A stretch of 63,214 nucleotides of DNA, counting the filler, from Hyphochytrium catenoides (taxonomy: Eukaryota > Protista > Hyphochytriomycota), in NCBI GenBank assembly GCA_900088475.1. It is 6 parts of 6 records of this genome, joined end to end, with 100 filler letters (N's around TTAATTAATTAA, not from the genome) between each part and the next. Parts side by side here need not be neighbours in the genome. Positions count along the whole stretch, not along the records: positions 56,421 to 63,214 come from FLMG01004019.1; 5 more parts are not named here. One strand, 5' to 3'. The notes under the pieces were generated by a model. It did not search any database, was not told the DNA's origin, and was given only the letters and a program-made list of their open reading frames with translations. Position numbers and translations under genes: made by a program. Of this stretch, positions 1-63,214 are shown piece by piece (within the stretch, counting starts at the first letter, position 1; each line of letters starts with the position of its first letter).

Positions 1-264
1 ATACGTGTATCACGACCGTATTTCCACTCCTCTTCATTGATGTATGTCCGAAGAGATTCGCTGCGTTGCTATCTAATAGATATCATCCACTGCTTTATGA
101 GCGCCACAATACAGCTTGCTGCCCACCGCTGCTAGACGAAGTGGGATCAAGCAGCAAGCTTTGAATGTTCACGTATCACCGCCTTGTGCGTGGTGGTGGA
201 AAGGAGTGCTATTAGCCTGACGGAGCTGCTGGGACTACTTCATAGTCCTTACTACTGACCAATA

Positions 265-1341
265 ATGATGGAACCGTCGAGGCCTAAAAGACAAGAAGGG
301 CTAGAAGAAGAGGAAGCACTCGAGGTTGTCGAGCGACGAAAGGTATGCCATGCTTCTCACCAATAGTATTATCTATTAGAAGTGGTAGAAGTGCCAAGAA
401 TAGTTGGACAAGCGCTAATGCTGTCGCCTGTTGCGTGCTAACTGAGACATCTTCTGCCTTGATGTTCTGCTCTGATGAGAATATTCTTTATTGTTGACGT
501 CGTACCGCTTCGAATGGCTGTCAGGATCCTGGCCACTTTGAAAAGGTCCTCTCTCTTTCCCCTGCAGAAATCCCCAATGGAACGCTCATATGTACTCGGA
601 TTCCTTCTACCGGGAGAGTAGTCCTGGTGGTAAAATATAAAGAGCGACTATACTGCATGGATCAGGCCTGCTACCGTATGTTTTCCGGTCCGCTAGATTT
701 ACAATGTTGTTACGAAGAGCTAACTGTCTTATTGCCGTATCTAGACCATGGAGGTCCGCTGGCCGGGGGAGACATCGGTAAGTCGCTCGGTGGCACTCAA
801 ATAAGCTGTTGAATTATGGCGGTAGACAACAGAGGTTACTGATGGCGGCTTACCGACGTTCGGTTTTGTTTGTTAGAGGAGCTCGGGGGTATACCTGCAA
901 TCCGCTGCCCATGGCATGCTTATAAGATCTCATTGGAAAAGGGTAAGGTGTCATCCAGACATAACAAACGACATGCGTGCTTGAGTGACCCGGAACTCCT
1001 CCTTCACTCGCTTTGGTCCCAGGTGAAGGTCTCTACATGGGAACCTCATTTGTTCGGACTCCCCAGGGGCTAAAGGCACTGCCACCCGAACTCAAGTCTA
1101 AAGGAATAAAGCAGAGAACTCACTCCGTGAGAGTTGAGGCCGACGGGATTTATGTAGCTGATTCCTCTAAGCTACCAGGTACGAACACTTGGTCATGAAT
1201 AAGTGCTACAAGCTCGATCTCTTACAATAGCCTCACCTCACCGTAGAACAAGAAGGCACACGGCTCGAGTCAGACACTTATGCTTATTTAGAACCTATGG
1301 CAGAAGATCCCAGGTCTAGGGTGCACTCCTCGAGGTCGTAA
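265..1341 (+). CDS. Rieske [2Fe-2S] domain protein (RFESD-like), about 6 exons
   Basis: Spliced reading YCMDQACY|HHGGPLAGGDI|EELGGIPAIRCPWHAYKISL gives the CxH and CxxH Rieske ligand boxes. GT-AG introns; ATG 265; TAA 1339-1341. Confidence 0.85.
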
Positions 1342-1422
1342 CAGTCAAGCTTGTAAGGAGCAGCACGTCGCACTGCTACTAAAACTTCCATCGTTGTATG
1401 GTCCAGAGGGCCAGGACTCTCG

Positions 1423-2226
1423 TTAGAGCTCCTCCGTTCGGCTTGCTTGCTCCTTCTTGGCCAGGCGAAGCTGGACGCAATCGGACGGAGTAATTACTTA
1501 ATGAATAAGCCTAGATAAAGTCCCCTTACACTTACATTTACCAGCTGCTGGCCCAGCTGACTGATAAGACGATAGGGCTTTCCACGAGCGATGAAGCCGT
1601 AGTGGATGGGCAGCCAATCTTCCGTCAAACCTTGCTCCTTCTTTATAGCGTCCACAGTATCCTGGCAACGGTATAGGTATCGTGGAGTTTGAGGTGCAGC
1701 ATATTCAGGGTCACCTTAGAGTATGTGCATCCCTTATCACAACTCACCTTGATTAGGCTTTCCTCTTCCGGGAAAATGTCTTGGGCGTCAGGATTGAAAA
1801 CCAAATGAATATATCTTTTATACCATCATCATTTTTGCAGACAAGAAGGTAAGACGGTAGTGAGCATGAAGGAGGTGACATGCGTAAGCCTTCATTCGCA
1901 TGCATTGGTTGACGGCAATAGGCTTACTCTAGAATATCCTGGGATCGAAGGGTCTTGTCCTCGTAGCTTCGGACTTCAACTAATTTAAAGTACGCCTCCT
2001 TCATCAGGGACCCTAGGTTCGACTTCTGGCTATACTCTGTATGAAATGCTGGGCGAAGGTCTTCGGTGTCTGATGCAGAATCCGAGATACTGCCAACAAC
2101 TGACGGTGCCTCTTCCGCGCTGCTTGAGCCGGACTGTTGCCCGCCTTCATTATAAGTCTTCCCTGCAGCGATCTCCTCCGCTCTCTTATTCATCCAGTCT
2201 TCATCTATCTCCAGGGCGACGGCCAT
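1423..2226 (-). CDS. Hypothetical protein, about 4 exons
   Basis: MAVALEIDEDWMNKRAEEI...QDILE|YKRYIHLVFNPDAQDIFPEEESLIK|DTVDAIKKEQGLTEDWLPIHYGFIARGKPYRL...|LRLAKKEQASRTEEL* joined through GT-AG introns. No family recognised. Confidence 0.6.
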
Positions 2227-3534
2227 TATAGTGCTTAATCGAAGACCAGCCTGGCTGTTCCAGCATTCTGAGATCGACCCATGATTATTTAGCAGCGACG
2301 GAGTCAGAAGAAATACGGAAAAGCTCCCAAATAAAAGGAGAAGGAATAGCGAAGAGGCAGAACGTAGACCACTAGCGTTTCCGCCGCGGTGATGGGAACC
2401 TCCAATCTCTTGGATTGTCTTGCGGGGCTCTTGTGGGAGGATTACTGCAGTTCGCATATTACGGGTGTGCTGCAAGTATGGTTCTTCTTCTGTAGTGTGC
2501 TTCAGGACGTGTTGTGGATGATGGTGGCTATGACAAGAGACGCACCACCTTGTTGTTGCAACTCAACAAGCAGCCACCGAACGACACGTGTTTGTTGGTT
2601 CCTCTTTGTTAGGAAAGGACCACGTCCGTATTCTCTAAGAAAAAGAGAACCCTTCTTCTTCGAATGAGTTGGCAATAAGGAAGGACTAGACAGTAGGACT
2701 AGCGTATGACCAAGAGGGTCCAACACGGCTATGATGCCGTCGCTGCTTGTCTCTTGTTGTCTTCTGCTGCGAGTGGTTGTTGTCCTCCCTCGGTCTTACT
2801 CTCCTTCTCCCTTTGTGCTTCTTACCTTCTTCGTCGCCACCACTCGAACCCACTCTTTGCAGAGTTTCGTCCGACAATGTGTTCTCGTCAGCCCCTTATC
2901 CGTAGTTACTGTCTGCTGGCAAACTGCTGGTTTCAAAAAGAGAAGCAGTACCCGCCTTAGCACTCTTTATTATAGGTCATTGAAGAAAGAGGAGGCAACT
3001 TTTCCTTCTACTGCTACACTGCTGTCTCTAAGATCTTCATCTCTCATCATCGTCAGAGATCTTTCCTTGCCGCTTCACAGTTCACAGCGCGGCTGAAAGG
3101 GTTTCTTGGGGGGACAGGGGTCCTGGGTACAACGAGGACCTAGAGATACAGCCTCCGTACAACTACTACAAAGCTTCAACTTCAAGGTACAACTCCAGGG
3201 GAAGATCTGTAGAGTGAGTATTTCTCGGAAATCTCTGGGAAGAGTGCTGGTAGAGAGTGATGGTTGATACGAGTGGAGTCTGTGATGAGACAGAGGAGGA
3301 GAAATCCAACAAAACAAGTTCTTGAACCTTCCCTCATCATCTGCGTCCTCCTCCTCTGTGGTGCCAGACCAACTCCTCCAGCAGCATCAGGATAAGAAAG
3401 CTATGTGCAGGAGTTGATAGATAGATAGAAGGTTAACAAAAGGTCTCCAACAACTTGCGTTGCCCTGGCATAATATAGCTTCTCAGAACAACAAGATCAG
3501 CAGGATTTGCCCAGACGAAGGTGCCACGGCGACG

Positions 3535-4571
3535 ATGTCCTCCATTCTGCCCACGACGATGTCCTCCATTCTGCCCCAGCCGCCGCATTCGAAGTACTCT
3601 GTTAGAGTACAGAGTCCCCAAATGAAGTTCAATGCTAGCCATTTCATCGCTTATAGAGTATGCAGTTGTCCAGCGCTTCACCAGTAAATGTACCCAGACT
3701 AATTCCTGCCTGACGACGTTGTAGGGCTTTAGAGAACGCCTTCATGGACACAATTATACCGTTAGAGTGAGTCCTGTCGCACTGCATTGGTTCCTAGTCA
3801 GCGGACTCATCTCTCCATCGCCCTTTCTGTGCATTTTTAAGGTCGTGATTGAAGGCAGTTTAGGACCTGATGGCTATGTTCTTGACTTTGGGGACGTTAA
3901 GAAGGTAAACTTTCAGGCACTGCTACTAAAAGTCATACCAACGGTGCTTTTTATATTGTTGTAGGTAACGGCACACTTGTGTAAAGAAATGAACGAGAGA
4001 TTCCTCTGTCCGGTTCGGAGCGATGCACTAGATGTAAGTTGAAGCCCAAGGAACCAACACGTTCAAAACTAGTGCAAACAACTGCGTTGCTACAGATCAA
4101 AGTAGAGGAGGATCAGGTCAAGATAGTGTGCCTTGATGATGGAGCGCGATTTAGGTGACTTCCCGTCCGCCGCTTACTTAATGGACTCGTGAGATCTGTC
4201 TACTCATCTCAATGCCTCCAGCTTCCCTTTATCTGACTGTTTCATGCTGCCAATTATCCACTCTTCGGCCGAGGAGCTAGCAACGTATATTGTAAGTCTC
4301 CATCATAGTTCTACTATCTTAGGGATTTGTCGATGCTCATGTTAACAAACAAAACTGATCCAGAGCGACCAGCTCATAGAACGATTTACAAAGGAGAAGC
4401 TTCAGGTGAGCCGTGAGAGGTTTGGCCTGTAGAAGGTTGACACTGTCAGTAACCCTTCAAGTTCACTTCCTTGCTACAAACCGCCAGGAGAGAGGAGTTG
4501 TATCCTTGGAGGTTGGAGTGGCAGAAGCGCCATCCCAAGAGGCCGTCATTTCAAGACTTCTCGAGTACTAG
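3535..4571 (+). CDS. 6-pyruvoyl-tetrahydropterin synthase family protein, PTPS-III type (ExxHGH), multi-exon
   Basis: KFNASHFIAYR|GFRERLHGHNYTVR|VVIEGSLGPDGYVLDFGDVKK|...HSSAEELATYI...LEVGVAEAPSQEA matches the PTPS/QueD T-fold signatures. Start is ambiguous because a 24-bp tandem duplication gives ATGs at 3535 and 3559. Confidence 0.9.
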
Positions 4572-4774
4572 GGACCCTTATTTGGAAAGACCCAAATGTA
4601 GAGCAGAAACAATGCTGATGATGATAAATATCGCTGTTACTTCATTATTTTGTCGCCAGTAATAGGTGATTACTGAGCCACACCAATAAATAAATAATTC
4701 TGAGAATTGTCTACCGTGACATAGAGAACTGCTTGAGTTGCAAGCAGAGTACTGGAAGTATAAAACGCCGCAGG

Positions 4775-5398
4775 TTACATAGCGTACATGAGGAGGCTGG
4801 GACTGTAGGACGTGTTTGCTTGGCCTTGGTGGTTATAATCAGAGTCCACACAAATATCCAAATCGACCGCGTGATAACTCTCGGAAGGGGGAGCCCCTGC
4901 CAAGCTGTCCTTGCTGTTTATGAAGGAGAAGCTGCTTGGAGTGCAAAAACCAATAGGCTCCTGTAAGAAGAGCTGGAGCGCATCTAAAATGTCCTTCTCT
5001 GCAAATTGCGTTGAAGAAGCGGTCTCTCGGCTTATATCCTCGGTTGTGGATGCAGGCAACTCTTTTTTTAATGGACTGGCTGTACTGGTTTGCGATCTCG
5101 CCGTTGGTGATCTTCTCCCCGCACACGTGGTACACCTCCCTCCAGCGTATTGGGCAATATGCCTGCGGCAGACAATGCACCACTTCTTCTGATCGGCTGG
5201 CTGATGCTTCATGCAAAACTGATGCTCACCAGCTTTTCTGGCAAACTTCGTGCAGTTCTCATATTTGCACTTGGGATGCTTGTTTGTAGGCCTCGAAGAA
5301 GTCTTTGACTGGCTAGAGAGCTTGATCGTCGGTCTACCACTGTGAACAGAAGAGGGGCGCTGGTTGCTACCAACCTTGGACGTAGCAATCGGTGCCAT
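4775..5398 (-). CDS. Single-exon Cys/His zinc-finger-like protein (207 aa)
   Basis: Contains CKYENC-x12-CMKH and CIVC-x11-CTTC, with S/K/R-rich flanks. Confidence 0.55.
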   Translation of the reverse strand: MAPIATSKVGSNQRPSSVHSGRPTIKLSSQSKTSSRPTNKHPKCKYENCTKFARKAGEHQFCMKHQPADQKKWCIVCRRHIAQYAGGRCTTCAGRRSPTARSQTSTASPLKKELPASTTEDISRETASSTQFAEKDILDALQLFLQEPIGFCTPSSFSFINSKDSLAGAPPSESYHAVDLDICVDSDYNHQGQANTSYSPSLLMYAM

Positions 5399-6329
5399 TG
5401 TTATGTCTCCTATAGACAGAACTATTGATGAGCTCGAAAGAGATAAGAACGTTGCTGTTGTCAGACGAAGTTTGGGCTTGGAGGGAAAATGCTTGAATGA
5501 GCAGATAAGAGGTCAGGCGGGAGCTGGCTACTTTGGAAGTAGACTTCTCAAACCTGCTCTTCCTCACCCGCAGCTATCATCAAGACTCACCACTTCTGGA
5601 GAACCAACACTGCACTTATTTAAGTGTCAAACAGAGAAGGTCCCTGACCCTTCCTGGCCCTTCTCTGCCTCACTCTGATAGCCATAACCGTGTGAACATA
5701 GGGTTTCCCCTGTAGGCTTCATGTTAGCTTTTGGTGGAGAGACACGCCAGGAACCTGCATCTGCACTCTGGCTTTCAAAGATATTACCATGCCTCCTTAT
5801 CTTGACCAATATCAGCATAGCCGATAATAATATGCATTTGCAGGGATGAACCGTTGCTCTGTTATAGAACTCTTTCTCGTCCTTTTGGACCCGTTTTCAT
5901 GAAGGGAATCTATGGGTAGATAAGCAGAGCGGAATGGGGAGAGGGAGAGAGAGAGAAAGGGTACAGGAGCAAGAATCTATCTATTTCTTCCCTTTTGGTT
6001 TCTCCTAGCAAGGACCTCATGCTCCTGCTGTATCTCTCGTGCCGTAGAATAGGTTTCTTAGGTCTTTTGCATGTGATTTGCAGATATCAAAAACGCAGAG
6101 GGACAGCCTTAACATCTTACGGCAAGTATTCAGGGCCTTGATTGGTTAAAAGTCTGGCGGATATTCTTAGGCCGTTGGCCAACAAGAAGCCGCCCCTTTC
6201 TCACCCCACACCCTCGCCACTCCTCTCCTCTCTTCACAGCCTTCTTTCTACACAAGGAAGAGAGGAGGCTACAACGCAAAAGTACTGAGGTTACAACGGT
6301 ATTAAGAGGTCCTGCAGTGACGACTACGA

Positions 6330-6780
6330 CGCACACCTCTCGAACCATTCCCCAAAGCCGGAAGCCCAAGAATTGTTTGTGGAGCATCTTTACCCAAGAC
6401 CCATTATCCACAAAGCCCACAGAGCAATTTTTGAGGCTCCAGGATTGGTCAAAATCCTTGAACAAAGAAGACTACCTCCAATCAAAATTGAGCAACACAA
6501 TATAGGTATACCCAGGAAAGAAAGGTCTTCTACCCGACGCAAACCCAGGTAAGATAGGCATTCAATTATCTCTGTTCCTAGACCTCCACGATGGCCAAGG
6601 ATCCAAAGGATAATATTGGGCAAGAGGGCGTTTTGGTCTACACCAATTAACGGTTCGCCTTCATTATGGATGTGCCTCCTTGCCTTCAGTTCAGAGCTGG
6701 CCCCAGTTGGAACGCGAGGACTGGCCTCTGACCCCCCAGAGTCAGACGACACTGACAGCATTCAAAACCACCATGAACCA
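6330..6780 (+). mobile_element. Possible highly decayed retroelement RNase H fragment
   Basis: Interrupted motifs GVLVYT..(N)GS, SSELAP and DTDS fall in RNase H order, with stops and frameshifts. Weak. Confidence 0.25.
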
Positions 6781-9700
6781 GCACCTTGGTCTGGCTTTCT
6801 AAAGTGAACGCCGAAGAAAAGCTACCACTGCCACTATCCCCTAACAGCTCGCCAATTATTGCTACGCAGCGACCCTCACCACCGCCTTGCCTAAATTTAT
6901 CTTGGAAAATGGCTAATAATAAGGCTGCTCGCAGGGGAGTTTGCAGGTTGGGCTGTGACGAAGACCAAGAATAGCCTGTCCTGCCTGATAACACGGTATT
7001 GCACAGCTCGTAAAGAGCGAGAAGAAGAATCCTGCTTCTCTTCACAACCCCAATACTCCCCTTCTGAATAGCTAGTGTAGGCACTCCCAGCTCCACGACC
7101 CTAACCTTACGATGTACGGGAATAAGTGTTGACGGAAGGAAGGCCCTGCATGTTCTCAGTAGTATCCAACTTACATTGGGGTCCTGGGTCACCTTCTTTA
7201 TTCCTGGTACCCTTCAAGCATTAGCTTCAACCTTCCGCTGTCAGTCCACCCTCGGACAGCTTTTCTGCCAATAAGCTGTAAGCGCCAGGCTTCGTCTTTT
7301 GCATAGTTAAAGTTGTCGGTTGTCTGCGAGGCTTTTGGGCAGATAGGCATGCTGCGTGGTGGCTGGCGGTGGGTGGTTATGGGTTAGTGGAACAGGTGGT
7401 GGGTGGCACAGGGTTAATGATACACTGCTGGGAGATATACATTAGCTCAACACAGAGGAAGTCCTACCACTTTCCTATTTCCCTCCTCAATCTTCCCGCA
7501 CTTCTTGATCGGAGTCGGGAATCTGCCATCAAAAGCCAGCAGATATGAATGTAGGCCCCTCATCACGGTCATAAGAAGACAGACTGCGCAACTTCAGTCC
7601 CGCTATACGCTAATTTCGCAGATGCTTTCCTACCCAGCGTAATCGTTATAGACCAGCCATTTTGACGGGGTATGAACTCTAGAGATGACCCCACCTGCTA
7701 GTGGTGTACACCATCTAAAATGAAAGTCTTGATCTCAAGGAGCACTCCCCAACTGAACTAAGCCTTCATTTAGGTTTGATTTCTTGGTAGTAATAGTTCT
7801 ACGTACAATCATCATCAACCTCAATCCTTGATTCCTCTCTCTCAACAACGAGGTTAGAAATTATATAAGGTGCGACAATGCTCAGAAGGTGAGTGACACT
7901 GTGACTGAAGGAGAGATAGAGCTATGTCGTAGTAGACAGTGTCACAGTGACTCATAGTCATGGCCAAGGATTGAGTCAGAGGTCCACTCGAGCCATTTTT
8001 GGTGGCACCATCACTCATCACTCTGACATTAAGTCTGTTCAGATTCCCACCAGTTTGCAGAGATCAGAAGGGGATAAGGAACATGTCAAAGGAACAGTGT
8101 TTCGGCCCTTGCTGTTAAGAGCAAGATATTATTAGCAGCGTGACAGGACGGACGTTTTTCTAATGGAATGGATGTATAATTCTTCTTCTGATGCGGTCTT
8201 AGCTTGTTTGGTTTTATATGAACTCATCAATTTCACAAGTTCGTACTGTACAGTGCAGTAAGGGGAATTCGTAGCACGACACTGTATTTATATTAGGGCC
8301 TTTTGTTGAAAACCGACAGATATTCATCTTTCAGGATCCCCTATCGATCTGTACTGTATGGGAGAGCGGTGTTGTCGGTTTGTCGCAGAGCTGTCACCAG
8401 TATTATGTAGATCATCGGCACCGCCCAAGTAAACGATTGCGATAAATTCAAGTGTTCAATGAAGATCATCATGGGTACATTGTTATTATCCAGCACCATC
8501 CTTGATAAATATACTGGTGTGACAAAAGGAGTACAGCCTGCTGGACCCTCTTGAATAATGAAACCAGCTATAACGTACTTGCAGGTGCTTTCCCTACTGG
8601 TCCCGCCGGATGATAGTGGTGGGCAAGTAATATAATAGCTGTGTCCTCCTCGCCTGTATCACCAGTAATAATCACCAACAATAGGCGAAGTCGTGGAGAA
8701 TAGCAGCAATCGTGACCAGGATGTAAGCACTCTTACTCTGTGACTCTTTTTTGCGATGATGATGGGGGCTGATAGAATGCATCACAAAGTGATGGCGTCT
8801 TCTTTTCTATTGTTAATAAATCTACTTCATCAAAAGCTGATGAGAACTTATTGCCAAGCACGAAGAAGAGTATATGTGGTAGGTTTAACCTTGGCAACAA
8901 GAACATCAGGGTAAGTTGTTACTGCTGACCGACGATTTTGATGTCATTCTAAGTGATGAAGACTCCGTTAATTAGAGGAAAACAATGCCCTTTTGAGACC
9001 TTCTCTACAGATGCGCGTTGTTGTCGACAAGTTAGTGAAACACGAGACTTCTTGGCTGAGAGACTTCTATCTAGATTAATTCTCTCCAAGTGTGGTGGAT
9101 TGCGAGGAAAAAAGATGCAGTTGATCCACAAACGCAAGTCATACAGGAGAAAGGTCTGCAGGTGACATTGTTCATTCATTGCTAACCACGAGCGCGATGA
9201 GAGCTCGGTGACAGCCAGGGCAGAGCATCTTCTTCACTTCCAATCTTGCAGTCATGTAACGGTCCCGAAGCCTAAGCAGCTCGACCACAGATGCAATATT
9301 TCGCATCCTCTCACATCTTATGGAATCATTAATCTGCACTATGATGTAAAGTGTGTTTCCAAAGCTTCGGAAACGAATGTTTCTAGCTTTCTCTCATGGC
9401 GACTTTTCATCCTGCTGCTGCCTGAAGTTGAAACGGACTCAAGTGCACTGTAAGTGAAACGGGTTGCTCTCTCGATTTGATGCTTCTACGTACCTTCTTG
9501 AGCTGCTCCCCATCAGCGCCACATCATTGGGATCTATAGTAGAAGCAACAGCTGATTACTCTTCTCAACACCCGTGCGGCCATAGCGATGAGTCAGTGCT
9601 TTTTTGGGAAGCAGGCGAAGCGTGATGCTCCGTGTCAAGGTTGTTACTATCTACCAGTACCGGGACTTGAGCCACTCCAGTAAATGGTCTGCAATGTAAG

Positions 9701-10206
9701 CTTATCACGATCCGGGTGTAGCAGTGGCGCTCGTTTAATGGGACTTCATTAGATGAATTCGCGAGCTGGAAGCTCAGCCCTCTATTTTGCTCCGTTCGTA
9801 GAACATCAGGGCTGGCATCTCCTCTACGAGTCACTCGGCTCGTCTGTCCCTTGCATATGAAAGCAGGGATTAGAAAGAAGAAGTATCTCCTCCCTCTCTT
9901 CATTAGTTGGATAGCTCAATTCACTACTTCTGCCCAAGGCCCCTTAGAGGCAGATGGCGTTTTGAGGATAGTGGTTCTCTTGTAGGATATAGCAAGCACC
10001 TTCCTCTTTTCCGGATATAAGGGAAATGTGTTCCGAGGGCTATGAGGGTGCAGCATTGGTGCAGAAGCTGTTGATGACGACGGCATAATAAGCCACTACT
10101 CATCTTCGGAGGGAATATATTCAGAGGCGTCGATTTGATACTCCGAGAACTATCATATCTTGTGCCGCCAACTCAAGGGACTACGTAATACAGGGAACAA
10201 GCAACT

Positions 10207-13200
10207 ATGAAGAGTGGGGACCTTGCCCGCCTTATGGCGGCATTGCCACTCTTCCTCTGGACTCTGGCGGCCCCCTTCCGTCTCTTGATGCTTCAGGTTG
10301 ATTATTATGCCTCAACGAACACTATGAATGCAAACTGGATGGATACAACCGCGGTGGCAGTGCCGGGTAACTGCCCTGCCGGCAGCAGCTTGTCTGCTTT
10401 TACTGTGCAGCTCCATTCAGCACCGGTTACTGGCGACACGGTCCAGCTCCCCTCAATAGTCTTAGACGTCTCCCCTGGAGCTAGCGGGAGGCAACAGTAC
10501 TCTCTAAGAATGCCACGAAAGGAAGACGGATGTAGCGAAAGCAACCTGGTGGATGTAGGAGGCCTGCTCTGGCGGGAGATCGGAGGTGGGCATTGTGACC
10601 GCATCAAGATCTGTGTTAACGACTTTATGGAGCGCGACTACGTACGCCATGTCTTCTTGGCAGATATCCGGGAAGCTGGCGCCAGAGGAGGAGAATTGCG
10701 CCTGTCTATGGTAAATCTCATGAGAAACTTTAGGCGACTATCGCTGAGTGATGTACAGGAATATGCCAATTATATCAATCGCTCCGATCTACGAGATGAG
10801 TACATCGCAAAGATGGGGGGCTTTGCAAACATGTCAGCGTGGTACAGCTTCCCTATGCCTCAGTACCGGCTAGGAGGCCAGTGGATGCACTCAGCTGATG
10901 GAAAGGTCATTCCACCTGACAGTCAACTAGAGGAAGACGGCATTTCCTCCAGGGCGAGCTATATGGAGTCACTGGTGGCACACATGCTCCCCTTCGACAT
11001 CCTGTCTTTCCGACAGACAATCGAGGCTTACCACTGGGTGACTTATTTTGAGCCGGACAGTCAAGGCTGTTTCATTACCGGCTTGGATAAAAGCGGTCAA
11101 ATGTGCTTGCATGAGGGCATGCAGGTTATCCTTGCCGATATTATTGAAGACGGGCTTGCGAGTATTGGATGTGAAAAGGATCTTATCTCAAGAGATGACG
11201 TTATTGCCATGGCTGTTGGCTTTACAAAGCAAAAAAGTCTTTCCGTTCTTGAGCCATACTTTTCCTCTATACTTCGCTGTTCAACAGTCAAGGACGCAGT
11301 TCAGGCCGACCTTCGAGACTCAAGAATTCTCGCGTGGTACATCCAGCAGACGGGGCAGCTAACATACTATCGCCCATCCACCATTCGCATGGGAAACTTA
11401 ATCGATGGAGAGGTAACTCTCTCTCTTCAAGCGAAAGTAGGTCCAATGGTCACTCTAGGCGAGTCTTCGGCGACCATATGGACATCGTCGGTTGAGGGCT
11501 TTTTCAACCAGCAGCAGTGGTGCACGAGGACAGGCCCGACGCTTTGGAAAGAAATCAATGAATTCAAACGCCTTTCTTTCCCCCGTGATTTGGAGATCAA
11601 GTCGGAGACGGGGATGACTCTCCGAGATTGCTTGAGACGCCGCTACCTAATGATGCCGTATATGCATAGCTGGGCGGCCATCCCTTACGGAGGGAATTTG
11701 AACCAGATACCGAATCCCTCGCCGAGAAACGTGAACAACGTCACGGTCATTTTAGAAGTCCGCCAAGCGTACAGACGCACTGCTGTTATTGGCCAGCAGC
11801 TTAACTCTTCCACCTCCCTGGTATCGCCATCTTCCCCTAGTGAACCGCAGATGTACCGCCTGGATCTACTAACAGCACTGCACGAGACATTTATGACAAG
11901 AATAGTACCGAAAAACTCTGTATGGAAGGTGCTGAACGGTACTCGAATCAATGACGTTTTAGCTGGACTTGAAAGGCAAGCCCGAGTGGCAAAGACTAAC
12001 TCTGTTCTTGCATACTGCGGAAAAAGCGGTGGCTGCACTAAAGTCGGTGCCAGCTTTGCACCTGACAATGAGAGCGTACCTTTCGTAGATGGCTATGAGC
12101 TTGGAGTCAAAAAGCTGGGCCTGGGCAAGTTCAATATCTCTGAGCAGCACCTCTTCGCCTTTCCGACAGGAAGCAACCCTAGGACCTCGACGGAGCTGTC
12201 GGTCCCTATCTTGCCGAACAGTGCACCACCAACTGCCGCTACTATTGTTAATGAGGTCCCCGTGCCCATTTGCAATGGTGTGCTACTGACCCTGCTTGAT
12301 CCACAGGGCAAGAGTGCTTTCTTGGACATTGGGGTGGGAGACTACCCTTGCCAGACAGGCCCTCCAGTCATTCGGGAGCGCTGGGGCCTCAACACGCTGG
12401 GAACTGGCGCTAACACTGTGCAGCTGTGTAGCTCATACACCAACAACGTCGCAAGACTCGCTGTGATTGCTCCCGATCAGTGGAATGTTGTCCCGAACAT
12501 GAACTTGACTACGCTTGGTTTCAACAGTAGCGACGATCGCAAGTGGAGCATCAACCTTTGGTCCCATTACTCAGTCTTCAGCAGCAATGTTTTCACACGT
12601 CTTATAGCCCAGCCTCACATGGCGTCAGCAGGCAGCGGCTCAGCGGTGCCGGTTAATCTCCAGTTCGGGATCCTAGGAACCGGCCAGAGCTCTTACGGTA
12701 GACTGAATACTCTAAGCAATTTCGCGGCCATGATTAGTATCTTAGTTCAGATCATTGACTTCTATAGCATGTTGGACATCACACGGACGGCCCTNNNNNN
12801 NNNNNNNNNNNNNNNNNNNNNNNNNNNNNNNNNNNNNNNNNNNNNNNNNNNNNGAGCTTCCGCTGCAATACTTGGTCTGCAAGGGGTTGGGGCATCTCTT
12901 CCTATCAAACCTTGCAAGTGTCATGGTGGTGGCCAATATGATTCGGCCGGAAGTCCGACTCACTCTGTCGCAACAGTGGACGGAACTTTTCCTCATCACC
13001 GGCTGGGAGACGCTCAATCGGGGGTTGAAACTCAACGTAGTGCTCTGTCTGGGCCAGATCATATCGAGCGTGTGGGTCGCCTGTGTGGATGAGAAGAGCT
13101 CCGTCACAACGCAAACGGTTCTCTGGCTGTCGATAACACTCGATCTAGTCCTCGTGACGATAGCTGGAACTAGTGCCGTGGTCTACCTCCAAGGAGGCTT

Positions 13201-13810
13201 CGTGGAGTATTACATTGACAACGCCGCGCTAATCGCTATTCTCATCGTCATCAGCGTGTTCACGATGAATAGCACAAAACGCCAAGAAACTCGACAGCAG
13301 GAGCGCAAGAAGGTGGACTGCGACGTAATCGCTGCTTGCCGGGTCATTGGGGACTCCTCTCCTGAGCTATGGAGATGTAGCGCCACCACGCTTCGACCCG
13401 CCGCGGTGGTGGTAACAGGGGCAACAACACCAGGGGAGTTGACGAAAGTGGTAGCAAATAACAGCAACTCTTCTAAGACAGCAGACACTGCATCACAGCT
13501 CAAAAAGAAAAAGAAACACTCCCTCGTCATGCGGTGGGACGAGGCAGCTGCGATGCTGGCTATTGCGGAATATCGTGGCCGCGCTTTGGGGACACGCTAC
13601 GTCCTCATCTCCTCTGCCTATGGCATTCGATCCATCGATTACACAGCCTGGTGGGCAATGAGGTGTGAGGAAGGATCTCACTCCTACTCCATTCGAAGCT
13701 TGTCTCTAGTGATCCCTGCAGAGCCAGGGAGCAGGAATGGGAGCATTTTGATCCAATCTGCTCCACCGACAGCAGTTGTTGAGGGTTCTGAAGAGGTCCA
13801 ACATCACTAG
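10207..13810 (+). CDS. Large intronless membrane protein (~1200 aa): N-terminal hydrophobic segment, Cys-containing ectodomain, several C-terminal TM helices
   Basis: One open frame from 10207 to an N gap (12795-12853) and a second from 12854 to TAG 13810. The frame offset is explained by the uncertain gap size. Many N-x-S/T sequons; hydrophobic helices flank and follow the gap. Confidence 0.75.
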
Positions 13811-16374
13811 CCAGACGGGCCAAAGCGAGGGCAGCTTTGACAAGGAGAGGGGAGACGCAGGAGTGATGGACCAATGGATTGGCTTCAGAGAATTATCACC
13901 CTTTCATGCGCGTCTGATGAGGAGGAAAATTGATGATAAGGTTTTGAGGAGCTAGCTAAGTAATGATTCTAACGTGGGACATCGATTCGAGATAGGAAAA
14001 GGAAAGAGCTGCGTCGTATTCACGAGGGCCTTACTACCCATTAAGAAGTAGCTGAAGAATGAACGAGGTCATCATCGATTGTGCTCCGTCCAAAGATGCC
14101 ACCTCTCCACTTCGTACATGTCTTTATAACTCATCTGCTGCTTTTTGGTGGTGGATTGTTGATGAACCTGCGGAACAGCCTAGAAAACAGAGATGACCGC
14201 GACATTAGCCTGGATGGGCGCCACATTGTCTGTGATGACTGATGAGACATAAGGGTGAGACGAGTCCGCCTAGAAACGTCAATAACAATGCTCATGTCAC
14301 TAATATTATTCAAGAAGGGAAGGACCTCATCTCCTCTCCAGCCTTCACTTCCTCTAATATAAGTATAAAGCACTATCGCCCGTGGCGGGAGACCTGAATA
14401 TACAGAAGGAGATAGTGGAATGTAGGAGAAATATATACCAAAGCAAGGCTTATCGTACAGGCCATGACATCCACTGTCTGATAGATAGTACCCTTTTGCC
14501 TTGATATATACTTCTCACACTCCTCTAATTCGTGTATAATGCTGCCTCTCGCCCTTTTTGGGGAAGTCGGAGGAAGCAGCAACAGGAAGAAGAAGTACCA
14601 GTCATCGCCATTGATATCGCCCTGCTGGGAGCCGCGAGGAGGTGAATTACTCCTCCTCGATATCACGGAGGACGACGGATGGAAGATGGGTGATTGAATC
14701 GAAGAGAAGAGGAGAAGAGCTCCCACACCACGATGCGCCAACTCAGGATAATAACCAGCCGATGCGGCTCGTCGTCGACACAGAAGAAACTCCTCTCCTC
14801 TAACCTAAAGCATCCTACCATCAACGGAGAGCAGTAGCGCCTGGAAGAAGAAGAAGAAGAAGGAAGGAGTGAAGAGTCAGACGACGGCGCGCGAGGAGGA
14901 GGAGCAAGCGACGAAGGAAGAAGAAGGGAAAGCCGAAGACGACCAAGAGAGGATACTACCGTTTTATTCAGCTTCTGTACAACCACAGGTACAGCGGTCG
15001 GACGAACACCTAGTGGGGCTCCTCACGTCGGCACCATTAGGTGAAATCGGTCGTGTCATCCTCTATGACTAAGAGGGCTCATTATTATCAGCGTGTGACC
15101 GACGACGGAGGAAGGACAAGGAAGGAAGGATGAGGAAGGAAGGATGAGGAAGGAAGGATGAGGAAGAAAGCTGGTGAAGCTCTGGGCGCTGGATGAGGCG
15201 CCGGGAACAATGGTCTGATCGAGCTCCACGCTGCTGATGCCAATGACCACGTAAGCTGTCCGACCTCAGCACCTGCAAGCCTTCATCTGAACTACAGGTC
15301 AGCGGGGGGACGGAGTGGAACATCAGAGAAGCAGTTTTCTTGGAGTCATCATTTGTCTAGTTCTACTGCTGATGCTTTAAAACCTGTACGATTGAGCACC
15401 CTTTTGTTGGGCTGAGGACGTCCTCTTTCTTCTTGCCCAGACAGTTCTTTTATAGAGAACTTGGAGCTCCGTACTAGCTAAGCCTTCGTCACCTTACTTC
15501 TCTGCCGCGTGGACACTTGTCAAAGCCGCCATATCGGATCTCCAGTGATCACGAAATCCATTGGTGAGCTAAACTTCGATAGGACCTTGTTCAATCCGTA
15601 GAAGATGATTAGCTTATCCTTTCTCGAGAAGCTTCTGTACTATAACTCCTTCTTGGATGCCGCGGTTGTGCTCTACCTGCACTTCTTTGACCGGAAAGCT
15701 TCCATGCTTCTGAAGAAAGGTAAACGACGAGCTCCTATACGTCCTCCTCCTAGTACATCTCTCGGACACTAACTCATCACTCCGCCTTTTACTGAGCAGG
15801 AAGTGATGGCGCAAGGCAGCTTCTAGTTTTCAAGTTCATCCTTCATGGTCTTGCCAGGTATGCAGTGAGCAGGGATGTTAAGGGACTGCACCTGCTGGGC
15901 ACCGCCTCGTACGCGTTGGAATGCCTGTATATGCTCCAGCAGATTTCCAGGAATAACCTGAAGCAGGAGCACTACCTCATTCCCTTTATCACCGGTGCGT
16001 GCTTTCAAGAGTGGCTTAGCTTCTTCTTATCTCTGGTTATACCTCCAGCTTCTGACCTCCGGCTGGTACTTCAGATAAACTCCGATCGGCTGCCGTATTA
16101 TTAGAAACCTGACCATTTCCTCTTGACTCCTATAGGTGCCCTCGCCACGGTGCTGCTCGCACCGGAGAGGTTCTGCTCACCTTAGACTAGAGCCCATCAT
16201 TCATCAGGAGGCCAGGATCTTTTGTCTCTTTTCTTGGAAGTTAAAGCGGAGCCAGGCTGACAAATTACGTTATCTCTTCTCCCATTCAAACTCTTCAATG
16301 AATAGAGCTCAACTTCATCGCCTTTGATCACGGCCACAAAGTCAGATTTAAGAGATATTGAACATTCCTTATGT

Positions 16375-18077
16375 TTAGCGTCTAAAGCACGCCGCTGAGG
16401 CGCCTTGCGCTTGCGCTTCCGCCATAATCTCCTCTCTGGTCTTTCTCAGTCGTCGCTCTATGACATCCGAGACTTCCTTAGCATACTCCCCTTCAAACTC
16501 AGGAGTGGGGGGAGAGGCATCCTGCACCTGTTTGCCCGTTGTGGCTGCTGCTAGCCTCTTTAGAAGCTCAACCATATCGACATACCTTTCAAAGGCAGCC
16601 TCTATTTCTGTGACCACATGCGCCTCTTCAGGACTCAATGGTCTAACAGGCTCCCTGCGGAGACAGGCGACGATGGATGCATCTGTGCTTGCAGGAGGGG
16701 GAGGGGCCTCTAGCTTCTTAAGCGTGTCAAGAAGAGGGAGGAAGCCGAAGGGCCTTTGATAGGGCTTGAACCTGGAAAAGTAGAGACTGACATGCTCCTC
16801 ACAACGATCTCGGCTATAGAAGCCCTCGGCCCCACACTTATTGAAAATAGCCCCTAAGACCTCTACGCCTCGAGACTCAAAGTACGTAGCGTTGAGGTTA
16901 AAAGAGTCCACAGCGTTTCCTACGCCCGGCGGGCACACAAGCAGCACTTTGGCTCTTGCAGCTTTCGCTGTTTCGGCATTCGAAACGCCGCAGATGGACC
17001 CTACAGCAGGATAACCGACGCCGTCGACTACCAGCACTTTCCGACCCTGTGCAAGGTCATCGCAAGCTTTCCTGATATCAGATAGTAGTTCAGCCGTCGT
17101 AGCGGTGTTTCCCTTCAAAAACTCTCTGGTGAAGCCGCTGTAGAAGACGACAGGCCCGATGCCGACCTGCTTGATGCCTGCACTCTCGCAATACTTTGAG
17201 ACCAACTGCACTCGCTCGCACTGTGTGGCAGGTTTGATGTACGCGATTTCTTCCGGTTTATAGCCGTAGGTCAGGAGACCTGAGAGAACCCCAAGGCAGA
17301 CGGAGGACTTCCCGACCTAGGCGCACACGAGTATTTGTGAGGCCAATAAACTAGGAGTCAACTTGAAAGAGAGAGAGGAACTAGGGCAAGGATATGGTTA
17401 TGGCTAAGGACGCCGCTTACCTGAGAGCGGTCTCCCGCAATAAAGATTCGAAGGCATGAAGGAGGTTGTTGGCCAGTAGACCCCTCTGCCGCGTTTAGAT
17501 GGATGGAAGATGCGGACCTAGTGGCAGTGCCTTCCGGGGTCTCTGCCGCGGCCTTCGTGAATCTCTTTGCAATCAAATCTGACAGTGCTGGCCACCCGCC
17601 AACAAAGGACCATTTAGGTTCCAATAACCCTTCTGTCATTGAGAAGGGAAAGAGAAGAGAATGTGAGGACGATGTGACAAGATGCTTACAAGAAGGAACT
17701 CTAGAAGCTTTGTCACAGAGGGAAGCTCAGAAAGATACCATATGGCGACGATCTAACATGGAAGGAGGGGTTGACTGAGAGCAGGATGGTGAAAGAGACA
17801 AAGAGCTGCCACAAGAGGGGGGAACGGGCTCTTTACCATTCTCTTCCTTCATGCAAACAAGTGGGGAGGTCTTATGAACGTTCTTTGCTGCCAACTTTGT
17901 GACCTCGGCTGCCTGAGAATCCAACCACTGCATAAACTCGTCTCGCGTGTGAAACTCTTTGAGGTCAACAATAAATTTCTGATCCCCGGCGAGGGCCGAA
18001 AGCCCTGCAGCAGCAGCTTTGGCCTTCTGGAAGTCAGGACAGCCCTCAAAGCCAGCGATTGAAAATGTGACCGTCAT
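16375..18077 (-). CDS. Glutaredoxin-like domain fused to a BioD/AAA_26 (Pta N-terminal-like) P-loop ATPase, 3 exons
   Basis: Exon 1 FSIAGFEGCPDFQKAK...HKTSPLVC, exon 2 WSFVGGW...IFIAGDRSQ, exon 3 VGKSSVCLG...YIKP...LVVDGVG...GAIFNK. Intron phases match (AATG|gt..ag|AA and CAG|gt..ag|GTC). Confidence 0.8.
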
Positions 18078-18933
18078 CTGCACTCTACGTAAGATATGTT
18101 CTGCGCCTCCTCAGGCTCTCTAGATCTTTGGGCTAAGGGTGAGAATAATGGAGGTTGAAGTCTTGGCGGGCGGGCAGGATGAGCAATTTCTCTTCTTCTT
18201 TGTCGTTACTAAGCTCTATGAAGCGTTCTGGAGGTTCAAGAGTGTCAAGAGATCCGTCAAGGCGGGCGGCTCCGGGCTGTCTGGTAGCCCCAAGCGAAGA
18301 GCACGAGGTGCCGGGCATGGTCACACGCGGGTTGAGAGCTAGACAGAGGGCCTTCTCCTCCCACTCTCTTGGGATCTCTTCTTCGTTCCCTGGCCGTGTC
18401 TGCACAAAAGTTGGTTGCAACTTTCTCTTAGGCAGGCTTCTGAGCTATATACTGAATCTAACAATCCGTATTGATAATTAGGACCACTTAGATAAAGGAC
18501 ATTCGGAATACCCAGGAGTGCGAACAAGGGGAAACGAAAAGAAAGGTTTCGTCCTTTGTGTCTCTCCCACTTGCTCGTCTCCAGGCAAAAGATCGCTAAT
18601 GATGTTGCGGCTCTTCCTCGTGATCAGTCCTACGAGGCGCAGTTCGATGTCCGTTGCTTAGTTTTCCGTCCTCACATCAGGCCCCGCTCAGCCCCTGATC
18701 ATAAGGAGGATGGCTGCTGTGCCCCCAACATCGCTTGTCAGGCGAGAGAGGGGCGCTTGACACCTCATCCCAGGGACGGATGCGAGCATAAAGAGTTACA
18801 ACCGATAGTCAGTCTCAAGAGGAAGCAGGATCCAGGAAAGGGCCGTTGTCCCATAGTTGACGGCACGGAATATGTGTGAAAATTGGCTGTAAACCTTGTG
18901 AGGATGTGCTATATTGTACGATAGTGGCGAGTG

Positions 18934-21900
18934 CTATGAGGAGTTCGTGCTCTGTGTCTTGTTGGCCTCAATGACCTCTTGAACGTAGGTTCTAAGCGCT
19001 ACTTCTTCAGGGGAGTCACCCAGCTCAAGATTACTTGTCCCTCCGTACACTAGAACAGTAAGAGTTAACACCTTGCACAACTTCTAAGGATGTGCACTGC
19101 CCCTGGGAAAAAGGGCGACGTGAAAAAAGAGAGGCACGGAAAGAGGAGAAACAGAAACGAAGAGGGAAGATAGCGTCGGTCGAAACTAAAGGCAGACAGA
19201 GGAGGACATTAATGGCAGTCAGGGTGGCACCGCAAGCGGATACTGGACTTACATGTTGGGAGGCAGTCGCTATCAATCTGTTCTAACAAGGCCTTCGTTA
19301 CACTGCTTTTGCCCCTGAGAATATGGGTCTGTGGCAGGGAATGTCAGTCTGGGCCATGTCCTCCTTTCCGCCTCTTTTTGCTAGTGTCAGATTGCACAGT
19401 TAGACGCACCTTGTTACGTGTGACGGGGTCGACCATGGGTTTCACCGCTGTCCAGATCCATGAGAACCATGAGGGTACGTTCACTATGAATATGTGTGCG
19501 CACCGCTCGGGATAGTGCGCGCCTGTGAATCCTGCAGCTGCGCGGACAAACTCAAGAACTTCTCCACCAAAGTCTGCCATCCCAATGCCCTCTACGTCCA
19601 AGATAGTCACGCTCTTTCCTTCCTCCTTGGGCTCCAGCTTCCTCCACAGATACTCTGTGATGAAGACATAGTGTCGCAGGAGCTCCGAAAGGGTTACTCC
19701 TGCCTCCTTCATAGACTTCAGATCAATCTTGCCCACACGCTCAATGTAGACCGGGTTGCCCTGTTAGATGCGTATGCTGTGAGCTTTTCGTGTCCAATTC
19801 TTCTCAGGCTAAGAGATTCTCTCTATCCTGTCTCCTGCCAGTACATCTCCGCCCTGTCAGGTTACCTAACAGTTTCATCCTCCTAGACGCACCTGCTTGC
19901 TCCGCAAATAGAAGTAGTGCGGATAATATCGCTTGATGACTTCGAACTTGAGCTGCGGTTCCTATGAAAAGTTAAAAGCAAGTCAGATAGGGGCGTGCAG
20001 GTCCCCAGCGTTGTGCATACTCTCACCGTCAGGATAGAGTCGACATTGTTCTCTTTCCTCCATTTCGTCGTCGCTTCCCACCTGTACGATCCAATCGTAA
20101 GGAATCATCAACAGCAGAGAAAGTAAGTGGCAGAGTCTAATATACCAGACAGTTGAAGGCGAAGACGCTGCCCCCGAGACACCTACCTCTGCCTTCCTTT
20201 CTGTCTGTCGCCCTTCTCTGCTAGAATAAAGCGCCGAGGCACCTCCTCGTCATTGGCGACTGTGCAACACGCGGCATGAGCATTCTTTAATATAAAAACC
20301 TGACCCAGGGACTAGACAAGACTGAGGTGGTGAAGAGGCGAATGATAATGTACTGCGCACCGGATGGAAGACTCTGCCACCCGCTGCTGCCCGAAGTGAC
20401 GCTTTTGTTGTCTTCAATCAAAGTCCCTTGCTCCTCTTCGGCCGGCGCTTCGGATGGTTGGAAAGGCTCAGGTATCTTTTCAGACCACACTTTATGCACC
20501 CGGAATTCCATACTGTAGTGCTGCCTTTTTCCTCTAGGGGAAATCCCTCGTTCTGCAGCCTGACCACCCACAGCTGAAGGCTTGTCCTCCCTGCATGGCA
20601 ACATATGTTCAGCATAACCATCCCTGAGATAAACAGTCTTCTTCCTCAATTTTCAGGCACGGCTTACCCGACATTAGTCATGATATTACCAAGAGCTATG
20701 AGGATGCCAAGCGACATTAATCCAATATAACCAAGTGAGCGCTCAGCCACTGACAGACTGAGGCCGCTCATGGCTAAGAAAAGCGCTGACAACGACAATA
20801 AGAGCTTTTTCGTCCATTGAGCTGAATCAACAACAACTGCCATGTCTTGAGCTGGCCCTCCGTCACCTGAGGTAGTAACAGGCCCCGCCGCTATAGACGC
20901 TAGCCAAGAATAGGTCATAAGCCACCGCTAGCAAGCAACTCTTCCACGGCAAGTTACCTGTGACCTTATGCTTAAAGTTGGGCTCTGAACAGGATAACGT
21001 TTTCCTAGTTCCAGAAGATCTAGGCATAGAACAGGTTACTGAAGCACGAGCGAGGACGAATTAAGGACAGAACAGTGGAGACAAAGAGAGACTAACAAGA
21101 GGCTAAAATAGGACTCACTTGAGCAACTCTTCCATGGCAAGCTTTGCGACGCCACCGTTGCTGAGAGTTAAGATAACAGAGCATCCCGACGACAGAGTGC
21201 CAAGATCAACCTTCTCGTTTTCTCGGACATTGCGCGTAATGACACGATCTATTGTCTCTTCACCATGACGTCCGCGCTCGAGGACACTAACAACCACCAC
21301 CGCGCTCTGAAAAGACCCCAATAACAGAAAGGATGTCACGCCCGAGGACGTCACAATAATACCCATAACAATAGACCCACATAGATGAAATGGCTATGAA
21401 AAATGGAGAACTAGAGGGTAAAGGAGGAGAAAGCGCGTAACTCTTAGAGTATAGGCGGATAAACAAAGACGCGGACGGCCAAGTTGTTCATGATAGTGTA
21501 GTAGAGCCCATATCCTTCACGCTTACCTCAGACTCCGTGATTGATGTAGTCTCCTCTTGTCTGTTGACAGTAGTAGGACTAGGCTTTGAAGGGCTATCAT
21601 GTGTTTTTGAAGACTTTCTGCTCACGTTCAGGCATAGAGGTAGCAGACGTTTTGTCATCACAAGACTCCCAGGGTCCAAAGATGAGAGGAGTGAACTAAA
21701 GTCCCACTTTCGGAGGGGAAAGGAGTAAGCAAGACACGGAGTATAGAAGGGATTCGTACCGTTGACCACCAACATCCTGGACAAGAAGATTGCGGTTGGA
21801 GCTTGGCTTTCTTGACTTGTCAAAGTTCACGCTGGCGGCGAGCTTGATGGCATCTAGAATTGCCTTGCACCACTCGGAGCAGTTCTGGTTGGACTCTGCT

Positions 21901-22648
21901 CGAAGGAGTATGGACCGATTCCTCTGCACGCGTAGAATAGACAGGAAGAACAATGAAAATAGGACAGAGTTTAGCATGGAGAGGGCAAGGACTTGGCGGG
22001 TCCGTCCATAAAGAAGTCAAAGAAGAGACGTACAGCTACTATCTCTATATACTGGGCACCGCCAGCGGTGGACTCTTTTGCAGGAGCGTCAGGACTCTTG
22101 AGCAGTCTGACGTGCGCGATATGACGGAGCTCAACCTTGGAAAACGGCAGGTATAGGAACGAACAAGGAGAAAATCAGCTTTACGTTAACAGTACAGGAA
22201 ATCAAGTCACAAAGCTTTCTCTCTGCTTCCTACGAGCTACTGAAGCTGCTATATGGCTTCATACCTGGCCTCTTTCCTCCCCCAGCAGATCCACACCCTC
22301 AACCCTTCGGAACCAGTAGAGCACATGATGAGTGAGCACAAAGTAGCGTTTCGCCCAACCACCTCGGACCTAGTGCATGTCAGCAAACACCAGTTAAACG
22401 ATGGCATTTGACAGGGCACCCGTTAATCTTGTAAGAGTGAGATATCAGGAGAGTAATCTAGACCCAGAACCAGATAGGGGGGAGTGAAGCGGTCTCATTA
22501 GCCGTACCGCGCCGTCCCTGCGCTTGTCCAAGAAGCCTGCGAAAAGGATATTGAGGCTTTCGGCGCTCTGTATGTTAAAGCCTCCCGAAGCTAAGGGTGG
22601 CGCACTGTCAATTGAGGCGATGCTGTCATTGGAGTACTTCCGCTCCAT
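18934..22648 (-). CDS. PH domain - TM hairpin - CRAL-TRIO (Sec14) lipid-binding protein, multi-exon
   Basis: PH: FAGFLDKRRDGA|VRGGWAKRYFVLT...LRAES...EWCKAI. Two hydrophobic helices at ~20680-20810. Sec14: PRRFILAEKGD...WRKENNVDSIL...GNPVYIERVGKID...ILDVEGIG...HYPERCAHIFIVNVPSWFSWIWTAVKPMVDPVTRNK...YGG. The domains are certain; a single transcript is likely. Confidence 0.8.
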
Positions 22649-23664
22649 CTTGCGCCACACTTGGAAGAACTTGTTGGATGTGCGACCCTGGGTTTATCAA
22701 CCGTTGCCTTCTATAAGTGCGGACAGAATGTCATGAAGGGCCATTTTCCAAACCGACACTACCAGCTAGGTATCTCACGTCATAGTCAGCAACGGAGAAG
22801 GACACCAAAGCACTAGTTCAGAGATCATAGCTACGTTCATCAGAAGATCAGAGGTGTTCCTGCCGGGGCAGCCTGACAGAGATGAGTAGTCTTAACGAGT
22901 AGAAGTCTAGGGAGAGATGCCACTGGGGCAGCTTCTTTCCTTTCTGCATTGATAAGTCTCGAGAGCAGTCTTTATTTTACAGGCCGAAGACATTGAAGAT
23001 AACGAACAAGCCAGATCTGGCATAGGATTGGGTCACATAGTGGAACATAATTAGCATCCTCCAAAAGAGGCGGCGATTCTAGGACGCATCCTGTGTTCTT
23101 AGAGCAAGAATTGTTCTAGAATTAACGATTCCCACGATGTCCAAGAGAAAGTCCTATGACGATCTCATTCATGATTTTCTTCTGATCGCACTTTTCTAAG
23201 AGTAAGAAATGAGATGCAGGTTAGCAAGGACCCACCTTCGAGCATTATGATGAGCTCTCTTTCACCCGGTCGCAGGTATGGCAAAAGATTTGTTATATAG
23301 GTTACTGATCGTTCTAGAGTTCTCTGTATGCCCCAGGTAGAACTCAGTGTCATAGAACGGAGACAGGACAAGCGGTAGTAGTCCCTGCCGCTCCTCCATA
23401 AGATTAATGGGCTTCTACCTTTCTAACTTTGCCAGTATGGACCTTCTTTTACTACTATTGGTCATGACATAGAAGACATAACCAAGAAAGGATCTCCCAG
23501 CGAGATAATCCTCCAAGTCACAGTAATTCTACATTCTTAGATCGAGGCCTAAGCACTGTTCGGCCAAGGCCGTCCTCTGCCACCAGCTATCTTTTCATTC
23601 CTCAGACGCGGCGCAATTCCCAAATTCTCCAGCCAGAAAGAGATGCCAAGTAAGAGCTGAGCAG

Positions 23665-23807
23665 ACGCCAAACTTGCAGATATGACGATGATTCGTCGCC
23701 AGATGGAAGGATGGAGTTGGCATCAACCATTTCGCACGCCAAACTTGCAGATATGACGATGATTCGTCGCCAGATGGAAGGATTGGAGTTGGCATCAACC
23801 ATTTCGC
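23665..23807. repeat. Tandem duplication, 2 x ~71 bp
   Basis: ACGCCAAACTTGCAGATATGACGATG...CAACCATTTCGC at 23665 and 23736, differing by a 1-nt indel. Confidence 0.95.
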
Positions 23808-24041
23808 CAGCAGTATAACGGTTTTCCAATAAAGGCACTGCCTGTTGCTTGCCTGTTAGTTGCTGAAGTGGTAGCAGCGGTCGCTGAAGTAGTAGCAGCT
23901 GCTGCTGAAGTACTCCAGCTGATGAGGAGAGGTGGTTTCCCACCGAATAAGGCCCTAACTATAGAGTTTGGAGGCCGCCCTCCTAATTGGGAGCACCTCA
24001 ACCATGGCTGCCTTTAAGAAGGAGGCAGCACAGCCGCCCCA

Positions 24042-24263
24042 CTACCGTCCCTGCCGTTTCTGCCTCCTATCTCTGACTTCTCGACAACACTCTTCCCATT
24101 TCGCTATGGTGCCTCGGCAACGTGCTTGTTGATAATCATGCCGCTGTAGACAGAACTGGATCTCGCAGGCTTGCTTCTTGCAAAGCCGCTGGCATAACTG
24201 CTCTTCCGTCTCCACCGCACCGCCGGATGCCGGTTCTGTTACCTCCTCCTTCTGCTTCGTCAT
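24042..24263 (-). CDS. CMC4: Cx9C motif protein CMC4/MTCP1NB-like (mitochondrial intermembrane space)
   Basis: CKKQACEIQFCLQRHDYQQARCRGTIAKWEECC matches the CMC4 cysteine pattern. Confidence 0.85.
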   Translation of the reverse strand: MTKQKEEVTEPASGGAVETEEQLCQRLCKKQACEIQFCLQRHDYQQARCRGTIAKWEECCREVRDRRQKRQGR

Positions 24264-25413
24264 CTTCTGATGGCGAACGGTGAGTCGACAGCTAGTAGCA
24301 GCAGAGCTGGAAACTGTGTAGACAGCTATCAGCAGAAGTGAAAAGTACGGACCGCCGCTCGGCTTCTTTCTTCCTTGTTGTGGGGACAAGGCCGGCTGTC
24401 TGCTTCTTCTAAAGAAGTCTTAGAAGCACCTCGGGTTTGTGTCAAATGCCTTCATTCATCACTTTTTTTGCTGACCTCTGGCACTTTGCCAGGTGATGAG
24501 ATTATGACGGGATAGGATGATGTCGTGCTGATGGGGTGATGATGTGGATGTCGAGGAAAGTGATGCTGAAGTCTGTGACCAGAGAACTGGTGCAATCAGA
24601 AGAACTACGGGTTCTGGAGAAGGTGTCTGATCGAATGAAGACAGTATCCTACGAGTTCCTACTGTACAAGTCGTACCTGTACGAGTGTTACAGTGGAACG
24701 TAGTGGGCACCACAGAATCGACTTGTGTATTCCGGTGGAAGGCTTAGGANNNNNNNNNNNNNNNNNNNNNNNNNNNNNNNNNNNNNNNNNNNNNNNNNNN
24801 NNNNNNNNNNNNNNNNNNNNNNNNNNNNNNNNNNNNNNNNNNNNNNNNNNNNNNNNNNNNNNNNNNNNNNNNNNNNNNNNNNNNNNNNNNNNNNNNNNNN
24901 NNNNNNNNNNGACCACGTTGCCTCGCCTGCTCATGCTCCTCCGCTAGTGGGTGCAATACTAACTCCGAGCTTCATTATAGCCAAGAGTCCACCTGAACGA
25001 TGTGCATTGACGATGTTTTGACTTTATCGTTTGACACATCGATCAAGTACAGTTGTACATCGTAGAAAGCAGAAGAAGTTTGTAAGTTAGGGAACGTGCT
25101 CTTTCTTGAATAAAAAGATACGCCATCGCTGAACTCACTACCTGAATATGATGGAAGAGAATCTGACGGATGCTTCATCAGGATGCCCGATGCAGACTGG
25201 GACACCGTCTCTTCCATCACCATTGCCGATAGGGCCATCAAACTTCGACTGCGGACATGGGTAGCTCAAGGTGGTGCAGCTCACTAGTAATGCTCTTCTT
25301 TATTTGCTAAGGATTGACATTCGTGTTCAGCTTTCTTCAGTCATCACCAGCCACGATCGTCCTTTCTCTCGCGCTCTTGACCATAGGAACGTGGAGTAAG
25401 GAAGATAATCCTG

Positions 25414-26194
25414 ATGGAGCTCGACAGCAGCAGGGAAGGCGCTGAAATAGACCTCTACACAGAATACTGTTCTCGTGTGCGGAATTGGCTACGCACGCCG
25501 AAGAAGCCAAGGGGCAAGTCTAACCAGGGGATGAAGAAGGAAAAACCCCACCCGCAACTATATCGCTTTCTTTTGAGATATCGCGCCGACTTCCCTGACG
25601 GTGAACTTATTAGAAGACTCGTTAACCCATTCGATGCGCACGGGCGTCACCAGGTGTACAGGGTTGACGAGCTTTATGGCGATGCAACGAGAGGAGGGCG
25701 CCTCACCAGGTATTCAGGGAGCTTTATTTGTCCCGCTTGCGCTATATTTCAGAGGGAGCATACAAAACCTCTACCGTCCTGCCCTCAGAGATACTGTGAA
25801 GAGGCAAGTACACCATCGTCAATGGCCACACCGCTGGCTCTCGCTCATCCACTTATTACTTCCGGTTCTCGATCATAACCTGATGCTGGCCCTCTTTGCA
25901 TTGGCTTCCTAGCAGATGCGTTGCGTCCGGTTTCGACAAGAAAATGTGCCAGCTCCGTTTCAATGGCTCTGTCAGTGCCAAGCTCATGCTAAGGTCTATG
26001 ACAAAACTCAGCGGAAACTCAGGTCTGAAGCCAAGGAAGAAGCCCTATACAGAGAGGGGCGACAAGGGATCACCACCTCGAGAGGAGAAGCTCTTGGGCC
26101 TGGCAGCATTGAGAGAGCAAGTGATGATGAGAGCCCTGGAGGTTGGGCTGTTGATACGTATGATATTGGGCTAAATCGTCCTAGTAACTCCTAG
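25414..26194 (+). CDS. Hypothetical Cys-rich protein, 2 exons with a probable GC-AG intron
   Basis: ...CPAC...CPQRYCEE|gcaagt...tag|QMRCVRF...WLCQCQAH joins in phase 0. Confidence 0.5.
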
Positions 26195-27673
26195 TTGCAG
26201 GCCATGACGAGTTCCACTTGCGTCTCTTCTCCTGCTGCTGCGGGTAGAAAGGCTTTATCAGCGAGATCAGTAGTATACGTCTTGTCGTTAGAAAGGGAGG
26301 TTGCCAACAACTGATATAACTTCTAACAGGATAATTGGCTCCCACGGAAGTGAGGATCACTTGCAGCGGAGGCTGTGAGAAGGGACTTCGACGAGATACC
26401 CTAGCAATGAAATGGCAACCCGAACCTCTATTATTTAGGAAAGAGTCAGATCTCTATCGAAGAGCGACAGATGCTTCTTTCATCAGAGGAGAAAGCGAGT
26501 GGGCAGGAGTTTGACGAGAAGATAGGGTGCCGCGGAAGAGGAGCGAGGTTTGCCCAAGGATTTGAGGGACAGGTGCTGTTGAAGAGAGGAGTGGGACCGA
26601 GACAAAGGGAACCGAGGGCGGGATATATATGAGACAGGAGATTCAAGAGCAAGAGAAGAGCATGTGCCAGCGTGCAGGCAAGAGAAAGAGTGCAAGAGAG
26701 AGAGAGAGAAAGGTGGAAAGAAGAAGCAGTAGTTCTATCACTCAGTACCCTGAGGAATAAGGCAACAGCTACGATCGTTCTCGTCCTCCTCCGGGTACTT
26801 TGTCTACCTTCTTCCTGTGCGATGTGTCCTCCTTTATTTAGGTACTGTCTGACTGTTGGCTCCTCCCACGGCCTGGCAAATGTGCTGCGCTGTCTTGTGC
26901 TGTCCATTTCCCTTCCTTTTTTCTTGCACCTTCTCTAAGTCACGTTAGTCCGAGCAATAGTGCTCGTCCGCCTGACGACGTGGGGCGACTGGGACAAGAA
27001 GGAAGATCGTGTCCGCTTCACTGTTTTTGTTTCTCCCTCTGGCCGTAGAGGCCGTAGAGGAGGATAAGAAGGACAGACGGATTGGAGAATAGACGTCTCC
27101 CTAGCCATTGCTGGCGAGGGCAGACGGAGAAGTCTCTCTCAGCCCTTCTCCTTCCTCTTTCTCTTATGACTAGCCTTTCTTCTCCTTGAGTGATATGTTT
27201 TGTCTATGAGCTTCATATCCCCCAAGATGAACCTTTGCTCGCTCATGAGAATATGAGCAGAGAGAGAGAGAGAGAGACAGAAACAAAGAAGAAGAGAGAG
27301 TGCAAAGATAGGAGCAAATCAGAGTGCAGGAGGTGGGTCTGGAGCGAGCGAGAGAGAGAGAGAGAGAGAGAGAAAAAAGAGGACGAGACAGATAGAGGCC
27401 AGCAATGCCTTCTCTCACTTTCAAACCATCTTCATGACAGAGTCTGATGCTTCATCTATCTAGCAAAGGACCATTAAGTGCACAATGGCGATATTAAAGC
27501 AACAAGCAGTGCAGAAGATAGGTACTGAGCCACCTCCTTGGAAAAAAGGTGGATAAATAGATATCACGTCTTAGAGGGGTAACGTAGGAGACGTACCCTG
27601 CGCCCCTGAGCTTCTCTTCCTTACTAAGGAGTACCAAGAGGGCCCTTTAGGTCCTCGTCCTCTTTTTCTGCCT

Positions 27674-27709
<36 letters not shown>

Positions 27710-27732
27710 TTCCTTCCACATATAGTCAATAT

Positions 27733-28249
27733 CTATGTCCTTTTCCTCCACTCATCCCACTTTCCACTAGCAATGGTTTTTTTTGTCCTAGAGCCGAAGT
27801 AGTGGCGTGTCTCGCTATAGTCTTCACATGAACCCTCATCAGCGTCACGGTTACGTCTTTCCTTCTCTTCTGGGTCGTCTTCAACTTCGCAGAGCAAGAG
27901 GCAACGGTTGTTGTAAGTCTTCCCCATGTAGCAGACAGGCTCATAGTCCGCACTGCAATTGCAAGGGCATGATCCCTCAGAAGAAATCTTGGTCTCATCC
28001 AGTTCTTCTTTCTTCAAGGAGCATTGGAAGCAAATCCTGTTGGAGTACGTCTTTCCCTTGTAGCACACAGCCAAATCAACGGACAGGCACCGGCAGTCAG
28101 CCAGTGAGTTTACTCCGGTCGACGCAGTTAGCCCTATTGGATTCCTTGAGCCTGCGCGTAGTAGGGCTTCACCTGCCATTGTCGTTGTGGTGCATCCACT
28201 CAAAACAAGCAGTAGGAAGGAGTTTGATGATTGGGGTCTGGAGCTTCAT
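27733..28249 (-). CDS. Two-domain Kazal-type serine protease inhibitor, with a 1-nt frameshift in the signal peptide
   Basis: CRCLSVDLAVCYKGKTYSNRICFQC and CNCSADYEPVCYMGKTYNNRCLLLC carry the Kazal PVC..GKTY.N.C motif. Confidence 0.8.
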
Positions 28250-29374
28250 TGTTATTATTTAGATATCAGCTGCCTGGTGGGTGTGGCGGCGGGGGGCTTG
28301 GTGACGATGCAAGTAGACTGGAAATTGAAAAGTGAACGCTCTAAGGACCATGGATTGCCGAAAGAGAAAAAGTGCTGGCTGTGCCCCTTCATCTCTCTTC
28401 CTCTAACATGCCATCCCTCTAAGTTACAGACCTACAACGAGCAAGATAAAGAGGTCGTGCCAATCCAGTTCCAGTCTTGTCTAATAAGTGAGAGAGGAAC
28501 GAGGGGCAAACTCAGAACGCCAGAAGAATGCGCCATAGTGCCTCAGTAGTACGGCAAGTTCTCTGTCTCATACCTCTGTCCTTTTCCTGCTTGCCTTCGT
28601 GACTACCAGTCGCTTGGCAAAGAACCAATCAAAGGTGGAGTTGGGAATGTACGACTAACCTTCTTCTGCTGGACCTCTTCCGAGAGGAAGAGACAAGTCA
28701 TCAGACCTTCTTCTGCTGCCATCGCTCGTAGCTTTGATCACGCACGGCCGGTGGAACTTATTTAGGGTGTTGTGTTGCCCTTCCTTTCTCACCCTCCCTT
28801 CTCGGTTGGACGTTGACACAGGAAGTACAGCCCGCGAAGAAATGATCTTCTTTCATGACGGCATGCTTCACGAACCAAGGACCTGGCAGATTCCATGAGG
28901 GTCAGGTGACAGGGTTCTTGCGAAGGAGATGAGAGAAAGGAGAAGGAAGAAGCCTGAGAGAGGGGAATAGCGTGCTCTGTGAGTGAGAAAGAAGAGGAAG
29001 CAGCATTGAAGGGGGAGGGGAAGAGGAGGGTCCACAGGAGGGCGGAGGAGGAGAAGAAGAGGCAGTAGGGAAGAGTGGCAGCCGAGAAAGAGGAGAGGAA
29101 GAGGTGGTGGGTGGCAGGCGGCTGGAAGATGCTGCACCCGCCATCACCCGGGCAATGGGTGAAGTATTCGCGGTCAGGATGCGCCCGATCAACTGTCATG
29201 TGGCCACAACCCCGGGCGCAGAGTTGATGGTTCCGTTGGGAGGAACAACAGGATTCAGACATAGGACCATCTGGTAGGTGCTGGAAAAGGTTGGACTGGC
29301 TGAGGCTTGGCGCCAATGTGGGGTAGGGGACAGAGCAAATGTTGGGAGAGAGCGCCGCGCGAAGAAGACCCCTG

Positions 29375-29687
29375 CTTTGACTTGGCCAGCTGCAGTAGTT
29401 GGAGCTCCAGAAGAAATGTCGGCCAAAAGCGCTGCACAACCTGGTCAATGACACTTTCTTCCATCAATAGACTCGTGCATCAACCTTCTTTTTGCTGGTG
29501 CGGAACACCGCACTGGGCCTTGATACAGAAATGAGGATACCATCTCACCATCCGCAGCTGTGCGACGAGAGCTGCTACTCTAGATGCAGCAGCAGAAGAG
29601 GAAAACCTCATTTGGGCACTTCTCCTCCTGTTTCCAATCCCAAATGCCCACCCAGTTCACCTCTACACCCACGACTGCCGCTGCCAT
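29375..29687 (-). repeat. Dispersed decayed repeat, copy A (homologous to 43783-44030)
   Basis: By-eye alignment over ~250-300 bp, including ATGGCAGCGG.., TGGAAACA, TAGAGTAGCAGCT and codons for ELQLLQL. Confidence 0.7.
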
Positions 29688-30015
29688 GACGGACGCTTCT
29701 TCTTACGAGCTCTGTCTACATAGATAGATACGTTTACTGCATCATTTAGAGATAGTTCAAGGAGGTCTTGCATAGAGTTTGCTACCAAGATAATGTGATC
29801 GTCTTGACAGAAAAGGGGTGCACACCTCTCGCATTTTTGTCTGACGCTGAATGGCGGTTTATGCAGTGTGTGTGGCTGCAGTCATTGGTAGCCTACCTAG
29901 CATAGAGGACATGAGGCAAAACGTTGGGTGATGGCACAAGCGGTTTAACGCTGACTGACGAACAGCACCCGGGGAACTACTCAAAGGGACTGCTACCTCT
30001 TCTTGTCCTTGAATG

Positions 30016-30115
30016 NNNNNNNNNNNNNNNNNNNNNNNNNNNNNNNNNNNNNNNNNNNNTTAATTAATTAANNNNNNNNNNNNNNNNNNNNNNNNNNNNN
30101 NNNNNNNNNNNNNNN
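30016..30115. other. Artificial scaffold spacer (N-TTAATTAATTAA-N, 100 bp); also at 47016-47115, 48733-48832, 50118-50217 and 56321-56420
   Basis: Five identical 100-bp N blocks with a central six-frame stop linker. Confidence 0.98.
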
Positions 30116-30326
30116 GGGAGAGAGACGCCTTTCAAAGTCACCGAGAGGCAGAGGAGGCACAGGCCAGGGGCCGCGGTGGACTGCAGGATCAGAAAGAAAC
30201 AAAACGGAGAGGGAGCAGGAGGAACGAGGCGAGAGAGAGAGACAGGCTAATGGATCATCGGCACAACAGCCTTCTTAAGAAAGGTACGGCGCTGTCTCTC
30301 ACCTGTCCTCGAGCAACTCTCTCTCT

Positions 30327-30375
<49 letters not shown>

Positions 30376-33300
30376 CTCTGCCGCTTTCATTCATCCTCTC
30401 AACTTTCCTTCTTCTCTCCTTGTCATTTTCTCTTTCTCGCTTTAACTTATTCCAGAGCTCTCTCCCCTACAAGTTCAGCCACAACGCATCCTCGCTCTCC
30501 GTTTTTTGTTTTTATCTCATCTCGTCTCTCTTTCTCGCTCTTTCTCTCTCTCTCTTTCTCTCTTTCTCTCTCTCTCCGTCAATCTCTCTGTCGCTCTTCC
30601 TCCTCTCTCTTTTTTCTCCTTGTTATCTTTCTCTTTTTAATCTCTCTTTCTGTCTCTCTCTTTCTACACCTCTCTCTCTCTCCTGCTTTAGGCTTTGGCT
30701 TCGCGGAGGCGGCGTCCGGGCGACGGAGTCGGGCTCAGAGTCTGGTGGCGGTGCGGAAAGACCGGAAGACGAAAGAGATTTCTGCGCGGCGGGCGCGGCT
30801 CATCTCCTCGCTCAAGAAGAATCTGACGGCAGACGCAGAGCGGAGCCCCACCGTGCGGCCCCTCCAGCAAGCCGCAGCAGTGATCCAGAGCGCTGACGTG
30901 GGAACTTTAAGCTCTCTCCCTCTCTTTCTCTCCTCATTTCTCTCACTCTCTCTCTCTGTCTTTCTCTCTTCCTTTTGTCTTTTGATCCTTTCTCTTCTTC
31001 GTTATCGTTATCCTCCCCAACTGCCCTTGCCGTCTGGCTGTCTCTTTCTCTCTCTCCGTACTCTCCCTCTGTTTTTCTCCTGTGTGTCTACCAGCGCACG
31101 CACTCATGGAACTAACCTGTCTCTCTCTTTTTCTCTCTCTTTTTCTTCCTCTCGCTCTCCCGTTCTCTCTCTCTTTCTATCAATAATTTTCTCTCTTTCT
31201 GCCTCACTCATCGCTCTGTCTGATGCTGACCGTTCCTCAGGCGTCTGAGGAAGCGTTAATAGAGGCTCTAGCACGCCTGTGCGCCTTCATCTCCGAGGGC
31301 TCTCTCCCATTGTACGATAATGCCGAGCCCGAGCACGCCGTGCTATGGAACATTTTTACTCAGGTAGGGGGAAGAGAAGGAAAGAGAGAGAGAGAGAGAG
31401 TGTGTGTGAGAGAGAGAGAGAGAGGAGAGAGAGAGCCTATGGAAGGAAAGCACCAGAAATTCCTGTAGACAGACGAGCACGACTCTCTCTAACGCGTTCA
31501 CTTCTCTATCAACCTGTTCTCTTTTGCAACTCTTCTCTCCTCCTTTGTTCCTCTTTCTTCGCATCTCCTCTTCTTACGAAACCTGTTTTCTCCTCCCTTC
31601 TCTCTCTTTCTCCCTAGATAACCCCGCGGTGCACGGCGCTCTTGGACTCCCCGGGCCTGCGGCTGCGTCAGTTGACGGGCTACCTTCTGAGATTCGTGGC
31701 CTCATGCGACCACGCAGACATCGTGGCGCAAGCGGGATGCTTGCCTAAGGCGTTGCGTCTCCTCCAGGTATCTTTCTCTCTCTCTCTCCTTATCTTCTCT
31801 CTCTCTCTCCCTCTGTGTGTGGGGTGTCTCTCCCTATCCATCATAACCCAAACTGTCCTCCGTCAGAATAGTACACCAATGTCCTCTAGTCGGCCGCCAC
31901 CAAGTCTCTCTTCCTGCATGAGAGCAGTGTCAATCTCTCTTCTCTCTCCCACTCTACTCTCTTCTCTTTTCTAGGTTTCGCTAAACGGCCTTCTGCTCAC
32001 CGCCGCGTGTTCCCCTCTGTCTCCCTTTCTCTCTCCTGCAGGCCGAAGATAAGGAGCTCCTCTGTCACGGCATCTGGATCCTTGGCAATGTTGCGAGTCA
32101 GAGTCCAGAGCTCCGCGCTGAAGTTGGCCGCCAGCTAGACCTTCGCCTTCTCCTGCCCTTCCTCAGACACAATGTACTGCTCCCAAGCTCATCTCTTCCC
32201 CTCTCAAAGCCCACGCTTTCTCCAGAGAAGACCCTATATGACTTCCCCTTTCATTCTCTACCCATCTATCTATCTCTCCTCTCTACGTCTCTCTCTCTCT
32301 GTTCTTTTTGTGTCTCTGTCTCCCTGTAATTTCTTGGTCTTCTCTTTCCACAGCTTCTCTATCATTTCTTGGCCTCATAGCCACCTTTTTTCGTTTTAAC
32401 CTTCTTTCAGAGAAGAGTCCTGTTTCTCTCTACTTTCAGCCCGCTCATCGATTGCCTATATGAAGCCGTCTCTTGCCTGGCGTTCTCTGTCCTTTCCTGT
32501 CGCTCGCTCTCTCCCGCGCGCGCGCGCTCTTTCTCTCGCTCTCTTCTTCGCTCTCTCCCTTTCATTCTCTCCCCTGTCTCGCTCTCTCTCTCTCTCTCTG
32601 GGGTTTATGCCCCTCGCTGCTTCTTCCTGTGCTTGGCGGCGAATCTGACCCGCTTCTATTCTGAATAGGATACTGGCATCCAGCGAGCCGCAGCCTGGGC
32701 CTTGCGAAATATTCTGGATAACTCGGACTCGCCCGCCACCGTGATTTCGCTGAGCCCTGACATCTTGAGAGAGACGATGGCGGCGCTGCTGGCCGCGCTC
32801 GAAAGCAACCAACAGGTGAGAGACACAGACTTGGCCATGGGCCATTGGAGTCTCTGTTGCCGTAGGGGAGGAAGTCACAAAGAGACATCATTTCAGTAGA
32901 AAGATGGGTCAAGATGCACGGGGCCTAGAAAAGTATTTTGCGGGCTCGCAGGCTGAGACAGTGAAAGCGCATGAAAGAGAAGAAGCGGGCTTGTTATAGG
33001 ACAGGAACCCTGCTGGCAATAGGGAATCCGAAGCTTCAAGCAGTATCTCTGCCTGACATCGTTTCCTCTTCTCTCTCTCTCTCATCTAACATTCTATCTA
33101 TCTCTGAAGTCGGGAGGCCAGCAAGGGGAGACTACCATCGCATCTTGGAGAATCTTCCAGGTTCCAACAGGCAATCCGCCGCCAAATAACGTGGCTCTGG
33201 CGCGATTCTTGCGCCAGGTGGACAGTGAACGGGCGGAGATGGAAGACTTGGACATCAACTTTGGCACCGGGCAGAGAGACAAGTTTCTTTGTAGCCTCGG

Positions 33301-35703
33301 AGACCTCATGCCTTTGGAAGAGATCGATGAGGACGCAGAGGAGGATGAAGTCGAGGTGACACCCGAGAATCTCTCTCCATCTCTATGCGTCCCTCATCTA
33401 TTTATTTCATAGAGTTAGGTCTCTCGGGTTCCTCTCAGCTCTCCGTTCTCATGCTTCCACTGCCTGACAGTCCTAGTCCTTTTCTCTTTTTGCCGTTTCT
33501 GGATCTCTGGAGCCTCGCCAGGACCTAAGAGCGATGCATTTGGCTGTTCTGTCTCTTTTTTCCCTCTCTAGCCATTGACAGAGGACACGCTGACTGCCGT
33601 CGACTCTCTCTGGGCTCTTTGCCACCTGATTATGGAGGATGCGGAGAGAGAGACGGAGGGAGAGCGAGTGCTCACCAGGGATGAGGAGGCACTGGTGGTG
33701 GTGCTGAACACACTGCAGAATCTCGTCCTGACCTCATCCGTCTCTGAAGTCCTCTGTCCGGCCATTAGAGCTTTAGGATCTTTAGTATGCTGCTCAGGCC
33801 AAACGGCAAAGGTAGGAGGACATGGTGGCTATGAAATGGAGACTCTGACGCCCATAGGAGGAGAGAGAAGAGGGGAAGAGAGAGAGCCAGACAGACAGAC
33901 AGAGACAGACAGACAGACAGAAACAGAGACGGAGAGAAGGCAAGTCTCAAGAGGACCGGCCAGGGGAGAGGTACAGTGAAGAGCAGGGAGTGCTCTGAGG
34001 GATCTGTGACGGGTAGTCACTAAGGGGGAGAGCAAATAGGAAACGGCGAAGAAAGGCTACCTATGAGCTGATCTCTCCACTTTTCCTCCCTCTTGCCACG
34101 GGCTCCTGCAGCTCGCGGTGCGCAGCGGCTCCCTGCAGGCGATGGCTCACGCCTTGCAGCATCCCGATCGTGGCGTGCGAGAGGAGACGTGCTATCTACT
34201 GGCGAATGTTGCCGCTCTCGACGTGCTTCCAATCGAAGTCTTTCTCTCTACAGGGCAACTGGTGCAGCGAGTGGTGGAGCAGCTGGCGTGGGCAAGCTGG
34301 GATGTGAAGAAAGAGGCAGGTAAAGGTGGACCAGACAAGAAACTGTAGGGAAGACTGTTTGCCTCTCCTAACTATCGTCACGCTATTGTTAAGACAAACA
34401 AGACCACGATAGCATCTCTTTTCCCTCTCTCTTTCTCTCTTTCTCTCTCTTCTCTCTCTCTCTCTCTTTTGGATACCATTCTCTCGATTGGCTGTTCACT
34501 ACGATGACGCACTTCTAACGGTTCTATGGCGCCGCTCGGTTGCCCTTCTATTACCGCTGTCTCCTCTCGTTTGGGGTCTGTAGCATGGGCCTTCTGCAAC
34601 ATGATGGTCAGAGCCTCAGCCCAGGAAGTGACGCAGCTCTTAGAGATGGGCGTACTAGAGCATCTGGCAGCGCTGCTCGGCTCAGCAGATCCGCAGGTAG
34701 AACTCTACGAACTTATTCTCTCGCTACCGATCTCCGCGGCGGTGGATGCTTCGCTTCTCTGTTGCTTGGCACTCGCTGTCTTCTGTCCCCTTTCTTTCTT
34801 CTCTGTCTGCTTCTTTCCTTAGACGGCAGACTGAGCGCTGCCTCGTTATCTCCATAATCTTATTCAATACCCATCGGTGTGCTCTCTCTCTCTCTCTCTC
34901 TCTCTCTTCCAGCTGCTGGCTAACTCTGCGATTTCCGTCAACTTAGCGTCCCTATCTTGCGCTTTTCACCTCTCCCCAACCGTCATCTCTCCGTTTCTCT
35001 ATCCTCCATTGTCGACTTCTCTTACGCTGCGCTTCTCCCTCCGCCAGGTCCAGTTCCTCGTGCTGCAGGCTGTTCGCAAGATTCTGGAGACCGACGCTCG
35101 ATGGACCAGCGCAATGGAGGAGGCGGAGCTGAAGGATAACGTCGGAGCGCTGCAGTATGACAGGAACCAGGATGTTAGGTAAAGGCCCAGAGCGAAAGAG
35201 AGACAGAGAGAAAGACAGAGAGAGAGAAAAAGAGAGAGAGAAAAAGAGGCAGAGACAGGGAGATACCGCCCGCAGATGTGCTACTTAGTGCCTTTAGGAG
35301 ACATGACATGAGCGAAAAAGAGAGAGAGAGAAGGGAGAGAGAGAGACAGAGAGAGAGAGAAAGAGGCAGAGACAGGGAGATACCGCCCAAAACGACGTGA
35401 TACTTAGTGCCTTTAGGAGACATGATTTGACACCTCTCATTTTTCCTTTCCTTCCCTCTCAACTGCTTGGACTTCTGTCTTCCTATTCCCTCTTTCTTCG
35501 CCTTCAACCTTCTCTCCCCTGCCGTCAAACACAGTGCGCTAGCTAGCGAGATCTATGACTCGTTCTTTGAGGAAGAGGATGAAGAGATAGAAGATGCGGC
35601 GGTCGCGCCTTCTGAGAGCGCCACCGCCGGGACCTTCACGTTTGGTCTGAGCTCCCAGCCCGCGGGCCAGCAGACCTTCAACTTTGGCAATCCTCTCACA
35701 TAA
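30116..35703 (+). CDS. Divergent importin-alpha (karyopherin alpha), 5' end at scaffold edge, microsatellite-rich introns
   Basis: ARM-repeat exons GIWILGNVA, AAWALRNIL, SLWALCHL, PAIRALGSLV, VREETCYLLANVAA, WDVKKEA|AWAFCN, then LQYDRNQDV|...EIYDSFFEEED...FTFG...FNFG, the typical importin-alpha C-terminus. Confidence 0.85.
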
Positions 35704-35722
35704 TGTGGCCCCTAACTAACTC

Positions 35723-35743
35723 TCTCTCTCTCTCTTTGGCGCT

Positions 35744-35786
<43 letters not shown>

Positions 35787-36012
35787 GCGCTCTCTCTCTC
35801 TCTCTCGCTCGCTCTCTCGCTCTCTCTCTCCCATCTTTCTCACTGTCTCTCGCCTGGTCACTCGATGGGGTTCACTGGTGCACCTTGGGGACACTATTTC
35901 TGACTTTGAATTATTATTATCTATTTTAGAGACAAATATCATAAGCACCTTATAACTAGTGGAAATAGCACCAGTTCCGTCTTCTCCCTGTTCAACTTCT
36001 CTCCTTGCTCTC

Positions 36013-36063
<51 letters not shown>

Positions 36064-37052
36064 GGCCATTCTGTATCACAGTGAGAAAGCCTGGCCCCTT
36101 CCTCTCCTTCCCTGCTACCTTGCTCACCCCACTCGTGAGGAGGGTGGTCTCTCTCTCCCCATTCCCTCTCTTACTTCTCTTCCTCTCTACCATCCTTTCC
36201 CCTCCGTTACCTTCTCTCTGTCTTCTGTCCCTCCCACCTCTCCTATTCCCTCTCTGAGTTCCCACCATGTCGAGCGAGCAGGTGTGGTGGTGCGCTTGCC
36301 CTCTCCCTTGTCACTCATTCATCAGGCTCATGGCGCGCAGGTTGTGGCCGCGGCGGCTCATGCTCTGATGATTGATGAACATGTCTATTCATAAAGAGGA
36401 GGCACAGGGTCCAGACGGGGAGAGACGGCGAGCGGCCCTCGCCTTGCCAACTTCTCGAGTCAGAGAGGAGCATGAGGACCATTATACTTCAAGGCCAGAA
36501 GAAGTGGAGACGTTGACAAATCCGCTGCTTCCTCTCTTTCCCCATCGCGCCAGCCCCGAGCCAGACCAACTTCCCTGCGCCTGGCGCCAAGAGCATTCAA
36601 TTCATGCTGGGAATAGACTTTCAGTCCTTTAACTTAGAGTCCCATAGAAAAGGAAGGAACAGACTGGTTAGGGCCGATCGTTGCCGCGGAGAGTAGAGAA
36701 GAAGAAAGCGGAGAGCAACCATGTCTTCTCTTCTCTCCTCTCTCACTTCCGATCCGGTCTGAGGCAGTGACGCAGACAGACGCGGCCGATGGAGCTCTGA
36801 GCTCCTTGTGCGTGAGTGAGAGTGACAGACAGGCAATGGCGCATGGAGAAGAGAGAGACAGAGGATGATGAGATACTATCGTAACTATGACTTTGGGAAA
36901 GACAGAGTGGCATGGAGATGAGCAGGAGGAGACGATGCAACCAATCTTAGTGCAACTTTTTCTTTCCGCTCTCCTTGAAGATCTCCGCAGCTCATTCTGA
37001 AAGGACAGCATCATCTCTCTGCCGCTCTCGTGTCCTCTTTCTCTCTCTCTCT

Positions 37053-37100
<48 letters not shown>

Positions 37101-37510
37101 TCAGCCTCTAGACTTTTGTCCTTTCTTTTCTTCTTTTGAACCCAGGATTTTGGTCCCTAGTTGCCCTACAAGCAGTACATGAGGCAGGAGTGGAGTGGAC
37201 AATAGACCAAACTCTTCAACTGTCCGCACAGAGAGAGACACACAGAGAGAAAGAGAGCGAGTAGAGAGAGAGACACACACACATAGAGAGAAGAGAGAGA
37301 GAGANNNNNNNNNNNNNNNNNNNNNNNNNNNNNNNNNNNNNNNNNNNNNNNNNNNNNNNNTGCTGGATCTTCGCGACCAAACCAGCGGCGGCGCATCAGC
37401 CTTTTTGGTCAGCACAAACAGACAGCGGCGAGGGAAGAAAAGGAGAGAGAGAGAGAGAGAGAGAAGAGGTTGAAGAAGAAGCGGAAGGACCAAAACGGAG
37501 AAAAGAGAGA

Positions 37511-37545
<35 letters not shown>

Positions 37546-37914
37546 CAGTAGCTGAACAGCGCTAACAGCGACAACGCACGGAAGTCTTGCCTTTTATTCG
37601 TTCGATGACGGTCACTGGGAGCATAGAGGCCAGGCCTGTACAAGAGACATCACCTTCATCGACCCTAATACACAGGCTCCCGTTGAAGCACAACGGACTC
37701 CAAGGGCAGGTCAACCCTTATAGTCAGGTGATATGACCAGTCCTGTCCACGATCTTCCTACACTTTGGGCGGCAGTAGTAATATTGTATAGTGGCCTATT
37801 TACCCATTTATTTCAGTAGTAATAGTTAGACCTTAGCAGAGGTGCATCAGGAAAGATCTTCAAGAGAGAGAAGGAGAGAGGGAGAGAGAGAGAGAGGGAG
37901 AGAGGGAGAGGAAA

Positions 37915-37958
<44 letters not shown>

Positions 37959-38079
37959 CTTCGTATCAAGGAAGAGAACATGTGGCATGAGAGGGATCAA
38001 GGGGGCCCCGACCAGCGCAGAGATGTCATGACCGCCCTGCTGATGACACACATACACACCAGCAGCAAGAGGGAGAAAC

Positions 38080-38110
<31 letters not shown>

Positions 38111-39060
38111 TCACCAAAACATTGGAATGCATCCTCCTGTTTTGCCTTTTCCATTTTCTGAAGCCTCCCCTCGGTTCTAGGCGCAGGGCCACACCAGCAG
38201 CAGCATAGCTTGTTCTTTTATAGAAGAGAAGATGGGCGAGGAAGGGCAAAGAAGGAAGAGAGAGGCGGGAAGTAAGAGTTGCCACGAGGAGGTGGACATG
38301 CACATTGTGTCTTTCTTCCTTTTCTTTCTCTTCCGTTACTTTCGCTCGTGTCTCTCCTCTCTCTTCCCTCCTCCTCAGTCCTACATCACCATTATGCACA
38401 GCCGCCACAAGGAAGAAGGCTGTCTGTTCCTTTCCCTTCCTTTGGGGCTGCTGCTGCTGGTGTTGACGTCAGGACTTCTCCTTGTGGACCAAAGAGAGTA
38501 GGAACCTCAAGGTAGTTGAAGTGCCCCCGAGAGAGAGAGAGAGAGAGACGAAGAGGGAGACTTGAAGAAGTGAATCTTCTTTGTCTGTCAGCAGCAGGGA
38601 GAGCGCGTTCGCTTCATGTTCGGTGATGGAGAGAGATTAGCATCTTCCTTGATTGACAGGCGAGACCAGGATAGCGGTAGAGAGAGAATAAACGATGTTC
38701 TCTTTGTTTTCTCTTCTCAGCTCCTCCTGCCATTCTTCTTCGCCTCGCCCACCAAGGGACATGGGTGCTCTGACACGCAACGCAAGCTTGGGAGGAGGCA
38801 TCGAGAGGAAAGGGAAGAAGAGAATGACATGCGCTACAATCCTCTTCTTTTCTCTCTTCTTCTCTCTCTCTCTCTCTCCCTTACTCCTCCTTTCCCTAAC
38901 AGCTCCTTTCCCTAACAGCTTCCTTCCGCCATCCTTGTCCTCCCTTCCTCTCCCCTCTGATAGTCAATCACAAAGATCAACACGCGCAGGGAGGAGAGAA
39001 AGGAGGAGAAAAGGAAGAGGACGGAGGAGTGGCGGAGTAAGAGAAGCTGGGCAAACGCTC
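35723..39060. repeat. Dense (TC)n/(GA)n microsatellite and polypurine/polypyrimidine tracts (also in 26700-27720, 30300-35400 and 50600-55320)
   Basis: Directly visible in the sequence. Confidence 0.95.
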
Positions 39061-39718
39061 TTGCACTCTTCCTTTCTCTCCTTCCTCCTTTTGTGCCGTA
39101 AGATTGGACTTCAAGCGCAAAGGAGGGAAGACGGAGGAGAAAGGAGTGGAAGCACTTTGGGGCCGTCTCAGTGCTGCAGCTTCACCTCTCTCGGCCCCCT
39201 GTCATCACGTCGCCCCTGATGATGGACAAGAGAGAGCGGCCTCAGAAAGATGAGAAAGCGTTTCCCTTGGACAGACAGTCCTCTCTCCTCATCTCTGCCT
39301 GCAGAATCCCGCCGGGCAGTGACAGTACCATCTTCTCTCCCCCTCTCTCTTACCTTCATCCTGCCTCCTGTCTCCTCCCTTCGTCCCGGTCTCTGTCCGC
39401 TCGCCATCTTCACCCTCAGAACCGCTGACGCTGCCTCATCATCCATCGCTCTCTTCCCCGCCTCCAGGGCTAGGAAATGGCAAGCATCCGGACCTGCGAT
39501 GATGAGCATCAGCTCTCCCTGCCACTACCTCGCCTCCGCTTACTGAGGAGGAAGAAGCAAAGCGAGTACATCTACCTTCGCTCCTCGTCTCTCTCCCAAC
39601 CTGTCCCTCGGCTCTCACAACTCAACATCCTCCCTGGAGCTCAAGTCCGTCCCTTCCCAGGCCCCGGCACCATCACCTCCTCACACCTCAGGACCGGAAC
39701 AGCAACCCTTCTACCAGG

Positions 39719-41335
39719 ATGAGATACATCAGCCGTGCCCTCCTCCTCCTCCTTAGTGCCCTCCTCGTCGCCGTAGCGACCCCACAGCAGCTGCGGGCCA
39801 CTCCACGCCGCGACCTTGGGGAGGAGGCACTGCTCAGCCGCTTCAGGTTTGCGGAGATCAAGGCGCGGGACGGTGTGACCTTGAAGGCGAATGTCATCGA
39901 GCCTGCGGGCGTGGGCGAAGGAGGAAAGAAGACGCCAGCGATCGTGTTCATTAACAGCTGGGGACTCAACGATGCCGAGTACCTGGCCCAAGCCGTCAAG
40001 TTCGCTGATCGAGGTTACACCGTGCTTTCTTACACCACCAGGGGATTCTGGCTCTCTGGAGGGCAGATCGACACCGCGGGCCCTAAGGATATTGCTGACG
40101 TCTCTGCAGCACTGGACTGGCTGGTAGAGAACACCCAGGCTGATCCTGACCGTATCGGCTGCTCGGGCATCTCCTACGGTGCCGGCATCTCACTCATCGC
40201 CTCAGCTTTTGACTCGCGCATCCGCAGTGTCGCCGCCATGAGCGGCTGGGTGGACCTGGTAGACTCTCTGTACGGAGGCAGCACCCGCCGTCCGCAGGCC
40301 GCGTTTCTGCTCAAGGCGCTCGCCCAGGTAGTCGGCAAGCCCAGTCCCGAGCTGGCGACGATGCTGGACAACTACTTTGCCAACCGCAACATCGACAGCA
40401 TTCGCGCCTTTGGCGGCATCCGCTCTGCCGCGTCCTTCATCGATAAAATCAATGCCAACAAGCCTGCGCTCCTGATGGCCAACGGCCTAGGTGACAGCAT
40501 CTTCGCACCCAACCAGTTCGTCGACTTCTTCCAAAAGCTCCAGGTACCCAAGCGCCTGGAATTCGCCCACGGAGACCACATCATCGCTGAGGCCGCGGGC
40601 CTTCTAGGCATCGAGAATCATGTTTGGGACAGCGTCGGGCGTTGGTTTGATCATTATCTCAAGAACGGCGCCAACGGCATTGAAAAGGAACCTCCACTTT
40701 GCCTGCGAGCTCTGGGCTCTACGCAGCCTGAGTATTATAGCTCATGGGATGATGTCTCCACGAACTATCTGAAGCTTCACTTCCATGACAACTCAATTTG
40801 GAAGCTTACCGGAGGCGAGATGAGCACTAGTCCTAGTTCTACCTGGTCCCATAAGATCTGGACGGGACTAGACACATTCGCCAGCGGAGGAATCGCTCTG
40901 CTGACTAACGGACTGACGGCGCTGACCAAGAGTCCACCTAAGGTGATGCTTCCTCTCGTGGACAAGCTTCACGCGGCGCTTTGGATCACGAAGGAGTTTG
41001 AGAAGGGACAGAGAATTAGAGGCATCCCGCGCGTCCATCTTGTGATCCGACCGGCAAGGTCCTCTGGTACCGTGATTGCTTACCTCTATGACGTTAATAG
41101 TTGGGGTTTGGGTGGGCTCTTCACATTTGCTCCGCTGACCTGGAAGGACGCCACTCCTGGACAACCATTGACCTTAGACCTCGACATCTCCGCCACCGCC
41201 TACAATGTGCCAGCAGGGAATCGCGTGGCCATCGCGATCGACACGAAGGATGCGCTATTCTACGACGAGAACAAATTCAACGACCCGCTCATCTTTGAGT
41301 CAGGCTCCTATCTGGAACTGCCTTTTCAGAACTAG
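39719..41335 (+). CDS. Secreted CocE/NonD-family (peptidase S15-like) alpha/beta hydrolase, intronless, 538 aa
   Basis: Signal peptide; RDGVTLKANV; YTTRGFWLSGG; nucleophile motif GISYGAG; candidate Asp (GLGDSIF) and His (HGDH); C-terminal jelly-roll-type segment (IRGIPRVHL...AYNVPAGNRVAIAI). Confidence 0.92.
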   Translation: MRYISRALLLLLSALLVAVATPQQLRATPRRDLGEEALLSRFRFAEIKARDGVTLKANVIEPAGVGEGGKKTPAIVFINSWGLNDAEYLAQAVKFADRGYTVLSYTTRGFWLSGGQIDTAGPKDIADVSAALDWLVENTQADPDRIGCSGISYGAGISLIASAFDSRIRSVAAMSGWVDLVDSLYGGSTRRPQAAFLLKALAQVVGKPSPELATMLDNYFANRNIDSIRAFGGIRSAASFIDKINANKPALLMANGLGDSIFAPNQFVDFFQKLQVPKRLEFAHGDHIIAEAAGLLGIENHVWDSVGRWFDHYLKNGANGIEKEPPLCLRALGSTQPEYYSSWDDVSTNYLKLHFHDNSIWKLTGGEMSTSPSSTWSHKIWTGLDTFASGGIALLTNGLTALTKSPPKVMLPLVDKLHAALWITKEFEKGQRIRGIPRVHLVIRPARSSGTVIAYLYDVNSWGLGGLFTFAPLTWKDATPGQPLTLDLDISATAYNVPAGNRVAIAIDTKDALFYDENKFNDPLIFESGSYLELPFQN

Positions 41336-43782
41336 ATAAGGCACCACCATCCTGATCGTCATCATAGGTCAAGCTTCTGCTTAGAAGGGCCTTTCCTGGC
41401 TTCACGGTCTCATCAGCCGGGCCCTTCCTTTCTCTAGACTCTTTATCACATTCCTCTTCCCGCCATTGCTGCTTCTGAATACTTCCTCTACTTTGTGGGT
41501 CATTATTCTACGTGCGCAGTAGATCATCTGTACGGCCAGTCTCGCCATGTGTCGCAGTCATTTTGAGTGTCTATGTAAGGCTAATAATGTTAGAAAGTGA
41601 GAATGCTGTTTGTCTTTCAAAGCTGGAAGTGGCTGAGCACTTTCCGCTACATCTTTCGACATAGACCGTCTACTAGTGAACCATAAGTCCAAGAGAACCA
41701 TAAGTCCAGAAGAGAGAGCGCAGAGGTCAGAACAAGCGAAGAAGAAGATAGAAAATTGTCAGAGCAACAACCACCTGTGTAGGGCTAGCGCTTTAACCGA
41801 TCTCTCGCCGTGGGGTTGTCCATTCGTTCAAATACCAGCAAGAAAGCTGACATCGTAATGTCATTGCCAATGCTCGAAACAAGCGCATGGGCAGCACAGG
41901 AAGATGGGCCAGACGGCTCCCTTGTTATCTCTCTTCAAATCTTTCTCAACTGCCACGTCATGTTTACATAGCGGCTGTGTCTTCGCTTAGGCTGGCCAGG
42001 CATCAGCTCTGTGTTCGCATAGGAAGACTTCTAAGGCGACTCTAAAGACTTTTCCTCTCAGATGGAATTTCATTGACTGCTTAGCATTGTTGGCAAGAGG
42101 ATATCGATCTCAGGGAGGAGTGGAGAGCAAAGGAGGGAGAGAAGGGATAGAACGAGGAGATGACTCGGACATCCTCCAGGGCTGAGAATAAAGAGACTGG
42201 ACTTCTTACCCAGGTCATCAAGAGAATATGGTATGGATGATGGTATTGTGAGCGACTTCTTCCAGCAGCTGCAGCAGACCCTTGCATCAAAAGATAACGC
42301 TTCTGCTAACGACACTCGCCGGCAAGAAGGTCCGCGGTAGTGTCTGATACTCCCAACCTCGACCCTGCTATCAGAGTAGAATTTGAGGTCGAAGAGCTGG
42401 CGCAGGAGAGCTGGCAGAGGGTGGTGCAGCAAATGTTGTTGCTGCTTCCTCTAAATCTATGCAGGCGGTAACATTGGAGACGCTAAGGCTAGAAGAAGAG
42501 TTGCATGCCGTGGATGACAGTGACTTAATTGAGTAGTTTGGCATCCCGACTGCAGTTCAGGCGGCTCTGAGACGAGGCGCTGATGGGACAAGAGGAGGTA
42601 CCGAGCAGGCTGACTCAACTGCAACAACAGCAGCAACAGATAATACATTTCCCCGCGCTACCCTAAGCACTTTTGGAGTCAAGTCCGCAAATCGTCCGGG
42701 TCGCCAAACAGTGCCCAGAAGACTATCCCGTGGCGGGAGAGAGCGAGGGAAGAGGACGTGGTGAGTTCGTGGTGGAATATGGGACCAACTGACTCGCTGT
42801 AGGGAGAGCCTGGACCAGCAGGTGCGCCAAGAGTATCCTAACCCTGAAGGATAAGCACCTCCTGGAAGAGTATTATTCCAGAAAGGTAAGCACCTCTCAC
42901 TACCTCGAATCAACAGGAGGCATAGCGACTTTCAAACATACTCTCCTTGTTCAATCCAGATGGCTCTGGTGCAAGAGAGACGAAGGGGTTATGCCCAAAT
43001 TCTCCCGCAATGGACCCCATCCCAGTCTTAAGGACGCGCAACTTGACGGATCCAGCGTCAGCACCCGCCTCTTTATCCGGAGCACATTCACTGTCAGGAG
43101 GTGGTGCTCCCAATAGAAGGACAGAACACGCTGTTATTGAAGCGAAAGAGGCAACAACGGTACCTCTCTCACAGATGGTTCTTCGGCAGACGCTGTTCGT
43201 CAGCAACCGACAGATCAGCCAGAAAATTCCGTCTACTGGGGGAGCTGACAACCTCCCGGCTATGGCGAGGAAGGACACAAGAGAAAGAGAAGGCATTGTA
43301 GTGGCCTCTATGCGGGCCCGCTATTGTATCGTACACATATAATGTCACACCTTCTGTTGCCAGCCATGGGGTTCCCAATGAAGGACGTGGAAGAGACGGC
43401 ATAGTCTCTTTTGGCTGAAGATGATAGCAGCTCTCCCGAAGCGCATTACCGTTAGTGACCTCCAAATTGTTGAGGCAGCAGATGCCGCAGGTCAGAGACG
43501 AGCCAAGACCAGAGTAGGCAGGGAGGCTTGATCATGAGGAAGTACTCCTATAGTTACTTTAAGCTTCCTCGTGAACCCTTTCCTCCTCCTCTCTCTCGTT
43601 TCTGAGCCTCCTGTTCCTCTTACGACTGACTTTATGTTTCTATCTAGAAAATAACTACGTTTAGGCGTCCGCAGCGGCCTCTTGCTCAGGAACCAGAGAG
43701 AGAACAGCAGCACACTCAGCAGCACACCGAAGGTGGAGAGGAAGAGATGGGGAGACTAACAATGACAGCACCAGCAGCCATC

Positions 43783-44030
43783 ATGGCAGCGGGAGTCCTG
43801 GCTGTAAAAGATGTGAAATGTGTGGCCATTTGAGGGTGGAAACAAGAAGTAGAAGTTGCTTCAAACAAGCTTGCTCTTCTAGTTAGTAGAGTAGCAGCTA
43901 CTGTCCCCATGGCTCCGGTTGGCCTGTCTCCACGCCCAAATCTACCATGATGGAAAAAGCAGATTGTTTGACGGCTTGTTGCCGCAATTCCTGGCAGAGC
44001 TCCAGCTCCTGCAGCTCAACAAGTCGCAGC
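43783..44030 (+). repeat. Dispersed decayed repeat, copy B (homologous to 29375-29687)
   Basis: Aligns to copy A; one frame reads CKRCEMCGHL...SC. Confidence 0.7.
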
Positions 44031-44859
44031 CGCTGCCGACGATCTGCTGCTCCTCCAGCGAGGGAGGAGGGTTTCACGCTGAATAGGTGCGTGCGCCCAC
44101 AAAGTTAGAGTCAGGTGCATCTCAATCAATGTAAGCTGACGGTAGGGTTAGTTCCCCAAACCTTGGCAGGAGAGGATAAGGAGTTACCAGCTCACAACTC
44201 CATCGTCATAACTATTATTCGATGTGTGCTTACGTTGCCCATCCCACTATCGGCATTTTCGTAATGAGATCCAGCCTCCTTTTTCTCTCCTTCCTCTTCT
44301 TCGGGGCAAGAATTGGCACTTTACCCATTACTCGAGGCAAGAATTGGTTGCCGCGTTCTTGTTAGGTGCTTCATTTCCCTCTCGCAGTAGTGGCGGTGAT
44401 GGGGCGATGCAAGAAAAGCGAACGTATACATTCACCGTCCTCCCCAAAGCTTGACTAACCAGCTGGAAGAGTATCGTATAAGAATACAGACGTGCAGGAG
44501 ATGTGGCCATCTAAGAAGGGGCCATAAAGGTATCGCAGGAAGTACATGAGTCCGGGCAAATTAGTATCTCACTTGTATTATGACTAGAGGTAAACATCCC
44601 TTTGTACCCTCTTTCTTCTCTTCTTTTTTGTTACCTTCTTAGGCCTGCCAGTCCAGTAGCCCTTATTAAGGTCTACGACGACCTCCAGTTCTCAGGAGAA
44701 AGAAGTTGCAAGACCATGGAGATGAATAAAACTGACGCGGTTGCTGCTACTCCTTTGGTCAAGTTAATGAGTTGGGCATGATGAGCGGAGCAAAAGGGTG
44801 GACAACGAAAAGTCGCTTTACTAAAGTAAGGTTCCCTCCTAGTAATAAGGCATATTTAC

Positions 44860-46965
44860 CATTAGAGTCCACTTCTTCCTTCATATCCCTGCTTCTACTT
44901 GGAGTTTGGGACTGTGGAAACAGTTGGTCTGGTACATCTTATCCTATAAAATAAGACTCAGATAGTCCATACTTCAACAGTCTCGACTTCTACTGGGAGT
45001 TTGGAGCTAAAGAACTTGGGCAGTAAGCTTGCCAGCTTGTAATCCACATAGCTGTGCCCCCAGACTCCAACACTACCCCGCAGCTCGAAGTCCCTAAGGT
45101 GAAGGGCCGAAGCTGAACATACCTCCCAGCATGCTGTACACCCGCTAGAAAAAAATAACTTGATTCTTGGGCTCCATATAATTCCACATTGTCTGATTGC
45201 TTCAGGGCTAGCTAAAACGTGTGGAGAATGTGTCGAATTGTATGGGATGATTAGACAACATCATTCGATGAGAGTGGTGTACTTATAAGCCCAGCTCCGG
45301 TCCCACAATCTAGAGCTTATGGTCAGTACCCCGGAGTACCTTCAAGACTGATTGGTGTAGACAGGGATTTCTCTAGGACTGAATATCTTAGTGTTTATTT
45401 GGAATAGTTGGCATAGTCAGAATAGCTCTAGATTATGGGACCCCAGTTGGGCTTATAAGTAGAGCATTCTCATCTAATGACATTGTCCAATCATCCCATA
45501 CAAATCCAACAGTACCTCTCTGCCAAGGATTACTGGGGTACAGAGCCGAGATCAGGTGTTTCACCACAGTCCTCATACTCGTCGACTTCCAAGCTTGTAT
45601 CTGCGTCTGCTGCGGTTGCAGGGTCTGATGCCTCCATCTTCCGAGGAGTCTTCAGAGTACTGTTCACTGTTTGAATAATCACTGCGTTCGGAGTCTTGGA
45701 CTTGATCACTTGCTTGGTGCGTTCCTAAGGAAGAATGAATTTTGGGATCTTCTTCCTGGGACTGATTCCCCACGGTATTCCCTGGGATATCATTTGGGTC
45801 GGGGTTGTCAAAGTTCTCCCAAGCTCCTCAGAAATATCATACAGCACTGACGACCGTAAGCCATAGATATAAAATGGGACACATAGTTCCCGTGTTCCCC
45901 GCACTTGGATGGCTTGAGGGCTTGGGGACTTGCCTCACCCGCCCGGTTACTCTTTGTCTGACTTGGGTCCATATTTCGATGGACATTGTTTGGTGCACTG
46001 GTTTAGGCCAATTTAGTGTTCCCGGTTCAGATCGTCGGTTCCACTCCACTTTGCTCTTCTCAGAGTGGCTGCGATAGGGGAGAAGACGCTCTTGCTGTTG
46101 CACTTGCTGGTGCCATGTGGTCTAGTAATATGGGTTTGGCTTGCTCTTCTCGGTCACGGATGTAAAACGTTACGTTCTAGCATTAGCACGGTTGTTCGTC
46201 CTACCATTGAGGCTTCCATTCGTTCAGGGTTCGTATATCGATACCCTGTCCCCCCATGCTCTCAGCGCCGCCCTACTTATTACTTGGTCGCCAGTGCTAC
46301 GTGTAGCCTTCCTCCCAGCTCTTCTATGTTTCGGTCCCAGAAGGCTGGCATCCCTACTCCACGTCCTGCCTTCTTGTTAGTGAAAGAAATCTCAGGGTTA
46401 GTGGACAGCGTTGTCCCTGCTGCTCGGTCTAGTAGTGGTGCTACTTCCTCTCTTGTAGTAGGCAGGGGCTGCCACTGCGCCATACGCTATTTTGCGGCAG
46501 ACGTATGTTGCTAAGAAGCAAGGTGTCTCCTTAACAACCAGTTTCTTCCGGAAGCCTACATTAAAGTCCTGATGGATAGCTTTTGGCCGTTCCCTGTGGT
46601 AATCTCGTTGGGGCTTTACCCTCGACGCACGGGGGGAACCCCATCGTTTTGAATACCTCTTGTGGCTTTTCGGTTCAATTGGTCTTCCACAATCATATCG
46701 CTTTCCTTTCGAAATGGCAGACTGCAGGTGCGTTGCCCCTATGTCATTTGTGGTGTAACGAGACTCACCCGGTTGGTGTAGGCTGAGTCCGTGCGCTACC
46801 AGAAAGAAGGTTGATGTCTGATAGGCTCTTCTTCTGTATGCCTTGCCGGGTTATAGCGAAGAGGGTTAAATCGTCCGCGTAAGCTATTCCGCTCTGTCGT
46901 GCTATGTGTTGAGTGCTACTATGTTCGTTGTCAGTAGTACAGTAGTCACTCTCTATACACACCTA
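44860..46965 (-). mobile_element. Degenerate non-LTR (LINE-like) retrotransposon, RT and downstream region
   Basis: GIAYADDLTLFA (RT YADD motif, ~46860-46890) and KKAGRGVGMP (GGLG-like thumb motif), with many stops. The 44860-45510 segment recurs at 58400-59285 and 63030-63214. Confidence 0.75.
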
Positions 46966-46970
46966 GCTCT

Positions 46971-47015
46971 TGTTGAGAGCAGAAGCTGACAAGAGCTCTA
47001 AAAGGCTCACAGTTC
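46971..47015 (-). repeat. 45-bp element terminus at a contig break, identical (reverse complement) to 56421-56465
   Basis: GAACTGTGAGCCTTTTAGAGCTCTTGTCAGCTTCTGCTCTCAACA occurs at two scaffold ends with different outer flanks. It ends in CAACA like an LTR. Confidence 0.8.
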
Positions 47016-48832
47016 NNNNNNNNNNNNNNNNNNNNNNNNNNNNNNNNNNNNNNNNNNNNTTAATTAATTAANNNNNNNNNNNNNNNNNNNNNNNNNNNNN
47101 NNNNNNNNNNNNNNNTTGGCTGTGGAGTTGGCTGTGGAGCTGGCTGAGGAGCTGGCTGCGGAGTTGGTTGCGGAGTTTGCTGAGGAGCTGGCTCTGATTG
47201 ACCTGGGGGACTGTTGGATGCTCGGCAATTGCCTTCTGCTAGCAATGAGGATTGTACATTGGAGATGGAGGTGTGGGCCCACAGCATTCAGTCAGTCTTT
47301 TCTCGCCATAAAGAAAGCAGAGAAACCGGGCGCTTACCGTTTGCTGAGGAGACAGGTACTGTGCGGGTGCAGATCCTGTGGCTGGCGCCTGTCAGGTAGC
47401 TTCGTCTCTCAGTGCACACTATCCCGTTTGGATGGGCCTGATGAGCATTGCCGTCACTGTATCGTGCCATATCTCTGTACGCAGCCTTCAAGTGGCTAGC
47501 AGAGAAGTGTCTTTTTCCAAAGCGCCACCCTTCCCTGCCTATTAGAGTGTTAGTCAGCGAATTCAAAGTTAAGGAGAGTATCAAATCTTCTTTGTCCGGA
47601 CAGAAGAATGATTTGGTAGGGCTGACCTGATGAAGGCTTCCAGCTAACAGCGGCGTTAGCTGTCGGTAAAGGCAGCCGGAAGAGTATGCTCCACCACGGG
47701 ACTGGAAGGTGAGCCAGACTTTGTCTGAAGAAAGGTGGACAGTCCTGGTGCGCTGAGGTGCTCAGATTGCACAGAGACAAAGGCACCAGAGACACGTGCT
47801 GGAGGAAGCTGCACTTTGCCAACAAAAGAAGCGGAAGAACCAAGTAGAAGAGGGCGCAAGGTCTAATCTTTCCAAGGTTCCGTGCTACACCTGACCAGAA
47901 GTGTTGGCTGGCTACCGTCGAGGGTGGTCTAGAGCCCATCTTCTTGATCCTTCTGACTTTGTCGCTGCAAGAATATGACGGCTTTCCAGCTCTCACCGCT
48001 TCCTTCTGTGGTCTAAAGCTGCGCGTGAGCCACGAGCCTGGATTAGCACTCTTCTCTTCTTCTTTGGTCTAAAGCTGCGCGTGAGCCACGNNNNNNNNNN
48101 NNNNNNNNNNNNNNNNNNNNNNNNTGAATGGTTCCCTACTCTCGAGGTCGCCTTCATTCGTCTCACGCAAGCAGGCGGAAAAGCCAATTGAAAATCGATC
48201 ACTTGCTCTCTTACGCGCCAGGCAGATCAATAGCTCCTTTGCCACACAGCGTTCGCTTTCTGCGCTGTCGCAGCAAGCAGCCGGGGTGGGGCCCAGGGAG
48301 AGACTTGGCCGGCGCTCGAAGGGTGCTATCGTGTGCTCGCACGCTCTGACAGGGACGTTGCGTCTCTTCCTTCCTCAGTAACCTTCCAGTGCACTCCCCT
48401 CATCCGTTACTACACCGCGACNNNNNNNNNNNNNNNNNNNNNNNNNNNNNNNNCCCAAGCAGTATGTCCACGCCGAGTACTCGTACGCACTTCCAAGATG
48501 TACCTGTCGTAGTACTTGGCTACCAGTCATCTAATCAAAAGATTAGTACTGTACTGGACCGTAGCGGACAGGACCTAGCGCCTACATAGACTACGAGAAC
48601 TATTGCTCTGGACAGTAGCCGCCTTTACGTATCATCTATCTCCCGCCTTCGACAAGTACCGCTTTACAAGCACTTGAAGCTGTCATCCCACTAGAACTAC
48701 TAGTATAGTTCTACCCACAGTTCAGAGAATTANNNNNNNNNNNNNNNNNNNNNNNNNNNNNNNNNNNNNNNNNNNNTTAATTAATTAANNNNNNNNNNNN
48801 NNNNNNNNNNNNNNNNNNNNNNNNNNNNNNNN

Positions 48833-50117
48833 GAACCCTTCGCCTTCCCCATGCCCACTTTCTTCGATCGTTCCTCCTTCCAAAGGATAATTATGGTCTT
48901 GGTGGATAGAGATGAAAAGCACCGATGATTCACTGTAGAAAGCTTTCTGCGTGCCATTACCGTGGTGCACGTCATAGTCCACAATGGCGATGCGTTTTAT
49001 CCCATGGACCTTTTGAAGATGTCGCGCCGCGATAACGATGTTGTTAAATAGGCAGAAACCCATGCCTTGAGAGGCCTCAGCATGATGTCCCGGTGGCCGA
49101 ATAAGTGCATATGCATTGTCGACCTCTCCTTCCATAACCTATATACCCATAGCGTCGAATGAACGTTCGACCAGGAACGGCAGGGCGGGGGTAAAGGGGT
49201 TAGAGGTCAGGGGACATGATGTTCGTCCAGCTCTAGAGCATGAGGTTCAAAAGAGAAAAGTGTGATGGTCAATCTAGAAGGGAAGTGCTCTACATAAAGT
49301 GGACAGTGAAGCTGCTTCGGCTCATCCTATGGTGGCCATGTCTCTTGCTGGGAAGGGAAGACGCAATTTCCTCAAGAGGTGAGCGAAACGGCACATATGG
49401 TTCCTCAAGCATCTCTTCCTTCCTCGGTAACAACCCAGTAGCATTTCTTTGCCCAAGCTCCAGCCCATCGCGCTATCATAGGACTGACCGCTCACTAAAT
49501 AAAACAATTTTCGTAGACAAGGGAACCTTCTCGGTCTCTTGCCATGCCTTGAGCCATTCTGTTGCCAAAAGATGGCAAACTATCAACTGCAGCAGTTTGG
49601 CTCCTTGTCCAAACCCAACGCCCTATAGCCCCTCAATGAGAGTACTTACTGCATCAGCTGCCGCAATACCGCCCCCTGCTGAAAGTGTGGCGATCTCATA
49701 CCCATGCTTGGCAAAGGGAGTCTCCGTATCTGCCCAGCCTCCATGCGCTCTGCTCATATCTTGAATCTTCTTGATATAATCCCGCGTGTGGAAGTAAGCC
49801 AACTCGTCCTCAGTAGCGTGCCTTAAAGTGATGCCGTCAATAGTACTAAGCTTGCTACCGCTTCTACTCTTAGATCCACGTTTCTCTTCCAACTACCCTT
49901 GTACTTCACAGATATCTACACAATGGTGATGACACTACCTGGGCTTCAAAGGGTGAAGCTTATCTAAAAGCCCGCTGACAGCTATCAAAGAGTGCATTCG
50001 ACGCTTGGTGTCTGGGTGTTCCCTAGAGGCATGATGAGGACGGGTTTTGGGGAGGGAGCAGAAACCTAGGTGACCCTAGCACCACAAGCATACCAATGCG
50101 GGTAGGGCTCGATGTCT
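48833..50117 (-). CDS. Class II histone deacetylase / HDAH-HDA8-like amidohydrolase, partial at both ends
   Basis: HPDTKRRMHSLI, FHTRDYI, ALIRPPGHHAE, GFCLFNN, VDYDVHHGNGTQ and FISIHQD, with introns. Confidence 0.92.
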
Positions 50118-50260
50118 NNNNNNNNNNNNNNNNNNNNNNNNNNNNNNNNNNNNNNNNNNNNTTAATTAATTAANNNNNNNNNNNNNNNNNNNNNNNNNNN
50201 NNNNNNNNNNNNNNNNNCCCGCTAACGCTTCCGGTAACTTCTCCTGCCACCTCGTCTTAG

Positions 50261-51357
50261 GTCTGGTACATCAAGGGCAAGCTGCAGCCCACTAGGGGCT
50301 TTGGGGATGCATATCTGAAAGACCAGGTAGAGCAGCCAAGAGGGCTTTAGAGACAGGCTATGACCTTAACTCTCTGGCGCTTAGCCCTAGCTTTCCGCGA
50401 CAATATTCGTTCTTCCTCTATGTCTGGAGGCGCCTCTGATGGTTGGCATGGGTGTCTCATGCCTTCTCGCTTATAGCTGGTCTCTCTTTGAGTTCTGCTA
50501 GCAAGCGGCTAAGGCCCACGCCTTTGTTCCACTCTTCTTAGCCTGTATCTCGTTCATCTCTTTGCTCCATAGTTCGCATTGCGACGTCTCGTCCTTTGTC
50601 TCCCCCGACCCTCTCTCTCTCTCTCCCACTCGCAAAGTTCCCGCATCTCATTCTCTCTTCTTCCCTCTTCACGTTTCTTTCGTACACCACACCACGACGC
50701 CCACCCGGACATAGAACTTCAACATCGCCCCTATGCCACCAGTCTTCCGAGTCCCAGAACCATACTCTCCACCCTACGTCTCCGCTTTGCCGGACACAAA
50801 ATGCATTGACTTAGACGGGAGAGAGGCTTTCCTTCTATTGGCCACAGACGGCCTTTTTGAAGAACTCGAGCTTGAGGAGATCAGCGAAGTGGTCTCCCGC
50901 TGCTGGGAGAGAGAGGGAAGTGATAAGGAAGGCAGCAGAGATATCAGGGTGAGCACTGCCTTGAGAGAGGAGGTAAGATAGAGAAGAAGCAGAGGTTTTC
51001 ATATCTGTCTCTCTGTTTCTTAGCTGATGGCGCCAACACTCTGTACCCGGGATGTGTACGTTGTCTTCGCTGTCCCCTTTCTCGCTCTTCTTCTCTCAAT
51101 TAGGTCTTTGCGACTATTGGCAGCTTCGCGGTAACTCTCCCTTCGATTTTCTGTCTTTGACGTTACCCTCACATCCTGCACGAGTGATCGCTTTGCTGAT
51201 TTTCCTCTATCTCTTCAATCAGGCCCTCCGGCGGGTTGCGTATGATCTAGAGATTGGCATCGAGGAGCTGCACAAAGTTCCTCCAGGAGAGAGAAGAGAA
51301 TTCCACGATGACATTACCGTCGTGTTTATTGATCTCAGAGGCTTACACAAGCGTTAG
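50261..51357 (+). CDS. PP2C-family protein phosphatase, C-terminal exons
   Basis: YIKGKLQPTRGFGDAYLK, PPYVSALPD, FLLLATDGLFE and RREFHDDITVVFIDL. Confidence 0.92.
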
Positions 51358-51713
51358 AGAGGAGAGAAAGGGCCCTAAGCCCCCTATTTTGTCTTCTCCT
51401 TCTTCTCTCTCATCTATTTCTATCTCCTGTGGCCTATCGTGTTCTTTCGCGCACGCTCCCTCTTTCTATCGCTCTCTCTCTCCCTCTCTCTCTCTCTCTC
51501 TTTGCGCGCCTCTCTTTGTTCTGGCTTTTCACCATTCTCCGTCTCTTCCGCCCTCTGTTTCTCAATTTACTATCAAATTTGCTCACGCATTCTCCTCGAG
51601 GTGTGGGAGAGTGGGGGGAGGCGTAGTGCTTCTACACTTCCAGCTTTCTACCGGCTCTGTTTCTCCAGCGCAGGCATTTGTAGCCCTTTCTATGATGTCT
51701 TTTCTCAAGACCA

Positions 51714-54700
51714 TTAGTTGTCGTCCCTCTTATAGAAGCCGGTTCTAGTATCTGGGAGCGATGTAAAAGACTCAAATAAGAGTGAGACTCTCTCCTCATC
51801 ACCTTCGTCCTCCTCGTCGCCTTCTCCTTCAGCCTCCCACCACGTTTGAAGGCCACCCGCGACCATGGCACTGCTGACCATCAGAAAGACAGTGGCAATG
51901 ACTTGAATCCAAGATAATGGGTGATTCCAAGGCTCCCCAAACTCTCCTAGTAGGGTCAAAATGGAGATGAGAGAGAGAGAAAGGGGAAAGAGACAGCTTG
52001 TGAAGCGGATAGGACAAGAAAGGAGAGCACAGGCAAAGGGTTTTGAGGTACATCGCGGATCGCTATTCTCACCTGACGTCCAATCATGCAGGAGGACGTT
52101 GCAGATCCAGACGGCGATGGCAGACAAGCCGTTGAGAGAATTCTTCCAATGGTCAAAGACATAGTAGGAGAGAAGGATGCCAAATACATTTCTTAGTAGG
52201 ACGCCAAAAGAGAACGCCAGCAGGAAGCTTTGTAGAATAGTGCTGTGCTGAATCATCTCCAGCCTACAAGGGGAGACGGGAGGCAGAAAGGAGAGAAGGA
52301 ACAAGAGAGAGTCACTGAAGTCAGAGAAAGGGGGAAAGAGAGCTCTATGAGAAAGGCTTCGAGTTCCAGAGCTGACGCTAGACTAGAGAGCAGGCACCCA
52401 TGAAGATCAGTGCGAAGCGTTCTGATCCCAATCTTGAACGCAAGCAGACGACGCTTGACAGAGACGAAAATACTTCTGATAAACGATTGCAGGAACCAAG
52501 CTAAATGACCCTCTATACAAGGTTAAACATTGAAAACAGAAAGGACTGCAGGATATGCAGAGCAAGATAGGCTCCGGCAACTGCACTCACGTATCCAGTG
52601 GGCTCTCAATGTACATTGACGGTCGCACGAAGCCAAGAGCCCAGCAGAGACAGGAAAAGAAGCAGCCCACCAGACCTTCCACGCCTACCACCAGGAGGGG
52701 AGAAGCTTCCAGGTTTGTCATCAGCTCCCCTGACAAAGCGAGAGCATTAGAGAAGTGAAGGATGGGAACTCATGACAAGGATTGACTATCGCTAGACAGG
52801 GAAAGGGACAGTACCGTCTATCATGACTTCAGCAGCCAGCAACATGGTGCTGCCAATGCACAGGCTCACCCCTTGCGGTGTCGACTGGACAGCATGAGGA
52901 TCTAAGAACGAAGGGAGGCCTAATAATCCCAAGCCTGTGGATGGGTGAGGAGTCAAGAAGCGAGAGACACAGGCAGAGAGGAAGGAAGCAAACGACGGGG
53001 CGATGAAGACAGAAGAAGGCAATGCATCAGCTACGCCGGACTGTGACCCTTCATTGGAAAGGGAGCTCCATCTCAAGTCTGCCCCACACGAACCTTCCTT
53101 ATCACTTTTCTTGCTCTTTCATATCACTATCATGCAACAACATTTCATCGCGTTCGAAACCAAAAAGACTTACATCTACCTCCCAACCTCCCTTATCCGG
53201 CTGCTTCTACTCTTCTTCTCTTACCCTCTCTCTCTCTCTCTTTTCCTCCCTCTGTCCCTCTCTCTCTCTCTCTGTCCTTGTTCTGTCTCTTTTCTGATAT
53301 TCATACCTGCCAGGTGCATTAAAATGCCAACACTTACTCCACCCTGTGGTCTCTGCCGCCTGCTTATCGCTCTGAAGAGGAAGACGAAGACAAGGATGGA
53401 ACCTCGGGAAATCTTGAGAACCGAGACGGTGGTGCTTAACAGCCCAATGTTTGCCAGGTAAACGGCCAAGAAGTCTAGGAAAGCTGGAAGCATCACGAGA
53501 CACAGCGCTGTCCCTGGAGTGCGCCTGAAAGCTACAATGGAGACGATGAGTGCCCATCCACAGTGGCAGGGTGTAGGTCATCTCTTCTCTCTTTCTCTTC
53601 CGGGCTCTCTCAATCACTGTCTCTGTCTCCTTTTCTCTCTGTTCTCCAACCTTTGGCACTCTCTCTCTCTCCTAACGTCATGCAGTCAAGATGGCGAGCA
53701 TCTAGTTCTCCCCTGAGAGTCCTGGTCTACCTTCTACGAACTCTGCAGGAGCCTGCACAGGAGAAGATAGACAGACTCAGGGATCTCTCTTATAAAGAGA
53801 AGGAGAGTGTTATCAGGTAAGCAAGCAGTGCAAAGAGGCAGACTTTTTCAAAGAGACACTCCCTGATAAAGGCCTGGCTCTAAGAAAGTGTGTGCAGTGA
53901 CTGAAAAGAGGCGGACTAGGTTCAAAGATGAGTCAATAACGATTGAGACCAGAACCATAGACAGAGGAGGAAGACAAGCCCATAACGCAGAGCACCATAC
54001 CTCTAGAGGAGGGTGCGGCCTGCCTGAGAAGAGCTGGATCACTAGCTGGACGGGTAAAGCCATAGCCATTCCGAAGAAGATGAAGCTGCACGCAAGAGCG
54101 AGGATAATAGTAAGCACTAAAAATGGACGAACACGCGCTGAGAGAGAAGAGCGACAATGTAGAAGTAGACTCAGAAGCAAGAACGTCGCTGGCAAAGTGT
54201 TATCGATAAGATCGATAGGTATCGATCACAAAAGACATGCTTTCTGGCGCCTGAGAGGCAGGTGGAGAGGAAAATGAGGCCTTGCTGGGCGGGGTGAGAG
54301 CGAGAGGGAGAACTAGAAGACTGGACAAGAGATCTCTTACGTACAAGGTAGCAGTCACTGGCTTCTTGAACTTGACCAGCTTTTTCCCTGTGGCATGACT
54401 CTTTATGTGATAAAGTGCCTGCGAAGCACAAGGAGGTACATCCAGAGCAAAGAAGACCGAAAAAGAAAGAGAGAGACAGATAGAGAGAGGGTGGGAGACA
54501 GAGAGAGAGAGACAGAGATCGAGAGAAAGAGAGAGAGAGAGAGAAGGAAGGTAAGTTAGATTGGACAAAAAGGTGACGGTTAGTGGGGATGAGAGTTGAC
54601 AGCGAGAAGGAAACAGGAGTGATAACGAGAGACTGCCCATCACCTGGCAAACTTATAATGCCGTTAGGTATATGTCTCTCTCTCATCTTTATGGGCAAGC

Positions 54701-54847
54701 GCTCTCGAGCTCACTATATGAGTTCCTTAGCAGGAGAAAAGAGGTACTGACCTGGTTCATTATAAAGGTGACAGTTGTGGAGATGGCGAGCCCTAGAAAG
54801 ACACAAACGGGCATCACCGTCCTTTGAACCCACCCTTCTGACGCCAT
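51714..54847 (-). CDS. DMT/nucleotide-sugar transporter superfamily protein, SLC35F6-like, multi-exon
   Basis: FKKPV, FFGMAMAL, MLPAFLDFLAVYLANIGLLSTTVSVLKISRGSILVF, PLLVVGVEGLVG, IESPLDT and GEPWNHPLSWIQ; about 10 TM segments. Confidence 0.8.
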
Positions 54848-57800
54848 CGTTGCGCGAGAGGAGAGACTTGCTCCGAGTCTCAATCTCCGTCTTTTCTCTC
54901 TCTCTCTCGCAAATGTTCATAGTGATAGTACCTCCCGCCTGAATGCATGGTCAAAGAGAAACGAAGCATCAACTCTGGAAGACTCTCGGCTCTCTGTGCC
55001 CCCGATCGATTGCTCTTCCCCGGGGACGATGTTCCTTCCCTCTGTGCTGATATTCTCTTGCCTCGCCGTCTGCCTGCTTCTCACTCTTGGGCGAAAAGGG
55101 CTTCGTTGACTTCTGTCAAACTTTTATTGATCCCTTGTCTTTCGTTCTCTGGGTCTTAGTAGCAGGTTCTCTTTCTCTCTCCCCTTTCTTTTTCTCTTTC
55201 TCTCCCTGCTCTCTCACTCTTCTTTCTCTCCCTTGCTCTCTCTCTCTCTCTCTCTCTGTGTCTCTGTCTCTCTCTCTCTCTCTGTCTCTGTCTCTCTCTC
55301 TCTCTCTGCGTGTGTGCCTTCTGATGCGGTCCTGCTGTTGAACTGTCAAAGATTCTGATGAAAGATCTTTCACGGACAAAAGAAAGGAGAGAAACAAAGC
55401 ATTACAGCAGAGTCTACACTTCCGTTACCAGCTAGACATGTCAACCGCTAAAACCCACTATAATTTCTCCTTGAACCATAAACAACTAAAATACGCCGTA
55501 ATACCCCTTGGCAATAAATAAAATAGGCGGTCATAGCAGATCCATATATGGACGATATGATTCACAATCAGGACGGCCCTGGATCGGCCGTCTGCTGTTT
55601 TATTAGGATAATTAGCACGACGAGCGCTGGGAAACGACCTTCCTCCCTCTTCTCCTTCTTCTGACAGCATCGCTGAGATATCATATAGTGCTGTTATATG
55701 TCTGTTGATGATGGAGACAGAGAGGAAGACGAAGAGTCACCAGCTAGGTCTTCCTCTTCTTCTGCTGTCGCTTCTTCTCCAAGAGGAATCGCTTCTTTCT
55801 CTCCAATTTGTTGTTCCTTTCGTCTTCTTCTCGTTCAGTGGTTGTCGTCATTATAAAAAGCAAGGTTGAGAAGCAGAAAGAAGTGACAGTTAGCCAAGAA
55901 CAGCGATGTTGAGGGAAGCACTGGGAACATTCGACTCTTCGACACTATAGTAAAGGAGAAGGGAAGACGCATCTCCTCTTCGTTCTTAGCCATCCTCGTA
56001 TAACGACTTGGCATGGCATTTTCCGTCGCAGGATCGTAGGTGAGGACTAGGCAAAACTATTGGCTTGAATGCCAAAACCGTCTTGTTGCGCCCTTCATGA
56101 TTGCTAGATGGAGAGACTATAGGAAATGGCAATCAATGTTACTCTGGAGTTAAAAATATGGGACTTTGGAATGGAAGCCTAGCAGGGAAGACGTAGACGC
56201 GGTTACGATTCTTCTATTCTTCCCCGTTCTTGGCTTTAGGTACATGGTTTCACGATGTTGCCGGCACTGTTCACATCCTTCGTAGTGATCCATTGGAGGG
56301 AGATGATGGGATTACTGCGGNNNNNNNNNNNNNNNNNNNNNNNNNNNNNNNNNNNNNNNNNNNNTTAATTAATTAANNNNNNNNNNNNNNNNNNNNNNNN
56401 NNNNNNNNNNNNNNNNNNNNGAACTGTGAGCCTTTTAGAGCTCTTGTCAGCTTCTGCTCTCAACAGTGGCTCATCTGGCCCATCCGCCAGGCCTTCTCAA
56501 GCAGCAGCATCTCTTCTCCTCTGGGATAGTAGAACATTCAAAGTCCGGGGGTGAAGCAGTACTTTTACATCCAAGGGCGCTTACACTTCTCAACCTCCAC
56601 TGGTCAAGGAGCTTCTAACGTCAGCATTACAAGAGCAAGCAAACGTGTTAGCTTGACGAGTGGGCACGGTGCATTGCTCCGTGCACGATACGTATACACG
56701 GGAACCGAGTGGCTCTTCTGCTTCAAGTATTCTCGCAGCTACAAACAAGCGAGAGCCTATCACTTTCTGGCATAAACGGCTCAATCAACTCACTCAAGCA
56801 CAGATTTATTAACCGACTAGCCCTGCAGGCTTCCGGTCTAGTCCTTTATAGATAGAGCTTCTCCGCAGCCCCCCTTAGTTGTGAGACCTGCGTTCTTGCT
56901 GAGCTATCGCGTAGCCTCCGGCCCTTTCACGCTCAGTCCCGCAAGGCAACAGACTGCCTGATCGTTTGGATGCTGACGTCGTTGGCACTATCAATACTAG
57001 CTACCACCTATTATGTGCATATTCTGAGAGTAGTAGGGGATGATCACACTCTGAGGTGCTTCGTGCACATCTCCTTCGCGGCAAAGGAGAAGCATTGCTA
57101 CTAATTTTTGAGACCTACATATCTTTATGGGGGAACAGATGCGGTCAGTTACGCAATCCGATCATCTTCTTTATTTGCAGCACGGAGTGAACTCGGATCC
57201 AGTCAAACGGGGTCAAGCGATGGCGGCATCGTGATGGTGCTTGGTGGTGGCGGCGATGAACGAGAGAAAATAATACCCGATGATGATAAACAAGAAGTTC
57301 CACGTTCTACTACGATAACGATCATTAGCAGCAAGAAGTAGTAGTGATGACGGCGATTCGGTAATTTTGTCTCTTGGAGAGAGAGAGAGAGAGAGAGAGA
57401 GAGGGAAGAAATTGGGAAGAAGTCGTGTGCTTTCAGATCTCGCTTTGTTCAGAGTTCTCGCTTTGTCATCAAAGCGCCTCTTCTTCACTGTTACACTTAC
57501 TGCCACCTTCTTCGTCCAACCATCCTCCTCCTACTTACTACCCGTCCTCCATCGATCATAATCAAAGCTCATTGATCAGCAGGAACTTACAACAGTTTCG
57601 AGTATCAATGGCAAGATCATGGCGAGTATTAACAAACTATACGTTCCATGGCTGGGAGATTAACTATGGCCACTTGATTTTGTTTAAAACTGAACACGAT
57701 CAAAACATGTCTAGAACGTGTTTCGACGCAAGGTTTGATCAAATCAGATCCATGATAAAAATGCTCTCAGTTCCAAACTCTACTTCACGAGAGGAAGGAA

Positions 57801-58404
57801 GAAACCAGTGTTTCGGGACTTCTGGTAACTAGGTAATAACCGCCAGGTAAAGCGTAATGGGAAGTGAGGAAACAGTAACTGTGTCTTGTCGATAATACTA
57901 GAAACAGTCACTAATGAGGGCAACAAAGACGACATGATAACTAGATGACGAACACTGAGGGTCCCATAAGCCCTGGACACTCGTTCTGACTATATCCGTA
58001 CACCACCTACCCTAAAAAAGGAGGTTCAACTCCTATACCTTATAACAGCTGGCACTCATGGCTATGGGCTGTATGACCTCGTGACCACAAGAAACACTCT
58101 GTGCCCGATGACGGGTCAGCACGTTAAAGAGATACGCTCCGATCGCCGGGGAGAGTTCGCTATTAGCAGTGCTGTTCTGTATGATGCGTACAATCCATAT
58201 GAAACGATAAAACGGACTGAGTAGTGATAAATGAGATATCAAAGAATGACTGATGAGGTTGGTCCTCCTCTGAAGATCTTTTCTCGTCAGCTTCCCTCAT
58301 CAATTCTCTCTGCTTGTCTCGGTGCGTTTACAAGAAAGAGTTTATGGAATTTTTCTCCTCATGACACCTCTCTTTCCCATAACACAGGTGTACCCGTAAT
58401 GTCG

Positions 58405-59285
58405 TCTAGAGCTGTGGACTGTTCAGCTTTCGACCCTTCACTATAGGGAGTTCGAGCTGCAGGGAGATGTTGGAGTCTGAGGGCGCAGCTTGTAGTAGGA
58501 AACAAAATCTCGCCAACCTCGCTGTTCCTCGTACATCAAGGAATCTGTGGAATGAAGTCCTAAAACCAAGTAATCTCTTACTAGCGGGTCTACAGCATGC
58601 GGAGATGTGTTGAATGTTCAGCTTTCGACCCTTCACCATAGGGAGTTCGAGCTGCGGGGAGGTGATGGAGTCTGAGGGCACAGCTATGTGGACTACAAGC
58701 TGGCAAGCTTAGCTGATGAATGTATGGGGTTTGGAGACAATTATATTATGTGTTCCTGCTCGGCTTATAAGCCTGAAAGGGTAGTCTCTTAGATTGTGGG
58801 ACCCTACTGGATTTAGGATCCTGAATACTACTGAGATGTATTCCTGCTAGAGAGTACCTGTTCTCTTTTAGTAATAACCCATAGATAACATTAGAGTCCA
58901 CTTCTTCCTTCATATCTCTGTATTTACTTGGAGTTTGGGACTGTAACATGGCCCAGTTGGTCTGGTACATCTTAGTTCTATGAAGTAAGACTCAGATAGT
59001 CCATACTTCAAAACCTCCCCGTAGTTCCAAATGTCTGTAGGTAAGAAAGGTAGAGGGGTTCAATTATTCTGAGAGAGAGGATGGTCATATGGTGGGTATG
59101 TTGGGCACTAGATATAGTATATATACTATATATATATCCAAGCTTCAGCTCTAAATTCCAGTAGAAACCGAGATATGAGCAAACGAAATTTCCCTGATTA
59201 TGTCCATGGCTTATGGTCAGTACCGCGGAATATCTTTAGGGCTGACTAGACGGGATATCTCTCTAACTGAATATCTTAGAGTTAT
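58405..59285. mobile_element. Rearranged fragments of the same LINE-like family as 44860-45510
   Basis: 58420-58490 and 58610-58690 are reverse complements of ~45050-45120; 58891-59010 matches 44861-44977; 59208-59285 matches 45316-45396. Confidence 0.75.
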
Positions 59286-59425
59286 TGATGAGTTCTAGCA
59301 GAGGTAGAGGTTGATGATGTCTGAAGCTCTATCTAGATGCACATATAACAGAGGGACTTGATGATGATTACCTGTCAATTGATTGCATGAATGTCTTGTT
59401 GAACTGTGATCAAAGCTGGAACCAG

Positions 59426-59472
59426 AAAGTGTACAGCGGACGACGCAGAGGGAAAAACCCCTTGGTATAAAA
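59426..59472 (+). promoter_or_regulatory. Putative upstream Pol III element plus TATA box in the LTR
   Basis: AAAGTGTACAGCGGACGACGCAGAGGG is invariant in all three LTRs at about -73 to -47, with a TATA at about -30 from the tRNA-like start. Confidence 0.5.
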
Positions 59473-59498
59473 GAACAAAAACGGAGTTTAGTTCAAGT

Positions 59499-59579
59499 GT
59501 ACGTTTGGTGTATGGTGCATACTGGTTAGGGTGTCGGCATCAAAGACAGAGGTCCTGGGTTCGAATCCCGGAGCATACA
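59499..59579 (+). ncRNA. tRNA-like RNA in the 5' LTR (81 nt)
   Basis: Acceptor GTACGTT/AGC(A)TAC, D arm GTGT-ATGGT-GCAT, T arm CTGGG-TTCGAAT-CCCGG, discriminator A, then a T6 run at 59584-59589. Confidence 0.8.
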
Positions 59580-59875
59580 AAACTTTTTTCCGGTATATTC
59601 AGACACCTCCAATATTAATTCAAAGTGCTGACCACCAGATCATAAAATCCAACATGGTGTACGCTCCGAGCGATTTAACTCGGGCAATATATTGAGCCAT
59701 TCGGTTCTGTGACCACGGATGACTATCACAGTTCCATTGGATCTAGAGCTTACAGAGTTCTCTAGATTCCGGGGGAGTGTTGAACTGTGATCGACGCTGG
59801 ATCCAGAAAGTGTACAGCGGACGACGCAGAGGGCAAAAACCCCTGGTATATAAACAAAAAGAAGATTAGTTAAGA

Positions 59876-59956
59876 GTACGTCTGGTGTATGGTGCATACT
59901 GGTTAGGGTGTCGGCATCAAAGACAGAGGTCCTGGTTTCGAATCCCGGAGCGTACA
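59876..59956 (+). ncRNA. tRNA-like RNA in the 3' LTR (81 nt)
   Basis: Same fold; ends ...CCCGGAGCGTACA, followed by a T4 run at 59961-59964. Confidence 0.8.
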
Positions 59957-62452
59957 ACACTTTTCTCCCGTATATCCAGACACCCCCCAGTATTGATTTA
60001 AGTGCTCACCATCCAACATATCTCTCTTGTGACCTCCTGATCAAAATCTGCGTCTCGTTCCATCCTCCTACTAACATAAGTCCATTTGCTCAAAGAAGAC
60101 ATTCATTCAGTGAATTGAATGGCAGATAATCATCATCAAAACCCTTTGTTATATGTTCATCTAGACAGACCTTCAGACCTCATCAATATCTACCTCTGCT
60201 AAAATTCATCAGGTTATGTTGGTTCCAGATTCGCTGTTGGTGACTGCTGCTTCTCTGCTCAACTGAGCGCCAGAGTGACGACCTTGTGTAATATGAGAGA
60301 CTGCTGCAGCTCTCGAGAGGGTGAGAGAAAGAAGGTGCTCCGTCTGTACCTTGGCTGGCCAGGCCTCAGTTCAGACAAGCACCGCTGTACCGCGGCAGCA
60401 GCTTCGTTTTGGGCGAAGCCGGTCCACTTCGTCCAGGTTATAGTCGGTAGCTAACATGACCTTGTCTCAAACCTGAACTGCAATACCATGCTGCGGTGCG
60501 GGTTGTGAAGCGCCTCCATGTAATCCTGGCTATCGTCTAGACGGTCCTGAGCGACGAGGAGTGATACTCTGATGTTCTCGAGCGTGTCTGCTACGCCCGG
60601 GGGCAATCCATCCTTCTCTACCTGTTGTGAGAGTTGGTTGTGACGGCAGCGAATGCCGCCATCGAGGTGGCACAGGTAAGTAACCGTAGGCCAAATAGAA
60701 GGGAGCGAAGCCAGCAGTGGCGGCGTGCTTCCTACTATTATACGCAAATTCTATGAGGTGAAGGTCGCGTTCCCAGTTCGTCCTCTAGTAATCCACATAG
60801 CATCTTGTAATCCACATAGCAACGTAAGGCAATCAGCATTGTCTTGTTCACGATCTCCGTCTGACCATCAGTCTGGGGCCTGTGTGACGTAGGCATGGCT
60901 AGAGAGGTGCCTAACCGTTTCTGAAGCTCGGTCCAGAATGCACTCGTGAACTTGCTGTTTCTGTCTGAGATGATGACTTGTGGGATACCATGGTGCTTCA
61001 CCACTTCCTTGAGGTAGAGTAGCGCCGCCTGCTCGGCTGTCATCCACTTCCTGCAAGGGATGAAGTGCGCGTGGTTACTAAGTTTGTCAACAGCGACCAT
61101 CACAGCGTCAAATTCTTCTGCCGTGCGGGCCAGGTCCACAACAATAAAAACGATCGACACCGTGTGCCACTTGCTCGCAGGGCTCTTGATGGGATGGGTG
61201 ACCCCGTGTCTTCGGTTATTGCTCTTGGTTCTCCCGCAGACGATGCAAGAGTTGATGAAGCAGCGCTTAATGTCTGTGTCCGTTCTGGGCCAGAAAAATA
61301 GGCGCATTAACTTCTCTTGTGTCGCGTTGATACCAGAGTGTGAGTCGTAGACGTTGTCGTGTGCCTCCACCAAGAGTTAAGTGACGAGCTCCTTGTCTGC
61401 CCGGGGAATGCAAATCCTGTCGGCTCCGCTTTTTTCTCGGAGGGCCAGAATATAAGCTCGTGTTGGGACATAACGCGAAGCGCTTGAGTCAGGCTGGAGT
61501 GACCTTAGTCTTCTTTCCAGGGTTCTTCAGCCCCATCCAAAGCTCCTTAAAGTACCGTCCTGCGCATAACCCTTCACTATCCGTTCGCATAGGTCGTCTG
61601 CCAACCCTCACACCCGCTTCCGAGTAGGTAACTCCTGCAGTGTCAAGCTCTAGCGCTTTTATATGGTCTGGTCTCGTGCTGAGGGCATCGGCTACCACGT
61701 TGAGTGCCTCCGGAATATACGTCAGGGTCGCATCGTAAGTGAGGAGAATGTCTAACCACTTCGCTTGGCGGCGATTGAGCGTCGACTGAGACAGGAGGAA
61801 TGTGAAAGAATGGTGATCCGTCCACATCTGGAAGTGCTTGTAAGAATAAAAGGTGGGACCATTCCTCCAGGCAATACGTGATCGCCAGCACTCCTTGTCA
61901 TACACTGAGTACTTTACCTCGTTTGGGTGGAGCTTCCCGGAAGCAAAGGCTATTTTTGGGGACCGTCTCCTAAAGGCCTGCATAATCACTCCTCAGCTGC
62001 AAAGTCGGAGGGGGAGGAGGCATCCGTGGCCACAACGAATTCGGCGTTGGGATCTGGAATGAGCAAGGCTGGGTGGAGCCCTCACCATAAATAGGAGTCT
62101 TTAGGGCTTTGAAGGCTGCATCAGCAGACGCCGTCCACCTGAAGCTTTTTCTGAACTCTTCCGTCGTCAGATCAATGAGAGGGAGTGCTATCTCTGCGTA
62201 GCGTGCGATAAACTTTCTATAAAAGCCTGTCAAGCCGAGGAACACTTCACCCCTTTCGAGTTGGGCGTTGGCCAGTCCGCCATCGCTTTGATCTTGGCCG
62301 GGTCAGACATCACCTTACCGTCCCCAATGACGAAGCCCAGGAACTTCAGCTCTGATTGAAAGAACCTGCACTTGTCGCGGCCCAGTAAAGCTTGTGGTCG
62401 CTCAATCATCTCCAGGTGGCGTTGATGCTCTTCCCGTGATCGAGAGAACACG

Positions 62453-62714
62453 TACACCATGTTAGATTTTATCATAGGATGGTGAGCACTTTGAGTTAAT
62501 ATTGGGGGGTGTCTGGATATACCGGAGAGAAGTTTTGTACGCTCCGGGATTTGAACCCAGGACCTCTGCCTTTGATGCCGACACCCTAACCAGTATGCAC
62601 CATACACCAAACGTACCCTTGACTAATCTCCGTTTCTATTTATATACCAGGGATTTTCCCCTCTGCGTCGTCCGCTGTACACTTTTTGGTTTCAGCGTCG
62701 ATCACAGTTCAGCA
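62453..62714 (-). mobile_element. Single LTR of the TRIM family (62460-62714) plus a 7-nt PBS stub, inserted in the Gypsy RT
   Basis: Minus strand reads TGCTGAACTGTGAT...AAATCTAACA-TGGTGTA, flanked by a perfect 5-bp duplication ACACG (62448-62452 and 62715-62719). Removing it restores YLDDITVFSRSREEH. Confidence 0.93.
62536..62616 (-). ncRNA. tRNA-like RNA in the third LTR (81 nt)
   Basis: GTACGTT...CTGGGTTCAAATCCCGGAGCGTACA, with a fully paired acceptor stem. Confidence 0.8.
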
Positions 62715-63028
62715 ACACGGTGATATCGTCCAGATAGATGAAGCAGATCTTGCCGATGTAATCTCCCAGAATATCATACATGATATGATTGAAAATGGCA
62801 GGAGCGGACTTCAGACCCATAGGCATGACGAGGCATTCGTGCGAGCCGAACAAAGGTGTGTTGAGCCCCTTTTTATGCACGTCGGACTCCGCCACTCACA
62901 TCTGATAGTATCCCTTGGTTAGATTAATGCTGCTGAAAACCTTGTTCCCATGCAGCTTGGAGCCAATGGCATCGAAAGATGGCAAGGCGAAGTTAAACTT
63001 CTGGCTGACTTGATTCAGCGCTTGGTAG

Positions 63029-63214
63029 TGTTGGATTTGTATGGGACGATTGGACAATGTCATTACCTGAGAGTGCTCTACCTATAAGCCCAACGGGGGG
63101 TCCCATAATCTAGAGCTATTCTGACTATGCCAACTATTCCTAATAAACCCTAAGATATGGAGTTATAGTGATATCCCTGTCTAGAATAGTCAGTCCTGGA
63201 GGTATCCTGGGGTA
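63029..63214 (+). mobile_element. LINE-like family fragment truncating the Gypsy RT
   Basis: Reverse complement of ~45325-45512. Confidence 0.75.

Follow-up and report, generated by a model that had tools for sequence, protein, structure and literature searches.

A miniature LTR retrotransposon of Hyphochytrium catenoides with a PBS complementary to the tRNA-like module of its own LTRs

All LTR retroelements known to us are primed either by a cellular tRNA or, in the Tf1 group, by fold-back of the 5' end of their own mRNA. A miniature element in the genome assembly of Hyphochytrium catenoides (GCA_900088475.1), each of whose LTRs carries a tRNA-like module, raises the question of which RNA serves as its minus-strand primer. 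The window is the whole stretch of DNA that was analysed, 63,214 nucleotides with filler, and all positions refer to it. The preliminary description of this locus had proposed a complete TRIM with PBS, PPT, target-site duplication (TSD) and one tRNA-like gene per LTR, and this anatomy was confirmed by reading, repeat search, alignment and blastn. The element is a complete, non-coding miniature LTR retrotransposon of 622 bp at 59397-60018, composed and flanked as follows.

59392-59396, no strand: left TSD, TGTCT, matching the right copy TATCT at 4/5 positions
59397-59654, plus strand: 5' LTR, 258 bp, TGTTG...CAACA (direct reading, repeat search, alignment, blastn)
59655-59777, plus strand: whole internal region, 123 nt, non-coding
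59655-59668, plus strand: PBS, TGGTGTACGCTCCG, abutting the 5' LTR; reverse complement of the module's final 11 nt plus CCA
59666-59685, plus strand: hairpin CCGAG-CGATTTAA-CTCGG extending the PBS, the antisense image of a T arm unlike that of the LTR
59669-59770, plus strand: remaining internal part, non-coding, with an ORF across the region that has no homologues
59771-59777, plus strand: PPT, GGGGGAG, abutting the 3' LTR; the motif is the same in fungal Helenus consensus sequences
59778-60018, plus strand: 3' LTR, 241 bp, with a deletion of ~13 nt near its own 3' end (repeat search, alignment, blastn)
60019-60023, no strand: right TSD, TATCT (direct reading)

The two LTRs are 88.3% identical over 239 nt of alignment, and both start with TGTTG and end with AACA. 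The element has the size and coding status of a TRIM, with two LTRs, 622 bp in total, a 123-nt internal region and ORFs without homologues. It also has the PBS, PPT, TG..CA ends and TSD, the last matching at 4/5 positions in the full copy and 5/5 (CGTGT) in a third copy of the family. Its mobilisation would occur in trans, through an autonomous LTR element whose insertions generate 5-bp duplications. The third copy has inserted into a decayed Ty3/Gypsy RT gene, within the YLDD box.

62460-62714, minus strand: LTR of the truncated third copy
62453-62459, minus strand: PBS remnant TGGTGTA, followed by the right TSD (direct reading)
62719-62715 (left) and 62452-62448 (right): perfect 5-bp TSD, CGTGT

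Given the PBS remnant and the perfect duplication, copy 3 is a truncated full-length copy rather than a plain solo LTR. Integrated plus-strand strong-stop DNA lacking a TSD was also considered for this copy and was rejected, since the junctions show the CGTGT duplication.

Every LTR contains an 81-nt tRNA-like module with a TATA upstream at about -30, a box A (TGGTGTATGG) and a box B (GGTTCGAATCC) identified by alignment, a 7-bp acceptor stem and a 5-bp T arm.

59466-59473, plus strand: TATA-like box of copy 1, TATAAAAG (TATATAAA in copies 2 and 3), ~30 nt 5' of the module (reading and alignment)
59499-59579, plus strand: module copy 1 (ARAGORN, fold); a G>A change at 59575 costs one PBS pair
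59506-59515, plus strand: box A of copy 1
59558-59568, plus strand: box B of copy 1
59572-59579, plus strand: acceptor 3' strand and discriminator of copy 1
59584-59589, plus strand: T6 run, Pol III terminator-like, 5 nt 3' of module copy 1
59876-59956, plus strand: module copy 2; box B mutated (GTTTCGAATCC) and no ARAGORN call; 3' end intact, 14/14 with CCA
62536-62616, minus strand: module copy 3, the best preserved, with 7-bp acceptor stem and 5-bp T arm (ARAGORN, fold, Rfam)

After a trailer of 4-5 nt, the module is followed by a T-run, six T long in copy 1, four in copy 2 and lost in copy 3. ARAGORN called copies 1 and 3 as tRNA-like genes, with aggg as their 4-nt 'anticodon', and left copy 2 uncalled. 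The cloverleaf it drew has an 8-nt anticodon loop, a 4-bp anticodon stem that includes two G-U pairs, a 3-bp D stem, a long variable arm and discriminator A. A stretch of 151 nt gave no match to the Rfam tRNA model RF00005 with the threshold relaxed to E<=10; the T arm alone scores, against the Rfam mascRNA and tmRNA models. The module is therefore tRNA-like and not a tRNA, and the canonical cloverleaf, 7-nt anticodon loop and covariance-model score of a functional tRNA gene are absent from it. Its acceptor/T-arm minihelix is intact, and its D and anticodon arms are degenerate. Between copies, the module is 95-96% identical, compared with 84-87% for the rest of the LTR (p=0.005), and the sole family-wide change in the acceptor stem is C6>U in the 5' strand, which gives a G-U pair and leaves the 3' strand intact. 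The ARAGORN label of a tRNA-Pro-like module (anticodon AGG) was rejected, as the long variable arm and A73 better fit class II Leu. A long variable arm together with discriminator A is the eukaryotic tRNA-Leu pattern, and both the Pro and the Leu assignment are tentative.

In reverse complement, the 14-nt PBS corresponds exactly to the final 11 nt of the module followed by an untemplated CCA. The sample comprises one full-length copy and three modules, and the earlier counts proved correct: copies 2 and 3 match at 14/14 positions and copy 1 at 13/14. As had also been stated, CCA is not templated, AAA or ACA standing 3' of the module. The conclusion drawn from this, that a PBS beginning with TGG implies a matured, CCA-tailed RNA as the pairing partner, holds because the TGG lies opposite the non-encoded CCA. 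When the window was searched with the PBS 14-mer at <=3 mismatches, the matches were the PBS and the three module 3' ends and nothing else, and mismatches were confined to the non-encoded CCA plus the one G>A in copy 1. The duplex of the PBS with the module 3' end and CCA has a predicted energy of -27 kcal/mol. A chance resemblance, or an assembly or annotation artefact, is effectively refuted: 0.39 matches to the 14-mer are expected in the window compared with matches at exactly the three module 3' ends, 0/100 shuffles reached 4, an 11-nt match at a fixed position has a chance of ~2e-7, and the copies represent two independent insertions with TSDs. What speaks for it is the small sample only. 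A second TGGTGTACGG occurs on the minus strand at ~57995-58004, away from any LTR end, and was taken as chance.

Past nt 14 of the PBS, a further ~18 nt mirror a T arm in antisense (CCGAG / 8-nt loop / CTCGG). The T arm of the LTR module reads CTGGG / TTCGAAT / CCCGG. The two arms differ at positions 50, 52 and 62, with a compensatory change of the 52-62 pair from G-C to A-T. A perfect 5-bp hairpin located exactly where the T stem must adjoin the acceptor strand has p~0.002, and for the complementarity of PBS nt 15-32 to the LTR T arm p is 0.02-0.07. The LTR module with CCA pairs with only 14 contiguous nt, and with 15 of the first 18 nt. A longer duplex between the module and the PBS region (-57 kcal/mol) was no better than shuffles (73/500, with all 52 downstream nt shuffled), and the signal in the downstream region is restricted to nt 15-32. 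The dissimilarity of the two T arms is indicative of a primer in which this acceptor stem is combined with a different T arm. An RNA of this kind would fit the PBS better than the LTR module does, which would come close to the case of a host tRNA as the better primer, named in the preliminary description as telling against an LTR-encoded one.

On the basis of sequence, the candidate that we tentatively favour as minus-strand primer is a cellular tRNA sharing its lineage with the LTR module. The PBS and the ~18 nt following it would then be antisense to the final ~32 nt (T arm, acceptor 3' strand, A73 and CCA) of a mature, CCA-tailed tRNA-type RNA. This RNA would belong to the lineage of the module, with an identical acceptor 3' strand and a T arm that is different but internally compensated. 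It would be a free-standing cellular tRNA of class II with A73, probably Leu-like; we infer both its gene and its Leu-like origin. The LTR module would be a second descendant of the primer tRNA, and such shared descent would account for the perfect 11+3 nt match between module and PBS. Each LTR holds a tRNA-like unit of Pol III type that is complete with TATA, box A, box B, short trailer and T-run and is presumably transcribed; its module would function chiefly as R region and as the start signal for Pol III (or for Pol II, through the TATA). If expressed and, by presumed processing, CCA-tailed, the LTR RNA could also anneal (14 bp, -27 kcal/mol) as an extra primer. A cellular primer predicts a gene outside the LTRs of the family that ends in ...GGAGCGTACA, and a canonical tRNA with the 3' end ...CUCGGAGCGUACA, of Leu type and ending in ...CTCGGAGCGTACA. 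It is supported by the rule in Helenus and Ajax, where the 3' ends of host tRNAs, including tRNA-Leu, serve as primers (PMC10886601), and by the extended pairing of element RNA with the primer T arm known for Ty1 and Ty3 (PMC5371799). Some points count against it. The T loop of the proposed primer (8 nt, no C56) is non-canonical for a real tRNA. The module is too degenerate for Rfam, yet its 3' strand agrees at 11/11 positions with the proposed primer, which is easier to explain under selection. Moreover, with no match in ~200 Helenus families, a match by descent alone is evidently rare.

Alternatively, the tRNA-like gene borne by the LTRs, either those of the element itself or solo LTRs of a sibling subfamily, could be the true source of the minus-strand primer, a possibility that we regard as substantial but somewhat less probable. 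Transcripts of the LTR Pol III gene terminated at the T-run would be trimmed by RNase Z, given CCA, annealed to the PBS and extended by the RT of a partner element. Annealing could occur in trans, or the genomic RNA could pair by its own 3' end after processing. Two products would come from a single Pol III unit, terminated transcripts becoming primer and read-through transcripts becoming template. The 11-nt exact match and the TGG opposite a non-encoded CCA are consistent with this route, as is the completeness of the unit, in which a TATA at ~-30, box A and a perfect box B are joined by a trailer of 4-5 nt and T6/T4 in copies 1/2. A terminator directly 3' of the module is more in keeping with a small-RNA product than with a module serving solely as promoter. 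The minihelix has stayed intact while the D and anticodon arms degenerated, and the acceptor/T-arm minihelix is the substrate for RNase P, RNase Z and the CCA-adding enzyme. The better conservation of the module between copies (p=0.005) argues in the same direction; the acceptor 3' strand, which would be doubly constrained in such a case, is intact, and change is limited to the 5' strand.

Against an LTR-encoded primer stands the different T arm mirrored by PBS nt 15-32. The LTR-type T arm is common to 3/3 LTR copies in the alignment, none of which thus represents a sibling whose module has the PBS-type T arm; T stems of the type ..GAG/CTC.. in other fungal Helenus modules make such a sibling conceivable. 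Lauermann and Boeke reportedly found in 1994, to judge by their title, that the PBS of Ty1 is not copied from its primer; in that case, a primer mismatched to nt 15-18 of the PBS would not be fatal to this route. Acceptor stems and T-runs also occur in other Helenus families that have no PBS match and are thus not specific evidence, and there is no precedent for such a primer.

The complementarity could also act within the genomic RNA, the module (R) at either end pairing with the PBS region and thereby cyclising the RNA or guiding strand transfer, in the manner of the Ty1 CYC5/CYC3 or U5-PBS stems, while an unrelated RNA acts as the actual primer. The 11 encoded nt of R/PBS complementarity, which extend with bulges into the T arm, and the long-range 5'-3' pairing known in Ty1 and Ty3 (PMC5371799) would suit such a structure. 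However, we consider it improbable: the TGG would be unexplained, since its partner exists only in the non-encoded CCA, the predicted fold of 59499-59700 leaves the PBS unpaired with the module 3' strand (expected 0.58 bp), and no other plausible PBS adjoins the LTR.

Judged by structure, the element at 59397-60018 is of Helenus/TRIMp3 type: a tRNA-derived sequence with box A and box B is present in both LTRs, short of what the Rfam tRNA model recognises. The published accounts of Helenus and Cassandra agree with what the preliminary description said of them. It had further stated that no match between an LTR-borne tRNA and the PBS had been reported, and indeed Kojima 2024 sought such complementarity in all Helenus families and found none (PMC10886601, section 3.6). 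There was no match in ~200 families, even where module and PBS indicate the same tRNA species (PMC10886601). With 14/14 complementarity, the family described here is an exception to this rule; a PBS unrelated to the module is a description of Helenus so far and not part of the family definition. As no complementarity was found, this one survey of Helenus judged the LTR small-RNA genes to be without a role in priming (PMC10886601), a verdict to which the present family, in its sequence, is a counter-example. Should the LTR RNA prime, LTR-borne Pol III genes would gain a function, a third way of priming would be added, and a non-autonomous element would be freed from the primer choice of its partner. 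The element would then be without known precedent among LTR retroelements in encoding a tRNA-type primer of its own, whose supply would rise with copy number. If instead a cellular tRNA primes, the element would illustrate the capture of an LTR module from the primer tRNA species itself, which would bear on the origins of TRIMp3.

Other known systems share parts of this arrangement. In Cassandra and Ajax, TRIM LTRs likewise contain a gene for a small RNA, whose Pol III promoter is internal and which may be transcribed independently, but the module is 5S-derived and the PBS matches host tRNA-iMet or tRNA-Leu, unrelated to the module; Rfam gave no 5S rRNA match in the piece. No hammerhead ribozyme of the retrozyme kind was matched by Rfam at E<=1. 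An LTR-encoded primer would resemble that of Tf1/Tf2 in coming from the element's own sequence rather than from an unrelated host tRNA. The primer of Tf1, however, consists of the initial 11 nt of the Tf1 mRNA, which folds back and is cleaved by RNase H without any involvement of CCA, whereas here the complementary part is the 3' end of the module and requires CCA addition. The 5' strand of the module, GTACGTT, runs in the sense of the PBS; with the TSS assumed, it could form only 5 bp through the GUAC palindrome, unlike a Tf1-type primer. The tRNA-derived SINEs and mascRNA also have a degenerate tRNA-like fold that retains box A, box B and the acceptor/T-arm minihelix, but they lie outside LTRs and have no cognate PBS. 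mascRNA is cleaved by RNase P and RNase Z and then receives CCA. Mitochondrial retroplasmids of the Mauriceville type provide a retroelement RNA whose 3' tRNA-like structure ends in CCA and takes part in RT initiation. They differ in that RT starts at the template's own CCA, and they are organellar and have no LTRs, PBS or PPT.

Database searches revealed no relatives. The ORF of the internal region had no homologue among 5.8 billion proteins, and the LTR ORF had no true relative among 1.84 billion representatives. A single weak match (P0030) was rejected as an LTR relative, as it corresponds to a satellite of 180 bp on a contig (L001) that is unrelated and has no tRNAs. Invariant 22-mers and 25-mers of the LTR had no match in metagenome DNA, and scans of prokaryote genomes and viral contigs for relatives gave none. 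An RNase H ORF had no match, and an integrase ORF matched only fragments with 35-53% identity from plant Ty3/Gypsy and unnamed JGI proteins. Literature searches on this PBS/primer sequence, on elements with their own primer and on TRIMp3 returned nothing relevant. By motif searches, six family-specific motifs were absent from the Helenus sequences of Kojima's Data S1. By eye, the LTR starts (TGTTGAA..TGTGATC.AC) and ends (..TCTAACA) and the PPT, GGGGG(A/T)G, resemble those of the Pucciniales elements LTR-2_PSt, Helenus-3_PGr and Helenus-5_UTr. The PBS type is new for fungal Helenus, in which the PBSs correspond to anticodon loops (iMet, Tyr, Ile, Asp, Asn) or to the 3' end of iMet.

The piece at 56421-63214 contains one complete miniature LTR retrotransposon (TRIM) at 59397-60018, in agreement with the preliminary description, and the 5-mers flanking it (TGTCT and TATCT) are identical at 4 of 5 positions. 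Its parts, together with those of a third LTR copy, are listed below.

Features of the element and of the third LTR copy
59397-59654, plus strand: LTR1 (5' LTR, copy 1), begins TGTTG, terminates AACA
59499-59579, plus strand: tRNA-like module of copy 1, 81 nt, called by ARAGORN
59655-59668, plus strand: primer-binding site (PBS), TGGTGTACGCTCCG, first 14 nt of the internal region
59771-59777, plus strand: polypurine tract (PPT), GGGGGAG, last nt of the internal region
59778-60018, plus strand: LTR2 (3' LTR, copy 2), begins TGTTG, terminates AACA
59876-59956, plus strand: module of copy 2, 81 nt, box B mutated
62714-62460, minus strand: LTR of copy 3, interrupting a degraded Ty3/Gypsy pol gene within its YLDD box
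62616-62536, minus strand: module of copy 3, 81 nt, called by ARAGORN

The two LTRs are 88.3% identical and enclose an internal region of 123 nt. Relative to copies 1 and 3, LTR2 lacks about 13 nt (TATGATAAAATC-like) directly before the terminal AACA (59995-60018 versus 59620-59654). Inverted repeat arms of 108 nt, 82% complementary, lie on either side of the element (59286-59393 and 60104-60211); the left arm stops exactly at the insertion site, indicating that the TRIM inserted at the border of a larger repeat of palindromic or foldback type. By structure the element is a Helenus/TRIMp3 (Kojima 2024, PMC10886601), and it represents a new family; a motif search of the Helenus consensus sequences of that study (Data S1) did not find the family's motifs. 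Compared by eye only, fungal Helenus families in Data S1 share with the element the LTR start TGTTGAA..., PPTs of the form GGGGGAG or GGGGGTG, a T-run after the module and the LTR end ..TCTAACA. This resemblance, judged by eye, provides a lead towards the Helenus families of Pucciniales.

Copy 3 (62448-62719, minus strand) is flanked by a perfect 5-bp duplication, CGTGT, at 62719-62715 and 62452-62448. Between the LTR and the duplication stands a PBS reduced to TGGTGTA, which rules out a solo LTR; duplication and PBS remnant together indicate that copy 3 was once a full-length element. A deletion between two ACG triplets, one at PBS nt 7-9 and the other formed by LTR end plus duplication, apparently removed the internal region and the 3' LTR of this copy. 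The family thus generates 5-bp target-site duplications, as do fungal and plant Helenus (PMC10886601). The interrupted gene carries the Pfam domains RVT_1, RT_RNaseH, Integrase_H2C2 and rve in that order (60450-63214, minus strand), and the insertion point in the reverse transcriptase codons is I-T-V/F-S-R. The gene contains an in-frame TGA (62898-62896) and frame breaks, and its closest database relatives are just 35-53% identical.

The PBS and the last 11 nt of the module extended by CCA are perfect reverse complements in copies 2 and 3 (14/14); in copy 1, 13/14 positions match. These counts are as originally claimed, and the mismatch in copy 1 is due to a G>A change. Searching with the PBS at up to 3 mismatches returned matches confined to these sites against a chance expectation of 0.39, and chance is excluded as the source of the complementarity. 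A second TGGTGTACGG at 57995-58004 (minus strand; ~0.05 expected for the 9-mer) is attributed to chance, since no LTR-like ..CA end precedes it and no repeat surrounds it. The CCA is indeed unencoded: the module is followed by AAA or ACA, which leaves untemplated CCA as the only possible pairing partner for the TGG of the PBS. Judged from these sequences, the partner of the PBS would be a matured, CCA-tailed RNA bearing this acceptor strand. The 14-bp duplex has a predicted energy of -27 kcal/mol; a purely structural role of the complementarity in cis is very improbable. The novelty proposed for the match also held, as the Helenus elements surveyed by Kojima (PMC10886601) have no complementarity between LTR tRNA and PBS, to which the element is an exception, and the literature search found no later TRIMp3 paper and none with this PBS.

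A tRNA-like sequence is present in each LTR as proposed, with qualifications. ARAGORN calls the modules of copies 1 and 3, while that of copy 2, carrying the box B mutation, is not called. In its drawing the acceptor stem has 7 bp, the T arm 5 bp and the D stem 3 bp; the variable arm is long, and the anticodon stem, of 4 bp, is weak and closes a loop of 8 nt (TTAGGGTG). The Rfam tRNA model gave no hit at E<=1 across the entire piece, nor at E<=10 for a 151-nt stretch; the T arm alone scores, to mascRNA and tmRNA. RNAfold gives, for copy 3, the acceptor stem, the T arm and a single central hairpin. Taken together, the module is tRNA-like: its upper half, consisting of acceptor and T arm, is intact, whereas its lower half is degenerate. 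A TATA box lies at about -30 relative to the module, box A is TGGTGTATGG, the perfect box B is GGTTCGAATCC, and a T-run begins 4-5 nt 3' of the discriminator (T6 in copy 1, T4 in copy 2, absent in copy 3), which is the layout of a putative complete tRNA-type Pol III unit. The divergence of the three copies is star-like, with the module 95-96% identical and the remaining LTR 84-87%; the difference is seen even when the paired LTRs of a single insertion are compared (Fisher p=0.005). Possible causes of the better conservation are selection, gene conversion and a mutation rate that is lower locally.

That the LTR's own Pol III transcript is trimmed, CCA-tailed and then used as primer is one of two serious readings, though less likely than not. 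This conservation speaks for it, as does a match that is exact although the rest of the module is too degenerate for the tRNA model. The minihelix required by RNase P, RNase Z and the CCA-adding enzyme is intact, and the terminator directly 3' of the module suits a small-RNA product. Moreover, a match by descent was seen in none of the ~200 families that Kojima surveyed (PMC10886601).

The sequence beyond the PBS weakens the private primer a little. Continuing past PBS nt 14, it reads CCGAG-CGATTTAA-CTCGG (59666-59683), and the opposite strand of the PBS region reads T stem, loop, T stem, acceptor 3' strand, A and CCA. PBS and extension would thus mirror the 3'-terminal ~32 nt of a tRNA-type RNA; the chance of a perfect 5-bp hairpin at exactly this position is ~0.002. 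Complementarity of nt 15-32 to the LTR T arm exceeds that of shuffles (p 0.02-0.07), indicating that the two T arms are related. Their stems differ (CTGGG/CCCGG in the LTR versus CCGAG/CTCGG in the PBS image) at positions 50, 52 and 62, the 52-62 change being compensatory. The LTR module accordingly matches over 14 nt without interruption and at 15 of the first 18 positions; for an RNA carrying the PBS-type T arm the pairing would extend further. Ty1 reportedly does not inherit its primer's sequence; if this holds for the element, the mismatches at PBS nt 15-18 would be compatible with priming by the LTR transcript.

We tentatively prefer a cellular tRNA as primer, one that would also be the ancestor of the LTR module, shared descent then producing the match. 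Such a tRNA would belong to class II and carry A73, a combination typical of eukaryotic tRNA-Leu, and its loop TTAGGGT would be close to that of Leu-AAG; the Leu-like assignment is a lead. The cellular primer is favoured because the PBS carries a different, compensated T-arm image, because the other T arm is common to all three LTR copies, and because host tRNA 3' ends, tRNA-Leu among them, generally serve Helenus and Ajax (PMC10886601). Even with a cellular primer, CCA-tailed LTR RNA could prime as well.

The sole weak protein-level match to the LTR ORF (P0030, E=6e-4) comes from positions 9550-12000 of an unrelated ENA contig (L001) and was rejected as a relative, as it derives from a 180-bp satellite array without tRNA-like genes. 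Elsewhere in the window, two direct repeats of 83 nt (58408-58490 and 58603-58685; 89% identical, 195 nt apart) contain a GAGTTCGAGC motif, loosely box B-like, and a (GA)n microsatellite lies at 57376-57405.
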